Source: a plasmid. From it: a stretch of 64,000 bases of DNA. The translations under genes and the position numbers were made by a program. Below are positions 1 to 64,000 of the stretch, piece after piece. Each line of letters begins with the position of its first letter. Positions within the stretch are counted from its first letter, which is position 1. The stretch lies in the sequence record NZ_CP020440.2. One strand, written 5' to 3'. The notes beneath the pieces were generated by a model. That model was not told the DNA's origin and ran no database searches. It saw nothing but the letters and a program-made list of their open reading frames with translations.

Positions 1-758
1 AGCACCACCTGGACGCGCCGCACGGGCACCCCCAGCGCCGCCGCCGACTGCGCGCCAAAGGCAAAGGCGTCCATCGCCCGCGCGTGCCACAGGCAGGCCA
101 GATAGCCCAGCAGCGCCGCGGGGACCGCCAGCGTCACGTCGGGCCAGCGCACGCCCGACAGGTTGCCCAGAAGCCAGAACATGATGCCGCGCGCCTGTTC
201 GGCATTCGCTGAACGCGCGATGAAGAACGAGGTCAGCGCATTGAACAGCTGCGATCCCGCGATGCCCGCCAGGACCAGCTGCGCGGGTCCGCCCCCCGCC
301 GCCCGGGCCAGCGCCGCGACCAGGCCAAAGGCCAGTCCCGCCCCGGCAAAGGCGCCCATCGACAGGCCGATCAGCCCGCCGCCCAGGCCCATGATCGTGA
401 CCGCGACCGCCCCGGTCCCCGCCCCAGCGGAAACGCCCAGCAGATAGGGATCGGCCAGCGCGTTCCTGACCAGCGACTGCAGGACGACGCCCGCCAGCGC
501 CAGCCCCGCTCCGCACCCCGCCGCGACCAGCGTGCGGGGCAGGCGATAGTTCCACAGGATGCCGGCCTCGATCGGGTCGACCGCGTGGGTCCCCAGGCCC
601 AGCCGGTCGGCCAGCACCGCCAGCACGGTCAGGGGCGAGACCGGGGTTTCCCCGATCGCGACCCCGGCCAGCACGGCCAGCGCCAGCAGGGCCCCGCCAA
701 GCGCCCCCCGCCGCAGCAGGACGGGCGCGCGCGGGGCCGGGGCTGCGGCCTCGGTCAT
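1..758 (-). CDS. FecCD-family ABC transporter permease (BtuC/FepD-like), C-terminal end truncated by the window edge
   Basis: Reverse-strand translation from the ATG at 758 reads MTEAAAPAPRAPVLLRRGALGGALLALAVLAGVAIGETPVSPLTVLAVLADRLGLG...RTLVAAGCGAGLALAGVVLQSL.... This is a typical FecCD permease N-terminus with glycine-rich TM helices. The start overlaps the stop of the upstream binding-protein gene (TCAT). The ORF track did not list it because it runs off the window. Confidence 0.75.
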   Translation of the reverse strand, partial: MTEAAAPAPRAPVLLRRGALGGALLALAVLAGVAIGETPVSPLTVLAVLADRLGLGTHAVDPIEAGILWNYRLPRTLVAAGCGAGLALAGVVLQSLVRNALADPYLLGVSAGAGTGAVAVTIMGLGGGLIGLSMGAFAGAGLAFGLVAALARAAGGGPAQLVLAGIAGSQLFNALTSFFIARSANAEQARGIMFWLLGNLSGVRWPDVTLAVPAALLGYLACLWHARAMDAFAFGAQSAAALGVPVRRVQVV

Positions 759-1765
759 TTCAGGCCAAGGCCGGGCAAGGCCTCGGCCAGGGTCTCAAGC
801 GCCGCGACGTTGCGGATCGAGGGGTCCATCGAATGGGCGTCCAGCACGATGATGCGGTCGTTCCTGACCGCGTCCACCTGGCTGGCCACCGGGTCCGATT
901 TCAGGAAGGCGAGCTTCTTTTCCACGTCGTCCGCCTCGAACCGGCGGCGGTCCATGCGCGCCACCACGATGACCGAAGGGTTGGCGCGGGCGATGCTTTC
1001 CCAGCTGACGGTCGGCCATTCCTCGTCGCTTTCGACCACGTTGCTCAGGCCAAGCGCCTGCATCATGGAGCCGGGCGGCCCCTTGCGCCCCGCCACATAG
1101 GGGTCGATGTCCATCTCGGCCGAGGAAAACCAGAACACCGCCGAGGCATCCTTGAGGTCAAGCGCCCGCGCCTTTTCGACGGCGGCGGCCTCGCGCGCCT
1201 TCAGGCTGTCGACCAGCGCCTCGCCCCGGTCAGACACGTCGAAGATCTGCGACAGTTCGCGCACGCCGGCATAGACGCTTTCCATCTCGAACATGGCGGT
1301 GCGCGTGCCGTCGGATCCGGTCGAATTGTCCTTGGCCCAGCAATCGGCCGGCAGGATATAGGTCGGGATGCCCAGGTCGTCGAACTGCTCGCGCGTGGCC
1401 ACGATCCCCTGCGGGCCGACGTGCCATTCGTATTGCACGGCGACCAGCCCGGGCCGCTTGGCGACCACGGCTTCGAAGGAAGGATCGTTGTCGGCCAGCC
1501 GCTCAATCCCGGCATTCACCGCCTCGTATTCGGGCAGGACCTTGGTGAACCAGACGGCGGTGCCGGTCACCTTGTCGGCCAGGTCCAGCGCATAGAGCAC
1601 CTCGGTCGCGGCCTGGCCCAGGCTGACCACGCTGTCGGGCGCCTGCTGGAAGGTCAGCGTGCGACCGCAGTTTTCAAGCTGCAGCGGATAGGCGGTTTCG
1701 GCCGCGGCGGGCAGCGCAAGACAGGTCGCGCCGAGCAGCGGGGCGAGAAAACGGGCAGACGTCAT
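755..1765 (-). CDS. ABC transporter periplasmic substrate-binding protein, TroA/BtuF/FecB class (predicted cobalamin-binding)
   Basis: This is the internal Met of ORF 755..1996, MTSARFLAPLLGATCLALPAAAETAYPLQLENCGRTLTF..., which carries a signal peptide. The VVSLGQAATEVLYAL and IIVLDAHS segments are typical of cluster A-2 binding proteins. It lies upstream of a FecCD permease and downstream of a cobalamin riboswitch. Confidence 0.8.
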   Translation of the reverse strand: MTSARFLAPLLGATCLALPAAAETAYPLQLENCGRTLTFQQAPDSVVSLGQAATEVLYALDLADKVTGTAVWFTKVLPEYEAVNAGIERLADNDPSFEAVVAKRPGLVAVQYEWHVGPQGIVATREQFDDLGIPTYILPADCWAKDNSTGSDGTRTAMFEMESVYAGVRELSQIFDVSDRGEALVDSLKAREAAAVEKARALDLKDASAVFWFSSAEMDIDPYVAGRKGPPGSMMQALGLSNVVESDEEWPTVSWESIARANPSVIVVARMDRRRFEADDVEKKLAFLKSDPVASQVDAVRNDRIIVLDAHSMDPSIRNVAALETLAEALPGLGLK

Positions 1766-1939
1766 GGGTGATCTCCGGTCATGAGAGCGACCGGAGACAG
1801 GCGAACGGGAGGAGCAGCCCAGGACCAGGCGCGCGCCGGGGGCGGCGCGGTCTGACGGAAACGGGCGTGACGGGTCACGCCGGGGGCAAACATCATAGGA
1901 CACCTCCCCGGACACCCCGCCCGGGCCGCGTTGCATTTG

Positions 1940-2110
1940 TGCCGGCAGGTCTCCTGACTGGCGGGTCGCGGGGTTGTCGCGTCCTTCCCATGACAAGCGC
2001 CACAGTGGATGCGTTGCGAAAACCCTAGCCGCCTACAGTTGCGGGGGCAGTTCCGGTTCGCCTTGCGGGGTCGGACCCCGGGCCGGCGGCGGATTCCCTT
2101 TCAATTCCTT
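1940..2110 (-). promoter_or_regulatory. Cobalamin (AdoCbl) riboswitch in the 5' leader of the binding-protein/permease operon
   Basis: The minus strand reads ...AAAGGGAATCCGCCGCCGGCCCGGGGTCCGACCCCGCAAGGCGAACCGGAACTGCCCCCGCAACTGTAGGCGGC...CATGGGAAGGACGCGACAACCCCGCGACCCGCCAGTCAGGAGACCTGCCGGC. It has the B12 box AGTCAGGAGACCTGCC, an AGGGAA element, the GCCCCCGCAACTGT variant and a GGGAAGG element, about 170 nt upstream of the ATG at 1765. Confidence 0.65.
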
Positions 2111-2178
2111 TCGGAAACCGACGCATCCAGATAGCCCGGGCCGCACCACCGGGCAAGCCCCTTGTCACCGCGCGCGCG

Positions 2179-2943
2179 TCAGGGCGGGCAAAGCCGCACC
2201 GTGGTCCCCCAGTCGGCGCAGCGGGCCGCAAGGGCGCGGGGCAGCGGCTGGTCGGTGAAGACGGTGTCGATTTCGGACAGGCTGGCGATGCGGGCGGGTG
2301 CGGGGCGGCCCAGCTTGGAATGGTCGGTGACCAGGAAGGCGCGCCGCGCCTGGCGCAGGATCGCGCGGCTGACGCGGACCTCGGCCAGGTCGAAATCCAG
2401 CAGGTCCCCGTCGATGTCCAGCGCCGAGGTGCCGATCACCGCATAATCGACCTTGAACTGTTCGAAGAACTGGGTGGTCAGTTCGCCCACCAGCCCGCCG
2501 TCCGAACGCCGCAGCGCGCCCCCCGCCACCATGATCTCGCAGCCCGGGTTCGCCAGCAGGATGTTCGCGACGTTCATGTTGTTCGTCACCACCGTCAGGT
2601 TCTGGTGGTGGACCAGAGCGCGGGCCACCGCCTCGGTCGTGGTGCCCAGGTTCAGGATCAGGCTGGAGTTGTCGGGGATCGTCGCGGCGCAGGCGGCGCC
2701 GATGGCGGCCTTGGCCTCGGCGTTCATGCGGCGGCGCGATTCGTAGCCCAGGTTCACGGCGCCCGCGCGCGGCACCGCGCCGCCATGCACCCGGTCCAGC
2801 AGCCCCGCCTCGGCCATCTCGCCCAGGTCGCGGCGGATGGTCTGCAACGTCACCTCGAACCGCTGGGCCAGATCCTCGACCAGCACGCGGCCCTCGGACC
2901 GGGCAAGGTCCAGGATCTCGTTCTGCCGGATGCTCAGGGCCAT
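2179..2943 (-). CDS. glpR: DeoR-family transcriptional repressor of glycerol-3-phosphate regulon
   Basis: This is the internal Met of ORF 2179..3276, MALSIRQNEILDLARSEGRVLVEDLAQRFEVTLQTIRRDLGEMAEAGLLDRVHGG... It has a DeoR HTH followed by a sugar-phosphate binding domain, and is divergent from glpD. Confidence 0.85.
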   Translation of the reverse strand: MALSIRQNEILDLARSEGRVLVEDLAQRFEVTLQTIRRDLGEMAEAGLLDRVHGGAVPRAGAVNLGYESRRRMNAEAKAAIGAACAATIPDNSSLILNLGTTTEAVARALVHHQNLTVVTNNMNVANILLANPGCEIMVAGGALRRSDGGLVGELTTQFFEQFKVDYAVIGTSALDIDGDLLDFDLAEVRVSRAILRQARRAFLVTDHSKLGRPAPARIASLSEIDTVFTDQPLPRALAARCADWGTTVRLCPP

Positions 2944-3013
2944 GCGCCGTCCTTTCCTGTCCGACCGTCGCGCATGTGCGCAAACCGGCCGATCCGCGCG
3001 GTCAGAGGCGCAT

Positions 3014-3056
3014 GATTGTTCGTTTTTCCGGATTTCGCAAGACAAACGAAAATATT
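3014..3056. promoter_or_regulatory. Candidate GlpR operator in the glpR/glpD divergent intergenic region
   Basis: An inverted repeat TGTTCGTTTT...AAACGAAAA sits in an A/T-rich stretch (tgttcgtttttccggatttcgcaagacaaacgaaaatattcattgac). It resembles TGTTCG/CGAACA DeoR-type half-sites. Confidence 0.3.
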
Positions 3057-3118
3057 CATTGACGACTGCGTGAGCGGCGATGCACCTTCGCCCCAAGGGC
3101 TGAGGCCGTGGAGGGGTT

Positions 3119-4711
3119 TTGGTGTCGACGCAGCCGGGGTCGGTCAGCGACCTGTTCATCCTTGGGGGCGGCATCAACGGCTGCGGCATCGCGCGGGACG
3201 CCGCCGGCCGGGGCCTGTCGGTCACGCTGGCCGAGATGGGGGACCTGGCGCAGGCCACCTCCAGCGCCTCGACCAAGCTGTTCCACGGCGGGCTGCGCTA
3301 TCTGGAGTTCTTCGAGTTCCGCTTGGTCCGCGAGGCCCTCGAGGAACGCGAGACGTTGCTGCGCGCCATGCCCCACATCAGCTGGCCCATGCGCTTTGTC
3401 CTGCCTTGGTCGCCCGAGATGCGCTTTGAAAGCGACACGCCCACCTCGCGCCTGCTGGGGCTGGTCATGCCCTGGATGCGCGGGCGTCGGCCGGCCTGGC
3501 TGATCCGGCTGGGGCTGTTTTTGTACGACCACATCGGCGGGCGGCGCATCCTGCCCGGCACGCGCCGGCTGGACCTGTCGACGGACCCGCTGGGCGCGCC
3601 GCTGAAGCCGTTCCGCCGCGCCTGGGAATATTCCGATTGCTGGGTGCAGGACGCCCGGCTGGTGGTGCTGAACGCCCGCGACGCCGAGGCGCGCGGCGCA
3701 ACCATCCTGCCCCGCACCCGGGTCACCCGCGCGACCCGCACGGACGGGCTGTGGCAGATCCGGACCGAGGGCGAGGACGGCCCCCGCACCCACCACGCCC
3801 GCGCGCTGGTCAATGCCGCCGGTCCCTGGGTGGCCGAGGTGATCCGCGACGTCGCGCATATCGGCTCGACCGAAAGCGTCCGCCTGGTGCGCGGCAGCCA
3901 TATCGTCGTGCCGCGCCTTTACGATCACGACCGCTGCTATTTCTTCCAGGGCAGCGACGGGCGGATCATCTTTGCCATCCCCTATGAACAGGACTTCACC
4001 CTGATCGGCACGACCGACGTGGACCACCACGGCGCGCCCGGCGACGCCCGCTGCACGCCTGATGAGCGCGACTACCTGTGCCGCTTCGCCAGCGCCTATT
4101 TCCGTGCGCCGGTCACGCCCGACCAGGTGGTCTGGACCTATTCCGGGGTGCGGCCGCTTTACAACGACGGCGCCAAGTCGGCGACGGCGGCGACGCGCGA
4201 CTATGTGCTGAGCCTGGACCCGGACGGCCCGCCGCTGCTGAACGTCTTTGGTGGCAAGATCACCACCTATCGCCGCCTGGCCGAAAGCGCGCTGGCGAAA
4301 CTGGGGCCGTTCTTTCCCAAGGCGGGCGGGCCCTGGACCGCCGGCGTCCCCTTGCCCGGCGGCGATTTCCCGGTCGATGGCGTCGAGGCGCTGCGGGCCG
4401 AGATCGCCGCCCGCTATCCCTTCCTGACCCCGCGCGAGGTGCGGCGCCTGCTGCGCACCCACGGGACGGAAACCTTCGCCGTCCTGGGCACGGCGCAGGC
4501 GCGCGAGGACCTGGGCCGGGACTTCGGCGCCGGCCTGTCCGAGGCCGAGGTGCGCTGGTTCCTGGATCGCGAATTCGCCCGGACGGCAGAGGACGTCCTG
4601 TGGCGGCGCACCAAGCTGGGCCTGCACATGACCCCGGCCCAGATCGCGGCGCTGGGGGAGTGGCTGGGCGAAACGGCCCCCTCCGCCGCGGCGCAGGGGG
4701 GCCATCCATGA
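3119..4711 (+). CDS. glpD: FAD-dependent aerobic glycerol-3-phosphate dehydrogenase
   Basis: The protein has the LFILGGGINGCGIARDAAGRGLSVTLAEMGDLAQATSSASTKLFHGGLRYLE dinucleotide-binding signature and is 530 aa. The start is TTG or GTG at 3119/3122. Confidence 0.9.
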   Translation: MVSTQPGSVSDLFILGGGINGCGIARDAAGRGLSVTLAEMGDLAQATSSASTKLFHGGLRYLEFFEFRLVREALEERETLLRAMPHISWPMRFVLPWSPEMRFESDTPTSRLLGLVMPWMRGRRPAWLIRLGLFLYDHIGGRRILPGTRRLDLSTDPLGAPLKPFRRAWEYSDCWVQDARLVVLNARDAEARGATILPRTRVTRATRTDGLWQIRTEGEDGPRTHHARALVNAAGPWVAEVIRDVAHIGSTESVRLVRGSHIVVPRLYDHDRCYFFQGSDGRIIFAIPYEQDFTLIGTTDVDHHGAPGDARCTPDERDYLCRFASAYFRAPVTPDQVVWTYSGVRPLYNDGAKSATAATRDYVLSLDPDGPPLLNVFGGKITTYRRLAESALAKLGPFFPKAGGPWTAGVPLPGGDFPVDGVEALRAEIAARYPFLTPREVRRLLRTHGTETFAVLGTAQAREDLGRDFGAGLSEAEVRWFLDREFARTAEDVLWRRTKLGLHMTPAQIAALGEWLGETAPSAAAQGGHP

Positions 4712-5790
4712 CGCTGGAGCTGCAAGGTGTGTCCCGATCGGTCGAAGGCCGGGTCCATATCCATCCCACGGAGCTGGTGTTTCGGGGCGGCACGATGAAC
4801 GTGCTGCTGGGCCCGACGCTTGCCGGCAAGACCAGCCTGATGCGGCTGATGGTCGGGCTGGACCAGCCGACCACCGGCCGCATCCTGTGGGACGGCGCGG
4901 ACGTGACCGGCCAGCGCGTGCAGGATCGCGGTGTCGCCATGGTCTATCAGCAGTTCATCAACTATCCCGGCCTGACGGTCTACGAAAACATCGCCTCGCC
5001 CCTGCGCATCCTGCGTCGGCCCCGGGCCGAGATCGACGCCCGCGTGCGCGAGATCGCCGCCATGCTGCGCCTGACCCCGATGCTGGACCGCCGCCCGCTG
5101 GACCTGTCGGGCGGCCAGCAGCAGCGCTGCGCGCTGGCCCGCGCGCTGGTCAAGGGGGCGGGGCTGGTGGTGCTGGACGAGCCGCTGGCGAACCTCGACT
5201 ACAAGCTGCGCGAGGAATTGCGCGTCGAAATCCCCCGCATCTTCGAGGCATCGGGCGCGATCTTCGTCTATGCCACCACCGAACCCGAGGAGGCGCTGCT
5301 GCTGGGCGGCAATACCGCGACCCTTTGGGAAGGCCGCGTGACCCAGTTCGGGCCGACGCCGCAGGTCTATCGCCAGCCGCAGGACGCGATCACCGCGCGG
5401 GTGTTTTCCGACCCGCCGATGAACTTCGCCCCGGCCGAACGCCGGGGCGGGCGGCTGGTGCTGGGCCAGGGCGTCGCCGCCCCCACGGCGGCCGGGGACC
5501 TGGCCGACGGCACCTATCTGGCGGGCTTTCGGGCCAATCACCTGTCGATCGCGCGCCCTTCCCCGGCGGCGCTGGAGTTCCCCTGCGAGGTTGTCGTGAC
5601 CGAAATCACCGGATCGCAAAGCTTCCTGCACGTCACCCATGGCCCGGAACGCTGGGTGGCGCTGGTCGAGGGCGTCCACGACCTGGCCCCCGGAACCGCC
5701 CTGCCGCTGTGGCTGGATCCCGGCCATGTCTATCTGTTCGACGGCGACGGGCGGCTGGCCGCCTCGGCCCGCCATGCGCGGGCGGCCTGA
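4708..5790 (+). CDS. ABC transporter ATP-binding protein (glycerol uptake, GlpS-like; MalK/UgpC family with C-terminal TOBE domain)
   Basis: This is the internal Met of ORF 4078..5790, MTLELQGVSRSVEGRVHIH...LLGPTLAGKTSLMRL...LSGGQQQRCALARAL...LDEPLANLD. Its ATG overlaps the glpD stop (ATGA). Confidence 0.85.
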   Translation: MTLELQGVSRSVEGRVHIHPTELVFRGGTMNVLLGPTLAGKTSLMRLMVGLDQPTTGRILWDGADVTGQRVQDRGVAMVYQQFINYPGLTVYENIASPLRILRRPRAEIDARVREIAAMLRLTPMLDRRPLDLSGGQQQRCALARALVKGAGLVVLDEPLANLDYKLREELRVEIPRIFEASGAIFVYATTEPEEALLLGGNTATLWEGRVTQFGPTPQVYRQPQDAITARVFSDPPMNFAPAERRGGRLVLGQGVAAPTAAGDLADGTYLAGFRANHLSIARPSPAALEFPCEVVVTEITGSQSFLHVTHGPERWVALVEGVHDLAPGTALPLWLDPGHVYLFDGDGRLAASARHARAA

Positions 5791-5791
5791 C

Positions 5792-8557
<2,766 letters not shown>

Positions 8558-8558
<1 letters not shown>

Positions 8559-8974
8559 TGGCCGGCCCCGCCGCCCGCCCCGCCCGCTGGCCCGCGATCT
8601 ATGCGCTGGCCGTCCTGATCCTGGGCGCCGCGCTGGCCTTTCTGGTCTGGGCCACACCCGTCCGGGACGGCGCCCGCGACTGGACCGCGCCGATGATCCC
8701 GGGCGGCTGGATGGCCTGGACATTCCCGGTCGCGGCCTTCTTCTGGACCATCGCCAGCCTTCTGGTGCTGTTCACCATACTGGCGATCCGTTTTCCCGAA
8801 ACCCCGCGGCGCGGCATCCTGCGGACGCTGACGACGCGGGGCGACCGGCTGTTCATCACGCTGCTCGGCTCGGCCTTCATCTGCCTGGGCTGGCTGTTCT
8901 TTGCCGGGCCGCCGCTGTGGTGGGCGCTCGGCCTGTGCCTTGTCTATGCCGCAGCGGTGTTCCGCTGGGTCTGA
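8558..8974 (+). CDS. Small integral membrane protein, DUF2160-like, embedded in the glycerol ABC operon
   Basis: This is the internal Met of ORF 7820..8974, MAGPAARPARWPAIYALAVLILGAALAFLVWATPVRDGARDWTAPMIPGGWMAWTFPVAAFFWTIASLLVLFTILAIRF... It is 138 aa with 3-4 predicted TM helices. Its ATG overlaps the permease stop (TGATG). Confidence 0.65.
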
Positions 8975-9031
8975 AATACCCGCCGCAGAGGGGGCGGCGG
9001 GAACGCAGGACGTCTCATCAGGGAGGATGAC

Positions 9032-10753
9032 ATGAGACCGACACGAACGACCACCGCCATCGCGCTGGCGCTGATGGTGACGGGGGCCCCGGCCTGGGCC
9101 GACATGGAGGCCGCCAAGGCATTCCTGGACGCCGAGATCGGGGATCTGTCCACCCTGTCCCGCGCCGACCAGGAAAAGGAGATGCAGTGGTTCATCGACG
9201 CCGCCAAGCCCCTGGCCGGGATGGAGATCAAGGTGGTGTCCGAGACGATCACCACCCATGAATACGAATCCAAGGTCCTGGCCCCGGCCTTCAGCGCCAT
9301 CACCGGCATCAAGGTCACCCACGACCTGATCGGCGAAGGCGACGTCGTCGAAAAGCTGCAGACCCAGATGCAGACCGGCGAGAACATCTATGACGGCTAT
9401 ATCAACGACAGCGACCTGATCGGCACGCACTGGCGCTATCAGCAAGCCCGCGACCTGACCAAGTGGATGGCCGAGGAGGGCAAGGCCTTTACCAGCCCGA
9501 CGCTGGACCTGCCCGATTTCATCGGGCTGAAGTTCACCACTGCGCCCGACGGCGACCTGTATCAGCTGCCCGACCAGCAGTTCGCGAACCTCTACTGGTT
9601 CCGCTACGACTGGTTCAACGACCAGAAGACCAAGGACGACTTCAAGGCCAAGTACGGCTATGACCTGGGCGTCCCGGTGAACTGGTCCGCCTATGAGGAC
9701 ATCGCCGAATTCTTCACCGGCCGCGACATGTCCTATATCGAGGGCGGCCCCGCCAAGGCCTGGGGCAACATGGACTATGGCAAGAAGGACCCCAGCCTTG
9801 GCTGGCGCTATACCGATGCCTGGATGTCCATGGCCGGCATGGGCGACAAGGGCGAGCCGAACGGGCTCCCGGTCGACGAATGGGGCATCCGCGTCGACGA
9901 GAACTCGCGTCCCGTGGGATCCTGCGTCGCGCGCGGCGGCGCGACGAACGACGCCGCCGCCGTCTACGCGGTGACCAAGGCGATCGACTGGCTCAAGAAA
10001 TACACCCCGCCCGAAGCCCAGGGCATGACCTTCAGCGAGGCGGGGCCGGTTCCCGCGCGCGGCGACATCGCCCAGCAGATGTTCTGGTACACCGCCTTTA
10101 CCGCCGACATGGTCAAGGAAGGCACGCCGGTGATGAACGCGGACGGCACGCCGAAATGGCGCATGGCGCCCAGCCCGCACGGCGCCTACTGGTCCGAAGG
10201 CACCAAGATCGGCTATCAGGACGTGGGATCCTGGACGCTGATGAAATCCACGCCCGTGGACCGCGCGCAGGCCGCCTGGCTTTACGCGCAGTTCGTGACC
10301 TCGAAGACCGTGGACGTGAAGAAATCCCACGTCGGGCTGACCTTCATCCGCGACAGCACCATCCACGACAAGTCCTTCACCGAGCGCGCGCCCAAGCTGG
10401 GGGGCCTGATCGAGTTCTATCGCTCGCCCGCGCGCACCCAATGGTCGCCGACCGGGACCAATATCCCGGACTATCCCAAGCTCGCGCAGCTGTGGTGGCA
10501 GAACATCGGCGATGCCATGTCGGGCGCCAAGACCCCGCAAGAGGCGCTGGACAGCCTGTGCGCCGAACAGGAACGCGTGCTGGAACGGCTGGAACGCGCC
10601 GGCGTGCAGGGCGACCTTGGCCCCAAGATGAACGAGGAAAAGGACCCGCAGGAATGGCTGGACGCCCCCGGCGCGCCCGTCGCCAAGCTGGACAACGAAA
10701 AGCCCAAGGGCGAAACAGTGTCCTATGACGAGTTGATCAAGTCCTGGCAGTAA
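9032..10753 (+). CDS. ABC transporter periplasmic solute-binding protein, family 1, large (573 aa; predicted glycerol-binding GlpV-like)
   Basis: It has a signal peptide ([23 protein letters not shown]) and a strong RBS (GGGAGGA) upstream. It is the last transporter component before glpK. Confidence 0.8.
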
Positions 10754-10760
10754 CACCAAA

Positions 10761-10786
10761 GGGGGCGGGGCGCCTGTCCCGCCCCC
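10761..10786 (+). terminator. GC-rich hairpin between the binding-protein gene and glpK (9-bp stem GGGGGCGGG/CCCGCCCCC, 8-nt loop), no U-tract
   Basis: A direct read of gggggcggggcgcctgtcccgccccc, 20 nt upstream of the glpK ATG. It is a possible intra-operon attenuator or RNA-processing site. Confidence 0.3.
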
Positions 10787-10805
10787 AGGCGACGGCGGAG
10801 CGTTC

Positions 10806-12299
10806 ATGTCCCATATCCTTTCCATCGACCAGGGAACCAGTTCCTCGCGCGCGATCGTCTTCGATGCCGCGCTGCGGGTGGTGTCCGTGGCGCAGGCCGA
10901 ATTTCCCCAGCACTTCCCGCAGCCCGGCTGGGTCGAACACGACCCCGGCGACCTGTGGGCCACGGTCGCGGCGACCGCGCGCTCGGCCATCGAACGGGCC
11001 GGCGCGCCCCGGATCGCGGCCATCGGCATCACCAACCAGCGCGAAACGACGCTGCTGTGGGACCGCGCGACAGGCAGGCCGCTGCACCGCGCCATCGTCT
11101 GGCAGGACCGCCGCACCGCCGACCTGTGCGAAGCGCTGGCCCCGCATCAGGCGCTGATCCGCGACCGCACGGGGCTGCTGCTCGACCCCTATTTCTCGGG
11201 GACCAAGCTGAAATGGCTGCTGGATCATGTCGAGGGCGCCCGCGCGCGGGCCCGGGCAGGCGAGTTGGCCTTCGGCACCGTGGACAGCTGGCTGATCTGG
11301 AACCTGACCGGCGGCAAGGCCCATGTGACCGACGCCACAAACGCCGCGCGGACGCTGCTTTACGACATCGGCGCGAATCGCTGGGACGAGGAAATCTGCG
11401 CCCTGCTGGACATCCCCATGGCGCTGCTGCCCGAGGTGCGCGATTGCGCGGCCGACTTCGGCACGACGCGGCCCGACCTGTTCGGCGGCTGCATCCCGAT
11501 CCTGGGCGTCGCGGGCGACCAGCAGGCCGCGACCGTGGGGCAGGCCTGCTTCCAGCCCGGCATGATGAAATCGACCTATGGCACGGGCTGTTTCGCGCTG
11601 CTGAACACCGGGGCGGAACGCGTGGCCTCGCAGAACCGGCTGCTGACCACGATCGCCTATCGGCTGGGGGGACGGACGACCTATGCGCTGGAAGGCTCGA
11701 TCTTTGTCGCGGGCGCGGTGGTGCAATGGCTGCGCGACGGGCTGAAGATCATCCGCCAGGCGGCCGAGACCCAGCCCCTGGCCGAGGCCGCCGATCCGGC
11801 CCAGCAGGTGGTGATGGTCCCCGCCTTCACCGGGCTTGGCGCGCCCTATTGGCGGCCCGAGTGCCGGGGCGCGATCTTTGGCCTGACGCGCAATTCGGGG
11901 CCTGCGGAACTGGCGCGCGCGGCCCTGGAAAGCGTGGGATACCAGACCCGCGACCTGTGGCAGGCCATGCAGGCCGATTGGCCCGGCGCGGGCCAGGCGG
12001 TGCTGCGCGTGGACGGCGGGCTTGCCGCCAGCGACTGGTCGATGCAGTTCCTGGCCGACATCCTGGGCGCGCCCGTGGATCGGCCGAAGGTGACCGAGAC
12101 GACGGCCCTTGGCGCCGCCTATCTGGCGGGGCTGCAAGCCGGCCTCTGTCCCGAGCCGGCCGAGTTTGCCGGACAATGGGCGCTGGATCGCCGGTTCGAG
12201 CCTCAGATGGACGAAGCCGAGCGCGCCAGGCGCTACCAGGGCTGGCAACGCGCCGTGCGCGCCACCATCGCCGCCGCCCCGGACGGCGCTGCCTCCTGA
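10806..12299 (+). CDS. glpK: Glycerol kinase
   Basis: The protein starts [20 protein letters not shown] and contains [15 protein letters not shown] and TYGTGCF, the canonical FGGY kinase motifs. It is 497 aa. Confidence 0.95.
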
Positions 12300-12305
12300 G
12301 CCCAT

Positions 12306-12340
12306 GAAAAAGGGCGGCACCCGGCCGCCCCTTTCCCGAT
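12306..12340. terminator. Bidirectional stem-loop between convergent glpK and the DUF2076 gene
   Basis: aaaagggcggcacccggccgcccctttcc is an imperfect 10-bp stem flanked by A-run and T-run elements. Confidence 0.4.
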
Positions 12341-12360
12341 CCTGCCTTCGGGGCGCGAAC

Positions 12361-12903
12361 CTACCATTCGCCGCCGTCGTCAAAGCCCGCGTCTTCTTCC
12401 TCTTGCGGCTCTTCCTGGTCCTCGGCGGGGGCCGGTTCGGCGGCATTGGCTTCGCCCCCGAACATGCCCATCACGGCATTGCCCAGCAGGACGCCCCCCG
12501 CGACGCCCATCGCGGTCTGGGCCGCGCCGGCCAGAAAGCCGCCGCCCTGCCCGGGCATCGGCCGGCCGCCGCTTTGGAACGGGCCGCCCTGCGCGCCGCC
12601 ATAGGCCGGGGCGGGCTGGGGCCGGGCCTGCGCCGCCGGGGCACCGCCGCCGAACATGCGCGACAGAAAGCCGCCGCCCTGCTGGGCCTGCTGTTCCAGC
12701 TGCTCGATCCGGGCCTGCGCCGCGTTCAGCGCCTGTTCCTGCACGACGATGGTCTGGGCCATGAAATAAGGCGCGCCGGGCTGGCGGGCGATCTGGTCGC
12801 CGATGAAGCGCTCGGCCTCGGCGTCGCGAGGCGGCGCCTGCCGTTCGACCTGCGAGAGCTTGCCGAACAGCGTCTCGATGGCATGCCTGTCGTTCTGGTC
12901 CAT
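12361..12903 (-). CDS. DUF2076-like conserved hypothetical protein (Gly/Gln-rich, acidic C-terminus)
   Basis: This is the internal Met of ORF 12361..12939, MDQNDRHAIETLFGKLSQVERQAPPRDAEAERFIGDQIARQPGAPYFMAQTIVVQEQALNAAQARIEQLEQQ... followed by a G/Q-rich low-complexity region and an acidic tail. Confidence 0.55.
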   Translation of the reverse strand: MDQNDRHAIETLFGKLSQVERQAPPRDAEAERFIGDQIARQPGAPYFMAQTIVVQEQALNAAQARIEQLEQQAQQGGGFLSRMFGGGAPAAQARPQPAPAYGGAQGGPFQSGGRPMPGQGGGFLAGAAQTAMGVAGGVLLGNAVMGMFGGEANAAEPAPAEDQEEPQEEEDAGFDDGGEW

Positions 12904-12946
12904 GTCTGTTTCCTTTTTCTTATGGGCCGGTTTTCTCAAAGGGCGG

Positions 12947-13672
12947 TCATTCCTCGCGCTGGCCGGTCAGGCTCAGCAGAAGCTGGAAGATGTTGACGAA
13001 GTTCAGGTACAGCGACAGCGCGCCCATCACCGCCAGCTTCTGGCGCGTCTCGTCGTCGTGGTGTTCGGCATATTGCAGCTTGATCGACTGGGTGTCCCAG
13101 GCGGTCAGGCCGACGAACACCAGGATCCCGATGATCGAGATCGCGAACTGCAGCGCCGACGAGCCCAGGAAGATGTTGATGATGCTGGCGATGATGACGC
13201 CGATCAGGCCCATGATCAGGAAGCTGCCGAACTGGCTGAGATCGCGGTTCGTGGTATAGCCGTAAAGGCTCATCGCGCCGAACATGGCGGCGGCGCCGAA
13301 GAAGGCCCGCGCGATCGAGGTGCCGGTGAAGACTAGGAAGACCGAGGCCAGCGAAAGGCCCATCACCGCGCAGAAGGCCCAGAACAGCGTCTGCGCCGTC
13401 GCGCCCGAAATCGCCTCGATGCGGAAGGACAGGAACATCACGAAGCCCAGCGGCGCCAGCATCACCAGCCATTTCAGCGGCGTGCCGAAGATCGGGACGT
13501 AAAGCGCGGGGACCGAGGCGACCATGACCGCGACCAGCCCGGTCAGCACCAGTCCCAAGCCCATGTAGTTGTAGATGCGCAGCATATGGGCGCGCAGCCC
13601 CTGGTCATAGGCAATGGCCTGCGTCCCGGCGGGGGCAAAACCGGCGCTGCGGCCTCGGGTGTCGTAATCCAT
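12947..13672 (-). CDS. Bax-inhibitor-1/YccA family inner membrane protein
   Basis: It is 241 aa with seven hydrophobic segments and the typical BI-1 C-terminus ...QYAEHHDDETRQKLAVMGALSLYLNFVNIFQLLLSL. Confidence 0.85.
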   Translation of the reverse strand: MDYDTRGRSAGFAPAGTQAIAYDQGLRAHMLRIYNYMGLGLVLTGLVAVMVASVPALYVPIFGTPLKWLVMLAPLGFVMFLSFRIEAISGATAQTLFWAFCAVMGLSLASVFLVFTGTSIARAFFGAAAMFGAMSLYGYTTNRDLSQFGSFLIMGLIGVIIASIINIFLGSSALQFAISIIGILVFVGLTAWDTQSIKLQYAEHHDDETRQKLAVMGALSLYLNFVNIFQLLLSLTGQREE

Positions 13673-13687
13673 GGGTGTCTCCTTTTT

Positions 13688-14464
13688 TCAGTAGAGAGTG
13701 GCGGACAGGCGGCGCGCGGTTGCCTCGAGCGTCTCGACGCCGCCGCGGTCGGCGATCAGGACATGCGCCGTCTCGCCGATCTGGAACCAGGCGACGCTGT
13801 CGCCGTGAAGGTCCTGGGCGTGGGGCATGGTGACGGCAAAGCTGCCGGTGCGGACCGCGAAATGGGTCACGCGCCCCAGGGTGCCGCTGTCAAAGACCAG
13901 TTCGATCCCAGGACCCTGGGGCGAGGGGAAGACCTGCGCGTCGCGCATCCGCCAACCCTCGTCGAAGCGGGGCAGCAGGATGCCGGTGGCGGCCCGCATC
14001 TCGGCCGCGTCAAGCTCGGGGCTTTGCGGCTGCGACCGCATGGGCAGGCGCACCAGCGCGGCGTCGCGCGCGGACAGCGCGGCCTGAACCACCGGGGGCA
14101 CGGGATGGGCCGCGACAAGCGGCGTCACCGACAGCGGCCCCAGCCCGGCATGGGCCAGCCAGCCCGCGACGACCAGGGCCGCGACCGGGACAAGCCGGAC
14201 AAGGCGGCGCAGCCGCCGGTCGCGCCGCATCGCGCGGTCCAGCCGGGCCGCCGCCATCCTGAGGCCCGCGGGCGGGGGCGAGGCAGGCGCCAGCGCCAGC
14301 CGCAGTTCGCGCCGCAGCCGGATGTCGTGCATGACCCGCGCAGCGTCCTGCGGATGGCGCGACAGGTGGTCCTCGACCCGCATGCGCTGCCAGTCGTCCA
14401 GCTGTTCGTCGACATAGGCGGTCAGGTCCAGATCCGAGACGGTGGTATCAGGGGCGGTCTGCAT
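13688..14464 (-). CDS. Anti-sigma factor, probably membrane-anchored (N-terminal zinc-less anti-sigma domain, central TM segment)
   Basis: It is immediately downstream of the ECF sigma gene and overlaps it. The TM helix is LVRLVPVAALVVAGWLAHAG. No catalytic motifs were found. Confidence 0.6.
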   Translation of the reverse strand: MQTAPDTTVSDLDLTAYVDEQLDDWQRMRVEDHLSRHPQDAARVMHDIRLRRELRLALAPASPPPAGLRMAAARLDRAMRRDRRLRRLVRLVPVAALVVAGWLAHAGLGPLSVTPLVAAHPVPPVVQAALSARDAALVRLPMRSQPQSPELDAAEMRAATGILLPRFDEGWRMRDAQVFPSPQGPGIELVFDSGTLGRVTHFAVRTGSFAVTMPHAQDLHGDSVAWFQIGETAHVLIADRGGVETLEATARRLSATLY

Positions 14465-14987
14465 CGCGTCCTCCGACCAGTTTCAGGGCAGGACCGTCGC
14501 CTTGGGCGGTCCCGCCGTCCTCGAATTCGCGCAGCCAGGCACGGGCGCGCGACACCCGCGACATCAGCGTGCCGACCGGCACGCCGGCCAGCGCCGCGGC
14601 CTCGGCATAGGTCAGCCCCTCGACCGCGACCAGGGTCAGGGCCTCGCGCTGTTCGTCGGGCAGCATCATCAAGGCCGCGCGCAGTTGCGACAGGCGCACG
14701 GCAGCATCCTGGGGCGCGTCCATGGACAGGGGGGCGTGGGCGGCCACCTCGGCTTCGCGCCGCGCCTCGGCCTTGCGCGAGCGGCTGCGGTCCAGAAAGG
14801 CGTTGCGCAGGATGGAAAACAGCCAGGACTGCAGGTTGCCGCCCGGCCGAAAGCTGCGCCGTCCTTCGTGCCCGCGCAGCAGCGCCTCCTGCACCAGGTC
14901 GTCGGCATCGGCCTGGTTGCGGGTCAGCGCCAGGGCATATCGCCGCAGGGCGGGCATCTGGGCCTGTATGGGTGCATCATCATCCAT
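14448..14987 (-). CDS. ECF (sigma-70 family group IV) RNA polymerase sigma factor
   Basis: This is the internal Met of ORF 14448..15071, MDDDAPIQAQMPALRRYALALTRNQADADDLVQEALLRGHE..., which is region 2. Region 4 is TYAEAAALAGVPVGTLMSRVSRARAWL. Confidence 0.85.
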   Translation of the reverse strand: MDDDAPIQAQMPALRRYALALTRNQADADDLVQEALLRGHEGRRSFRPGGNLQSWLFSILRNAFLDRSRSRKAEARREAEVAAHAPLSMDAPQDAAVRLSQLRAALMMLPDEQREALTLVAVEGLTYAEAAALAGVPVGTLMSRVSRARAWLREFEDGGTAQGDGPALKLVGGRDADRP

Positions 14988-15292
14988 TGCAACAGATATA
15001 CGACGCCGAACCCGAAGACCTTGCATCGCACCGGCAAAAAAATGGCGCCCGCCGACGCGCTGCGGGAACATGCCGTCGCGTCAAGCTTTTTTCGCCGGAC
15101 GGCCGCCACGTCACGGCGGCCGATCGCCGCAAAGCCGGCCCCCGAACGGGCTTGTGCGACGAAAAAAATCCGGCCATCCTTGCCGTCGAAGCGGGGGGTC
15201 ACAGGCCATGACCGGCGCCCGTTTCGAAGCAGCGTTCCCACCCAACGGGCCCCGTCCCCGCGGCAGAAGGAGCGCACCAGGGGAGGAATAAA

Positions 15293-16492
15293 ATGCGAAA
15301 GTTTCTGCTGTCGACCGTTGCGGTCGGCTTGTCTGTCACGCCTGCGCTGGCCGAGGTTTCGGACGGCAAGGTCAAGATCGGCATCCTGAACGACCAGTCC
15401 GGCGTCTATGCCGACTTCGGCGGCAAGTCGTCCTATCAGGCCGCGCTGATGGCGGTCGAGGATTTCGGCGGCAAGGTCCTGGACGCGCCCATCGAGGTCG
15501 TGACCGCCGACCACCAGAACAAGGCCGACATCGCCTCGAACATCGCGCGGCAATGGTATGACACCGAACAGGTCGACAGCATCATGGAGCTGACCACCTC
15601 GTCCGTGGGTCTGGCGGTGCAGGCGCTGTCGCTGGAAAAGAAGAAGATCACCATCAACACCGGCGCCGCGACGACCGAACTGACCGGCGCGCAATGTTCG
15701 CCCTATGGTTTCCACTGGGCCTATGACACGCATATGCTGGCGGTGGGCACCGGCGGCGCGCTGGTCAAGGCGGGCGGCGACAGCTGGTTCTTCCTGACGG
15801 CGGACTACGCCTTCGGCTATTCGCTCGAGGAACAGACCTCGAACCTGGTCAAGGCCCAGGGCGGCACCGTGGTGGGCGCGGTGCGTCACCCGCTGGCGAC
15901 GACGGATTTCTCGTCCTTCCTGCTGCAGGCGCAAAGCTCGGGGGCCAAGGTCATCGGCCTGGCCAACGCCGGCATGGACACCCAGAACGCGATCAAGCAG
16001 GCGTCCGAATTCGGCATCACCCAGGGCGGGCAGAAGCTTGCCGCGCTGCTGTTCACCCTGGCCGAGGTGCATGGCCTGGGGCTTGATGCCGCGCAGGGGC
16101 TGAACCTGACGGAAAGCTTCTACTGGAACCGGGACGAGCCATCGCGCAAGTTCGCCGAGCGCTTCAAGGAACGGGCCGGCGTGATGCCGAACATGGTCCA
16201 CGCCGGGACCTATTCCGCCGTGACCCAGTATCTGAAGGCCATCGAGGCCGCCGGCACGGATGAAACCGAGGCCGTCGCCGCCAAGCTGCACGAGATGCCG
16301 GTGGACGATGTCTTTGCCCAGGGCGGCAAGGTCGGCGCCAATGGCCGCCTGATCAAGGATGTCTACCTGATGGAGGTCAAGAAGCCCGACGAGGTGACCG
16401 AGGACTGGGATTATTATCGCATCGTCGCGACCATCCCCGGCGCCGAGGCCTTTGCCGACCCGGCCGAAAGCGGCTGCCTGCTGGTCAAGTGA
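15293..16492 (+). CDS. Periplasmic-binding-protein type I ABC substrate-binding protein (LivK/amide/urea class)
   Basis: The signal peptide is MRKFLLSTVAVGLSVTPALA, followed by KVKIGILNDQSGVYADFGG and DFGGKVLDAPIEVVTADHQNKADIAS. Confidence 0.85.
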   Translation: MRKFLLSTVAVGLSVTPALAEVSDGKVKIGILNDQSGVYADFGGKSSYQAALMAVEDFGGKVLDAPIEVVTADHQNKADIASNIARQWYDTEQVDSIMELTTSSVGLAVQALSLEKKKITINTGAATTELTGAQCSPYGFHWAYDTHMLAVGTGGALVKAGGDSWFFLTADYAFGYSLEEQTSNLVKAQGGTVVGAVRHPLATTDFSSFLLQAQSSGAKVIGLANAGMDTQNAIKQASEFGITQGGQKLAALLFTLAEVHGLGLDAAQGLNLTESFYWNRDEPSRKFAERFKERAGVMPNMVHAGTYSAVTQYLKAIEAAGTDETEAVAAKLHEMPVDDVFAQGGKVGANGRLIKDVYLMEVKKPDEVTEDWDYYRIVATIPGAEAFADPAESGCLLVK

Positions 16493-17265
16493 TGGCAACC
16501 CCTGCCCCGCAGGCCGAACCGCGGGTGGTCCTGTCCGCCCGCGGTCTTGGCAAGGATTTCGCCGGCTTCACCGCCGTGAACGACGTCGACCTGGATGTGG
16601 AACATGCCCGCATCCATGCGCTGATCGGGCCCAATGGCGCCGGCAAGACCACGGTCTTCAACCTTTTGACCAAGTTCCTGCAACCGACCCGGGGCCGGAT
16701 CACGCTGCTGGGGCACGACATCACCCGCGAGCGGCCCGACAAGGTAGCGCGGATGGGGCTGGTGCGCAGCTTCCAGATCTCGGCGGTGTTTCCGCACCTG
16801 ACGGTGCTGGAAAACGTCCGCGTCGCGCTGCAACGGCCTGCCGGGCTTGCGGTCCAGTTCTGGCTGCCGCTCTCGTCGCTCGACCGGCTGAACGACCGGG
16901 CCGAGGCGCTGATCGAAAGCCTTGGCATCGCGCAATACCGCGACCACCGCGCGGCCGACCTGTCCTATGGCAGGAAACGCGTGCTGGAGATCGCCACCAC
17001 CCTGGCGCTGGACCCGCAGGTCCTGCTGCTGGACGAGCCGATGGCCGGCATGGGCCAGGAGGACGTGCGCATGGTGGCCGAGATCATCCGCGAGGTCGCC
17101 CGCACCCGCGCCGTGCTGATGGTCGAACACAACTTGAACGTGGTCGCCGACATCTGCGACCATGTCACCGTGCTGCAAAGGGGCGAGATCATCGCGCGCG
17201 GCGATTATGCCACCGTGGCCGCCGATCCGCGCGTCCGCACCGCCTATATGGGGACCGACGCATGA
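16489..17265 (+). CDS. ABC transporter ATP-binding protein, LivG-like
   Basis: GPNGAGKTTVFNLLT ... LSYGRKRVLEIATTLALDPQVLLLDEPMAGM. Confidence 0.85.
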   Translation: MMATPAPQAEPRVVLSARGLGKDFAGFTAVNDVDLDVEHARIHALIGPNGAGKTTVFNLLTKFLQPTRGRITLLGHDITRERPDKVARMGLVRSFQISAVFPHLTVLENVRVALQRPAGLAVQFWLPLSSLDRLNDRAEALIESLGIAQYRDHRAADLSYGRKRVLEIATTLALDPQVLLLDEPMAGMGQEDVRMVAEIIREVARTRAVLMVEHNLNVVADICDHVTVLQRGEIIARGDYATVAADPRVRTAYMGTDA

Positions 17266-17966
17266 GCGCGCCGCTGCTCGAGGTCCGCGACCTCAACGCC
17301 TGGTACGGCGAAAGCCACGTCCTGCACGGCGTGAACCTGCATGTCGACCAGGGCGAGACGATCTGCGTCCTGGGCCGCAACGGCATGGGCAAGACCACGA
17401 CCCTGCGCGCGATCATGGGCATCCTGCGCAAGCGCAGCGGAACCATCCGCTTCGACGGGCGCGACCTGATGGCGATGCCGCTGCACGGCGTCGCCCGCGC
17501 GGGCCTGGGCTTCGTCCCCGAGGAACGCGGCATCTTCGCCACCCTCTCGGTCGAGGAAAACCTGATGCTGCCCCCGCGCGTCGCCGATGGCGGCATGTCG
17601 GTCCAGGAGATCTATGCGCTGTTCCCGAACCTCCAGGAACGCCGGAACAGCCCCGGCACCAAGCTGTCGGGGGGCGAACAGCAGATGCTGGCCATGGCCC
17701 GCATCCTGCGCACCGGGGCCCGCTGCCTTTTGCTCGACGAGCCGACCGAGGGTCTGGCCCCGGTCATCATCCAGGCCATCGGCGAGGTTCTGGTCCAGCT
17801 CAAGGCGCGCGGCATGACCGTCGTGCTGGTCGAACAGAACTTCCGCTTCGCCTCGAAGGTCGCGGATCGGTTCTACCTGATGGACCATGGCGTCATGACG
17901 GCCGAGTTCCCGACCGCCGACCTGCCGCAAAGGATGGACGCATTGCACCAGGTTCTGGGGGTATGA
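17262..17966 (+). CDS. ABC transporter ATP-binding protein, LivF-like
   Basis: This is the internal Met of ORF 16452..17966, MSAPLLEVRDLNAWYGESHVLHGVNL...GRNGMGKTTTLRAIMG...LSGGEQQMLAMARIL. Confidence 0.85.
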   Translation: MSAPLLEVRDLNAWYGESHVLHGVNLHVDQGETICVLGRNGMGKTTTLRAIMGILRKRSGTIRFDGRDLMAMPLHGVARAGLGFVPEERGIFATLSVEENLMLPPRVADGGMSVQEIYALFPNLQERRNSPGTKLSGGEQQMLAMARILRTGARCLLLDEPTEGLAPVIIQAIGEVLVQLKARGMTVVLVEQNFRFASKVADRFYLMDHGVMTAEFPTADLPQRMDALHQVLGV

Positions 17967-17967
17967 C

Positions 17968-18855
17968 ATGACCATGATCTTTGGCGTGCCGGTCCAGGCC
18001 CTGATGGGGCAACTGCTGGTCGGGCTGATCAACGGCAGCTTCTATGCGCTGCTGTCGCTGGGGCTGGCGGTGATCTTCGGCCTGTTGCGCGTCATCAACT
18101 TTGCCCATGGCGCGCAATACATGCTGGGCGCCTTCACCGCGCTTCTGCTGCTGACGGTGGGCGGCGTGAACTACTGGTTCGCGCTGATCCTCGCGCCGGT
18201 CATCGTGGGCCTGTTCGGCGCGGTGATCGAACGCACCATGCTGTCGCGGCTTTACAAGCTGGACCACCTTTACGGTCTCTTGTTCACCTTCGGCCTGGCG
18301 CTGGCGATCGAGGGCACCTTCCGCTATTTCTACGGCGCCTCGGGCAAGCCCTATGCGCCGCCGTCGCAACTGACGGGGGCGGTGAACCTGGGGTTCATGT
18401 TCCTGCCGATCTATCGCGGCTGGGTGGTCGTCGCCTCTCTGGCGGTCTGCATCGCGGTCTGGCTCTTGATCGAGAAGACCAAGCTGGGTTCCTATCTGCG
18501 CGCGGCGACCGAGAACCCGGTGCTGGTGCAGGCTTTCGGCGTCAACGTGCCCCTGCTGCTGACGCTGACCTATGCGCTGGGGGCGGGGCTTGCGGGCTTT
18601 GCCGGGGTGCTGGCCGCGCCGGTCTATCAGGTCAGCCCGCTGATGGGATCGAACCTCATCATCATCGTCTTTGCCGTGGTCGTCGTCGGCGGCATGGGCT
18701 CGATCCTGGGGGCCATCGTCACCGGCTATCTCCTGGGCGTAATCGAGGGGCTGACCAAGGTCTTCTACCCCGAGGCCTCGAACATCGTGATCTTCGTCAT
18801 CATGGCGATCGTGCTGATCCTGCGGCCGGCCGGCCTTTTCGGAAAGGATGCCTGA
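17968..18855 (+). CDS. Branched-chain-type ABC permease, LivH-like
   Basis: It is 295 aa and hydrophobic: MTMIFGVPVQALMGQLLVGLINGSFYALLSLGLAVIFG... Confidence 0.85.
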   Translation: MTMIFGVPVQALMGQLLVGLINGSFYALLSLGLAVIFGLLRVINFAHGAQYMLGAFTALLLLTVGGVNYWFALILAPVIVGLFGAVIERTMLSRLYKLDHLYGLLFTFGLALAIEGTFRYFYGASGKPYAPPSQLTGAVNLGFMFLPIYRGWVVVASLAVCIAVWLLIEKTKLGSYLRAATENPVLVQAFGVNVPLLLTLTYALGAGLAGFAGVLAAPVYQVSPLMGSNLIIIVFAVVVVGGMGSILGAIVTGYLLGVIEGLTKVFYPEASNIVIFVIMAIVLILRPAGLFGKDA

Positions 18856-19855
18856 CATGTCCGCGAAATCCGACGCGCCCGCCGGCGAACACATCCCCGC
18901 CCACCCGCATGCCGGCCGCTTCCAGCTTGCCCTGCTGGCCCTGGGGCTGGTCCTGCTGCTGGTTGCGCCGCAGTTCCTGTATCCCGTCTTCCTGATGAAG
19001 CTTCTGTGCTTTGCGCTCTTTGCCTCGGCGTTCAACCTGCTCCTGGGCTACACCGGGCTTCTGAGCTTTGGCCATGCGGCCTTCTTCGGGGGCGCGGCCT
19101 ATTTCACCGCGCATGCGGTGAAGGAATGGGGCTGGCCGCCCGAGGCCGGCATCTTGCTGGGCGTCGCCGGCGCGGCCCTGCTGGGGCTGGTGATGGGCGC
19201 CATCGCCATCCGCCGCCAGGGCATCTATTTCGCCATGATCACGCTGGCGCTAGCGCAGATGTTCTTCTTCTTCTGCCTGCAGGCCGGCTTCACCCATGGC
19301 GAGGACGGCATCCAGTCGGTCCCGCGCGGGCACCTGTTCGGCCTGATCGACCTGGGCCAGACCATGAACATGTATTACTTCGTCCTGGCGGTCTTCGCCC
19401 TGGGGCTGCTGGTGATCTGGCGCTTCGTGAACTCGCCCTTCGGCATGATCCTGAAGTCGATCCGGGAAAACGAACAGCGTGCCATATCGCTGGGCTATTC
19501 GGTCGCGCGCTACAAGCTGGGCGCCTTCGTCATGTCGGCGGCGCTGGCCGGGCTGGCCGGGGGCCTCAAGGCGCTGGTCTTTCAGTTCGCGACCCTGACC
19601 GACGTGGGCTGGCAGATGTCGGGCGAGGTCATCCTGATGACGCTCTTGGGCGGCATCGGCACGCTGGCCGGGCCGGTCTTCGGGGCGGGGCTGGTCGTCA
19701 CCTTGCAGAACTACCTGGCAACCTCGGACTTTCCCGTCACCATCATCACCGGCCTCGTCTTCATGGTCTGCGTGCTGCTGTTCCGCCGCGGGCTGGTCGG
19801 AGAGTTCTTCGCCTCGCGCCTGGGCCAGCGGCTGGGCTTCCGGTCCGAATCCTGA
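18848..19855 (+). CDS. Branched-chain-type ABC permease, LivM-like
   Basis: It is 335 aa and hydrophobic. An alternative ATG lies at 18857. Confidence 0.8.
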   Translation: MPDMSAKSDAPAGEHIPAHPHAGRFQLALLALGLVLLLVAPQFLYPVFLMKLLCFALFASAFNLLLGYTGLLSFGHAAFFGGAAYFTAHAVKEWGWPPEAGILLGVAGAALLGLVMGAIAIRRQGIYFAMITLALAQMFFFFCLQAGFTHGEDGIQSVPRGHLFGLIDLGQTMNMYYFVLAVFALGLLVIWRFVNSPFGMILKSIRENEQRAISLGYSVARYKLGAFVMSAALAGLAGGLKALVFQFATLTDVGWQMSGEVILMTLLGGIGTLAGPVFGAGLVVTLQNYLATSDFPVTIITGLVFMVCVLLFRRGLVGEFFASRLGQRLGFRSES

Positions 19856-21450
19856 TGCAGGGCGCGGATTACATCGTCATCGGTGCGGGCAGCGCGGGCT
19901 GCGTGCTGGCCAACCGCCTGTCCGCCGATCCGCGCCACCGCGTCCTGCTGGTCGAGGCCGGGGGTCGCGACAATTATCACTGGATCCACATTCCGGTCGG
20001 CTATCTCTATTGCATCGGTAATCCGCGCACGGACTGGCTGTTTCGCACCGAGGCCGAGCCGGGGCTGAACGGCCGGTCGCTGCTTTACCCGCGCGGCCGG
20101 GTTCTGGGCGGCTGTTCGTCGATCAACGGCATGATCTATATGCGCGGCCAGGCGGCGGATTACGACCATTGGCGGCAGATGGGCTGCACCGGCTGGGGCT
20201 GGGACGATGTGCTGCCGCTGTTCCGCGCGCAAGAGGATTTCTATCGCGGCGCCGACGACATGCACGGCGCGGGCGGCGAATTGCGGGTCGAAACGGCCCG
20301 TGTCCGCTGGGCGGTGCTCGACGCCTTCATGGAAGCGGCCGAACAGGCCGGCATCCCGCGCACGCCCGATTTCAACCGTGGCGACAACGAGGGCAGCGGC
20401 TATTTCGACGTGACCCAGCGCCGGGGCTGGCGCTGGTCGGCGGTCAAGGCGTTCCTGCGCCCCGCCCTGTCGCGCCCGAACCTGACGGTGCTGACCGGGG
20501 CCGAGGTCGAGCGCCTGCTGATCGAAGGGGGCGAGGTCCGAGGCGCCGTCATCCACCACAAGGGCCAGCGGCAGGAAATCCGGGCGGCGCGCGAAACCGT
20601 GCTGTCGGCGGGGGCCATCGGCTCGGTCCAGATCCTGGAACGCTCGGGCATCGGCCGGGGCGAGGTTCTGCAGGCTGCGGGCATCGCTCCCCTGGCCGAG
20701 GTGCCGGACGTGGGCGAGAACCTGCAGGACCATCTGCAACTGCGGCTGGTCTACAAGGTCAGGGGCGTGCCCACGCTGAACGAAAAGGCATCGCGTCTGA
20801 TGGGCAAGGCGGCCATCGGGCTGGAATACCTGCTGAAACGGTCGGGCCCCATGGCGATGGCGCCCAGCCAGGTCGGCATCTTTACCCGCTCGGGTCCCGA
20901 CAAGGCGACGGCGGATCTGGAATATCACGTCCAGCCCGTCAGCCTGGACAAGTTCGGCGAGCCGGTGCACCCCTTTCCGGCGATGACCGCCAGCGTCTGC
21001 AACCTGCGCCCCGAAAGCCGCGGCTCGGTCCATGTGACCGGCGCCGATTTCCGCGCCCCGCCGGCGATCCGGCCGAACTACCTGTCCACCCTCGGCGACC
21101 GCGCGGTCGCGGTGCGCGCCATCCGCCTGACCCGCAAGATCGCGGCGCAGCCCGCGTTCGCCCGCTTCGACCCCGAGGAGCATTTGCCCGGCATCGCCTT
21201 CCAGACCGAGGCGGACCTGGAAAAGGCGGCGGGCGCCATCGGCACGACGATCTTTCACCCGGTCGGCACCTGCCGCATGGGCACGGACGATGGCGCGGTG
21301 GTCGATCCCCGGCTGCGGTTGCGGGCGCTGGGGCGGCTGCGCATCGCCGATGCCTCGGTCATGCCGGCGATCACCAGCGGGAACACCAACGCCCCCGTGA
21401 TGATGATCGCCGAAAAGGCCGCGCGCATGATCCTCGAGGACGCGCGCTAG
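19855..21450 (+). CDS. GMC-family FAD oxidoreductase (choline/alcohol dehydrogenase-like)
   Basis: This is the internal Met of ORF 19006..21450, MQGADYIVIGAGSAGCVLANRLSADPRHRVLLVEAGG, with GGCSSINGMIYMRG. The C-terminal GMC signature is HPVGTCRMG. Its ATG overlaps the livM stop (TGATG). Confidence 0.85.
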   Translation: MQGADYIVIGAGSAGCVLANRLSADPRHRVLLVEAGGRDNYHWIHIPVGYLYCIGNPRTDWLFRTEAEPGLNGRSLLYPRGRVLGGCSSINGMIYMRGQAADYDHWRQMGCTGWGWDDVLPLFRAQEDFYRGADDMHGAGGELRVETARVRWAVLDAFMEAAEQAGIPRTPDFNRGDNEGSGYFDVTQRRGWRWSAVKAFLRPALSRPNLTVLTGAEVERLLIEGGEVRGAVIHHKGQRQEIRAARETVLSAGAIGSVQILERSGIGRGEVLQAAGIAPLAEVPDVGENLQDHLQLRLVYKVRGVPTLNEKASRLMGKAAIGLEYLLKRSGPMAMAPSQVGIFTRSGPDKATADLEYHVQPVSLDKFGEPVHPFPAMTASVCNLRPESRGSVHVTGADFRAPPAIRPNYLSTLGDRAVAVRAIRLTRKIAAQPAFARFDPEEHLPGIAFQTEADLEKAAGAIGTTIFHPVGTCRMGTDDGAVVDPRLRLRALGRLRIADASVMPAITSGNTNAPVMMIAEKAARMILEDAR

Positions 21451-21464
21451 CCAGCGGCCGGGCC

Positions 21465-23312
21465 TTACTCGACCTGGCTGACGTCGCGGACGGCGCCGCG
21501 CGCGGCGTTCGTGGTCAGCGCCGCATAGGCGCGCAGCGCCGGCGAGACATGGCGCTTGCGGCCCTTGGGCTTCCACGCATCCTTGCCGCGCGCCTCCATC
21601 TCCTCGTGACGGCGGGCAAGTTCCGCATCGTCCACCACCAGCCGGATGACCCGGTTCGGAATGTCGATCAGGATCCTGTCGCCCGGCGCGACCAGGCCGA
21701 TCAGCCCGCCCTCGGCCGCCTCGGGCGAGACATGACCGATCGACAGCCCCGAGGTGCCGCCCGAGAAGCGCCCGTCGGTAATCAGCGCACAGGCCTTGCC
21801 CAGGCCCTTCGACTTCAGATAGCTGGTCGGATACAGCATCTCCTGCATCCCGGGCCCGCCCTTGGGGCCTTCGTAACGGATGACGACCACATCGCCTTCC
21901 TTGACGTCGCCGCCCAGGATCGCGACCACGGCGGCCTCCTGGCTTTCATAGACCTTGGCGTTGCCTTCAAAGACCAGGATGGATTCGTCCACGCCCGCTG
22001 TCTTGACGATGCAGCCCTCGGGGGCAAGGTTGCCGTACAGAACGGCCAGGCCGCCGTCCTTGCTGAAGGGATGCTCGGCATCGCGGATCACGCCGCCGAC
22101 GCGGTCCAGGTCCAGTTCTTCCCAGCGGGTGGACTGGCTGAAGGCCTGGGTGGTGCGCACGCCGCCAGGCGCCGCGCGATAGAATTCGCGCACGCTTTCG
22201 CTGTTGGTGCGGCCCACGTCCCAGCGGTTCAGCGCATCGGCCATGCTGGGCGAATGGACGGTGGGCAGGCTGGTGTCCAGCAGCCCCGCCTTGTCCAGTT
22301 CGCCCAGGATCGACATGATGCCGCCGGCGCGGTGCACGTCCTCCATGTGGACGTCGTTCTTGGCGGGCGCGACCTTGCACAGGCAGGGCACGCGGCGCGA
22401 CAGCCGGTCGATGTCAGCCATGGTGAAATCGACCTCGCTCTCGATGGCGGCGGCCAGCAGGTGCAGCACGGTGTTGGTCGATCCGCCCATGGCGATGTCC
22501 AGGCTCATGGCGTTTTCGAACGCGGCCCGCGTCGCGATGGAGCGCGGCAGCGCGCTCGCGTCGTCCTGTTCGTAATAGCGCCGCGCCATGTCGACGATGG
22601 TGTGGCCCGCCTCGCGGAACAGCTTTTCGCGGTCGGCATGGGTCGCCAGGACCGAGCCGTTGCCCGGCAACGACAGCCCCAACGCCTCGGTCAGGCAGTT
22701 CATCGAATTCGCGGTGAACATGCCCGAGCACGACCCGCAGGTCGGGCAGGCCGCTTCCTCGATCGCCTGCACTTCCTCGTCGGTATAGGATTCGTCGGCG
22801 GCGACGACCATGGCGTCCACCAGGTCCAGCGCGACCGTCTTGCCGCGAATCTGCGCCTTGCCCGCCTCCATCGGCCCGCCCGAGACAAAGATCGCCGGGA
22901 TGTTCAGCCGCATCGCGGCCATCAGCATGCCGGGGGTGATCTTGTCGCAGTTGCTGATGCAGACCAGCGCGTCGGCGCAATGGGCGTTGGCCATGTATTC
23001 CACCGCATCCGCGATCAGCTCGCGCGAAGGCAGTGAATACAGCATCCCGTCGTGGCCCATGGCGATCCCGTCATCGACCGCGATGGTGTTGAATTCCTTG
23101 GCGACGCCGCCCGCGGCCTCGATTTCACCGGCGACCAGCTGGCCCAGGTCCTTCAGGTGGACGTGGCCCGGCACGAACTGGGTGAAGCTGTTGGCGATGG
23201 CGATGATCGGCTTGCCGAAATCGCCGTCCTTCATGCCTGTGGCGCGCCACAGGCCGCGTGCGCCGGCCATGTTGCGGCCGTGGGTGCTGGTGCGGGAACG
23301 ATATTGGGGCAT
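21465..23312 (-). CDS. ilvD: Dihydroxy-acid dehydratase
   Basis: This is the internal Met of ORF 21465..23369, [53 protein letters not shown]... with [11 protein letters not shown] and [18 protein letters not shown]. It is the 616-aa IlvD/EDD family. Confidence 0.9.
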
Positions 23313-23420
23313 GGGTCTATGGCTCGTCTGGATTGGTTTTGGCTGGCCGCGACCATAGACCCTTGGCACTAGGTTGTGAAATATATTATTATGGCCTGAT
23401 TAATTCACCACAGGATATGA

Positions 23421-24320
23421 ATGGCCATCGACCTGCGCCAGTTGCGCCATTTCCTGACCCTGGCGCAGACCCTGCATTTCGGCCGCGCGGCCGAAATCCT
23501 GGGCATGACCCAGCCGCCGCTGAGCCAGTCGATCATGGCGCTGGAGCGGGAACTGGGCGCAGCCCTGTTCCTGCGCTCCAAGCGCAGCGTCGCGCTGACC
23601 GAATTCGGCCGGCAATGGCTGGACCACGTCCGCCCGGCGCTGGCCGCCGTCGAGGCCCTGCCCGAGATCGCCCGCCAGCTGCGCGAGGGGCGCGCGGGCC
23701 GGCTGTCCCTGGCCTTCGTCAGCACCGCCGATTACAGCATCCTGCCGCGCCTGATCCACGATCACGCCCTGGCCTATCCGGGCGTCGAGATCGAGCTGAT
23801 CGAGGCGACCAGCGACCGCCAGTTCCAGGACCTGGCCGAAGGGCGCATCCATGCAGGCATCGCCATTCCGCCCGACACCGCCCTGCCGCCCTCGCTGGAT
23901 TACCGGCCCCTGCTGCGCGAGCCGCTGATCGCCGCCGTGCCGCAGGACTGGCTGGACGGCAAACAGATCCTCGCCCGCGCGGGGAGGATCGCGGGCGAGG
24001 ACTGGATGCGCCACCCGCTGGTCATCTTTCCGCGCAGGGTGGCGCCTCGGTTCCATGACCTGATCCTGGGCCATTACCGGGGGCGGGGCCACCAGCCGCG
24101 GATCCGGCAAGAGGCGATCCAGATGCAGACGATCATCAGCCTGGTTTCGGCCGGGATCGGCATGGCGCTGGTGCCGCAGTCGCTGCGCAGCCTGGCGCGG
24201 ACGGGCGTGCGCTATCTGGACATCGACGACGCGCCGGTGCTGGAAACCGGGCTGGTCTGGCGGCGGGGCGACGATGCGCCCACGCTGGCCGGGCTGCGGC
24301 GGCTCGCTCTGGGCGAATGA
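23421..24320 (+). CDS. LysR-family transcriptional regulator
   Basis: The N-terminal HTH is MAIDLRQLRHFLTLAQTLHFGRAAEILGMTQPPLSQSIMALEREL. It is divergent from ilvD, and the intergenic region between them is AT-rich. Confidence 0.85.
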   Translation: MAIDLRQLRHFLTLAQTLHFGRAAEILGMTQPPLSQSIMALERELGAALFLRSKRSVALTEFGRQWLDHVRPALAAVEALPEIARQLREGRAGRLSLAFVSTADYSILPRLIHDHALAYPGVEIELIEATSDRQFQDLAEGRIHAGIAIPPDTALPPSLDYRPLLREPLIAAVPQDWLDGKQILARAGRIAGEDWMRHPLVIFPRRVAPRFHDLILGHYRGRGHQPRIRQEAIQMQTIISLVSAGIGMALVPQSLRSLARTGVRYLDIDDAPVLETGLVWRRGDDAPTLAGLRRLALGE

Positions 24321-24323
24321 CCC

Positions 24324-25103
24324 TCAGGCGGCAAAGATCGCGTCCAGGATCTCGGCCTCGATGGCGGCCAGTTCGGCGCTGCCCCGGGTGACGGGCCCGA
24401 CGCGCAGGATCTCGGTCTCGTTCAGGATGCCGCCCTGGCCCAGGACGATGATCCGGTCCGACAGGGCCACCGCCTCGGCCACGTCATGGGTGACCAGGAC
24501 GGCGGTGAAGCCCGCGCGGTCGTGCATGTCGCGGATGAGGTTCTGCATGGTCAGCCGGGTCAGCGCGTCCAGCGCGCCCAGGGGCTCGTCCAGCAGCAAA
24601 AGCCCCGGATGGCTGACCAGCGCGCGGGCCAGCGCCACCCGCTGGCGCTGCCCGCCCGACAGTTGCGCCGGCCAGAAGTCCGCCTTGTCGGCCAGTTGCA
24701 CCGACTCCAGCGCCTCGGCCACCGCCTTCGGGTCGGGCCCGCCGCGCAGGCCCACGGCCACATTGCCCGCGACCGAGGCCCAGGGCAGCAGGCGCGGTTC
24801 CTGGAACATGATCCGCAGCCGGTCCCCGGCCTGATGCGCGGGTGTGCCGTCCACCGTCACGCTGCCGACCGAAGGCCGGTCGAGCCCGGCGATCAGCCGC
24901 AGCAGCGTGGACTTGCCGCAGCCGCTTTTGCCGACGATGGACAGGAACTCGCCCGGCCGCACCGTCAGATCCAGGTTGGCCAGCACCCGGTTGCCGTCGA
25001 AGCTGCGGCTGACATGGCTCAGGGCGACGGCGGCACCGGCACGGTTTGCGCGCAGCATGGGCGGCACCGCGATGTCGCGGGGCAGAAGCTCAGCGGTTTG
25101 CAT
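24324..25103 (-). CDS. ssuB: Aliphatic sulfonate ABC transporter ATP-binding protein
   Basis: GKSGCGKSTLLRLIAGL ... LSGGQRQRVALARAL ... LLLDEPLGALD. It is the last gene of the ssu operon. Confidence 0.8.
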   Translation of the reverse strand: MQTAELLPRDIAVPPMLRANRAGAAVALSHVSRSFDGNRVLANLDLTVRPGEFLSIVGKSGCGKSTLLRLIAGLDRPSVGSVTVDGTPAHQAGDRLRIMFQEPRLLPWASVAGNVAVGLRGGPDPKAVAEALESVQLADKADFWPAQLSGGQRQRVALARALVSHPGLLLLDEPLGALDALTRLTMQNLIRDMHDRAGFTAVLVTHDVAEAVALSDRIIVLGQGGILNETEILRVGPVTRGSAELAAIEAEILDAIFAA

Positions 25104-25908
25104 AGGCGGGGCTCCATTTCAGGGCGCGGCGTTCCAGCGCGCGGGTCAGCGTGTCCGCCAGCTTGCCAAGCGCCGCGTAAAGCAGGATCGACAGCACGAC
25201 GACATCCAGCACCATGAATTCGCGCGCCTGCATCGCCATGTAGCCCAGTCCCGACGAGGCCGAGAGCGTTTCGGCCACGATCAGCGTCAGCCACATGATG
25301 CCCAGCCCATAGCGCAGCCCGACGAAGATCGAGGGCAGCGCGCCCGGCAGCACGATGCGGCGGAACAGTTGCCGCCCGTTCATGCCATAGGCGCGGCCCA
25401 TCTCGATCAGTTGCGGATCGACGTTGCGGATGCCGTGCAGCGTGTTCAGGTAGATCGGAAAGAACACGCCAAGCGCGACCAGGAACAGCTTGGCGCCCTC
25501 GCCGATGCCGAACCACAGGATGACCAGCGGGATCAGCGCCAGATGCGGGATGTTGCGCACCATCTGCAGGGTGCTGTCGGTCAGCGTCTCGCTGATGCGC
25601 GAGGCGCCGTTGGCGACCCCCAGCGCAAAGCCGATGCCGCCGCCGACGACCAGCCCGGCCAGCGCCCGCGCGGCCGAGACGCCGAGATGGGTGAGCAGCT
25701 CGCCCGACAGCGTCATGCGCACGGCCGTGGCCAGGATCTCGGACGGGCGCGGCAGGACGCGGTCGCCGATCAGGCCGGTCGCGCCGGCGATTTCCCAGGC
25801 CAGCAGGATGGCAGCGGGCACCGCATAGGGCAGCAGCGCGCGGCCAGGGGGCAGGCCCGGCCGCCATCCGGCCAGGCGCTGCACGTTCAGGGTTTCGGCA
25901 AGGCTCAT
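25090..25908 (-). CDS. ssuC: Aliphatic sulfonate ABC transporter permease
   Basis: It is 272 aa with six TM segments and a binding-protein-dependent permease signature (EMGRAYGMNGRQLFRRIVLP). Confidence 0.8.
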   Translation of the reverse strand: MSLAETLNVQRLAGWRPGLPPGRALLPYAVPAAILLAWEIAGATGLIGDRVLPRPSEILATAVRMTLSGELLTHLGVSAARALAGLVVGGGIGFALGVANGASRISETLTDSTLQMVRNIPHLALIPLVILWFGIGEGAKLFLVALGVFFPIYLNTLHGIRNVDPQLIEMGRAYGMNGRQLFRRIVLPGALPSIFVGLRYGLGIMWLTLIVAETLSASSGLGYMAMQAREFMVLDVVVLSILLYAALGKLADTLTRALERRALKWSPAYANR

Positions 25909-25919
25909 GGACTGTCTCC

Positions 25920-26915
25920 TCAGCTTGCGGTCTGCGGGGTCCAGACGACCGAGGCGATGTCCAGCTGCCGGGGGATGATCCCCAGCTTGAAGAACTCGTC
26001 CGCGACGCCCTGTTCATAGGCGATGTGCTTGGGCTCGACGAAGCCGACCAGCCCGAGGTCGCTGCCCTTGCGCGTCAGGAAGCGGTGCATGACGGCTTCC
26101 GACAGGCCGGTTTCGCGGGCAAAGGTGCGGGTCGTCGCGTCCAGGTCCTGCTGCCCCTTCTGGCCCACCGCCTGCACGGTGCGGACCAGCTGGGCGACCA
26201 GTTCGGGGTTTTCCTTGGCATAGTCGCCGTTCGCGGAATAGAAGTTGTAGTCCTGTTCCAGCCCCTCGGTCGTGCGCAGGACACGGGTGTTCGGGCGCTC
26301 CTCGGCCATGGCGAAATAGGGGTCCCAGATCGTCCAGGCGCCGATCGCGCCGGCGTCGAAGGCGGCGATGGCGTCGGGCGGGGCCAGGTCCTGGGGCGTG
26401 ATGTCATCCAGCGTCAGCCCCGCCGTTTCCAGCAGCCTGATCGTGGCGTAATGGGCGGAACTCCCGCGCTTGAAGGCGACCTTCTGGCCCTTCAGGTCGG
26501 CCACGGTCCTGATCGGTGAATCCGCCGGCACCAGGATCGCATGGCCTTCCCGCGAGCCCTGGGCCGCGCCCACGAAGACCAGGTTGCCGCGCGCGGCATG
26601 GGCAAAGATCGGCGGCACGTTGCCGGTATAGCCGAAGTCCAGCGCGTTGGCCGACAGCGCCTCAAGCAACGGCGGGCCCGAGGTGAATTCGGACCAGCTG
26701 ACGTTGATGCCTTGCTGGGCCAGCGCGTCCTCGAAGGCCTGCGAGCCCTTGACCAGGCCCAGAAGGCCACCCTTTTGCCAGCCGACGCGCAGCGCCTTGG
26801 CGGGGGCGGCGCGCACCAGCGCCGGGGTGGCCAGCGTCGCCAGGGCGGCAAGCCCCAGGCCCAGGGCGGCGCGGCGCGAGACTGTCGTGGTCGTCGTCAT
26901 GGTCTGTCCTTTCAA
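25920..26915 (-). CDS. ssuA: Aliphatic sulfonate ABC transporter periplasmic binding protein
   Basis: It has a Tat-like signal (SRRAALGLGLAALATLATPALVRA) and is NMT1/SsuA-like. The true start may be the ATG at 26900. Confidence 0.75.
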   Translation of the reverse strand: MKGQTMTTTTTVSRRAALGLGLAALATLATPALVRAAPAKALRVGWQKGGLLGLVKGSQAFEDALAQQGINVSWSEFTSGPPLLEALSANALDFGYTGNVPPIFAHAARGNLVFVGAAQGSREGHAILVPADSPIRTVADLKGQKVAFKRGSSAHYATIRLLETAGLTLDDITPQDLAPPDAIAAFDAGAIGAWTIWDPYFAMAEERPNTRVLRTTEGLEQDYNFYSANGDYAKENPELVAQLVRTVQAVGQKGQQDLDATTRTFARETGLSEAVMHRFLTRKGSDLGLVGFVEPKHIAYEQGVADEFFKLGIIPRQLDIASVVWTPQTAS

Positions 26916-27490
26916 AGCGCGCGCAGGATGGCGGGTTCGGGGGCCGAGCGGGACGGCGCGGAGGCGAGATAGGGGGCGAACTGGGTCACCGCGCGGCCAA
27001 GGCGCGCCCGCGCCGCCTCGTCCGCCAGCTTGCCGCCGACGAATTCGCGGTCCGAGACATAGACGCCGGTGGCCAGGCTCTGCGCCTCGAAAAAGCCGAA
27101 CAGCGGGCGCAGCTGGTGTTCGATCACCAGCGCGTGGCGATCGCCGCCGCCGGCGGCCGCCAGCAGGATCGGCTTGCCGGCCAGCATGCCCGGGTCCAGC
27201 AGGTCGAAGACATGCTTGAAGAGCCCGGCATAGCTGCCCTTGTGGACCGGGCTTGCGATCACCAGCGCGTCCGAACGGATCAGCGCGGTGACATGCTCCA
27301 GCGCCTCGGGCTCAAGATCGCCCAGATGGCGCGCGGCGCCCAGCGAGGGGCCAAGGTCGTTCAGGTCAAAGACATGGCCGATGGCGTCGAAGCGCTGGGT
27401 CGCCAGTTCGACGGCGGCTTCCACCAGCGAGCGGGTGCGCGAAGGCGCGGAAAGGCTGCCGGCAAAGCCGGTGATGGTCAGGGTGGTCAT
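26912..27490 (-). CDS. ssuE: NAD(P)H-dependent FMN reductase
   Basis: This is the internal Met of ORF 26912..27499, MTTLTITGFAGSLSAPSRTRSLVEAAVE...ASPVHKGSYAGLFKHVFDLL, a flavodoxin-like fold. Confidence 0.75.
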   Translation of the reverse strand: MTTLTITGFAGSLSAPSRTRSLVEAAVELATQRFDAIGHVFDLNDLGPSLGAARHLGDLEPEALEHVTALIRSDALVIASPVHKGSYAGLFKHVFDLLDPGMLAGKPILLAAAGGGDRHALVIEHQLRPLFGFFEAQSLATGVYVSDREFVGGKLADEAARARLGRAVTQFAPYLASAPSRSAPEPAILRAL

Positions 27491-27516
27491 GGGATGCACG
27501 ACTCCGTCAAAGGGGG

Positions 27517-28962
27517 TCAGGTCGGGCGGGCGCCTCGGGCGTGCTGGCCAAAGGCGGGCCTGAGGATCGGCGCGAGCATGACGCGCCGGGCGATTTCACG
27601 GGCAATGCTGCGGGCGTGGGCGGCACATTCCGGCGCGCCGACCAGTTCGCCCACATGGCCCCGCGCCAGGGGACCGGCGATCAGGATGCGGTCGCTGGTC
27701 CGGCCCTGCGCATCCTGGGCCTTGCAGATCGCGGTCGTGGCAAGACCAAGGCCCAGCGGACAGGGCGCGATCAGCCCCAGACGGGCCAGCGCCGCCAGCG
27801 CGGGATTGGCGCCGATACATCGGTCCTGCGCGGGACCCGTGGTGACGACGATGCGGTCGAAGCGCTCGCGCCGCAGGGTGTCGGTACCGCGCGGCCGCCA
27901 GGTCACATCCGCGCCGCCGTCGCGCCGCTCGGCCGCGACCAGATGGCCGGCGGCATAGTCCAGCCGTCCCTCGTCCAGCAGCCGGGCGATGACCGCCTCG
28001 ACCTGGGGCGCCAGGCGATAGCGGTGGACGTCCCACCAGGTCCGCAGGTGGCGCAGCAGGCGGGCGCGGGCGTCCATGTCCAGCGCCGCCCAGATCTGCG
28101 GCCCCTGCGCGCGCAGCCGATAGAAGGTGGCATGCCAGCCCTGCCCACGCGCCTGGTCGTCGACGATGGCGTCGCGCACCCGGCGCAGCAGGTCCGAAGC
28201 CTTCGTCGCGGGCGGGTCGGTGAAATCGGTGCCGCTGTCCTGGCAGACGGGCCCCTGCGCGCGCGACCGCAGGCCGCGCCGCGACAGGCAGGTGATCTGG
28301 CCGCGATGGCCCTGCCGGTCCAGGGTCGCGATCACGTCGGCGGCGCTCAGCGCGGCGCCCAGGATCAGGACGCGCGCATCCTCGGGGATGTCGGCCAGGC
28401 GCACGGCTTCGCCCGGATCGGGCACCAGCACGGCCGAGCCGGTCAGCCCCGCCACCACCTTGGGCACGGCGGGCGCCGGATGGCCGGTCGCCAGCACCAG
28501 AAGGTCGGCGCGGATGCGGGTCTCGTCCGACAGCACCAGCACCAGCGCGCCGTCGGCGCTGCGTTCCACGTCGCTGACCCGCGCCCGGATGTGGCGGATC
28601 GCGCCGGAGTCCAGGTGCGGCGCCAGCCGTTCCGAGACATAGCGGCCGAACAGCGCGCGCTGCGGGTAAAGGTCGCCGCTGGGGGCGACCGCCTGCGGGT
28701 CCAGCCGCGCCGCATCCTCGGCGATCCATTCGGCGAAGTCGGCGCGGTTGTCGGGGTCGATCGACATGCGATGCGCCGGCACGTTGATGCGATGGGTCGG
28801 ATCGGTCGCGGAATAGGCCAGCCCCCGGCCCAGCTCGGCCCGCGGCTCGACCACGGTGATCCGCGCGGGCAGGGTCATGCCGGCAAGCTGCCAGGCCAGG
28901 CTGGCGCCGGTGAAGCCGCCGCCGACGATGACCACGCGCAGGGGGGACTGGATCGCGTTCAT
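27517..28962 (-). CDS. FAD/NAD(P)-binding oxidoreductase of unknown function, embedded in the ssu operon
   Basis: The N-terminal Rossmann fold is RVVIVGGGFTGASLAWQLA, with a second dinucleotide motif VLILGAALSAADVIATL. It is 481 aa and lies between ssuD and ssuE with 5-nt and 27-nt gaps. Confidence 0.7.
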   Translation of the reverse strand: MNAIQSPLRVVIVGGGFTGASLAWQLAGMTLPARITVVEPRAELGRGLAYSATDPTHRINVPAHRMSIDPDNRADFAEWIAEDAARLDPQAVAPSGDLYPQRALFGRYVSERLAPHLDSGAIRHIRARVSDVERSADGALVLVLSDETRIRADLLVLATGHPAPAVPKVVAGLTGSAVLVPDPGEAVRLADIPEDARVLILGAALSAADVIATLDRQGHRGQITCLSRRGLRSRAQGPVCQDSGTDFTDPPATKASDLLRRVRDAIVDDQARGQGWHATFYRLRAQGPQIWAALDMDARARLLRHLRTWWDVHRYRLAPQVEAVIARLLDEGRLDYAAGHLVAAERRDGGADVTWRPRGTDTLRRERFDRIVVTTGPAQDRCIGANPALAALARLGLIAPCPLGLGLATTAICKAQDAQGRTSDRILIAGPLARGHVGELVGAPECAAHARSIAREIARRVMLAPILRPAFGQHARGARPT

Positions 28963-28966
28963 CGCC

Positions 28967-30160
28967 TCAGCCTCCGGTCACCAGCACGGGGCGCGGGCGG
29001 GTATCGGCGGGCGGGCGATAGTCGTTGCCCACCGTCTCGCCAAAGGGGCCCATGTTCGCGGCCAGCTCGGCCTGCGGCAGCGGATGGTCCAGCGGCAGCA
29101 GCGGCAGCACGCGTTCGCCAAAGCTGTAGGCTTCCTCGAGATGCGGATAGCCGGACAGGATGAAGGTGTCGATGCCGATGCGGCGGTATTCGTCGATCCG
29201 CTCGGCCACGGTCGCGGCGTCGCCCACCAGCGCGGTCCCGGCGCCCCCCCGCACCAGGCCGACCCCGGCCCAAAGGTTCGGGCTGATCTCCAGCTTGTCG
29301 CGGCGCCCGCCGTGCAGTTCGGCCATCCGGCGCTGGCCGACCGAATCCATGCGCGCGAAGGTTTCCTGCGCCTTGGCGATGGTGGCATCGTCCAGCCGGC
29401 TGATCAGGCGTTCCGCCGCGTCCCAGGCCTCGGCGGTGGTTTCGCGCACGATCACGTGCAGGCGGATGCCGAAGCTGACGTCGCGGCCTTCGGCCTCGGC
29501 CAGGCGGCGGACGCTCTCGATCTTGTCGCGCACCTGTTCGGGCGGCTCGCCCCAGGTCAGGTATTTGTGGATCTGCTTGGCCGCGACCGCATTGGCCGCC
29601 TCCGACGAGCCGCCAAAGAACAGCGGCGGGCCGTTTTCCTGAAGCGGCGGGAACAGCAGCTTGCCGCCGTCGATCTTCAGGTGCTTGCCGTGGAAATCCA
29701 CCGTCTCGCCAGCCAGCAGCGCCTTGTAGACGGTCAGGAATTCCTGCGTCACCTCATAGCGCTCGGCATGGGACAGGTGAATGCCGTCACCTGCGTTCTC
29801 GACCGGGTCGCCCCCGGTCACGACGTTGATCAGCAGCCGCCCGCCCGACAGGCGGTCCAGGGTCGCCGTCATCCGCGCCGCCAGTGTCGGCGATTGCAGG
29901 CCGGGGCGCACCGCGACCAGGAACCGCAGCTTTTCCGTCTGCGAGGCCAGGGCGGCCGCGACGACCCAGCTGTCCTCGCAGCTGCGGCCGGTGGGCAGCA
30001 GCACCCCGTAATACCCCAGCGAATCCGCCGCCTGGGCGATCTGGCGAAGATAGGGCAGGTTCACCGCCCGCCCGCCTTCCGCGGTGCCCAGATAGCGGCT
30101 GTCCCCATGCGTGGGCAGAAACCACAGCACCTCGATCTTGTCGGGAACGGCAATGGCCAT
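28967..30160 (-). CDS. ssuD: FMNH2-dependent alkanesulfonate monooxygenase (LLM family)
   Basis: This is the internal Met of ORF 28967..30385, [66 protein letters not shown]..., a luciferase-like monooxygenase. Confidence 0.85.
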
Positions 30161-30432
30161 GACGCATCCTCTCGCAGCTTTTGATCCGCAGCCCCCAGGG
30201 GCGCGCAGTGATTCATGGCGAAAGAATACCTGTAAAGACGACCGAGTATATAGATATTTGCAGCCTGCCCGCGATTGAGAAAATCCTTCCCCAGAAGCGC
30301 GCCAGCGGGAAAAAGACCTGTCGACACGCACACCGTCAGGGGAAGGATGCTCCTGCCCGGCCATTCCTGTCCCCTGCTTGAGCACGGCGCCCGGGGACCC
30401 TAGAGTGGGTCCAGCAGCCCCTGGATACCGCC

Positions 30433-31260
30433 ATGCCGTCCGTTCCTGCCGATCCCGGCCCGATGACCCGGCGCGAGGCCGAGGTGCGGCGCTTCGTGCG
30501 TCACCGTTTCGGCCTGCGCGGCACGCTGCGCCTGCATCGCGCGGCGCTCGGGTGGGATCTGCTGCGCGCGCCGGTCAACGTGGCCCTGTCGCCGGTTTTC
30601 CTGATCCTCAAGCTGGTCGCCGCCCTTCTGGGCTGGTGCGGCGCGCGCCGCGTCGCGCCCTGGCTGGGATCGCGGCGGATCTTTCTGCCCTCGGACGTGG
30701 CCCGGCAGCTGGAAGCCGACCTGACGGCGCTGGTCGAGCGGCTGGATGCAGAAGGCACGGGGCCCGGCGCGCCCCCGGACGTGACCCGCGCCGCCATCGC
30801 CGCCCAGGCCGAGACGCGCAATGCGGTGTCCGAGATCACCACCTCGGCCCTGGTGCTGCTGGGGGGATTCCTGCTGTTTCACCGTGCGACTCTGGGCGTC
30901 ATGTCGCTGGCGGGGCCGGTCGCGCAACTGCGCGCGCAAAGCCAGGCCATCGCGGATTTCGCCCTGGGCAGCTGGGCCGGACGGCTGTGGTACGGGTTCT
31001 TCCCCACCAGCCTGTCGCCTTGGGAGGTTCTGCTGACCGGCGTCGTGCTGGCCGTCGCGGCCTCGCTGGTCACGACCTTCGCCGGGCTGATCGCCGATCC
31101 GGTGCAGCTTTGGACCGGGGTGCACCGCCGCCGGCTGATGCGGATGCTGGCGCGGCTGGACCGCCAGCAGGGCCCCGCCGGGATCGAACGCGAGCATGTC
31201 CTGGCCCGGCTGGGCGATCTGGGCGACATCGCCTCGTCGATCTGGCGCGGGCTGCGCTAG
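30433..31260 (+). CDS. Hypothetical membrane protein (Arg-rich N-terminus, 3-4 TM segments)
   Basis: This ORF, 30433..31260, is 275 aa. Its codon usage is consistent with its neighbours, and no catalytic motif was recognised. An alternative start is 30463 (MTRREAEV). Confidence 0.5.
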
Positions 31261-32570
31261 GTGCCCGCCTGATCGGCAAAGGCGCGCGCCTCGTCCGGCG
31301 CGGTGCCAAGGCCGCCAGCGGCGGTCAGGTCGAGGGCGGGAAAGTCGCGCGCGACCAGCACGGGGAGCGCTGCGCCCGTGGCCCCGGCTTCCTTGCACAG
31401 CGCCTTGATGCGGGACTGCGCCTCGGGGCGCGGCATGTGGCGGGCCAGGGCAAAGGTGAAGGCCTCGGCGTGGATCAGCCCGCTGCCGTCGTCGAGGTTC
31501 GCGGCCATCGCCTGCGCATCGGGGCTGATCGCGCCCGCCAGGTCCTGCGCCAGCGCGATCCCGCGCCCGGCCGAGATGCACAGCTGCGGCAGGGTCAGCC
31601 ATTCGACGAACCAGGCCGCGCCGTCGCGCTGCTGGCGGTGCAGCCCCGCACCCTGGATGGCCCCCGCCAGCGCCACCGCCTGCCGCGCCAGCGCGACCAG
31701 CACCGAGGGGCCGACGGGGTTCTGCTTTTGCGGCATGGTGGATGAACCGCCCGCCCCTTCCAGCCGGATCTCGTTGATGCCGGTCTGCGTCATCAGGATC
31801 AGGTCCTCGCCCATCTTGCCCAGGCTGGTGGCCAGTCCCGCCATCCAGGCGGCAAAGACGCCCACGCGGTCGCGTTCGGCGTGCCAGCTGTGACCCGGAT
31901 CGGCCAGGTCCAGCGCTTGAGCCAGGCCCGCGCGGACCTCGGGCCCCTGCGGACCCATCGCCGACAGCGTGCCCGCCGCGCCCCCCAGCGAAACGGTCGC
32001 CAGGCCCGCCCGCACCTCGGCCAGCCGGGCGCGGTGGCGGATCAGCGGATGGCCCCAGCCCGCGACGACCGCGCCGAAGCTGGTCGGCGTCGCCGCCTGC
32101 CCATAGGTGCGCGCGGCCATCGGCAGCGCCGCGTGCCGGCGCGCAAGCCGCCCCAGCGCGGCGATGAGATCCCCGATCCGTTCGTCCCAGATCTGGGTCA
32201 CGCGGCGCAGGCGCAGCGCCAAGCCGGTTTCCATGATGTCCTGGCTGGTCGCGCCCCAATGCAGGTATTGCGCGTGATCGGGCGCGTTCATTGCCTTGCG
32301 GAAGGCCGCGACCAGGGCCGGGACCGGCACGCCGTTCGTCGCCGTCTCGGCCCCCAGGGCGGCGGGGTCGATCTGCACCTCGCGGCTCGCGCGGTCGATG
32401 AAGGCCGCCGCCGTTTCGGGGATGATGCCCAGGGCGCCCTGAACACGCGCAAGCGCGCCTTCGACCAGCAGCATGGCGCGGATCTCGGCGCTGTCGGTGA
32501 AAAGCGCGGCCGTCGCATCGTCGGAAAACAGGCTGCGGTAGATGGCGCTGTCGGCGGCTGAGGCGGGCAT
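31257..32570 (-). CDS. pcaB: 3-carboxy-cis,cis-muconate cycloisomerase (fumarate-lyase superfamily)
   Basis: GATSQDIMETGLAL ... GSSTMPQKQNPVGPS is the class II fumarase/lyase signature. Confidence 0.85.
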   Translation of the reverse strand: MPASAADSAIYRSLFSDDATAALFTDSAEIRAMLLVEGALARVQGALGIIPETAAAFIDRASREVQIDPAALGAETATNGVPVPALVAAFRKAMNAPDHAQYLHWGATSQDIMETGLALRLRRVTQIWDERIGDLIAALGRLARRHAALPMAARTYGQAATPTSFGAVVAGWGHPLIRHRARLAEVRAGLATVSLGGAAGTLSAMGPQGPEVRAGLAQALDLADPGHSWHAERDRVGVFAAWMAGLATSLGKMGEDLILMTQTGINEIRLEGAGGSSTMPQKQNPVGPSVLVALARQAVALAGAIQGAGLHRQQRDGAAWFVEWLTLPQLCISAGRGIALAQDLAGAISPDAQAMAANLDDGSGLIHAEAFTFALARHMPRPEAQSRIKALCKEAGATGAALPVLVARDFPALDLTAAGGLGTAPDEARAFADQAGT

Positions 32571-32652
32571 GGGCAGTCCTTTGTGGAACGCGAAGGACCG
32601 GGGGCTGTCTGCCCCCGGACCCCCGAGGATATTTCGGCAAGAAAGAAACGCC

Positions 32653-33495
32653 TCAGGCGGCGGGGCGCAAGCCCAGGATCTGGCGCGCCTGCTGCCAGGT
32701 GGCGACGGGGCGGCCGTATTTCTCGCAAAGCTCGGCAGCGCGTTTCACCAGGGCGGCGTTCGAAGGCGCCAGCCGGTCGCGGTCGAGGCGCACGTTGTCC
32801 TCGAGCCCGGTGCGGGCATGGCCGCCCGAGGAAATCGCCCAGTCGTTCAGCACGATCTGGTTCGGGCCGATGCCGGCGGCGCACCATGGGGCGTCCTCGC
32901 CGAACAGGCGCTTGACGGTGTAGATATAGTAGTCGAACACCTCGCGGTCGGCGGGCATGGCGTTCTTCACGCCCATCACGAACTGGACATAGGGACGATC
33001 CGCGATCTGCCCCGCCGTCCACATCTGATGCGCCTTGAGGATATGGCTGAGGTCGAAGGCCTCGATTTCCGGCTTCACCCCGTATTTCACCATTTCCGAC
33101 GCCAGCCAGTCCACCAGGTCGGGCGGGTTTTCATAGACCCGCGTCGGGAAGTTGTTCGAACCGACCGAAAGCGAGGCCATGTCGGGCGCGAGCGGCAGCA
33201 TGCCACCCCGCGCCTGTCCCGCGCCCGAGCGTCCGCCCGTCGAGAGCTGCACGATGAGGCCGGGGCAGTGCTTTTCCAGCCCCTCCTTGAGCGCGGCGAA
33301 GCGGTCCGGGTCGCTGGTCGGGCGGCCCTCGTCATCGCGGACGTGGCAATGGGCAATGCTCGCACCCGCCTCGAAGGCTTCCTGCGTCGACTCGATCTGC
33401 TCGGCCACGGTGATCGGCACCGCCGGGTTGTTGTCCTTGGTCGGAAGCGAGCCGGTGATGGCGACGCAGATGATGCAGGGATTGCCCATGGTCAC
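32653..33495 (-). CDS. DUF849/BKACE (3-keto-5-aminohexanoate cleavage enzyme) family protein inside the pca operon
   Basis: MTMGNPCIICVAITGSLPTKDNNPAVPITVAEQIESTQEAFEAGASIAHCHVRDDEGRPTSDP is typical of the BKACE TIM barrel with Zn-binding His residues. Confidence 0.8.
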   Translation of the reverse strand: MTMGNPCIICVAITGSLPTKDNNPAVPITVAEQIESTQEAFEAGASIAHCHVRDDEGRPTSDPDRFAALKEGLEKHCPGLIVQLSTGGRSGAGQARGGMLPLAPDMASLSVGSNNFPTRVYENPPDLVDWLASEMVKYGVKPEIEAFDLSHILKAHQMWTAGQIADRPYVQFVMGVKNAMPADREVFDYYIYTVKRLFGEDAPWCAAGIGPNQIVLNDWAISSGGHARTGLEDNVRLDRDRLAPSNAALVKRAAELCEKYGRPVATWQQARQILGLRPAA

Positions 33496-33501
33496 GCCTT
33501 C

Positions 33502-34113
33502 TCAGATGTCGAAGAACACGGTTTCGTTGTCGCCCTGCAGCTTGAAATCGAAGCTGTATGCGCCGGGGCCGGTCCTTTTGGCCAGCAGGGTCTGGACGCG
33601 GGCCTTGTGCTCGATCCGGGCCAGAACCGGGCATTCGGCATTGGCCGCTTCCTCGTCATCGAAATAGATGCGGGTCTGCAGTCCCACGTTGATGCCGCGC
33701 GCCACCAGCCAGATGTTGATGTGCGGCGCCATCAGCCGGCCGTCCGGAAAGGGCACGCGGCCCGGCTTGATCGTCTCCAGCCGATAGATGCCGGTGTCGA
33801 AATCCGCAGCGACCCGGGCCCAGCCGGTGACGTTCGGATCGGCCCGGCCGCGCGGGTCGTTGCCGGGATAGATGCCCTCGGCATCCGCCTGCCAGCTTTC
33901 GAACAGCGCATCGCGCAGGATCATGTCGGCGCCGTCGATGACGCGGCCGGTGATGGTGATGCGCTCGCCCTTGGCGCCCTCGCGGATGGGCGAGCCGCCC
34001 AGGTCCTCGGGATAGATGCCGGGGTTGCCGAGCGCGTTCGGGGTCAGCCCGATGTGGACATAGGGGCCCGCCGTCTGCGAGGGCGTTTCCTTGAGATAGT
34101 CCAGCTTCTGCAT
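33502..34113 (-). CDS. pcaG: Protocatechuate 3,4-dioxygenase alpha subunit
   Basis: This is the internal Met of ORF 33502..34191, [26 protein letters not shown]... Its ATG overlaps the pcaH stop. Confidence 0.9.
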   Translation of the reverse strand: MQKLDYLKETPSQTAGPYVHIGLTPNALGNPGIYPEDLGGSPIREGAKGERITITGRVIDGADMILRDALFESWQADAEGIYPGNDPRGRADPNVTGWARVAADFDTGIYRLETIKPGRVPFPDGRLMAPHINIWLVARGINVGLQTRIYFDDEEAANAECPVLARIEHKARVQTLLAKRTGPGAYSFDFKLQGDNETVFFDI

Positions 34114-34907
34114 CACAGCCCCTCCTTGCGGTTTTCGAAGAACGACTGGCGGCGGCCGCGCAGCACGATGTCGAACTTGTAGGCCAGACAATCCATCGGG
34201 ATCGCCCGGTTCATGTCAAGCGGCGCGACCAGCGCCTGGATGGCGCGGTCCTGCCCGATGGTGTTCACGATGGGGCATTTCGCGATCAGGGGGTCGCCCT
34301 CGAAATACATCTGGGTGATCAGGCGCTGACCGAAGCCCGAGCCGAAGACCGAGATGTGGATGTGCATCGGCCGCCAGTTGTTGACGTGGTTCGGCCAGGG
34401 ATAGGCGCCGGGCCGCACGGTCAGGAATTCATAGGATCCGTCGCGGCCCGTCAGGGTGCGCCCGCAGCCGCCGAAGTTCGGGTCCAGCGGCGCCAGGTAG
34501 CCGTCCTTCTTGTGGCGATAGCGCCCGCCGGCATTGGCCTGCCAGATCTCGACCAGCACGCCCGGCACGCCGCGGCCGGTTTCGTCCAGCACCCGGCCGT
34601 GCATGATGATGCGTTCGCCGATCGCCGGATCGCCGGTGAAGTTCATGATCAGGTTGTTGTCCAGGTCCCCGATCATCGAATGGCCGAAGGCCGGGCCGGT
34701 TTCCTCGGACAGCGTCGATCCCAGCGCGACCAGCGCGCGCTGCGGGGCGCGGGTCATCGAGGTCTTGTAGCCCGGCGTATAGGCCGGCGGATGCCAGTCG
34801 CGGTCGCGAAAGAACAGCGGTCCGGGGACGACCGAATGGTCGGTCTCGTCCCCGGCGGGGTTGTTGAGATGGGGCTTGACCTGAAAATCGGCCTGGCTGC
34901 GGTTCAT
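34113..34907 (-). CDS. pcaH: Protocatechuate 3,4-dioxygenase beta subunit
   Basis: This is the tail of ORF 34113..35366, [17 protein letters not shown]...[25 protein letters not shown], the intradiol dioxygenase Fe-ligand region. Confidence 0.9.
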
Positions 34908-35287
34908 GGATGGGTCTCCTCCATTTCGGCGAAGGTGTCCTTCGCGATCTTGATGGCATGGTTCGCGCGCGGCACGCCGGCGTAGATCGCGACATGCAAA
35001 AGCGCCTCGAGCACATCCTGCCGGCTGGCGCCGGTGCGGGCGGTGGCGCGGATGTGCATGGCCAGTTCGTGGTCGTTGCCAAGCCCCGCCAGCAGCGCGA
35101 TGGTCAGCATCGAACGTTCGCGCTTGCTGATCGTGTCGCGCGACCAGACCGAACCCCAGGCGCCTTCGGTGATCAGCGTCTGGAAGGGCGCGTCGAAATC
35201 GGTCTTGGCGGCCTCGGCGCGGTCCACATGGGCATCGCCCAGCACCGTGCGGCGCGTGGCCATGCCCTGGTCGTAGCGGTCGGTCAT
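34904..35287 (-). CDS. pcaC: 4-carboxymuconolactone decarboxylase
   Basis: This is the tail of ORF 34904..36118, [50 protein letters not shown]..., in the AhpD-like fold family. Confidence 0.9.
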
Positions 35288-36063
35288 CGGGCGTGTTCCT
35301 GGACAAAGGGGGCAAGGATCGCGGCATAGGCCGCGGGCTGTTCGACGCAGGGCAGGTGGCCCGCATCGGGAATGACGTGGAAGGCCGCGCCGGGGATCAG
35401 GTCGGCGGTGGCCTTGACCAGTTCGGCGGGCGAGGATCCGTCCTGATCGCCCGCGATGACCAGCACCGGCAGGCGCAGGCCGGCGGTCCCGGCGGCCAGG
35501 TCGGTCGCGGCCAGCGCCTCGCAGGCGGCGGCATAGCCGGCGACCGAGGTGCGCACGACCATGTTGCGCCAGGCGGCAAGCTCGGGCCGGGCGCGGAAGC
35601 CGGGGGCGAACCAGCGCTCCATGATGGTATCCGCGATCGAGCCGATGCCGGGTCCGCGCACCGCCGCGATGCGGTCGGCCCAGCTTTCGGCCGTGCCCAT
35701 CTTGACGGCGGTGTTCGACAGGACCACGGCGCGCAGCAGATCGGGGCGGCGCGCCGCCAGCGACTGCGCGATCATGCCGCCGATGGACAGGCCCACGAAG
35801 ACCACCGGCCCCACGCCCAGATGCTCGATCAGCGCGGCTGCGTCTTCGGCCAGGTCGTCGATGGAAAACGCGCCGCCCTCGTCGGACAGGCCGTGGCCGC
35901 GCTTGTCGAAGCGGATCGCGCGCAGGCCGGGCATCTTGGCCAGAAGCCCGTCCCACAGCCGCAGGTCGGTGCCCAGAGAATTGGCAAAGACGACGGCGGG
36001 CCCATCGGCCGGACCGTCGACGCGGTAATGCATCGCACCCCAGGGGCGGTTCAGAACTTGCAT
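35284..36063 (-). CDS. pcaD: 3-oxoadipate enol-lactonase (alpha/beta hydrolase)
   Basis: This is the internal Met of ORF 35284..37095, [38 protein letters not shown]...[10 protein letters not shown], the nucleophile elbow GxSxG. Confidence 0.85.
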
Positions 36064-36129
36064 GGCATTCTCCCTTGTTCGATAATCTCTCATATCGAAA
36101 ACGGCTTGGATAATGCAAACTTCGCCCTG

Positions 36130-37044
36130 ATGGATAACCGTACCGCTATGCATCCGGGCGTCAAGCTGCGCCATATCCGCGCCTTTCTGGATATTGCCGC
36201 CGAAGGCGGGCTGACGGCCGTCGCCCGCGCGCAGGGCATCACCCAGCCGGCGCTGTCGCGTACCCTGGCGGAACTGGAAACGCTGCTGGGCCAGCCCATG
36301 TTCCTGCGCCAGGGCCGCCGCCTGGTCCTGACCGAGGCCGGGGCCCTGTTCCGCCGCCATGCCAGCGCCGCCGTCCAGGCGCTGGAGGCCGGGGCCGCCG
36401 CCCTTCGCCCCGGCAGCAGCGGCACGCTGCGCCTCGGCGTGCTGCCCACGGTCGCAACCCGCTTCCTGCCCCGCGTCGTCCTGCGCTTTCGCGAGATACG
36501 CCCCGAAATCGTGCTGGCGGCCGAAACCGGGCCGCATTTCCACCTGATGCGGCTTTTGCGCGAAGGCTCGGTCGATCTGGTCGTGGGCCGGCTGCCCGGC
36601 GCCTCCGAGATGGCGGGCCTGAGCTTCGATCACCTGTATGAGGAGGAGGTGATCCTGGCCGCGCGCGCCGATCACCCCATGCGCGCCCGCCCCGCCCCCG
36701 AGGCGCTGGCGGCGTCCCCAGTGATCCTGCCGCCCGCGACCGCGCTGATCCGGCCGGTGGTGGACAGCTACCTGGCCGCGAACGGTCTGGCCGGGCTGCG
36801 CCCCGCGCTCGAGACCGTCTCGCTGGCGCTGGGGCGCGGCATCTGCCTGGCCTCGGACGCGCTGTGGTTCATCTCGCGCGGGGTGGTGGTCCACGAACTC
36901 GACAAGGCCGAGATGATCGAACTGCCGACCGGGGCGCGGTTTCTGTCGGGCGCGGTGGGGATGACGCGACGTCAGGCCTCGGCCGCGCCGGGGCTGGCGG
37001 ATTTCGCCGAAATCGCGGCCGAGGTCGCCCGCCAGATGCCCTGA
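36130..37044 (+). CDS. pcaQ: LysR-family activator of the pca operon
   Basis: This is the internal Met of ORF 35293..37044, MDNRTAMHPGVKLRHIRAFLDIAAEGGLTAVARAQGITQPALSRTLAELE. It is divergent from pcaD, and an alternative ATG lies at 36148. Confidence 0.85.
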   Translation: MDNRTAMHPGVKLRHIRAFLDIAAEGGLTAVARAQGITQPALSRTLAELETLLGQPMFLRQGRRLVLTEAGALFRRHASAAVQALEAGAAALRPGSSGTLRLGVLPTVATRFLPRVVLRFREIRPEIVLAAETGPHFHLMRLLREGSVDLVVGRLPGASEMAGLSFDHLYEEEVILAARADHPMRARPAPEALAASPVILPPATALIRPVVDSYLAANGLAGLRPALETVSLALGRGICLASDALWFISRGVVVHELDKAEMIELPTGARFLSGAVGMTRRQASAAPGLADFAEIAAEVARQMP

Positions 37045-37189
37045 CCCGGCGGCCGGGCGACCGAAAGTTTCAAAAACCCCTTGCATGAAGTCCATTTACG
37101 CAAGGCAAATGCATTGATACTGGGCCCCGCAAGGCCGGTGCCGAAAAAAGCCGGTCCCGGATTTCCGAGCGAACAGGAGGGATTCGATC

Positions 37190-38467
37190 TTGGTGACGCA
37201 AACACAGCCGCGCGGCATGGCGGCAACGACCTGGGTGGCCAGCCTGTGCTGGATCGCCGTGGTGCTGGACGGGTTCGATCTGGTGGTGCTGGGCGCCCTG
37301 ATCCCGACGCTGACGGGGGGCGAATCGCCCTTCATGACCAAACCCGAGGCGACCTTCGTGTCGACCATCAGCCTGGTCGGGATGACGCTGGGGGCGCTGA
37401 CCATCGGCGCGCTGACCGACCGGGTCGGACGGCGCAAGGCGATGATCTGGGCGGTCGCGGCCTTTTCGGTCGCCACACTGGCCTGCGCATTCGCGCAGAA
37501 CTGGGGCCAGCTCGGCCTGTTCCGCTTCCTTGCGGGCTTCGGCCTGGGCGGCTGCCTGCCCACCGCCATCGCCATGGTGACCGAGTTCTCCTCGGGCAAG
37601 GCGGGCAAGGCCTCGACCCGGGTGATGACGGGCTATCACGTCGGTGCGGTCGCGACGGCGCTGCTGGGACTGGTGCTGCTGCCCCTGCTGGGCTGGCGGT
37701 CCATGTTCTGGGCGGGCGCCCTGCCCGGCTTCGTGCTGGTGCCGCTGATGATGCGCCACCTGCCCGAATCGCCTTCGTTCCTGCTGGCCAAGGGGCGCCG
37801 GGACGAGGCGCTGGCCGTCGCCCGCGCCAACAACCTGGTGCTCGAGCCCGAGGCCCCCACCCCCACGGCCGAGGCGGCCATTTCGGGCAGCGCCCTGTTT
37901 CGCGCGCCCTTCCTGCGCAATTCGCTGGGGATCTGGGTCACGTCCTTCATGGGGCTTCTGCTGGTCTATGCGCTGAACACCTGGCTGCCCACGCTGATGA
38001 TCGAGGCGGGCTACGGGTTGCAGCGCGGGCTGTGGTTCCTGCTCTTGATGAACGTCGGCGCCATCGTGGGCCTTCTGGTCGCCGGCCAGGTCGGCGACGC
38101 CATCGGGCTGCGCACCGCGGTCATCATCTGGTTCCTGGCCAGCGCCATCCTGCTGGCGGCGCTGTCGGTCAAGGTCCAGGTCGGGCTGCTTTACCCGCTG
38201 GTCTTCGTCACCGGCTGCTTCGTCTTTTCGGCGCAGGTGCTGGTCTATGCCTATACGGCGGCGAACCATCCCCCGGCCGTGCGGGCCACCGCGCTTGGCA
38301 TGGCGGCGGGCATCGGCCGGCTCGGCGCGATCTCGGGCCCGCTTCTGGGCGGCACGCTGGTGTCGATGGGCATCGGCCACCCCTGGGGCTTTTACGTCTT
38401 CGCCTTGGTGGGCCTGCTGGCCGCCATCGCCATCACCTCGACCCGGGTGATGCGGCAAAAGGTCTGA
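37190..38467 (+). CDS. pcaK: MFS aromatic acid:H+ symporter (4-hydroxybenzoate/protocatechuate transporter)
   Basis: It is 425 aa with 12 TM segments and the MFS motifs GALTDRVGRRKAMIWAV and LFRFLAGFGLGGCLP. It appears to use a TTG start. Confidence 0.8.
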   Translation: MVTQTQPRGMAATTWVASLCWIAVVLDGFDLVVLGALIPTLTGGESPFMTKPEATFVSTISLVGMTLGALTIGALTDRVGRRKAMIWAVAAFSVATLACAFAQNWGQLGLFRFLAGFGLGGCLPTAIAMVTEFSSGKAGKASTRVMTGYHVGAVATALLGLVLLPLLGWRSMFWAGALPGFVLVPLMMRHLPESPSFLLAKGRRDEALAVARANNLVLEPEAPTPTAEAAISGSALFRAPFLRNSLGIWVTSFMGLLLVYALNTWLPTLMIEAGYGLQRGLWFLLLMNVGAIVGLLVAGQVGDAIGLRTAVIIWFLASAILLAALSVKVQVGLLYPLVFVTGCFVFSAQVLVYAYTAANHPPAVRATALGMAAGIGRLGAISGPLLGGTLVSMGIGHPWGFYVFALVGLLAAIAITSTRVMRQKV

Positions 38468-38522
38468 TCCCCCTCGCCCGGCGCCCCGATGCGGGCGCCG
38501 GGTCCTGCGGCCAAGGCGAGCC

Positions 38523-39410
38523 ATGTCCAGCGACCAGCCGATCCCGCATTACTATCTTTACGGCGACAGCGGCGCCGACGTCGAACGCGACTTCCTGCAT
38601 GTCGAGCCGATCCTGGACCGCAGCGGCCCGCACGGCTGGCGCATCAGGCCCCATGCCCATCCCGACCATGCCCAGGTCTTTCTGATCCACCAGGGCGGCG
38701 GCACCGTCCGGTTCGAGGACCGCACCCTGGCGATCCCCCTGCCCGCCGTCATGGTCGTGCCCGCGGGCTGCGTCCACCAGTTCGAATTCCAGCCCGGCAC
38801 CGACGGCTATGTGGTGACGGCGGCGCTTGGCTGGCTGCAGGCGGCGACGGCGGGTGACCCGCAGCTGGCGCAGGTGCTGGCCGATCCGGCGGTGCTGGCG
38901 CTCGAAGGCTCGGGCATCCACGAACCCACGGTGATCGACAGCTTCGACTGGCTCCTGCGCGAATTCGTCTGGTCGGCACCCGGGCGGCGCACGGCGATCA
39001 TGGCGCTTTACCTGCGCATCCTGGTCATCGTGCTGCGCCTGCGCGTCGCGCATCAGGCCCTGGCGGGGCCCGCGCCCCTTGACCGCGACCAGGACCTGCT
39101 GGTGCGCTACCGCGCCCTGATCGAGCGGCATTTCCGAAAGCAGCGCGCGCCGGCCTTCTACGCCGATGCGCTGGCCGTCACCGTCGCCCGGCTGAACGCT
39201 GCCTGCAAGGCCCGCGCCGGGCGCACCGCCAGCGCGGTGCTGCACGAACGCATCCTGCTCGAGGCCAAGCGCATCCTGCTTTACACCGACCACACGGTCG
39301 CCCGCGTGGCCCACATGACGGGTTTCGAGGACCCGGCCTATTTCAGCCGGTTTTTTGCGCAGCGCACGGGCCGGTCCCCCGCCAGCTGGCGCAAGCTTCA
39401 GGCCGGCTGA
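38523..39410 (+). CDS. pobR: AraC/XylS-family transcriptional regulator (PobR-like)
   Basis: The C-terminal HTH is ...ILLYTDHTVARVAHMTGFEDPAYFSRFFAQRTGRSPASWR. It is immediately upstream of pobA. Confidence 0.75.
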   Translation: MSSDQPIPHYYLYGDSGADVERDFLHVEPILDRSGPHGWRIRPHAHPDHAQVFLIHQGGGTVRFEDRTLAIPLPAVMVVPAGCVHQFEFQPGTDGYVVTAALGWLQAATAGDPQLAQVLADPAVLALEGSGIHEPTVIDSFDWLLREFVWSAPGRRTAIMALYLRILVIVLRLRVAHQALAGPAPLDRDQDLLVRYRALIERHFRKQRAPAFYADALAVTVARLNAACKARAGRTASAVLHERILLEAKRILLYTDHTVARVAHMTGFEDPAYFSRFFAQRTGRSPASWRKLQAG

Positions 39411-39523
39411 CGATCCGTCCAAGTTTTTCGACGCCCCGTCCATTCCCCGGAAAGCCCCGGTTGCGCCATTTTGCCGCATCAGCGCGGGCCCCCCTCGCCC
39501 GCGACCGGAAGGGAGGAAAGACC

Positions 39524-40690
39524 ATGCGTCACCAGGTCTGCATCATCGGCGGCGGCCCCTCGGGCCTGCTGCTTTCGCTGCTTTTGCGCCGCGCCGGCGT
39601 CGATTCCGTCGTGCTGGAACGCCGCTCGCGCGACTATGTGCTGTCGCGCATCCGGGCGGGCGTGCTGGAACAGGGCCTGTGCGACATCCTGCGCAAGGCC
39701 GGCGTCGGCGCGCGCATGGATGCCGAAGGTTTCGTCCATGACGGCACCATCATCACCGCCCATGGCACCACCGTGCACATCGACTTCAAGGCGCTAATGA
39801 ACAAGTCCGTCATGATCTACGGCCAGACCGAGGTCACGCAGGACCTTTACACGGAACTCGACCGCATCGGCGCGCCGATCTTTCACGAGGCCGAGGATGT
39901 CGCGATCCACGGCGCCGACAGCGACGCGCCGCATGTGACCTTCACCCAGGGCGGCAAGCCCCACCGCGTCGATTGCGACCATATCGCGGGCTGCGACGGG
40001 TTCCACGGCGTCAGCCGCCGCACCATCCCCGAAAGCGTGCGGCGCGAATTCGAAAGCGTCTATCCCTTCGGCTGGCTGGGCATCCTGTCCGAAACCCCGC
40101 CGGCCGCCGAGGAACTGATCTATTCCGGCCACGAACGCGGCTTTGCGCTGTGTTCCATGCGCAACGCCAACCTCTCGCGCCACTATCTGCAGGTGCCGCT
40201 GACCGACACGCCCGAGGCCTGGTCCGACGACGCCTTCTGGGACGAACTCCGCCGCCGCCTGCCGCCGCATTTCGCCGAAACCCTGGTGACTGGCCCCAGC
40301 ATCGAAAAAAGCATCGCGCCGCTGCGCAGCTTCATTTCCGAACCGATGAGCTGGGGGCGCATCCACCTGGCGGGCGACGCCGCCCATATCGTGCCGCCGA
40401 CCGGCGCCAAGGGGCTGAACCTGGCCGCGTCCGATGTCTGGTATCTGTCACAGGCGCTGATCGCGCTTTACGCGGGCGATCCGGCACCGCTGCGGGACTA
40501 TTCCGCGACGGCCCTGGCGCGGGTCTGGAAGGCGTCGCGCTTTTCCTGGTCGATGACGCGGATGCTGCACCAGTTCCCGGCCGAGGGCGCGTTCCTGGCC
40601 CGGATGCAGGCGGCCGAGGTCGACTATCTGGCGCAGTCCAGGGCCGCCCAGACCGCGCTTGCGGAAAACTACGTCGGCCTGCCCTACTGA
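39524..40690 (+). CDS. pobA: 4-hydroxybenzoate 3-monooxygenase
   Basis: This is the internal Met of ORF 39461..40690, MRHQVCIIGGGPSGLLLSLLLRRAGVDSVVLERRS...GRIHLAGDAAHIVPPTGAKGLNLAASD. It has a strong RBS, GGGAGGAAAG. Confidence 0.9.
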   Translation: MRHQVCIIGGGPSGLLLSLLLRRAGVDSVVLERRSRDYVLSRIRAGVLEQGLCDILRKAGVGARMDAEGFVHDGTIITAHGTTVHIDFKALMNKSVMIYGQTEVTQDLYTELDRIGAPIFHEAEDVAIHGADSDAPHVTFTQGGKPHRVDCDHIAGCDGFHGVSRRTIPESVRREFESVYPFGWLGILSETPPAAEELIYSGHERGFALCSMRNANLSRHYLQVPLTDTPEAWSDDAFWDELRRRLPPHFAETLVTGPSIEKSIAPLRSFISEPMSWGRIHLAGDAAHIVPPTGAKGLNLAASDVWYLSQALIALYAGDPAPLRDYSATALARVWKASRFSWSMTRMLHQFPAEGAFLARMQAAEVDYLAQSRAAQTALAENYVGLPY

Positions 40691-40741
40691 CGGCGGCCGG
40701 AACGGAAAACGCCCGGGGGACGACCTCCCCCGGGCGTTTCT

Positions 40742-42652
40742 TCATGCCTTGCGGCCCTTCGGGGCATAGCCGCCCCGGTCGGCCTTGCCCTTGGCCCCCG
40801 GCTTGGCCCAGCCGGGCTTGCCGGCGAACTTGCCCTCGGGCCGGCCGGCGGGCTTCTGGTCGAACTTGCCGCGCGGCTTGTCGCGCGGGGGCGCGGCGTC
40901 ACCTGCGGCGCGCTTGGCGGCCTTGTCTGCCGTGCTCCAGCGGGCCTTTTTCGGCGCGGCCTCGGCTTCGGCTGGGCGCTCGGCCTCGGGCGTGGGGGCG
41001 GGCGCGCGGCGGGGATAGCCTTTCTTCTCGGGCGTCTCGCGGCGCGGGGGCGCGGCGCTGCGCTCGAAATTCGGCATGCCCTCCAGCCGGACCATCATCA
41101 GCCCGTCCTCAAGCTCGGTCGCCTCGCCGAAGGCCGGGGCCGCCTCGCGCGCGATCTGCACGAAGCTTTCGTGGTCGCGCACCTTGATGGCGCCGATCAC
41201 GTCCTTGGTCACGCGGCCCGCCTCGCAGATCTTGGGCAACAGCCAGCGCGCCTCGGCCCGGCCGGAATAGCCGACCGACAGCGAGAACCAGACCGAATCG
41301 CCGAAATCGCGCGGCTCGCGCGGCGCCAGCGCATCGGGGCGTTCGCGCACCACGGTCAGTTCCTCGGGGGCCGGGCGGCCTTCGCGCCACAGCCGGATGA
41401 AGGCGGCGGCGACCTGCTCGGGGCCAAAGCGCGCGATCAGGTTCGCGGCCTGCTCGGCCTCGTCTCCGGCGGGCTCGGCCAGGGCGGGATGCTCCAGCAT
41501 CCGCTGATCGTCGCGGGCGCGCACCTCGTCGGCGCTGGGGGCACCGCCCCAGGTCGCCTCGACCCGGGCGGTCTTCAGCAGGCGCTGCGCCTTCTTGTAT
41601 TCCGGCGCGACCACGATCAGCGCCGAAACGCCCTTGGACCCCGCCCGGCCGGTCCGGCCCGAACGGTGCAGCAGGGTTTCGGCATTGGTCGGCAGGTCGG
41701 CGTGGATCACCAGCTCCAGCCCCGGCAGGTCGATGCCGCGCGCGGCCACGTCGGTCGCGATGCAGACGCGGGCGCGGCCATCGCGCAGCGCCTGCAGCGC
41801 ATGGGTGCGTTCCTGCTGGCTCAGCTCGCCCGACAGCGCCACCGCCTTGAAGCCGCGGTTGCCCATCCGCGCCAGCAGGTGGTTCACATTGGCGCGGGTC
41901 TTGCAGAAGATGATCGCCGTCTGGCTTTCATGCAGCCGCAGCAGGTTGAAGATCGCCGGTTCCCGGTCGCGAACCGAAACGCTGATCGCCCGATATTCGA
42001 TGTCGCCGTGCTGGCGCGCCTCGCCCTGGGCCACGATGCGCAGGGCGTCCTTCTGGAAATCCTTGGCCAGCTTCTCGATCGCCGGCGGCACGGTGGCCGA
42101 GAACATCAGCGTGCGGCGGCTGTCGGGGGCCGATTGCAGGATGAACTCCAGGTCCTCGCGGAAGCCCAGGTCCAGCATCTCGTCGGCCTCGTCCAGGACG
42201 GCGGCGCGCAGGCCCGACAGGTCCAGCCCGCCGCGCTCGATATGGTCGCGCAGCCGGCCGGGGGTGCCGACGACGATATGGGGCCCGCGTTCCAGCGCCC
42301 GGCGTTCGGTGCGATAGTCCATGCCGCCCACGCAGGTCGCGATGCGCGCGCCTGCCTCGGCGTAAAGCCATTCCAGTTCGCGCGCGACCTGCAGCGCCAG
42401 TTCGCGCGTCGGCGCGATGGCCAGGCCCAGCGGCACGTCGGCCGGCAGCAGCACCGCGCCCTCGCCCAGGATGTCGGGCGCCACGGCCAGGCCGAAGGCC
42501 ACCGTCTTGCCCGATCCGGTCTGCGCCGAGACCAGCATGTCGCGGCCCGCCGCGTCGGCGGCCAGCACCGCCTGCTGCACCGAGGTCAGGCTGGCATAGC
42601 CCTTGGCCGCCAGCGCCGCGGCCAAAGGCGCGGCAATAGTCAGTTCGTTCAT
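40742..42652 (-). CDS. DEAD-box ATP-dependent RNA helicase with Lys/Arg/Gly-rich C-terminal tail
   Basis: This is the internal Met of ORF 40742..42718, MNELTIAAPLAAALAAKGYASLTSVQQAVL...AQTGSGKTVAFGL...PTRELALQ...DEAD(EM)...SAT...HRSGRTGRAG. Confidence 0.9.
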   Translation of the reverse strand: MNELTIAAPLAAALAAKGYASLTSVQQAVLAADAAGRDMLVSAQTGSGKTVAFGLAVAPDILGEGAVLLPADVPLGLAIAPTRELALQVARELEWLYAEAGARIATCVGGMDYRTERRALERGPHIVVGTPGRLRDHIERGGLDLSGLRAAVLDEADEMLDLGFREDLEFILQSAPDSRRTLMFSATVPPAIEKLAKDFQKDALRIVAQGEARQHGDIEYRAISVSVRDREPAIFNLLRLHESQTAIIFCKTRANVNHLLARMGNRGFKAVALSGELSQQERTHALQALRDGRARVCIATDVAARGIDLPGLELVIHADLPTNAETLLHRSGRTGRAGSKGVSALIVVAPEYKKAQRLLKTARVEATWGGAPSADEVRARDDQRMLEHPALAEPAGDEAEQAANLIARFGPEQVAAAFIRLWREGRPAPEELTVVRERPDALAPREPRDFGDSVWFSLSVGYSGRAEARWLLPKICEAGRVTKDVIGAIKVRDHESFVQIAREAAPAFGEATELEDGLMMVRLEGMPNFERSAAPPRRETPEKKGYPRRAPAPTPEAERPAEAEAAPKKARWSTADKAAKRAAGDAAPPRDKPRGKFDQKPAGRPEGKFAGKPGWAKPGAKGKADRGGYAPKGRKA

Positions 42653-42794
42653 GTGATCGCCAGAAAAGGGGGGTGCCGAACACCCGATGGACGGCACCTT
42701 GCCCTTGCGGCGGCCCATGGAAACCCGCCGCCCCGGACATGCGGAGCCAAAGCGCGCTTTCTAAGCCCAGGGCGCGCCGAAGGCAAGCGCAAAA

Positions 42795-43649
42795 TCACGA
42801 AACAAGGCACACCGGCACATTGTCGATCAGCCGCACCCCGTCCAGCCAGACCGCGACCAGCAGCCGCGCCTCGTGCCCCGGGCGGGGCTCGGCCAGGCTC
42901 AGGGCGTCGCGCAGCTCCAGATAATCCAGCGGTCCCAGCCCGGCGTCGCGCAGCGTGGCGCGCGCGTCCTCCAGCACCGGCTCGGGCGCGGCCCCGCCCT
43001 CGATGGCGCGGGCGGCCGCCGTCAGCGCCTGCGGGATCGCCGCCGCGCGGCGCCGCGCATCGGGCGACAGCCGCTGGTTGCGCGACGACAGCGCCACCCC
43101 GTCCTCGGCCCGGACCGAGGGGCAGGCGACGATGCGGACGGGCATGCGCAGGTCGGCAACCATCTGCCGCACGACCTGCAGCTGCTGCCAGTCCTTTTCC
43201 CCGAAATAGGCCCGGTCCGCCCGCGTCAAGTTCAAAAGCAGCGCCACCACCGTCGCCACCCCGTCGAAATGCCCCGGCCGGTGCGCGCCCTCCAGCAGCG
43301 TGTCGATGCCCCCGACCGAGACCACCGTGGCGTGGCCCGGCGGATAGACCTCGGCCGCGTCCGGCACGAACAGCGCATCGACCGCCAAGGGTGCCAGGAT
43401 CGCGGCATCGGCGTCTTCGGTACGGGGGTATTTCGCGAAATCCTCGGGGTTGTTGAACTGGCGCGGGTTCACGAACAGCGTCACGATCACCCGGTCGCAT
43501 TCGCCTTGCGCCGCGCGCACCAGGCTCAGGTGGCCCTCGTGCAGCGCGCCCATGGTCGGGACCACGCCGATGGTCGCACCCTCGGCCCGCCAGTCGCCGA
43601 TCAGCGCGGCCAGTTCGCCCGCGCCGCGGATGATGGGCACGCCGCTCAT
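42795..43649 (-). CDS. panC: Pantoate--beta-alanine ligase
   Basis: [16 protein letters not shown] carries the HxGH motif. It is 284 aa. Confidence 0.9.
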
Positions 43650-44476
43650 GCGGGCTTGCCCTGGTCGGCAAAGCCGTGCTCGGGCGCCGGAAAGCGGCGG
43701 GCGCGCACGTCCTCGGCATAGGACGCGATGGCCGCCTCGGCCGCGCGGCCCAGATCCGCATAGCGGCGCACGAACTTGGGCTGGAAATCGGCGAACAGCC
43801 CCAGGATGTCGTCCACGACCAGGACCTGCCCGTCGCAGCCCGCGCCGGCGCCGATGCCGATGGTCGGGGCCGCGATCCCCTCGGTGATGCGCGCCCCCAG
43901 GGACTCGGGCAGCTTCTCCAGCACCACCGCAAAGGCCCCGGCCTCGGACAGGGCCTGCGCATCGGCCGCGACGCGCGCGCCGTCCTCGCCCCGGCCCTGC
44001 ACCTTGTAGCCGCCAAGCGCGTTCACCGATTGCGGCGTCAGCCCGACATGGCCCATCACCGGAATGCCGCGTTCGACCAGGAAGCGCACCGTTCCGGCCA
44101 TGTGCTGCCCGCCCTCAAGCTTGACCGCCTGACAGCCCGTCTCGGCCACCAGCCGCGCGGCATTGCGCATGGCCTGTTCGGGGCTCTCCTCGTAGCTGCC
44201 GAAGGGCATGTCCACCACCAGGCAGGCGCGCTCGATGCCGCGCGCCACCGCCCGGCCGTGCAGGATCATCATCTCCATCGTCACCCCCAGGGTCGAGGGC
44301 AGCCCGTGCAGCACCATGCCCAGGCTGTCGCCCACCAGCACCAGGTCGCAGGCGCGGTCCATCAGCCGCGCCATCGGCGTGGTATAGGCGGTCAGGCAGG
44401 CGATCGGCGCGCCCCCCTTGCGCGCGCGGATGTCGCCGGGCGTCAGCCGGGTCCGGCGTTCTGGCGTGGCGCTCAT
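43646..44476 (-). CDS. panB: 3-methyl-2-oxobutanoate hydroxymethyltransferase
   Basis: [31 protein letters not shown]... Its stop overlaps the panC start. Confidence 0.9.
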
Positions 44477-44631
44477 CTCATGGTCCCCCTTGCGTTTCCA
44501 GTCGGTTCGGGCGACTGAATGGCCGATTCCCGCGCCGATGTCGCGTGAAAAGATGCGCGGCGCGGCCCGGAACGCCCACGGCGGCGGGCCCCCCTGCCCC
44601 GCTTTCAGGACCCAGTAACCCTTGGTGAACC

Positions 44632-46164
44632 ATGCCCGAGTTCCAGTTCCAGCCCGACCGCAACTGCTGGCGGGTCGAACGCGCCAGCTGCTTTTCCTTC
44701 ATCATCGACGGGCAGGCCTATTTCCGCGCCCTGCGCGAATCCCTGCTGAAGGCGCAGCGGCTGATCATCATGGTCGGCTGGGACCTCGATTTCGAAATCG
44801 AGATGCTGCCCGGCGAAAGCGACGATCAGGGCATGGCCCCGGACGGGTTGCCGAACCAGGTCGGCCCCTTCATCGACGCGCTGGCCGACCGCCGCCCCGA
44901 CCTCGACATCTACCTGCTGAAATGGAGCGGCGGCGCCCTGATCGCGCCGGGACGGGTGCTGCCCGCCGCGCGCATCAAGCTGCTTTCGCCCGACCAGGTG
45001 CACCTGGCCTTCGACGGGCGCCACCCGATCGGCGCCTGCCATCACCAGAAGATCGCGGTGATCGACGATTCGCTGGCGTTCTGCGGCGGCATCGACATGA
45101 CCGACGGGCGCTGGGACCGGCCCGAGCACGCGCCGGAAGACGATCTGCGCCGGCTCAAGAACGGCGACGTGGCCCAGCCCTGGCACGACGCCTCGGCGGT
45201 GGTGTCGGGGCCAGTGGCGGCGGCGCTGTCGGAACTGGCCCGCGACCGCTGGGCCCGCGCCAACGACGCCGAGATGGACGAGGCGTTCCGCCCCGGGGGC
45301 GACCTCTGGCCCGACAGCATCGCCCCCCTGCTGCGCGACGTCGAGATCGCCATCGCCCGGACCGAGCCGCCCGGCCCCGACAGCCCCACCGTGCCCGAGA
45401 TCGAGAACCTCTATCTGGACAGCATCCGCGCGGCGCGGGATTACATCTACCTGGAATCGCAATATTTCTGCGCCGACAGCATCACCGCGGCGATCCGTGA
45501 GCGGCTGGCCGACCCGGACGGGCCCGAGGTCGTCGTCATCAACCCCATGGCCGCGCAGTCGGTGGTCGAGGACGCCGCCATGCACGTCAGCCGCTCGCGC
45601 ATGGTGCGCGAGCTGCGCGCGCATGATCCGCATGGCCGCTTCCGCATCTTCTATCCCGTCAACGCGGCGGGCGAGCCGATCTATGTCCATGCCAAGATCA
45701 GCATCATCGACGATTGCCTGCTGCGGGTCGGCTCCTCGAACATCGACCGCCGCTCGATGGCCTTCGACACCGAATGCGACGTGGCGCTGGCGGGCCGCGA
45801 CCCGGAGGGCCGCCGCGTCATCGGAGAGTTGCGCGACCGGCTGCTGGCCGAGCATCTGGACCGCGACCCGGCCACCGTGGCGCGCGCCTTGCGCGACAAG
45901 GGCGGGCTGATCCCGGCCATCGAGGCGCTGAACCGCGATTCGGGCCGGGGCCTGCGCGACCTGCCGCTGCGCAAGGAAACGCTTCTTGGTAGCCTGCTGG
46001 CCGACACCCGCTTCTTCGATCCGCGCTATCGCCGCTCGGCGCAGGCGCGGCTGGGGCTGACCTCGCGCCACCTGATGCTGGGGGCCGGGCTGGCGCTTGG
46101 CGGCGCGCTGCTCTGGCGCCACCTGCGCCAGCAACACAGGGCGCAGCAGCCACCACGGGAATGA
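44632..46164 (+). CDS. Phospholipase D-family protein with two HKD motifs
   Basis: The HKD motifs are [10 protein letters not shown] and HAKISIIDD...GSSNIDRRS. It is 510 aa and has no signal peptide. Confidence 0.8.
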
Positions 46165-46247
46165 CAGAACCCGCACCCTTATCCCCGATTCGCCCCTTTC
46201 GGACAGGATCGCGGATGGGTGCCAAGATTTCCTGGACGCACAGCCTT

Positions 46248-46925
46248 TCAGGGCGCGATGACCCGCACGCGCTGCACCGTGCCGTCACTGCGCCGCACGG
46301 CCGTCGCCAACCGCTCGGCCAGATGGGTCTGGACGTAGGACGCGTGAAACCGCGACGGCGCCAGCAGGGTCAGGCAGCCGTCCTCGACCGCCGCCTCGGA
46401 CAGGGCGGCGAACCAGCTTTCGAACAGGGTGCGGTCTTCCTCGGCCAGCCGGGCGCAGGCCTGCGCCCACAGCCCCTCGCCCCGGGGCAGGACGGGCCGG
46501 GCCGGCCGCAGCGGCACGACATTGTCCGCGCCGGCCCCCTGCCCCGCCAGCCGGGCCACGAAATCGGGCCCGATGTTCTCCCACTCGGGCCGCGTGTCCA
46601 GCATGATCCGCTCCAGCTCCAGCCCCAGGACCGACACCCGCCCCCGGGCCCCCGGCTGGCGCACGGCGATCCAGCCCATCGCCCGCAGCCGCGCCATCTC
46701 GCGCTTGACGGTGCGCTCGTCCACGCTCCACAGCCGCGCGATCTCGCGCTGGCCCACGGTCAACTCGTCCCGCTGCCAGTTGTAGCGGCTGGTGATCAGC
46801 GCCATCAGCCGCAGGACCAGCCGCTGGCGATGCTTGTCGCCGGCCAGGGCATGGGCCATCATGGCTGACAGGATATCGTATTTCTTGGCCGCGGCCTCAC
46901 GCCCGACGGCTCGTATCACCTGCAT
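46248..46925 (-). CDS. Candidate replication initiator: N-terminal HTH plus C-terminal DnaA N-terminal-like domain
   Basis: The HTH is LTVGQREIARLWSVDERTVKREMARLRAMGW. The C-terminal LWAQACARLAEEDRTLFESWFAALSEAAVEDGCLTLLAPSRFHASYVQTHL parallels DnaA domain I (LWQQCLARLQ...LALYAPNRFVLDWV). It is divergent from repA across a repeat-rich intergenic region. Confidence 0.55.
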   Translation of the reverse strand: MQVIRAVGREAAAKKYDILSAMMAHALAGDKHRQRLVLRLMALITSRYNWQRDELTVGQREIARLWSVDERTVKREMARLRAMGWIAVRQPGARGRVSVLGLELERIMLDTRPEWENIGPDFVARLAGQGAGADNVVPLRPARPVLPRGEGLWAQACARLAEEDRTLFESWFAALSEAAVEDGCLTLLAPSRFHASYVQTHLAERLATAVRRSDGTVQRVRVIAP

Positions 46926-47405
46926 CTCGCTCCTGCCCCCGGGGACCGCCCGGCTGCTTCATGACCCGGGTGCTGACCCCGGTACTGCCCTGGGAGGCCC
47001 GCGCCGGTCTTTGCCGCCAACGCTTTTCGTCATCCCTGCCCCATTTGCGTCCTGTTTGACGATTCTGTCAAGCGGCCCCGGGCCGTGGCACCGAAAACCC
47101 TGGATGACTCCCCCAAACCTGATTGCAAAATCGGTATTAATGGTATTGGGGGACAGGCAGGATGACACCCTATTCCGCCGCTTTGTCCCCCATTCCGCTG
47201 CGCGGGCGCCATTTTGCGTCCCCCAGTTCCGGCTCCGCCTCGACGGCTGGCCAGGCAACGCGCGTTGCCGGCGATTCGCGGGCCAGGCCGCGTTTTCAGG
47301 GCCTTGGGGAGAATTCCTGCTCTGATGAAAAATGGTTTTTGCCAGAAAGGCAAATCCGGCGTAAAAGCGGGACAGAAGAAAATTAACGTTCCATGAGACA
47401 GGCAG
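46926..47405. other. Candidate replication origin and divergent-promoter region (lower GC, short direct and inverted repeats)
   Basis: The direct repeats are CCATTTGCGTCC (47041-47052) and CCATTTTGCGTCC (47209-47221), ATTCCGC twice (about 47172 and 47192), and GGTATT twice within GGTATTAATGGTATTGG. An inverted repeat TTTGCCAGAAAGGCAAA lies about 60 nt upstream of repA. Confidence 0.35.
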
Positions 47406-48710
47406 ATGTACACGCACGAAGACCTCGCCCGGCTGCAGGCCCAGTCCCTCAAGATGCAGGGCTGGATCCGGCGCCAGACCTTCAGCCCGGCCAATGAAAA
47501 GACCCTGCGCCGCTTCTCCTCCTGGGAGGTGGCCGAGCTGATCTTCCGGATGAACCAGTCGACCTTCCGCGGCAAGCTCGCCGCCGACCCGAACCTTCCC
47601 CTCGGGGAAGTCGAGGAGGACGGCCGCCAGCGCTGGTTCTCGCTCGACGAGGTGAACGAGCTGCGCCGCCGCATCAAGGTCAACCGCAAAAGCCTGATGC
47701 CGCCCCGCCCCGAGGGCAAGCGCGCCTTCCGCGCCGCCATCGCGAACTTCAAGGGCGGTGCCGGCAAGTCGACCGTGGCGCTGCACTTCGCCCATGCCGC
47801 GGCGCTCGATGGCTACCGCGTCCTCCTGGTGGACTTCGACCCCCAGGCGACGCTGTCGCACAGCATGGGCCTGACCGACGTGGGCGAGGATCATACCGTC
47901 TGGGGCATCATGGCCCGCGACCTCGAACGCGAAACCGACCGCATGAACGCCGTCGCCCGCGGCGCCGAATCGGGCACCGCCCTGCCCCAGCGCAAGCTGC
48001 CCGCCTCGATCCGCGACATGGGTCTCGGCACGCTGCGGCCTGCGGACTTCATCAAGCCCACCGCCTGGCCCACCATCGACATCATCCCCAGCTGCGCCAA
48101 CGCCGCCTTCGTCGAGTTCGCCAGCGCCCAGTACCGCCACCTGAACCCGGAATGGACCTTCTTCGGCGCGGTCTCGCGCTTCCTCGACAGCCTCGCGGAC
48201 GATGCCTACGACCTGATCCTCTTCGACTGCCCGCCGGCCATCGGCTACCAGTCGATGAACGCGGTCTTTGCGGCCGACATGCTCTATATCCCCTCGGGTC
48301 CCGGCTACTGGGAATACGACTCGACCACCAGCTTCATCGGCCAGCTCTCCGAGGCGCTCGAGGATCTCTCGCACGGGTTCGAGAACTTCCCCACGGGGAA
48401 GATCCGCCTGCCCAAGGCCTTCGCCGATGTCCGCTTCCTGATGACGCGGTTCGAGCCCTCGAACGAATTGCACCAGGCCATGCTCGGCGCCTTCCGCCAG
48501 GTCTTCGGCGATCGCATGGCCGAGCACCCGATCGAGCTGACCCGCGCCGTCGAGCAATCCGGCCGCTTCCTCAGCTCCATCTACGAGATCGACTACCGCG
48601 AGATGACCCGCGGCACGTGGCGACGCGCCCGCGCGACCTTCGATCAGGCCTATGAGGAGTTCAAGTCCCACGCCATCGCAGCCTGGGCCAAGCTGGAGGA
48701 TCAGGCATGA
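47406..48710 (+). CDS. repA: Partition ATPase ParA/RepA with about 110-aa N-terminal HTH extension
   Basis: The deviant Walker A is NFKGGAGKSTVALH, followed by VLLVDFDPQATL, in a 434-aa protein. The N-terminal extension is typical of repABC-type RepA. Confidence 0.85.
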   Translation: MYTHEDLARLQAQSLKMQGWIRRQTFSPANEKTLRRFSSWEVAELIFRMNQSTFRGKLAADPNLPLGEVEEDGRQRWFSLDEVNELRRRIKVNRKSLMPPRPEGKRAFRAAIANFKGGAGKSTVALHFAHAAALDGYRVLLVDFDPQATLSHSMGLTDVGEDHTVWGIMARDLERETDRMNAVARGAESGTALPQRKLPASIRDMGLGTLRPADFIKPTAWPTIDIIPSCANAAFVEFASAQYRHLNPEWTFFGAVSRFLDSLADDAYDLILFDCPPAIGYQSMNAVFAADMLYIPSGPGYWEYDSTTSFIGQLSEALEDLSHGFENFPTGKIRLPKAFADVRFLMTRFEPSNELHQAMLGAFRQVFGDRMAEHPIELTRAVEQSGRFLSSIYEIDYREMTRGTWRRARATFDQAYEEFKSHAIAAWAKLEDQA

Positions 48711-49816
48711 GCCGCAAGCGCCGCATGTTCGACATCGAGATGCCCGACGAGCCCGCCCCCGACGTCCCCGCGGGGAAGGTCGAGCCCGCCCCCGAGGCCG
48801 AGCCGCCGCGTCGCGGTCCCATGGCCACCGCGATCAGCGAAACCGCCGAATCCAGTCGCGAGCGCGCCCGGCTTGAAGCCGATATCCGGGCTGAGAACGA
48901 CGCGCTGGCCGCCGAGCATGTCCGGCTGAAGCGGGCAGGGCTCATCACCGACCTGATCCCGGTCGACGTCATCGACACCCAGAAGCTGATCCGCGACCGC
49001 GCGCCCGGTCCCGATTTCGAACTGGCCGAGCTGGTCGCCTCGATCCGCGAGATCGGCCTTTCGAACCCGATCCGCGTCGAGCCCGCCGGGAACGGCCGCT
49101 ACGAACTGATCCAGGGCTGGCGCCGCTTGTCGGCCTATCGCCAGCTGCTCGAGGAGACCGGCGATGCCGAGACCTGGGGCCGGATCCCGGCCGGCATCGC
49201 GGCGCGCGGCGACGAACTGGAACGCCTCTACCGCCGCATGGTGGACGAGAACCTGGTGCGCAAGGACATCTCCTTCGCCGAGATGGCCCAGCTCGCCCTG
49301 CATTACGCCATGGACCCGCTGACGCCCGAGAACGACCCCGAGAAGGCCGTGGCGATCCTGTTCAAGTCCGCCGGCTATCAGAAGCGCAGCTACATCCGCA
49401 GCTTCATCCGCGTGGTCGAGGCGCTGGACGGCGTGCTCCTCTACATGGCCGAGATCCCGCGCGCCCTGGGCCTGGCGCTGGCGGCGCGCCTGGACGAGGT
49501 GCCGGGCCTGGTCGGCGCCATCCGGGCCGAGCTCAAGGACTGGGACACCCGCAGCATCAAGGACGAACTTGATCTGCTCCGCCGCTTCGCAGGGCAGGGC
49601 GAGGACGCGGTCACCGCGCCCGCTCCCAAGGCCAAGTCCCCGACCATCCCCGCGGGGAAGGCGCGCACCACCTTCCAGATCGCGCGCCCCCAGGGCAGTG
49701 CCAAATGCACCGCCGCCAACGGCCGGCTCGAGATCCGGCTGCCGCGCGACTTCTCGGCCATCGACCGCCGCAAGCTTGAGGCCGCCGTCCGCTCCATGCT
49801 GGAAAGCCTCGAGTGA
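48707..49816 (+). CDS. repB: Partition protein ParB/RepB
   Basis: The ParB box is IRVEPAGNGRYELIQGWRRLSAY. Its ATG overlaps the repA stop. Confidence 0.8.
   Translation: MSRKRRMFDIEMPDEPAPDVPAGKVEPAPEAEPPRRGPMATAISETAESSRERARLEADIRAENDALAAEHVRLKRAGLITDLIPVDVIDTQKLIRDRAPGPDFELAELVASIREIGLSNPIRVEPAGNGRYELIQGWRRLSAYRQLLEETGDAETWGRIPAGIAARGDELERLYRRMVDENLVRKDISFAEMAQLALHYAMDPLTPENDPEKAVAILFKSAGYQKRSYIRSFIRVVEALDGVLLYMAEIPRALGLALAARLDEVPGLVGAIRAELKDWDTRSIKDELDLLRRFAGQGEDAVTAPAPKAKSPTIPAGKARTTFQIARPQGSAKCTAANGRLEIRLPRDFSAIDRRKLEAAVRSMLESLE
48765..48778. repeat. 14-bp palindrome TCCCCGCGGGGAAG, copy 1 (inside the 5' end of repB)
   Basis: Direct read: gacgTCCCCGCGGGGAAGgtcg. Confidence 0.4.
49647..49660. 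repeat. 14-bp palindrome TCCCCGCGGGGAAG, copy 2 (inside the 3' end of repB)
   Basis: Direct read: ccaTCCCCGCGGGGAAGgcg. Confidence 0.4.
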
Positions 49817-49818
49817 CC

Positions 49819-49832
49819 TTCCCCGCGGGGAA
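49819..49832. repeat. Palindrome copy 3, extended to a perfect 16-mer CTTCCCCGCGGGGAAG, 2 nt after the repB stop
   Basis: Direct read: tgacCTTCCCCGCGGGGAAGccg. Confidence 0.4.
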
Positions 49833-49867
49833 GCCGCCCCCAGTGCTTCTTTCTTGCCCAAATATCC

Positions 49868-49886
49868 CGCAGGGGCTCCGGGGGAC
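49868..49886 (+). terminator. Perfect hairpin GGGGGAC-gcgaa-GTCCCCC downstream of repB, no U-tract
   Basis: Direct read. It is a possible repAB terminator. Confidence 0.3.
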
Positions 49887-50021
49887 GCGAAGTCCCCCGT
49901 GCGGCCGCGCCAAAGGTGGAATGTTCCTGTTATGTTCCGTTCGTCCGCGCTTTGCCTTCACCGGGCGGACGTGCTAGCCCGGCCTGAAAACCGGGCGACG
50001 CCGGGGCAGGGACAACGGGCG

Positions 50022-50930
50022 ATGGCAGGCAGGATCAGCGGGGCGATAGACCTGGGCGGCACCAAGATCGAGGCGCGGCTTTTCGACGCGGGCTTCGCCA
50101 CGCTCGACCGCCGTCGCCTGCCGACGCCCACCCAGGATTTCGGCGCCCTGATCGAGGCCGTCGCCGCCCAGGTCGCCTGGCTGGAGGGGCTGGGGGGCGC
50201 GGCGCTGCCCATCGGCATCTCGATCGCCGGGGTGATCGACCCCGACACCGGCCGCGCCACCGCCGCGAACCTGCCGGTCTCCGGGCGCGACCTTGGCCAT
50301 GCCTTGCGCGGGCGGCTGGGCCGCGATCTGCCCTTGATGAACGACTGCACAGCTTTTGCCTGGTCCGAGGCCCATGGCGGCGCGGGGCAGGGGGCGCGTT
50401 CGGTCCTGGGGCTGGTGCTGGGCACCGGGGTCGGGGCCGGCATGGTGCTGGACGGCCGGCCCATGCACCGCGCCTCGGGCCTTGCCGTCGAGATCGGACA
50501 TATGGGCGTGCCGGCCCGGGCGCTGGCGCGGCATGGGTTGCCACTGTGGGATTGCGGCTGCGGCCAGGCCGGATGCTATGAGAATTATGTCTCGGGACCC
50601 GGGCTGGCCCGCATCGCGGCCTGGGCCGGGATCGCGCAGACCGACCCCGCAGCGCTGGCCGGCGATCCGGCGGCCGCGCCGGCGCTGGCGATCTGGACCG
50701 ATCTGGCGGCCGAGATGCTGTACGACGCGCAGCTGATGCTGGACCCGCAGGTGATCGTCCTGGGTGGCGGGTTGTCGAACATGGCGGGCATTGCCGACCG
50801 TCTGGCCCAGGCGCTGGACGGGCGCCGGCTGGGCGGCGTGCGGGCGCCCGACCTGAGGCTGGCGCAGCATGGCGACAGTTCCGGCGCGCGCGGCGCGGCG
50901 CTGATGGCCTGCGGGGTGGGCCCGTGCTGA
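50022..50930 (+). CDS. ROK-family sugar kinase (N-acetylglucosamine kinase-like, no N-terminal HTH)
   Basis: This is the internal Met of ORF 49569..50930, MAGRISGAIDLGGTKIEARLFD..., with the ROK CxCGxxGCxE-type zinc motif DCGCGQAGCYENYVSG. Confidence 0.75.
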   Translation: MAGRISGAIDLGGTKIEARLFDAGFATLDRRRLPTPTQDFGALIEAVAAQVAWLEGLGGAALPIGISIAGVIDPDTGRATAANLPVSGRDLGHALRGRLGRDLPLMNDCTAFAWSEAHGGAGQGARSVLGLVLGTGVGAGMVLDGRPMHRASGLAVEIGHMGVPARALARHGLPLWDCGCGQAGCYENYVSGPGLARIAAWAGIAQTDPAALAGDPAAAPALAIWTDLAAEMLYDAQLMLDPQVIVLGGGLSNMAGIADRLAQALDGRRLGGVRAPDLRLAQHGDSSGARGAALMACGVGPC

Positions 50931-52021
50931 TCGCGGCCGACCGGATCTGGCAGGAGGGCGCGCTGGTCCCGGGCCTGGCCGTGGAGACCGACGGCCGCCG
51001 CGTCCTGGCCCTGCGTCCGCTGGGCGCCGACCGGCCCGACCATCATGTGCCGCTGCTGGTGCCGGGCTGCACCGACCTGCAGGTGAACGGCGGCGGCGGT
51101 GTCCTGTTCAACGCCGACCCGACGCCCGAAGGGATCGCCGCCATTGCCGCCGCCCATCATCGGCTGGGGGTGGCGCAGATCCTGCCCACGGTCATCACCG
51201 ACGCGCCCGAGGTGCTGGAGGCCGCCGCCGATGCGGTGATCGCCTGCCGGGACGCGCCGGGCATCGCCGGCATCCATATCGAGGGGCCCCATATCGCCCC
51301 CGAGCGGCGCGGCACGCATGAGGCGCGCTTCATCCGCCCGCTGGATGCCCGCACGCTGGCCGTGCTGCGCCGGCTGCGCGCCGCCGGCGTGCCGGTGCTG
51401 CTGACGCTTGCGCCCGAGACCGCCGATCCGACCCTGCTGGCCGAGGCGAAGGCCCTGGGCGTGGTGCTCTCGGCCGGGCACAGCATGGCCGACGCCGCCC
51501 AGGCGCGCGCCGCGCTGGCGCAAGGCGTCACCATGGCCACCCATCTGTTCAACGCCATGCCGCAGATGACCGCCCGCGCGCCGGGGCTGATCGCCGCCGC
51601 GCTGCTGTCGGGCCTGTGGTGCGGGCTGATCGCGGACGGCATCCATGTCTCGGCCGAGATGCTGGCGATCGCGCTGCGGGTCGCGGGGGATCGCTGCTTT
51701 CTGGTCTCGGACGCGATGCCGACGGTCGGGGGGCCGGACCGCTTCAGCCTGTACGGGCGCGAGATCGCGGTCCGCGACGGCAGGCTGGTCAATGCCGAGG
51801 GCGCGCTGGCCGGCGCCCATCTGGACCTGCCGCAGGCCATGCGGCGCCTGGTCGCGCTGACCGGGGCCAGCCCTGGGACCGCCATCGCCATGGCGACCGA
51901 CCGGCCGCGCCGCGCGATGGGGCTGGCGCCGCTTGCTGTCGCGCCGGGGACCGCGCTGCGCGACCTGCTGGCGCTGGACCACGACTTGCACATGGTGCCG
52001 CTGCCGGGACGGGACGCATGA
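50924..52021 (+). CDS. nagA: N-acetylglucosamine-6-phosphate deacetylase
   Basis: The GTG start overlaps the nagK stop. The protein contains [16 protein letters not shown] and the amidohydrolase metal ligands, and is 365 aa. Confidence 0.85.
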
Positions 52022-53022
52022 TCCCGGTCTTTGTCGTCACCGGCTTTCTGAGGGCGGGCAAGACCACGCTGGTCAACCGCCTTCTGGCCGCCCATCCCGA
52101 TACGGCCCTCATCATCAATGAATTCGGCGCGGTCGCGGTCGATCACCATCTGGTCCGGCAGGGCCGCGAACGGGTGCTGACCAGCACCGGCTGTATCTGC
52201 TGCACGGCGGGCAGCGACCTGCGCAGCACGCTGGACGAGTTGCTGCGCGGCCGCCGCGACGGCAGCCTGCCCGGCTATGCCCGGGTGCTGGTGGAAACCA
52301 CGGGTCTGGCCGATCCGGCCCCCATCGTGAACAGCCTGATCCCGGGCGGCCTGCCGGCTGTGGCGCTGCGCGACCATGCGGTGGCGCGGGCGTTCCGGCT
52401 GTCCTCGGTCATCACCGTGGCGGATGCGCAGGGGATTGCGGCGCTGGTCGCGCGCCACGCGCAGGCGCTGCGCCAGGTGGCCTTTGCCGACCATCTGGTG
52501 CTGAGCCACACCGACCTTGGCCCGCCGGGCGATCTGTCGGCGCTCACGGCGATCAACCCCGGCCTGCGGGTCCATGACGCGGGCGATCCCGCCTTCGACC
52601 CGGGCCTGCTGCTGGCCCCCGGCAGCTATGACGCGGCGGGGAAGGGCGCGGCGCTGGCGGGCTGGCTGGCCGAGGCGAAGGGCGCCTCCGGTCCGCGGCA
52701 TGGCGGCATCGCCGCCCATACGCTGGCGGCGGATGCGCTCCTGGATCGGGCGCGGCTGATGGATTTCCTGGCAGGCCTTGTCGCGGGCGGGCAGGTGCTG
52801 CGCGCCAAGGGGCTGGTCGCGGTCGCCGATGATCCGGGCCGCCCGCTGGTCGTCCATGCCGTGGGCCACCGGCTTTATCCCCCCGTCATGGCCGAGGCCT
52901 GGCCCGAGGGCCCGGCCGGCTCGCGGCTGGTCGTCATCGGCGAGGGGCTGGACGGCGCGCTGCTGCAGCGGCGCTTTGCCGCGCTGGCGGGGCCGGCGCG
53001 CCTGCCGGGGCTTGGCGGCTGA
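52018..53022 (+). CDS. COG0523/CobW-family G3E GTPase (putative metallochaperone)
   Basis: This is the internal Met of ORF 51616..53022, [23 protein letters not shown], the Walker A, with a GCICC metal-binding motif. Its ATG overlaps the nagA stop (ATGA). Confidence 0.8.
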   Translation: MIPVFVVTGFLRAGKTTLVNRLLAAHPDTALIINEFGAVAVDHHLVRQGRERVLTSTGCICCTAGSDLRSTLDELLRGRRDGSLPGYARVLVETTGLADPAPIVNSLIPGGLPAVALRDHAVARAFRLSSVITVADAQGIAALVARHAQALRQVAFADHLVLSHTDLGPPGDLSALTAINPGLRVHDAGDPAFDPGLLLAPGSYDAAGKGAALAGWLAEAKGASGPRHGGIAAHTLAADALLDRARLMDFLAGLVAGGQVLRAKGLVAVADDPGRPLVVHAVGHRLYPPVMAEAWPEGPAGSRLVVIGEGLDGALLQRRFAALAGPARLPGLGG

Positions 53023-53098
53023 GCGTCGATTCCGGGGGTTCCGGCCGGGCTGCGCTTTGGCTAGGCTGGCCGCAACCAAGAACACACAAGGGGCAGTC

Positions 53099-54382
53099 AT
53101 GCGCATTTCATTCAGGCATTCGGTCGGCTTTGCGGCGGTGGCGTTGATGCTCGCCTCGTGCGGGGTGGGGAACTATGGTCCCGGTCCGCGCGGCGTGGCC
53201 CCGCAAAGCCAGGAGATCAAATGGGGCCGCAACCAGAACCCGCCCCCCGCCAAGGTCGTGGGGCTGAACGCCTGGGTCGCGAATTTCAAGGGTCAGGCGC
53301 GGGGGCAGGGGATCAGCGACCAGACGCTGGAATTCGCCTTCCGCGACGTGGTCTACAACCCCGAGGTGGTGAAGCGCAGCCAGAACCAGGCCGAGTTCAA
53401 GAAATCCCTGTGGGAGTATCTGGAAAACGCCGTGTCGGAAAAGCGGCAGACCAACGGGCGCGCAGCGCTGGGGCAATACGGCGGCGTGCTGAACGCGGTC
53501 GAGGCGCGCTACGGCGTCGACAAGGAGGTCGTCACCGCCGTCTGGGGCATGGAATCGACCTATGGCGAACGCCGCGGCGACCTGCCGCTGATCGAGGCGC
53601 TGTCCACCCTGTCCTATGAGGGGTATCGCGGCGACTTCTTCCGCAGCCAACTGATCGCCGCGCTGAAGATCCTGCAGGCGGGCGACATCGACCCCGCGCA
53701 TATGACCGGCAGCTGGGCGGGCGCGATGGGGCACACCCAGTTCATCCCGACCACCTATCTGGCCTATGCCGCCGATTTCAACGGCGACGGGCGGCGCGAC
53801 ATCTGGTCGAACGACCCGAGCGATTCCCTGGCCTCGACGGCGAACTACCTGGCGAAATCGGGCTGGCAGCGCGGCCTGCCGGCGGCGGTCGAGGTGGCGC
53901 TGCCCGCAGGCTTCGACATGGGGCTGGCGGGCAAGGGCAAGCGCCGCTCGGTCGCGGAGTGGCAGTCGCTGGGCATCCGGCAGGCCAGTTCCCGGCCGCT
54001 GCCGCCGGCGGGGGCCTCGGCGGAACTCCTGGTGCCGGGCGGGCGCGACGGGGCGGCCTTCCTGATCACGCGCAACTTCCATGCCATCCTGCGCTATAAC
54101 AACGCCGACAGCTATGCGCTGGCGGTGGCGCATCTGGCCGACCGGCTGAAAGGCTATCCGGGGCTGACCAACCCCTGGCCCGCCAGCCACCCCGGCCTGC
54201 GCATCGAGAGCCGCAAGGAGATGCAGGAGCTGCTGACCGCGCGCGGCTTCGACACGCAGGGGGTGGACGGCAACGTCGGCTCGAACACCACGAACGCGAT
54301 CCGGGCCTATCAGCAGTCGCGCGGCCTGCCCGTGACCGGAGAGCCGAGCGCCGAGCTGCTGGCCCAGCTGCGCCGGGGCTAG
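53099..54382 (+). CDS. Lytic murein transglycosylase lipoprotein (MltB family) with C-terminal peptidoglycan-binding domain
   Basis: This is the internal Met of ORF 52778..54382, MRISFRHSVGFAAVALMLASCG, with a lipobox, followed by VWGMESTYGE and the C-terminal PG-binding repeat LLTARGFDTQGVDGNVGSNTTNAIRAYQQSRGLPVTG. Confidence 0.8.
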   Translation: MRISFRHSVGFAAVALMLASCGVGNYGPGPRGVAPQSQEIKWGRNQNPPPAKVVGLNAWVANFKGQARGQGISDQTLEFAFRDVVYNPEVVKRSQNQAEFKKSLWEYLENAVSEKRQTNGRAALGQYGGVLNAVEARYGVDKEVVTAVWGMESTYGERRGDLPLIEALSTLSYEGYRGDFFRSQLIAALKILQAGDIDPAHMTGSWAGAMGHTQFIPTTYLAYAADFNGDGRRDIWSNDPSDSLASTANYLAKSGWQRGLPAAVEVALPAGFDMGLAGKGKRRSVAEWQSLGIRQASSRPLPPAGASAELLVPGGRDGAAFLITRNFHAILRYNNADSYALAVAHLADRLKGYPGLTNPWPASHPGLRIESRKEMQELLTARGFDTQGVDGNVGSNTTNAIRAYQQSRGLPVTGEPSAELLAQLRRG

Positions 54383-54401
54383 GGCAGGGGGGTCGGGCGG
54401 C

Positions 54402-54797
54402 CTAGCCGCCCAGCACCGCCCGGGCTGCGCCGTTCTCGTCCAGGGCGACGAAGGTGAAGGTGGCCTCGGTCACCTGCTGGCTGTCGTCGCGGTGGCGTTC
54501 GCGGCGCCATGCCTCGACATGGATGCGCATCGAGGTGCGGCCGATGTGGACGATCTCGGCGTACAGCGAGACCTCGTCCCCGACCTTGACGGGGCGGTGG
54601 AACTTCATTCCCTCGACCGCGATGGTGGCGCTGCGGCCGCGCGCGGTCAGCGCCGCGACCGAACCGGCGGCCAGGTCCATCTGGCTCATCAGCCAGCCGC
54701 CGAAGATGTCGCCCGCCGGATTGGTGTCGGCGGGCATGGCGATGGTGCGGATGGTGGGGCTGCCGGGCGGCTGGATGTCGCTGTCGGTCAGGGGCAT
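54402..54797 (-). CDS. Acyl-CoA thioesterase, YciA/hotdog family
   Basis: This is the tail of ORF 54402..56336, MPLTDSDIQPPGSPTIRTIAMPADTNPAGDIFGGWLMSQMDLAAGSVA... Confidence 0.75.
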   Translation of the reverse strand: MPLTDSDIQPPGSPTIRTIAMPADTNPAGDIFGGWLMSQMDLAAGSVAALTARGRSATIAVEGMKFHRPVKVGDEVSLYAEIVHIGRTSMRIHVEAWRRERHRDDSQQVTEATFTFVALDENGAARAVLGG

Positions 54798-54865
54798 GGT
54801 GTCTCCTTGCGGGCGGGGGCTGGCAGGTCTTGCTAGCCGATCCGCCCACCCGGGGGAAAGCCCGT

Positions 54866-56254
54866 TCAGGCGTTCTGCAGGCTGCCTTCGTCCTCGCTGG
54901 CCATGACCGCGCGGTCGGTCTGGCCCAGCAGTTGCGAGGTGATGGTGCCCGCCGTCATCGAGCCGTTGACGTTCAGCGCGGTGCGGCCCATGTCGATCAG
55001 CGGCTCGACCGAGATCAGCAGCGCGACCAGCGTGACCGGCAGGCCCATGGCCGGCAGCACGATCAGCGCGGCCATGGTGGCGCCGCCGCCGACCCCCGCG
55101 ACCCCCGCCGAGGAGAGCGTGACGATGGCGATCAGGCTGACGATCCAGCCCGGGTCCAGCGGGTTGATGCCGACGGTCGGCGCGACCATGACGGCCAGCA
55201 TCGCCGGGTAAAGCCCGGCGCAGCCGTTCTGGCCGATGGTGGCGCCGAAGCTGGCGGCAAAGCTGGCGATGGTCGGCGGCACGCCTAGGCGGCGGGTCTG
55301 GATTTCCACGTTCAGGGGGATGGTGGCGGCGCTGGACCGGCTGGAGAAGGCGAAGCTGAGCGCGGGCAGCACCTTGCGGAAGAAGGCCAGCGGGTTCACC
55401 CCGGTCGCCGCCAGCAGCAGCGCATGCACCCCGAACATGATCGCGAGCCCCAGATAGGACGCCAGGACGAACTTGCCGAGGTTCAGGATGTCGGCGGCGT
55501 TCGAGGTGGCGGCCATCTTGGTCATCAGCGCCATGACGCCGAAGGGCGTCAGCGTCATGATGAGCCGCACGAGCTGGGCGATCCAGGACTGCATCAGGTC
55601 GATGAAGGCGATCAGGCGCCCGCCCTTGTCCGGGTCGCGCCGGACCAGCCGGATCGCCGCGACGCCCAGGAAGCCCGCGAAGATCACCACCGAGATGATC
55701 GAGGTCGGGTTCGCGCCGGTCAGATCGGCGAAGGGGTTCTTGGGGATGAAGGACAGGATCAGCTGCGGCAGGGTCAGGTCGGCGACCTTGGGCGCATAGG
55801 TCGATTGCAGCGTCGACAGCCGGGCGGTTTCCTGCGCGCCCTGGGCCAGCCCCTCGGCGGTCAGGCCGAAGGCCAGCGACATCGCGACGCCGACGAAGGC
55901 CGCGATGGCGGTCGTCCCCAGCAGCGTCCCCAGCGTGAGCGCCGAGATGCGCCCCAGCGAGGACGCGTCGTGCAGCTTGCTGACCGCGTTCAGGATGGCG
56001 ACGAAGACCAGCGGCATGACGATCATCTGCAACAGCTGCACATAGCCGTTGCCGACGATGTTGATCCAGCTGATCGTGGTGGCCAGCGTCGGATTCGCGG
56101 CGCCATAGACCAGTTGCAGGCCGATGCCGAACAGGGTGCCCAGCACCAGGCCCACGAAGACCCGGGCGGACAGCGAAAGCGTGCCGGACTGCAATCGGGC
56201 GAGGCCGAACAGCAGGGCAGCGAACAGAACAAGGTTGATGAACACGGGCGCCAT
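54866..56254 (-). CDS. Dicarboxylate/amino acid:cation symporter (DAACS) family transporter, TcyP/L-cystine-like
   Basis: It is 462 aa with 8-10 TM segments and the [12 protein letters not shown] and NVNGSMTAG motifs. Confidence 0.75.
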
Positions 56255-56400
56255 GGTGCGTCTCCGGCTTATTGTATGGGGTCCTTATGCTAGTCACCGC
56301 CGCGCCGCAGGGTAAGGTCGCCGCGAAAATAAGCACGAACCCGGTCGCTTAGCGCCGGGGGACGTGAAAAAGTTCCACCCAGGCGGGAAAGCGTGGAACG

Positions 56401-56817
56401 CTATCCGGCCCCTTGCGCGAAGGGATCGACCAGCCGGCAGCCGGTCGGCCGGAAATCGGCGGTGTTGCCGGTGACCACGGCCGCGTCATGCGCAAGCGCG
56501 GTCGCCGCGATCAGCAGGTCGGCCCCGGCGTGGCCCAGCCGGGCGGAAAGCTGGCCCCAGAGCAGCGCCTCGGCCGCGCTGAAGGGCAGCAGGCGGTCGG
56601 AAAACAGCGTGACGGTGCGCGTCAGCCAATCGCGCAGGTCGCGGGCAAAGGGCGGGTTCTGCGATTCCTGGCGGACGATGCCGCGCTCGATCTCGCCCAA
56701 GGTGACGACGGAGAGATAGAGCGCGGTGTCGTCCTGCCGGGCCAGCCAGGCGGCGACCGCCGGGCTGCGTTCGGGGCGGCGCAGCGCCGACAGGACATTG
56801 GTATCCAGGATCAGCAT
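56401..56817 (-). CDS. vapC: Type II toxin VapC (PIN-domain ribonuclease)
   Basis: MLILDTNVLSALRRPERSPAVAAWL gives the PIN acidic residue D6 and the following motif, and TGNTADF is the C-terminal PIN motif. Confidence 0.85.
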   Translation of the reverse strand: MLILDTNVLSALRRPERSPAVAAWLARQDDTALYLSVVTLGEIERGIVRQESQNPPFARDLRDWLTRTVTLFSDRLLPFSAAEALLWGQLSARLGHAGADLLIAATALAHDAAVVTGNTADFRPTGCRLVDPFAQGAG

Positions 56818-57072
56818 TCAGAAGCTGACGTCGCGCGGGGCCACCCAGGCGCGCCCGGAATCGGGGCTCAGGTCGGGGCCCGGAAAGCTGAGGAGGTGGG
56901 CGGCGAAGGAGCCGCGGTTTTCCTGCGTCGCGGCCAGCATCCGGGCGTAGTCCGCGGCGGCCAGCACCACGACGGCGGGCTTGCCGCGCCGCGTCACCTG
57001 CTGCGGCTGGCCGGCAAGCGCCGCATCGACCACGGCCGAAAAGCGGTTCTTGGCATCCTGAAGCGTCCACAT
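56818..57072 (-). CDS. vapB: Type II antitoxin, Phd/YefM family
   Basis: MWTLQDAKNRFSAVVDAALAGQPQQVTRRGKPAVVVLAAADYARM. Its stop abuts the vapC start. Confidence 0.8.
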   Translation of the reverse strand: MWTLQDAKNRFSAVVDAALAGQPQQVTRRGKPAVVVLAAADYARMLAATQENRGSFAAHLLSFPGPDLSPDSGRAWVAPRDVSF

Positions 57073-57081
57073 GGCGGTTTC

Positions 57082-57105
57082 CTATCTAGCTCTCTGGCTA
57101 GATAG
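57082..57105. promoter_or_regulatory. Inverted repeat CTATCTAGC-N6-GCTAGATAG immediately upstream of vapB (candidate antitoxin operator)
   Basis: Direct read: cCTATCTAGCtctctgGCTAGATAGatagc. Confidence 0.35.
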
Positions 57106-57185
57106 ATAGCGCAGGATGGGGCAGGTTTCAAGAAAAACGCCCGGGCTGGGGCGGCCCGGGCGTGCTTACAGGGACTGGGACGGGG

Positions 57186-58493
57186 TCAGCTGCGCCCGAA
57201 TTCGATCCGGCGGGCGAAGCGCAGCGCCAGAACGGTGCAGACCGCGCCCGACAGCAGGTAAAGCCCCGCCGCTGGCAGGCCCAGCCAGGACGACAGCGCC
57301 AGCGCCGCCAGAGGTGCGAAGCCCGCGCCGAAGAGCCACGCCAGGTCCGACACCACCGCCGAGTCGGTGTAGCGCCGCGCCGGGTCGAAGAGCGATGCGA
57401 CCGCGCCCGAGCTTTGGCCGAAGCTGACGCCCAGCACGATGAAGCCGACGGTCATGTAGACGGCCTCGCCCAGCTTGTCGCCCGACAAGAGAAGCGGCGC
57501 GACCAGGCTGAAGATGGCGATGGCGATGGCGCCGCGATAAAGCAGCTTGCGGTGCCCGATGCGGTCGGCCAGCAGCCCCGAGGCCGCGATGGCGAGAAAG
57601 CCCCAGCCGGCGGCGATGGCCTGGATCACCAGGAAGCCGGCGGGGTTTTCGCTGGTGTAGAGATAGACCCAGGACAGCGGGAACACCGTGACCATGTGGA
57701 ACAGCGCAAAGCTGGCCAGCGGCACGAAGGCGCCGATCAGGATCATGCGGCCGTCCTGGCGGAAGGCGGCGCGAAAGCTCGACGGGTTCAGGTGGCGCGT
57801 CTCGAACGCCTCGGTGTATTCCGGGGTCACCACGATGCGCAGGCGCGCGAACAGCGCCACGACGTTGATCGCGAAGGCCACGAAGAAGGGATAGCGCCAG
57901 CCCCAGTCCAGGAAATCGGCCTGCGACATGTTGCTGAGCAGATAGGCGAACAGCAGGCTGGCGACGGCCAGGCCGACCGGCGCGCCAAGCTGCGGCATCA
58001 TGGTGTAAAGGCCGCGCCGCCCCTTGGGCGCGTTCATGTTCAGCAGCGACGGCAACCCGTCCCAGGCCCCGCCAAGCGCGAAGCCCTGACCGATTCGCAG
58101 CAGGCACAGCAGCCAGATCGAGGCCGCGCCGATGTTTTCATAGGACGGGATCAGGCCCATGCCGACGGTCGAGGTGCCCAGGATCAGCAGCGCCAGCGTC
58201 AGCTTGGCGCTTTTGCCGTGGCGCCGGTCGATGACGGTGAAGAACGCCGTGCCCAGCGGCCGCGCCAGGAACGCCAGCGCAAAGACGGTGAACGACCACA
58301 GCGTCGCAGTCAGCGGATCGGCAAAGGAAAAATACCGCGCCGGGAACACGATGACCGAGGCGATGGCGAAGACGAAGAAGTCGAAGAATTCGGACGACCG
58401 GCCGATGACGACGCCCACTGCGATGTCGGAAGGCGAGACGTGGATGTCCTTCGCCTCATCGGGAAGCGTGGAAGGGGTGTGCGCTGCGCTCAT
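57186..58493 (-). CDS. MFS transporter, metabolite:H+ symporter (MHS/ProP-like) family
   Basis: This is the internal Met of ORF 57186..58589, MSAAHTPSTLPDEAKDIHVSPSDIAVGVVIGRSSEFFDFFVFAIASVIVF. It is 435 aa with 12 TM segments. Confidence 0.8.
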   Translation of the reverse strand: MSAAHTPSTLPDEAKDIHVSPSDIAVGVVIGRSSEFFDFFVFAIASVIVFPARYFSFADPLTATLWSFTVFALAFLARPLGTAFFTVIDRRHGKSAKLTLALLILGTSTVGMGLIPSYENIGAASIWLLCLLRIGQGFALGGAWDGLPSLLNMNAPKGRRGLYTMMPQLGAPVGLAVASLLFAYLLSNMSQADFLDWGWRYPFFVAFAINVVALFARLRIVVTPEYTEAFETRHLNPSSFRAAFRQDGRMILIGAFVPLASFALFHMVTVFPLSWVYLYTSENPAGFLVIQAIAAGWGFLAIAASGLLADRIGHRKLLYRGAIAIAIFSLVAPLLLSGDKLGEAVYMTVGFIVLGVSFGQSSGAVASLFDPARRYTDSAVVSDLAWLFGAGFAPLAALALSSWLGLPAAGLYLLSGAVCTVLALRFARRIEFGRS

Positions 58494-58699
58494 GTCTAGC
58501 TGACCTCTTGGGGGCACCCGGGCCGAGGAGGGGAGGCTTTGGGGGCAATAGAAGGCCGAGAGCATCCTTTGGTCAACCGCCAGATTCAAGGTGTGCAGGG
58601 TGTGGCAAATTGTCCTATGTCTGGTTCCGGGCCCAGCCTTTAGGGGGTGGGGCTTAACCGACTCATCCTCATGCTCCCCCCTTGGTGAGGTCAGGCTTC

Positions 58700-59905
58700 A
58701 TGCACATACCCTTTCGCCTGGCGCGCCTTGCCGCGCTTGCCCCGATCGTTCTTGGCCTCGCCGCCTGCAAGATGGAGGTCCTGTCGCCCTCGGGCGATGT
58801 CGCCGAGCGGCAACGCGACCTGCTGGTGCAGTCCACCTGGCTGATGCTGCTGATCATCATTCCCGTGATGGCGCTGACCATCTGGTTCGCCTGGCGCTAT
58901 CGCGCCTCGAACCGCGATGCGACCTATGCGCCCGACTGGGACCACTCGGCCAAGTTCGAGCTGGTGATCTGGGCGGCGCCGCTGCTGATCATCATCTGCC
59001 TGGGCGCGCTGACCTGGGTCGGCACCCACCTGCTGGACCCCTATCGCCGGCTGGACCGGCTGTCGGTCGAGCAGCCCGTGCCCGACGAGGACCCGTTCCG
59101 GGTCCAGGTCGTCGCGCTGGACTGGAAATGGCTGTTCATCTATCCCGAGCAGGGCGTCGCCTCGATCAACGAGCTGGCGGTGCCGACCGACCGCGAGATC
59201 GAGTTCACGCTGACCTCCTCGACGGTGATGAACGCCTTCTACATCCCGGCGATGGCGGGCATGATCTATGCCATGCCGGGGATGCAGACCACGCTGCACG
59301 GGGTCTTCAACAACCCGGGCGAATACCAGGGTCTGGCCTCGCATTACTCGGGACACGGTTTTTCGGGGATGCGGTTCAAGACCCATGCGACGGACCAGGC
59401 GGGCTTCGACGCCTGGGTGGACGAGGCGCGCGCCGCGGGCGGGCTGCTCGACCGCGCGAAATACCTGGAGCTGGAAGCGCCGACCGAGAACGTCAAGCCG
59501 CAGACCTTCGCCGACGTGGACCCCGAACTGTTCGACCGCGTGGTCAACATGTGCGTCGAGCAGGGCAAGATCTGCATGGCCGAGATGATGGCGCTGGACG
59601 CGCAGGGCGGCACCGGGCTTGCCGGCACGATCAACACCGCGCAGCTGACCCATGACAAGGACCTGCGCCGCGGCATTCCGCGCCCGGTGCTGGGGCCCAC
59701 CCCCTTCATGGTCACCGGCTTCTGCACGCCCGAGGATTCGGCCAAGATGTTCGCCGACCTGCGCAAGACCGATCCGCAGACCCGCATCGACCAATCGCCC
59801 ATGCGCGGCGTGGCGTTGCCCCGCCCTGAAAACCGCCTTGGCATCGACATGCCTCGGAGCATCCAGGACGCACGGCGAGACAACGCCGTCGAAACCCAAC
59901 TCTGA
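58700..59905 (+). CDS. cyoA: Heme-copper quinol oxidase (bo3/ba3-type) subunit II
   Basis: The lipoprotein signal is LGLAACKMEVLSP. The cupredoxin fold lacks the CuA ligands and is 401 aa with a long C-terminal extension. Confidence 0.85.
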   Translation: MHIPFRLARLAALAPIVLGLAACKMEVLSPSGDVAERQRDLLVQSTWLMLLIIIPVMALTIWFAWRYRASNRDATYAPDWDHSAKFELVIWAAPLLIIICLGALTWVGTHLLDPYRRLDRLSVEQPVPDEDPFRVQVVALDWKWLFIYPEQGVASINELAVPTDREIEFTLTSSTVMNAFYIPAMAGMIYAMPGMQTTLHGVFNNPGEYQGLASHYSGHGFSGMRFKTHATDQAGFDAWVDEARAAGGLLDRAKYLELEAPTENVKPQTFADVDPELFDRVVNMCVEQGKICMAEMMALDAQGGTGLAGTINTAQLTHDKDLRRGIPRPVLGPTPFMVTGFCTPEDSAKMFADLRKTDPQTRIDQSPMRGVALPRPENRLGIDMPRSIQDARRDNAVETQL

Positions 59906-59917
59906 CCGGAGTCCCAG

Positions 59918-61930
59918 ATGGCCATTCCAACAAATGTCGAAACGACCTTCCTTCTGGGGCGCCTGAACTGGGACGCCATCCCGAAGGAGCCGATCGTCAT
60001 GGCGACCTTCGTGGTCGTCGCCCTGGGCGGCATCGCCATGGTCGCCGCCCTGACCAAATACCGCCTGTGGGGCTATCTGTGGCACGAGTGGTTCACCTCG
60101 ATCGACCACAAGAAGATCGGGATCATGTACATGATCCTGGGCATCGTCATGTTCGTGCGTGGCTTTGCCGACGCGGTGATGATGCGCATCCAGCAGGCCA
60201 TGGCCTTCAACGGGTCCGAGGGCTACCTGAACGCGCACCACTATGACCAGATCTTCACGGCGCATGGCGTCATCATGATCTTCTTCGTGGCGATGCCGGT
60301 CGTCACGGGGCTGATGAACTATATCGTGCCCCTGCAGATTGGCGCGCGCGACGTGTCCTTCCCGTTCCTGAACAACTTCTCGTTCTGGATGACGACGGGC
60401 GGCGCGGTGATCGTCATGGCCTCGCTGTTCGTGGGCGAATTCGCGCAGACCGGCTGGCTGGCCTTCCCGCCGCTGTCGGGCATCGCCTATTCCCCCTGGG
60501 TCGGCGTCGACTATTACATCTGGGGCCTTCAGGTCGCGGGCGTCGGCACCACGCTGTCGGGCATCAACCTGCTGGTCACCATCCTGAAGATGCGCGCCCC
60601 GGGCATGACCATGATGCGGATGCCGATCTTTACCTGGACGTCGTTCTGCACCAACATCCTGATCGTGGCGTCGTTCCCGGTGCTGACCATGACGCTGATC
60701 CTGCTGACGCTGGACCGCTATCTGGGCACCAACTTCTTCACCAACGACCTTGGTGGCAATCCGATGATGTACATCAACCTCATCTGGATCTGGGGCCACC
60801 CCGAGGTCTATATCCTGATCCTGCCGCTGTTCGGCGTCTATTCGGAAATCGCGGCCACCTTCTCGGGCAAGCGGCTGTTCGGCTATACCTCGATGGTCTA
60901 TGCCACCATCTGCATCACGGTCCTGAGCTATCTGGTCTGGCTGCACCACTTCTTCACCATGGGATCGGGCGCGTCGGTGAACTCGTTCTTCGGGATCACC
61001 ACGATGATCATCTCGATCCCGACGGGCGCCAAGATCTTCAACTGGCTGTTCACCATGTACCGCGGCCGCGTGCGCTATGAACTGCCGATGATGTGGCTGG
61101 TGGCCTTCATGCTGACCTTCGTCATCGGCGGCATGACGGGCGTGCTGCTGGCCGTGCCGCCGGCGGATTTCGTGCTGCACAACTCGCTGTTCCTAATCGC
61201 GCACTTCCACAACGTCATCATCGGCGGCGTGCTGTTCGGGACCTTCGCCGCGATCAACTTCTGGTGGCCCAAGGCCTTCGGCTTCAAGCTGAACGTGTTC
61301 TGGGGCAAGGTCCAGTTCTGGTGCTGGGTCGTCGGCTTCTGGGTGGCGTTCATGCCGCTTTATATCCTGGGCCTGATGGGCGTGACCCGCCGGGTGCGCG
61401 TCTTCGACGACCCGAGCCTGCAGATCTGGTTCATCATCGCCGGCATCGGCGCGGCGCTGATCGCCGCCGGGATCGGTGCGATGTTCGTGCAGTTCGCCGT
61501 CTCGATCTGGAAGCGGAACGAACCCGAATACCGCGACGTGACGGGCGATCCGTGGAACGGGCGGACGCTGGAATGGGCGACCTCGTCGCCGCCGCCCTTC
61601 TACAACTTCGCCTTCACGCCGGTGGTCCACGGGCTGGACGCCTGGTGGGACATGAAGCAGGCGGGCGCCGCGCGTCCCAAGGCCGATTACATCCCGATCC
61701 ACATGCCGCATTACACCGGCAGCGGGGTGGTTCTGGCGGGGCTGTCCACCCTCTGCGGCCTTGCGATGATCTGGTACATCTGGTGGCTGGCCGTCCTGTC
61801 CTTTGTCGGCATCGTCGGTTATGCGACCTGGCACACCTTCAACTATGACCGCGACTATTACGTCCCCGCCGAGGAAGTGCGCGAGACGGAAGAAGCCCGC
61901 GACCGCGCGCTGGCCGCACAGGGAGCCTGA
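59918..61930 (+). CDS. cyoB: Quinol oxidase subunit I
   Basis: It is 670 aa. [25 protein letters not shown] and HHFFTMG are heme-copper oxidase His ligands. Confidence 0.95.
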
Positions 61931-61933
61931 GGC

Positions 61934-62554
61934 ATGAGCACCGCAACCGAACTCAAGTCCCCCGCCGAATACTGGGAGACCGAGCCCCACCATCATCCGG
62001 AAGGCGCCTCGACCAGCATCGGGTTCTGGGTCTACCTGATGAGCGACTGCCTGATGTTCGCGGTCCTTTTCGCCTGCTACGGCGTGCTTCAGGGCAACCT
62101 GGCCGCCGGTCCGGGGCCGAAGGACCTGTTCGACCTGGAGCTGGTCGCGATCAACACGGCGATGCTGCTGTTCTCGTCGATCACCTACGGCTTTGCCATG
62201 CTGTCCATGGCCAAGGGCGACCGCAGCGGCACGCTGCGCTGGCTGGGGATCACGCTGTTCTTCGGCCTGTGCTTCCTGGCCATCGAGCTTTACGAGTTCC
62301 ACCACCTGATCCACATCGGTGCGGGACCGGGACGCTCGGCCTTCCTGTCGGCCTTCTTCACGCTGGTCGGCACCCACGGGCTGCACGTCACCTTCGGCTC
62401 GATCTGGCTGGTGACGCTGATGGTCCAGGTGTCGAAATTCGGGCTGACCCAGGCCAACCAGCGCCGGCTGATGTGCCTGAGCCTGTTCTGGCACTTCCTG
62501 GACCTGATCTGGATCGGGGTCTTTACCGTCGTCTATCTGCTGGGGGTGCTGTGA
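61934..62554 (+). CDS. cyoC: Quinol oxidase subunit III
   Basis: It is 206 aa with five TM segments: EGASTSIGFWVYLMSDCLMFAVLFA. Confidence 0.9.
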   Translation: MSTATELKSPAEYWETEPHHHPEGASTSIGFWVYLMSDCLMFAVLFACYGVLQGNLAAGPGPKDLFDLELVAINTAMLLFSSITYGFAMLSMAKGDRSGTLRWLGITLFFGLCFLAIELYEFHHLIHIGAGPGRSAFLSAFFTLVGTHGLHVTFGSIWLVTLMVQVSKFGLTQANQRRLMCLSLFWHFLDLIWIGVFTVVYLLGVL

Positions 62555-62955
62555 TGGCCCATTCGCACAATCATCATCACGACGCGCATCATGGAGACCA
62601 TGGCCACGGCCAGGGCGATCACCATGACCACGGCAGCTATTCCAGCTATATCACCGGCTTCGTGCTGGCGGTGATCCTGACGGTCATTCCCTTCGGCATC
62701 GTCATGGGCGGCTGGATCGACAGCCGGCCGCTGGCCGTGGGCATCATCGTGATCTGCGCCGTGGCGCAGATGCTGGTCCACATGGTCTATTTCCTGCACA
62801 TGAACAGCCGCGCCGAAGAGGGCTGGACCCTGCTGTCGACGCTGTTCACCATCGTCATCGTGGTGATCGTCCTGGCCGGTTCGCTGTGGGTCATGTTCCA
62901 TATGAACCAGAACATGATGCCGCAGATGAACCACGAACTGCAGGTCATGCCGTGA
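62554..62955 (+). CDS. cyoD: Quinol oxidase subunit IV with His-rich N-terminal extension
   Basis: This is the internal Met of ORF 62269..62955, MAHSHNHHHDAHHGDHGHGQGDHHDHGSYSSYITGFVLAVILTVIPF... Its ATG overlaps the cyoC stop. Confidence 0.85.
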   Translation: MAHSHNHHHDAHHGDHGHGQGDHHDHGSYSSYITGFVLAVILTVIPFGIVMGGWIDSRPLAVGIIVICAVAQMLVHMVYFLHMNSRAEEGWTLLSTLFTIVIVVIVLAGSLWVMFHMNQNMMPQMNHELQVMP

Positions 62956-63695
62956 CCCAGCGCGCGGCCCCCGGCGGGCCGCGCAGGCGCGGCGCGGGCT
63001 GGTGGCTGATGGCGCTCGCCTCGGCGCTTGGCGTCGTCGTGCTGTGCGCGCTGGGGGTCTGGCAGGTCCAGCGCCTGCACTGGAAGACCGACCTGATCGC
63101 CCGGGTCGAGGCGCGGCTGGCCGCCCCGCCGGCCCCTGCGCCGGGGCCGGGCGACTGGCTTGGCCTCACCGCAAAGGACGACGAATACCGCCGCGTCGCG
63201 GTGACGGGCCGCTACGATTTCGCGGCCGAGGAACTGGCCCAGGCGGTGACCGCGCAAGGCCCCGGCTTTTGGGTGATGACGCCCCTGGAAACCTCGCAGG
63301 GCTGGGCCGTCTGGATCAACCGCGGCTTCGTTCCCATGGACCGCCGCGAGGCCGCCAACCGCGCCCGCCCGGACGGGACGGTCGAGGTCACGGGCCTGCT
63401 GCGCATGACCCAGCCGGACGGCGCCTTCCTGCGCAAGAACGACCCGCAGGCCGGGCGCTGGTATTCGCGCGATGTCGCGGCCCTGTCGGCGCAGCACGGC
63501 ATCGCGCAGGCCGCGCCCTATTTCATCGACGCCGAGGCGGGTGAAGTCGCGGGCGCGCTGCCCGTCGGCGGGCTGACCGTGGTGAGTTTTCGCAACACCC
63601 ACCTCAGCTATGCGCTGACCTGGTTCGCTATGGCGACGGGCCTGGCCGCCGCCTCGGTCTTTGCACTCAGGCGGGACGGCCGCGACGAGCCCTAG
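62952..63695 (+). CDS. surf1: SURF1-family oxidase assembly protein
   Basis: The GTG at 62952 overlaps the cyoD stop. An alternative ATG lies at 63009. The protein contains RRGAGWWLMALASALGVVVLCALGVWQVQRLHWKTDLIARV and C-terminal FRNTHLSYALTWFAMA, which are SURF1 hallmarks. Confidence 0.75.
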   Translation: MTQRAAPGGPRRRGAGWWLMALASALGVVVLCALGVWQVQRLHWKTDLIARVEARLAAPPAPAPGPGDWLGLTAKDDEYRRVAVTGRYDFAAEELAQAVTAQGPGFWVMTPLETSQGWAVWINRGFVPMDRREAANRARPDGTVEVTGLLRMTQPDGAFLRKNDPQAGRWYSRDVAALSAQHGIAQAAPYFIDAEAGEVAGALPVGGLTVVSFRNTHLSYALTWFAMATGLAAASVFALRRDGRDEP

Positions 63696-64000
63696 GCCGC
63701 CGAGGCGTGCTTTCGTCCCTCGAGGTCGGTCACGAAGTTTTCCGCCCAGACCGAGACCGGGTAGCGTTCCAGCCGCCGCAGCATGTCGGTATGACGCTCG
63801 CGCCGTTCGGCGATGGACATGGTCAGGGCGCGGGCGATGGCGTTGGCCACCTCTTCGACGTCATAGGGGTTCACGATCAGCGCCGACTGCATCTCGGCCG
63901 CGGCGCCCGCGAACTGGGACAGCACCAGGACGCCCGGATCCTCGGGGTCCTGGGCGGCGACATATTCCTTGGCGACCAGGTTCATGCCGTCGCGCAACGG
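63692..64000 (-). CDS. otsA: Alpha,alpha-trehalose-phosphate synthase, C-terminal part (gene continues beyond the window)
   Basis: ...MNLVAKEYVAAQDPEDPGVLVLSQFAGAAAEMQSALIVNPYDVEEVANAIARALTMS is the conserved GT20 OtsA C-terminus. The reading frame is open to the window end. Confidence 0.7.
   Translation of the reverse strand, partial: PLRDGMNLVAKEYVAAQDPEDPGVLVLSQFAGAAAEMQSALIVNPYDVEEVANAIARALTMSIAERRERHTDMLRRLERYPVSVWAENFVTDLEGRKHASAA

Follow-up and report, generated by a model that had tools for sequence, protein, structure and literature searches.

Results

A COG0523 gene overlaps nagA on a Paracoccus yeei plasmid

A 64,000-nt stretch of sequence record NZ_CP020440.2 (the window) was analyzed. 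The replicon is a chromid-like plasmid of P. yeei. Adjoining its partition module is an operon in which a ROK-family sugar kinase gene, nagA and the gene for a COG0523 protein follow one another on the same strand. The features of the locus are as follows.

49817–50021, plus strand: intergenic region 5' of the ROK kinase gene (motif and promoter scans)
50022–50930, plus strand: ROK-family sugar kinase, NagK-like, 302 aa (ATG at 50022, TGA at 50930)
50924–52021, plus strand: nagA, 365 aa (GTG at 50924, TGA at 52021)
52018–53022, plus strand: COG0523 (G3E P-loop GTPase), 334 aa (ATG at 52018, TGA at 53022)
52051–52053, plus strand: P-loop codon 12 of the COG0523 gene, AGG (Arg) (alignment with homologues)
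52192–52203, plus strand: CxCC metal-binding motif C59-I-C61-C62, intact (translation and alignment)
53099–54382, plus strand: MltB_2-type lipoprotein lytic murein transglycosylase, SLT_2 and PG_binding_1 domains (Pfam and NCBIfam)

The GTG start of nagA overlaps the stop of the ROK kinase gene by 7 nt (GTGCTGA), and the COG0523 start overlaps the nagA stop by 4 nt (ATGA). In RefSeq, a sister P. yeei plasmid is annotated with identical gene calls and identical overlaps. The gene order, the coordinates and the COG0523 ATG/nagA stop overlap of the original prediction are thus all present in the open reading frames and in the sister annotation. The same prediction called the genes translationally coupled. 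The overlaps of 7 and 4 nt stand, and from them we infer co-translation of the ROK kinase, nagA and COG0523 genes. Among the overlaps found in bacterial operons, the 4-nt ATGA is the most frequent class, and it is in itself nothing special.

The mltB start lies 77 nt 3' of the COG0523 stop with no predicted terminator between them, and mltB is probably co-transcribed with the COG0523 gene. Its product scores 360.1 bits against TIGR02283 (cut-off 248.45) and 369.7 bits against SLT_2, and a PG_binding_1 domain is present. The locus is best explained as an amino-sugar and cell-wall-recycling operon consisting of a ROK GlcNAc-kinase-like gene, nagA, the COG0523 gene and probably mltB. A hairpin at the nagA/COG0523 junction (52010–52026) was rejected as a terminator; its stem has 5 bp, and the regional hairpin count is about that expected by chance (2 found, 0.9 expected). 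The sole match in an Rfam scan of the window is a cobalamin riboswitch ~50 kb away.

Domains and motifs of the COG0523 protein

The protein consists of a cobW domain (PF02492; residues 3–171, 110.5 bits, cut-off 20.7) followed by a CobW_C domain (PF07683; residues 231–323, 73.7 bits, cut-off 22). The Walker A sequence GFLRAGKTT and the GCICC motif named in the original prediction are found at residues 9–17 and 58–62, respectively. The CxCC motif (TGCICC; C59, C61 and C62) is located between G2 and G3 and is conserved across the alignment. G3 is VETTGLADP with a canonical ExxG, and G4 is SHTD where TKTD is expected. The G4 sequence is T[RH]TD throughout the Rhodobacterales clade, and its Asp is gone in some members of the short clade defined below. 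The inter-domain linker, AEAKGASGPRHGG, is not His-rich, and the C-terminal LPGLGG tail is clade-specific. Scores fall short of the cut-offs for the ZigA equivalog NF038288 (85.9 bits, cut-off 600), the CobW equivalog TIGR02475 (108.5 bits, cut-off 332.1) and PRK11537 (115, cut-off 361), and no cob genes are adjacent to the COG0523 gene of the window. The closest solved COG0523 structures are those of Escherichia coli YjiA (1NIJ and 4IXM), which has the same two-domain architecture and can be aligned over residues 2–323 (E = 5.6e-23). YjiA differs in being distant in sequence and in having no known client and no operon link to nagA.

The window allele carries a private P-loop substitution

Residue 12 of the window protein is Arg. 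The 119 homologues examined, among them 15 other P. yeei alleles, all have Gly here, in a P-loop of the form GFLG-x-GK[TS]T. The window allele departs from this canonical form and still fits the generic Walker A GxxxxGK[ST]. The Gly codon GGG is one base from the AGG of the window, and by alignment G12R is a private substitution of this single allele (ARC35045.1 / WP_080620067.1). Position 12 is presumably equivalent to Ras Gly13, based on a reading of the motif, and the substitution may alter or cripple the GTPase cycle in the window strain. The chances are about even that the strain has a crippled allele in which an impaired GTPase cycle has weakened or abolished the role that the protein has in its clade. 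The confinement of Arg12 to one allele points in this direction, and an assembly error is made less likely by the recording of the exact Arg12 sequence from both NCBI and Logan (2 contigs). An intact reading frame and the retained generic Walker A argue against a crippled allele, and nucleotide binding may persist by analogy with Ras G13 variants.

NagA is of the mononuclear type and the ROK kinase also has a zinc motif

NagA has an Amidohydro_1 Pfam domain and matches solved NagA structures with E = 5.7e-52 to 1e-27; its scores are below the NCBIfam equivalog cut-offs (TIGR00221, 200.9 bits, cut-off 225.65; PRK11170, 217.4, cut-off 483). Residues Q53, N55, E120, H132, H186, H207, H241 and D263 do not vary among 21 orthologues and align with the corresponding motifs in the solved NagA chains. 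Their roles as metal ligands, catalytic Asp and polarizing His are assigned according to the literature. The metal site is the E. coli mononuclear type, in which QxN replaces HxH and the ligands are one Glu and two His. The invariance of these metal and catalytic residues agrees with the earlier description of NagA as a metal amidohydrolase.

The ROK kinase scores 191 bits against Pfam ROK. Its best NCBIfam match is N-acetylglucosamine kinase (204.7 bits, cut-off 380), followed by fructokinase (173). The translation carries a GH...CGCGQAGCYE (CxCGxxGC) motif, which we take to be zinc-binding, as known for the ROK family. Because the kinase also has such a motif, adjacency does not single out NagA as the client of the GTPase.

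The operon lacks a Zur box

The P. denitrificans Zur motif GTWAYRWWATAACAT, which is experimentally supported (PMC5387054), was used for the search with up to 3 mismatches allowed. It had no match in the 64-kb window, and no Zur box was found near the operon in nine short-clade loci. As positive controls, perfect Zur boxes were detected at the long-clade loci L088 and L004, and a 1-mismatch box was detected at L002. The P. denitrificans long-clade gene lies in a Fur-family island, which has four COG0523 paralogues, genes of the ZnuBC type and perfect Zur boxes. Zur regulation of the COG0523 operon was rejected, the motif being unmatched while the positive controls were found. These results confirm the by-eye impression that the cluster has neither a Zur box nor a regulator gene. 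They do not bear out a connection between the window GTPase and zinc limitation, a Zur box being missing both from the window and from the nine short-clade loci.

No sigma-70-like promoter was matched in 49817–50021, and no obvious operator motif common to six loci was seen by eye 5' of the kinase gene. In this region L085 and L089 have a palindrome of their own, GTTCTGAC-N4-GTCAGAAC, and the window has an ATGTTCC direct repeat. One copy of the palindrome TTCCCCGCGGGGAA lies in the intergenic region at 49819–49832 and belongs to the neighboring partition module. The hairpin after repB was rejected as a terminator, since it belongs to a palindrome that occurs in five copies, all of them within the partition module; it is more likely a parS-type site.

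The COG0523 protein belongs to a short Paracoccus clade

In a neighbor-joining tree, the window protein falls within a short clade that is monophyletic and comprises 15 sequences (318–351 aa). Its sister is a long clade with the His-rich inter-domain linker HDHGHGGHFHDLNRHG. The nearest sequence relatives are members of this Rhodobacterales long clade (57–62% identity), and the G-domain motifs and CxCC are common to both. The short clade is apparently restricted to Paracoccus, and in the plasmid collection its matches are in P. yeei records only. By this placement the short clade descends from Zur-regulated, His-rich Rhodobacterales COG0523 proteins and has lost the His-rich linker. In a protein search, neither P. 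yeei nor P. laeviglucosivorans showed a long-clade orthologue besides the short-clade gene, so this gene could be an orthologue that was relocated and has retained a general role. The dN/dS values of 0.19–0.51 for COG0523 and 0.15–0.36 for nagA indicate purifying selection, and those for COG0523 rule out a clade of pseudogenes or decaying genes. The COG0523-linked NagAs form one NagA sub-clade that is broadly congruent with the COG0523 tree.

The nagA–COG0523 pair recurs within one sub-clade

nagA is located directly 5' of the short-clade COG0523 gene, with overlapping stop and start, in 8 of the 9 distinct lineages that carry the clade (P. yeei, L081, L085, L087, L089, L090, L091 and L092; overlap 4–10 nt). 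Two further nagA-adjacent cases were deduced rather than read directly. In L086, which lacks nagA at this locus, the GTPase gene is flanked by a GatZ-like gene and mltB. The flanks of the pair vary, with either MltB or MoxR-DUF58-VWA downstream and the GatZ-like gene present or absent. Because the flanks differ between loci, the pair has been kept together through rearrangements. The recurrence, the overlap and purifying selection support a functional tie of COG0523 to the amino-sugar operon.

Outside these lineages, 79 loci in other species that encode the nearest COG0523 relatives were examined, and none has nagA within 6 kb. No COG0523 gene was found at any of 80 metagenomic nagA loci, 57 of which had at least 1 kb of downstream sequence. 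The sister Paracoccus lineages L082, L084 and L173 have kept nagA and lack the GTPase. NagA orthologues without the GTPase occur at 65–74% identity (L082, L084 and L093), and P. shanxieyensis appears to have deleted the GTPase recently and kept nagA. By its distribution, the tie of COG0523 to nagA is narrow, facultative and dispensable in close relatives. The co-occurrence looked for in other genomes holds for the eight Paracoccus lineages, and it fails in the two outside sets and in the sister lineages. The pairing probably traces to a single insertion within one Paracoccus sub-clade. Given this shared ancestry in one genus, the loci are not independent, and inheritance, not selection, may account for the adjacency.

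Discussion

NagA as a candidate COG0523 client

No description of a NagA–COG0523 pairing was found in the literature, nor was any paper found that contained both CobW and "N-acetylglucosamine-6-phosphate deacetylase". Matches to "COG0523 + nagA" were reference-list entries or author names where opened, and no title or abstract dealt with the pairing. There is no NagA or ROK context in the COG0523 subgroup descriptions of the Haas 2009 supplement. This agrees with the statement in the original prediction that NagA is not a described COG0523 client. CobW and Nha3 are both encoded beside their client systems. A 2024 review names these two alone as COG0523 proteins of bacteria whose clients are defined, and states that for none of the Zur-regulated members is a metalloenzyme client known. 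In assuming delivery of Zn by ZigA and ZagA to particular clients, the original prediction went further than the literature does.

CobW and Nha3, the activator of Fe-type nitrile hydratase, resemble the window protein in having cobW and CobW_C domains and CxCC, and in being encoded inside a metalloenzyme operon and not in a Zur regulon. The common logic is proposed to be that the client is co-expressed and receives its metal in a GTP-dependent step. The window differs in that its candidate client is the mononuclear amidohydrolase NagA, and its clade is confined to a small number of Paracoccus lineages, whose relatives do without it. The G-domain motifs and CxCC are shared with ZigA, ZagA, YeiR and the P. 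denitrificans Zur-island paralogues, the long clade being nearest. Unlike these Zur-regulated proteins, the window protein has no Zur box, no His-rich linker, a different C-terminal tail and an amino-sugar operon context. The eukaryotic ZNG1-METAP1 system, in which the client is proven, is alike in concept in that one COG0523 protein serves one hydrolase-type metalloenzyme. ZNG1 differs in being induced by zinc limitation and in recognizing METAP1 via a specific motif, neither of which is evident in the window.

The favored reading, held tentatively and at somewhat less than even chances, is that the COG0523 protein is an operon-dedicated accessory for NagA metallation and that its Paracoccus clade branched off the Zur-regulated lineage. 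The ancestor would have been a Zur-regulated, His-rich COG0523 that lost its His-rich linker and Zur control in the Paracoccus clade. The gene would have become fixed directly behind nagA, so that its product would be made together with NagA and not in response to zinc starvation. The intact CxCC thiolate site and the GTPase cycle would then serve to insert the one catalytic metal of NagA or to keep it in place, by analogy with the action of Nha3 on nitrile hydratase. The genetic interaction of ZigA with SltB and AmpG described below, which connects another COG0523 protein with peptidoglycan recycling, is in keeping with this reading. Metal delivery, NagA as the client and the identity of the metal are what we infer in this scheme. 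Such a helper would be facultative because related NagA enzymes manage without the GTPase. The dedicated NagA metallochaperone of the original prediction is therefore supported in part, by recurrent adjacency and purifying selection; the narrow and facultative distribution, the zinc motif of the ROK kinase and the G12R of the window weigh against it, as do the non-canonical SHTD at G4 and the loss of this motif in some clade members.

Inherited synteny, in which a general metal-homeostasis COG0523 moved once, in a Paracoccus ancestor, from the Zur island to a position behind nagA and has retained a general role unconnected with NagA, is rather unlikely. It accommodates the limitation of the pair to one sub-clade, which fits a single origin, the lack of nagA-COG0523 association in the controls elsewhere, and the occurrence of each partner alone (nagA without the GTPase, and the GTPase without nagA in L086). 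The lack of a long-clade orthologue in P. yeei and P. laeviglucosivorans also suggests displacement and not an extra specialized copy. On the other hand, the pair outlasted several flank rearrangements with its tight 4–10-nt overlap, the losses of the Zur box and His-rich linker and the gain of the LPGLGG tail point to a changed role, and a zinc-starvation protein would be expected to retain Zur control. It is improbable that the GTPase serves a different metalloprotein of the operon, either the ROK kinase through its structural zinc site or, in relatives, the GatZ/KbaZ-like protein. The GH...CGCGQAGCYE motif, the presence of the ROK gene in every locus long enough to show it and the position of the GTPase directly 3' of the GatZ-like gene in L086 are consistent with such a client. 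This reading is opposed by nagA being the immediate overlapping neighbor of the GTPase in 8 of 9 lineages, by the absence of the GatZ-like gene from P. yeei and P. laeviglucosivorans and by the widespread occurrence of ROK-GatZ-NagA operons without COG0523.

A partnership of the GTPase with MltB or the whole peptidoglycan-recycling pathway, and not with NagA specifically, is more improbable still. The precedent is zinc-starved Acinetobacter baumannii, whose zigA defect is suppressed when SltB or AmpG is lost; the authors suggest AmpD and do not mention NagA (PMC11834433). That case is alike in tying a COG0523 protein to a lytic transglycosylase and to peptidoglycan recycling that feeds NagK and NagA. 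It differs in being a genetic suppression without an operon, whereas nagK, nagA, COG0523 and mltB are physically clustered in the window, and ZigA belongs to another COG0523 clade in another organism. mltB is 55–80 nt 3' of the GTPase in P. yeei, L086, L087 and L091, but the downstream gene is MoxR in five lineages, and MltB is a periplasmic lipoprotein while the GTPase is cytoplasmic. In L082, mltB is near nagA though the GTPase is absent, which indicates that the proximity of mltB is independent synteny.

Implications

The clients of bacterial COG0523 GTPases are almost unknown, and the gene arrangement makes NagA a testable candidate. A real link would add a client from the amidohydrolase superfamily and would provide a concrete hypothesis for the genetic tie between COG0523 and peptidoglycan recycling. 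The broader proposition, that NagA is a true COG0523 client as a principle beyond Paracoccus, is unlikely; NagA left un-metallated under metal stress would then cause GlcNAc-6-phosphate from cell-wall recycling to build up, which would explain the SltB/AmpG suppression of zigA in A. baumannii. In that case the Paracoccus operon would be the first natural "hard-wired" pair to reveal a bacterial COG0523 client outside CobW and Nha3. Should there be no such link, what remains is an ordinary amino-sugar operon that acquired a relocated paralogue in one genus. A COG0523 gene inside an enzyme operon and free of Zur control forms a tractable pair with NagA, which is easily assayed and has a single, well understood metal site. 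The sister species without the GTPase and the G12R allele of the window strain are natural controls.

Structure of the operon and its proteins

The original prediction described nagK, nagA and a COG0523 GTPase gene as a translationally coupled unit. Gene calls in the window and the RefSeq annotation of a sister plasmid, with identical gene calls and overlaps, show that its coordinates and motifs were correct. The operon region is 97-98% identical to P. yeei plasmids, and the COG0523 protein and NagA exactly match ARC35045.1 and ARC35044.1 from a P. yeei plasmid.

Features of the operon region
46248-49816, replication/partition module: DnaA-N-terminal-domain replication protein (- strand), RepA/ParA ATPase, RepB/ParB
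50022-50930, + strand, ROK-family kinase gene
50924-52021, + strand, nagA; GTG start, GTGCTGA overlap with the kinase stop
52018-53022, + strand, COG0523 GTPase gene; ATGA overlap with the nagA stop
53002-53019, LPGLGG tail, GTPase residues 329-334
53099-54382, + strand, lipoprotein lytic transglycosylase, MltB_2 type; 77-nt gap after the GTPase gene

The kinase is NagK-like, scores under the equivalog cut-off of the NCBIfam models and contains the ROK zinc motif GH...CGCGQAGCYE. NagA falls slightly short of its equivalog cut-off (200.9 versus 225.65) and aligns to solved NagA structures with E = 5.7e-52. Its Q53/N55 (QxN replacing HxH), E120, H132, H186, H207, H241 and D263 are unchanged in 21 orthologues. 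By the literature on E. coli NagA, a site of this QxN type is mononuclear for its metal.

The GTPase has cobW and CobW_C domains, its CxCC motif (C59, C61, C62) is intact, its G3 motif is canonical, and it failed the YjiA-type, CobW and ZigA equivalog models. The predicted Walker A sequence GFLRAGKTT is present but is not the family motif, which is GFLG-x-GK[TS]T in all 119 homologues compared, 15 of them other P. yeei alleles. Arg12 of the window allele is a one-base change (codon AGG) at an otherwise invariant glycine, and this P-loop change is suspicious. In our own alignment of the motifs, residue 12 falls on Gly13 of Ras, and Arg12 would likely alter the GTPase cycle rather than abolish nucleotide binding.

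Placement of the GTPase among COG0523 proteins

Homologues were sought among 5.8 billion proteins, and in the resulting neighbour-joining tree the window GTPase belongs to a short clade (15 sequences, 318-351 aa) that is monophyletic and whose named members are all from Paracoccus. Sister to it stands a long clade of Rhodobacterales proteins (346-395 aa, mostly 355-373). The majority of long-clade members have the His-rich linker HDHGHGGHFHDLNRHG, which the short clade lacks. A C-terminal LPGLGG occurs in 11 of the 15 short-clade members and not in the long clade, where the C-terminus differs (GKPQPFLAMAFQAFK...). It is missing from P0127, the homologue on short contig L086 and the one member without nagA, and from P0142 of the Paracoccus MAG L087, which has nagA. 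LPGLGG may be a clade-specific docking tail.

A search with the experimentally supported P. denitrificans Zur motif (PMC5387054) covered nine short-clade loci, the window among them. No Zur site was found near the operon in any of them, as originally noted by eye for this cluster, which indicates that the short clade has left the Zur regulon. The 13-kb P. denitrificans chromosomal locus L088 is a dense zinc-limitation island that houses a long-clade member and has three perfect Zur boxes. The island contains a Fur-family regulator, four COG0523 paralogues (the long-clade member and three more), ZnuBC-type genes, DUF1007/NicO, a 124-aa CysRS-like fragment, a HisI (PRA-CH) paralogue, a deaminase and DUF1826. 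A perfect palindrome, GTTCTGAC-TGCG-GTCAGAAC, lies just 5' of the ROK gene in loci L085 (~2720-2740) and L089 (~1070-1090) and is a candidate operator. It is not in the window, where an ATGTTCC direct repeat (~49922-49940) lies 5' of the kinase gene instead.

Distribution of the nagA-GTPase pair

nagA lies directly 5' of the GTPase gene and overlaps it by 4-10 nt in P. yeei, L091 (the nearest relative of P. yeei), L081 (P. laeviglucosivorans), L087, L092, L085, L089 and L090; two further probable cases are indicated by contigs of identical length in two hit tables. The 3' flank varies between MltB and a MoxR-DUF58-VWA cluster. A GatZ/KbaZ-like gene (PF08013) separates the kinase gene from nagA in some of these loci (L085 3720-4907, L087 3672-4907, L089 2062-3249) and is missing in others, P. 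yeei and P. laeviglucosivorans among them. L086 has GatZ-like, COG0523 and MltB genes and is missing nagA. The linked NagAs form one sub-clade with a tree broadly congruent with that of the GTPases, which implies a single origin of the pairing and subsequent vertical descent. The dN/dS values (GTPase, 0.19-0.51; nagA, 0.15-0.36; kinase, 0.20-0.39; mltB, 0.10-0.14) show that the GTPase is kept by selection that is somewhat looser than on neighbouring genes.

The predicted co-occurrence recurs in the Paracoccus short clade but not in control loci. nagA, kinase or mltB was found within 6 kb of COG0523 in 0/79 other species-representative loci (nearest relatives, 33-62% identity), many of which have other COG0523 paralogues nearby instead. 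COG0523 was found in the flanks of nagA in 0/80 metagenomic loci (NagA relatives, 38-73% identity), 57 of them with at least 1 kb of downstream sequence. Many metagenomic loci have the order ROK, GatZ-like, NagA, which points to an older, widespread operon and a late insertion of the GTPase. Paracoccus sp. CPCC 101403, in the same NagA sub-clade, has RpiR-SIS-ROK-NagA with the GTPase missing. P. shanxieyensis has ParA-ParB-HTH-ROK-NagA and keeps the GGTGGTGA junction with no GTPase homology beyond, which suggests a recent GTPase deletion.

The ROK-GatZ-like-NagA order is often followed, with no gene between, by a CutC-family gene (PF03932) in the metagenomic contigs (many of L094-L143). These genes hint at an uncharacterised amino-sugar route, in which a sugar-phosphate epimerase may take part, and at a role of CutC in amino-sugar metabolism.

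Candidate clients of the GTPase

These results support a functional tie of the short-clade GTPase to the amino-sugar operon, and NagA is its first candidate client. The GTPase would be co-expressed with NagA and not induced by zinc starvation; co-expression with the client is the proposed likeness to Nha3 with nitrile hydratase. The original prediction of a metallochaperone dedicated to NagA is partly supported; the results do not single out NagA because the ROK kinase is also a zinc protein and L086 has the GTPase without nagA. The same two observations favour another operon protein as the client, which we consider unlikely. The helper is also dispensable in close relatives. The pair is lineage-restricted, narrow and facultative, and we infer the partnership, including metal delivery, entirely from such comparisons.

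It is possible though doubtful that a general GTPase was relocated and its synteny then inherited, with no dedicated partnership. With the P. denitrificans long-clade protein as query, no hit named for P. yeei or P. laeviglucosivorans was a separate long-clade orthologue, which favours relocation, and the short-clade gene may be an orthologue that moved and not an additional copy. A broader role of the GTPase with MltB and peptidoglycan recycling is very improbable.

NagA as the candidate client had been predicted to be new, and a full-text search indeed found no papers pairing CobW or COG0523 with NagA; the 2009 COG0523 subfamily survey, text and supplements, has no NagA or ROK context (PMC2770081). 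Operon-embedded COG0523 is a known kind; NagA as candidate client is undescribed. Among bacterial COG0523 proteins, only CobW and Nha3 have known clients, and no Zur-regulated member has one (2024 review, PMC11672702). The nagA-GTPase pair lends itself to experiments and is relevant to this open question. In A. baumannii, the zinc-starvation defect of a zigA mutant is suppressed when AmpG or the lytic transglycosylase SltB is lost, and the authors placed ZigA in cell-wall recycling, naming no client and suggesting AmpD (PMC11834433). By our reasoning only, under-metallated NagA and GlcNAc-6-P build-up would fit these genetics.

Replicon context

Genes for a DnaA-like replication protein, a RepA/ParA ATPase and RepB/ParB lie directly 5' of the operon, and the windowed GC skew switches sign at about 50 kb. 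P. shanxieyensis (L173) has the same ParA-ParB-(HTH)-ROK-NagA order. The 14-bp palindrome TTCCCCGCGGGGAA has five copies (47596, 48387, 48764, 49646 and 49819; span 47596-49832), all inside or just past the repA/parA-repB/parB genes, the last 190 bp 5' of the kinase gene. There is no copy elsewhere in the 64 kb (chance expectation, 0.74), and the five form a candidate set of parS centromere sites of the replicon. Because panB and panC are also on the replicon, it resembles a chromid more than a dispensable plasmid. Some 50 kb away from the COG0523 gene, the replicon has a cobalamin riboswitch (1927-2137, - strand; Rfam RF00174, 100 bits) with no relation to the COG0523/nagA finding. A VapC/PIN toxin and Phd/YefM antitoxin pair (56401-57072, - strand), downstream of an L-cystine-transporter-like gene, is consistent with plasmid maintenance.
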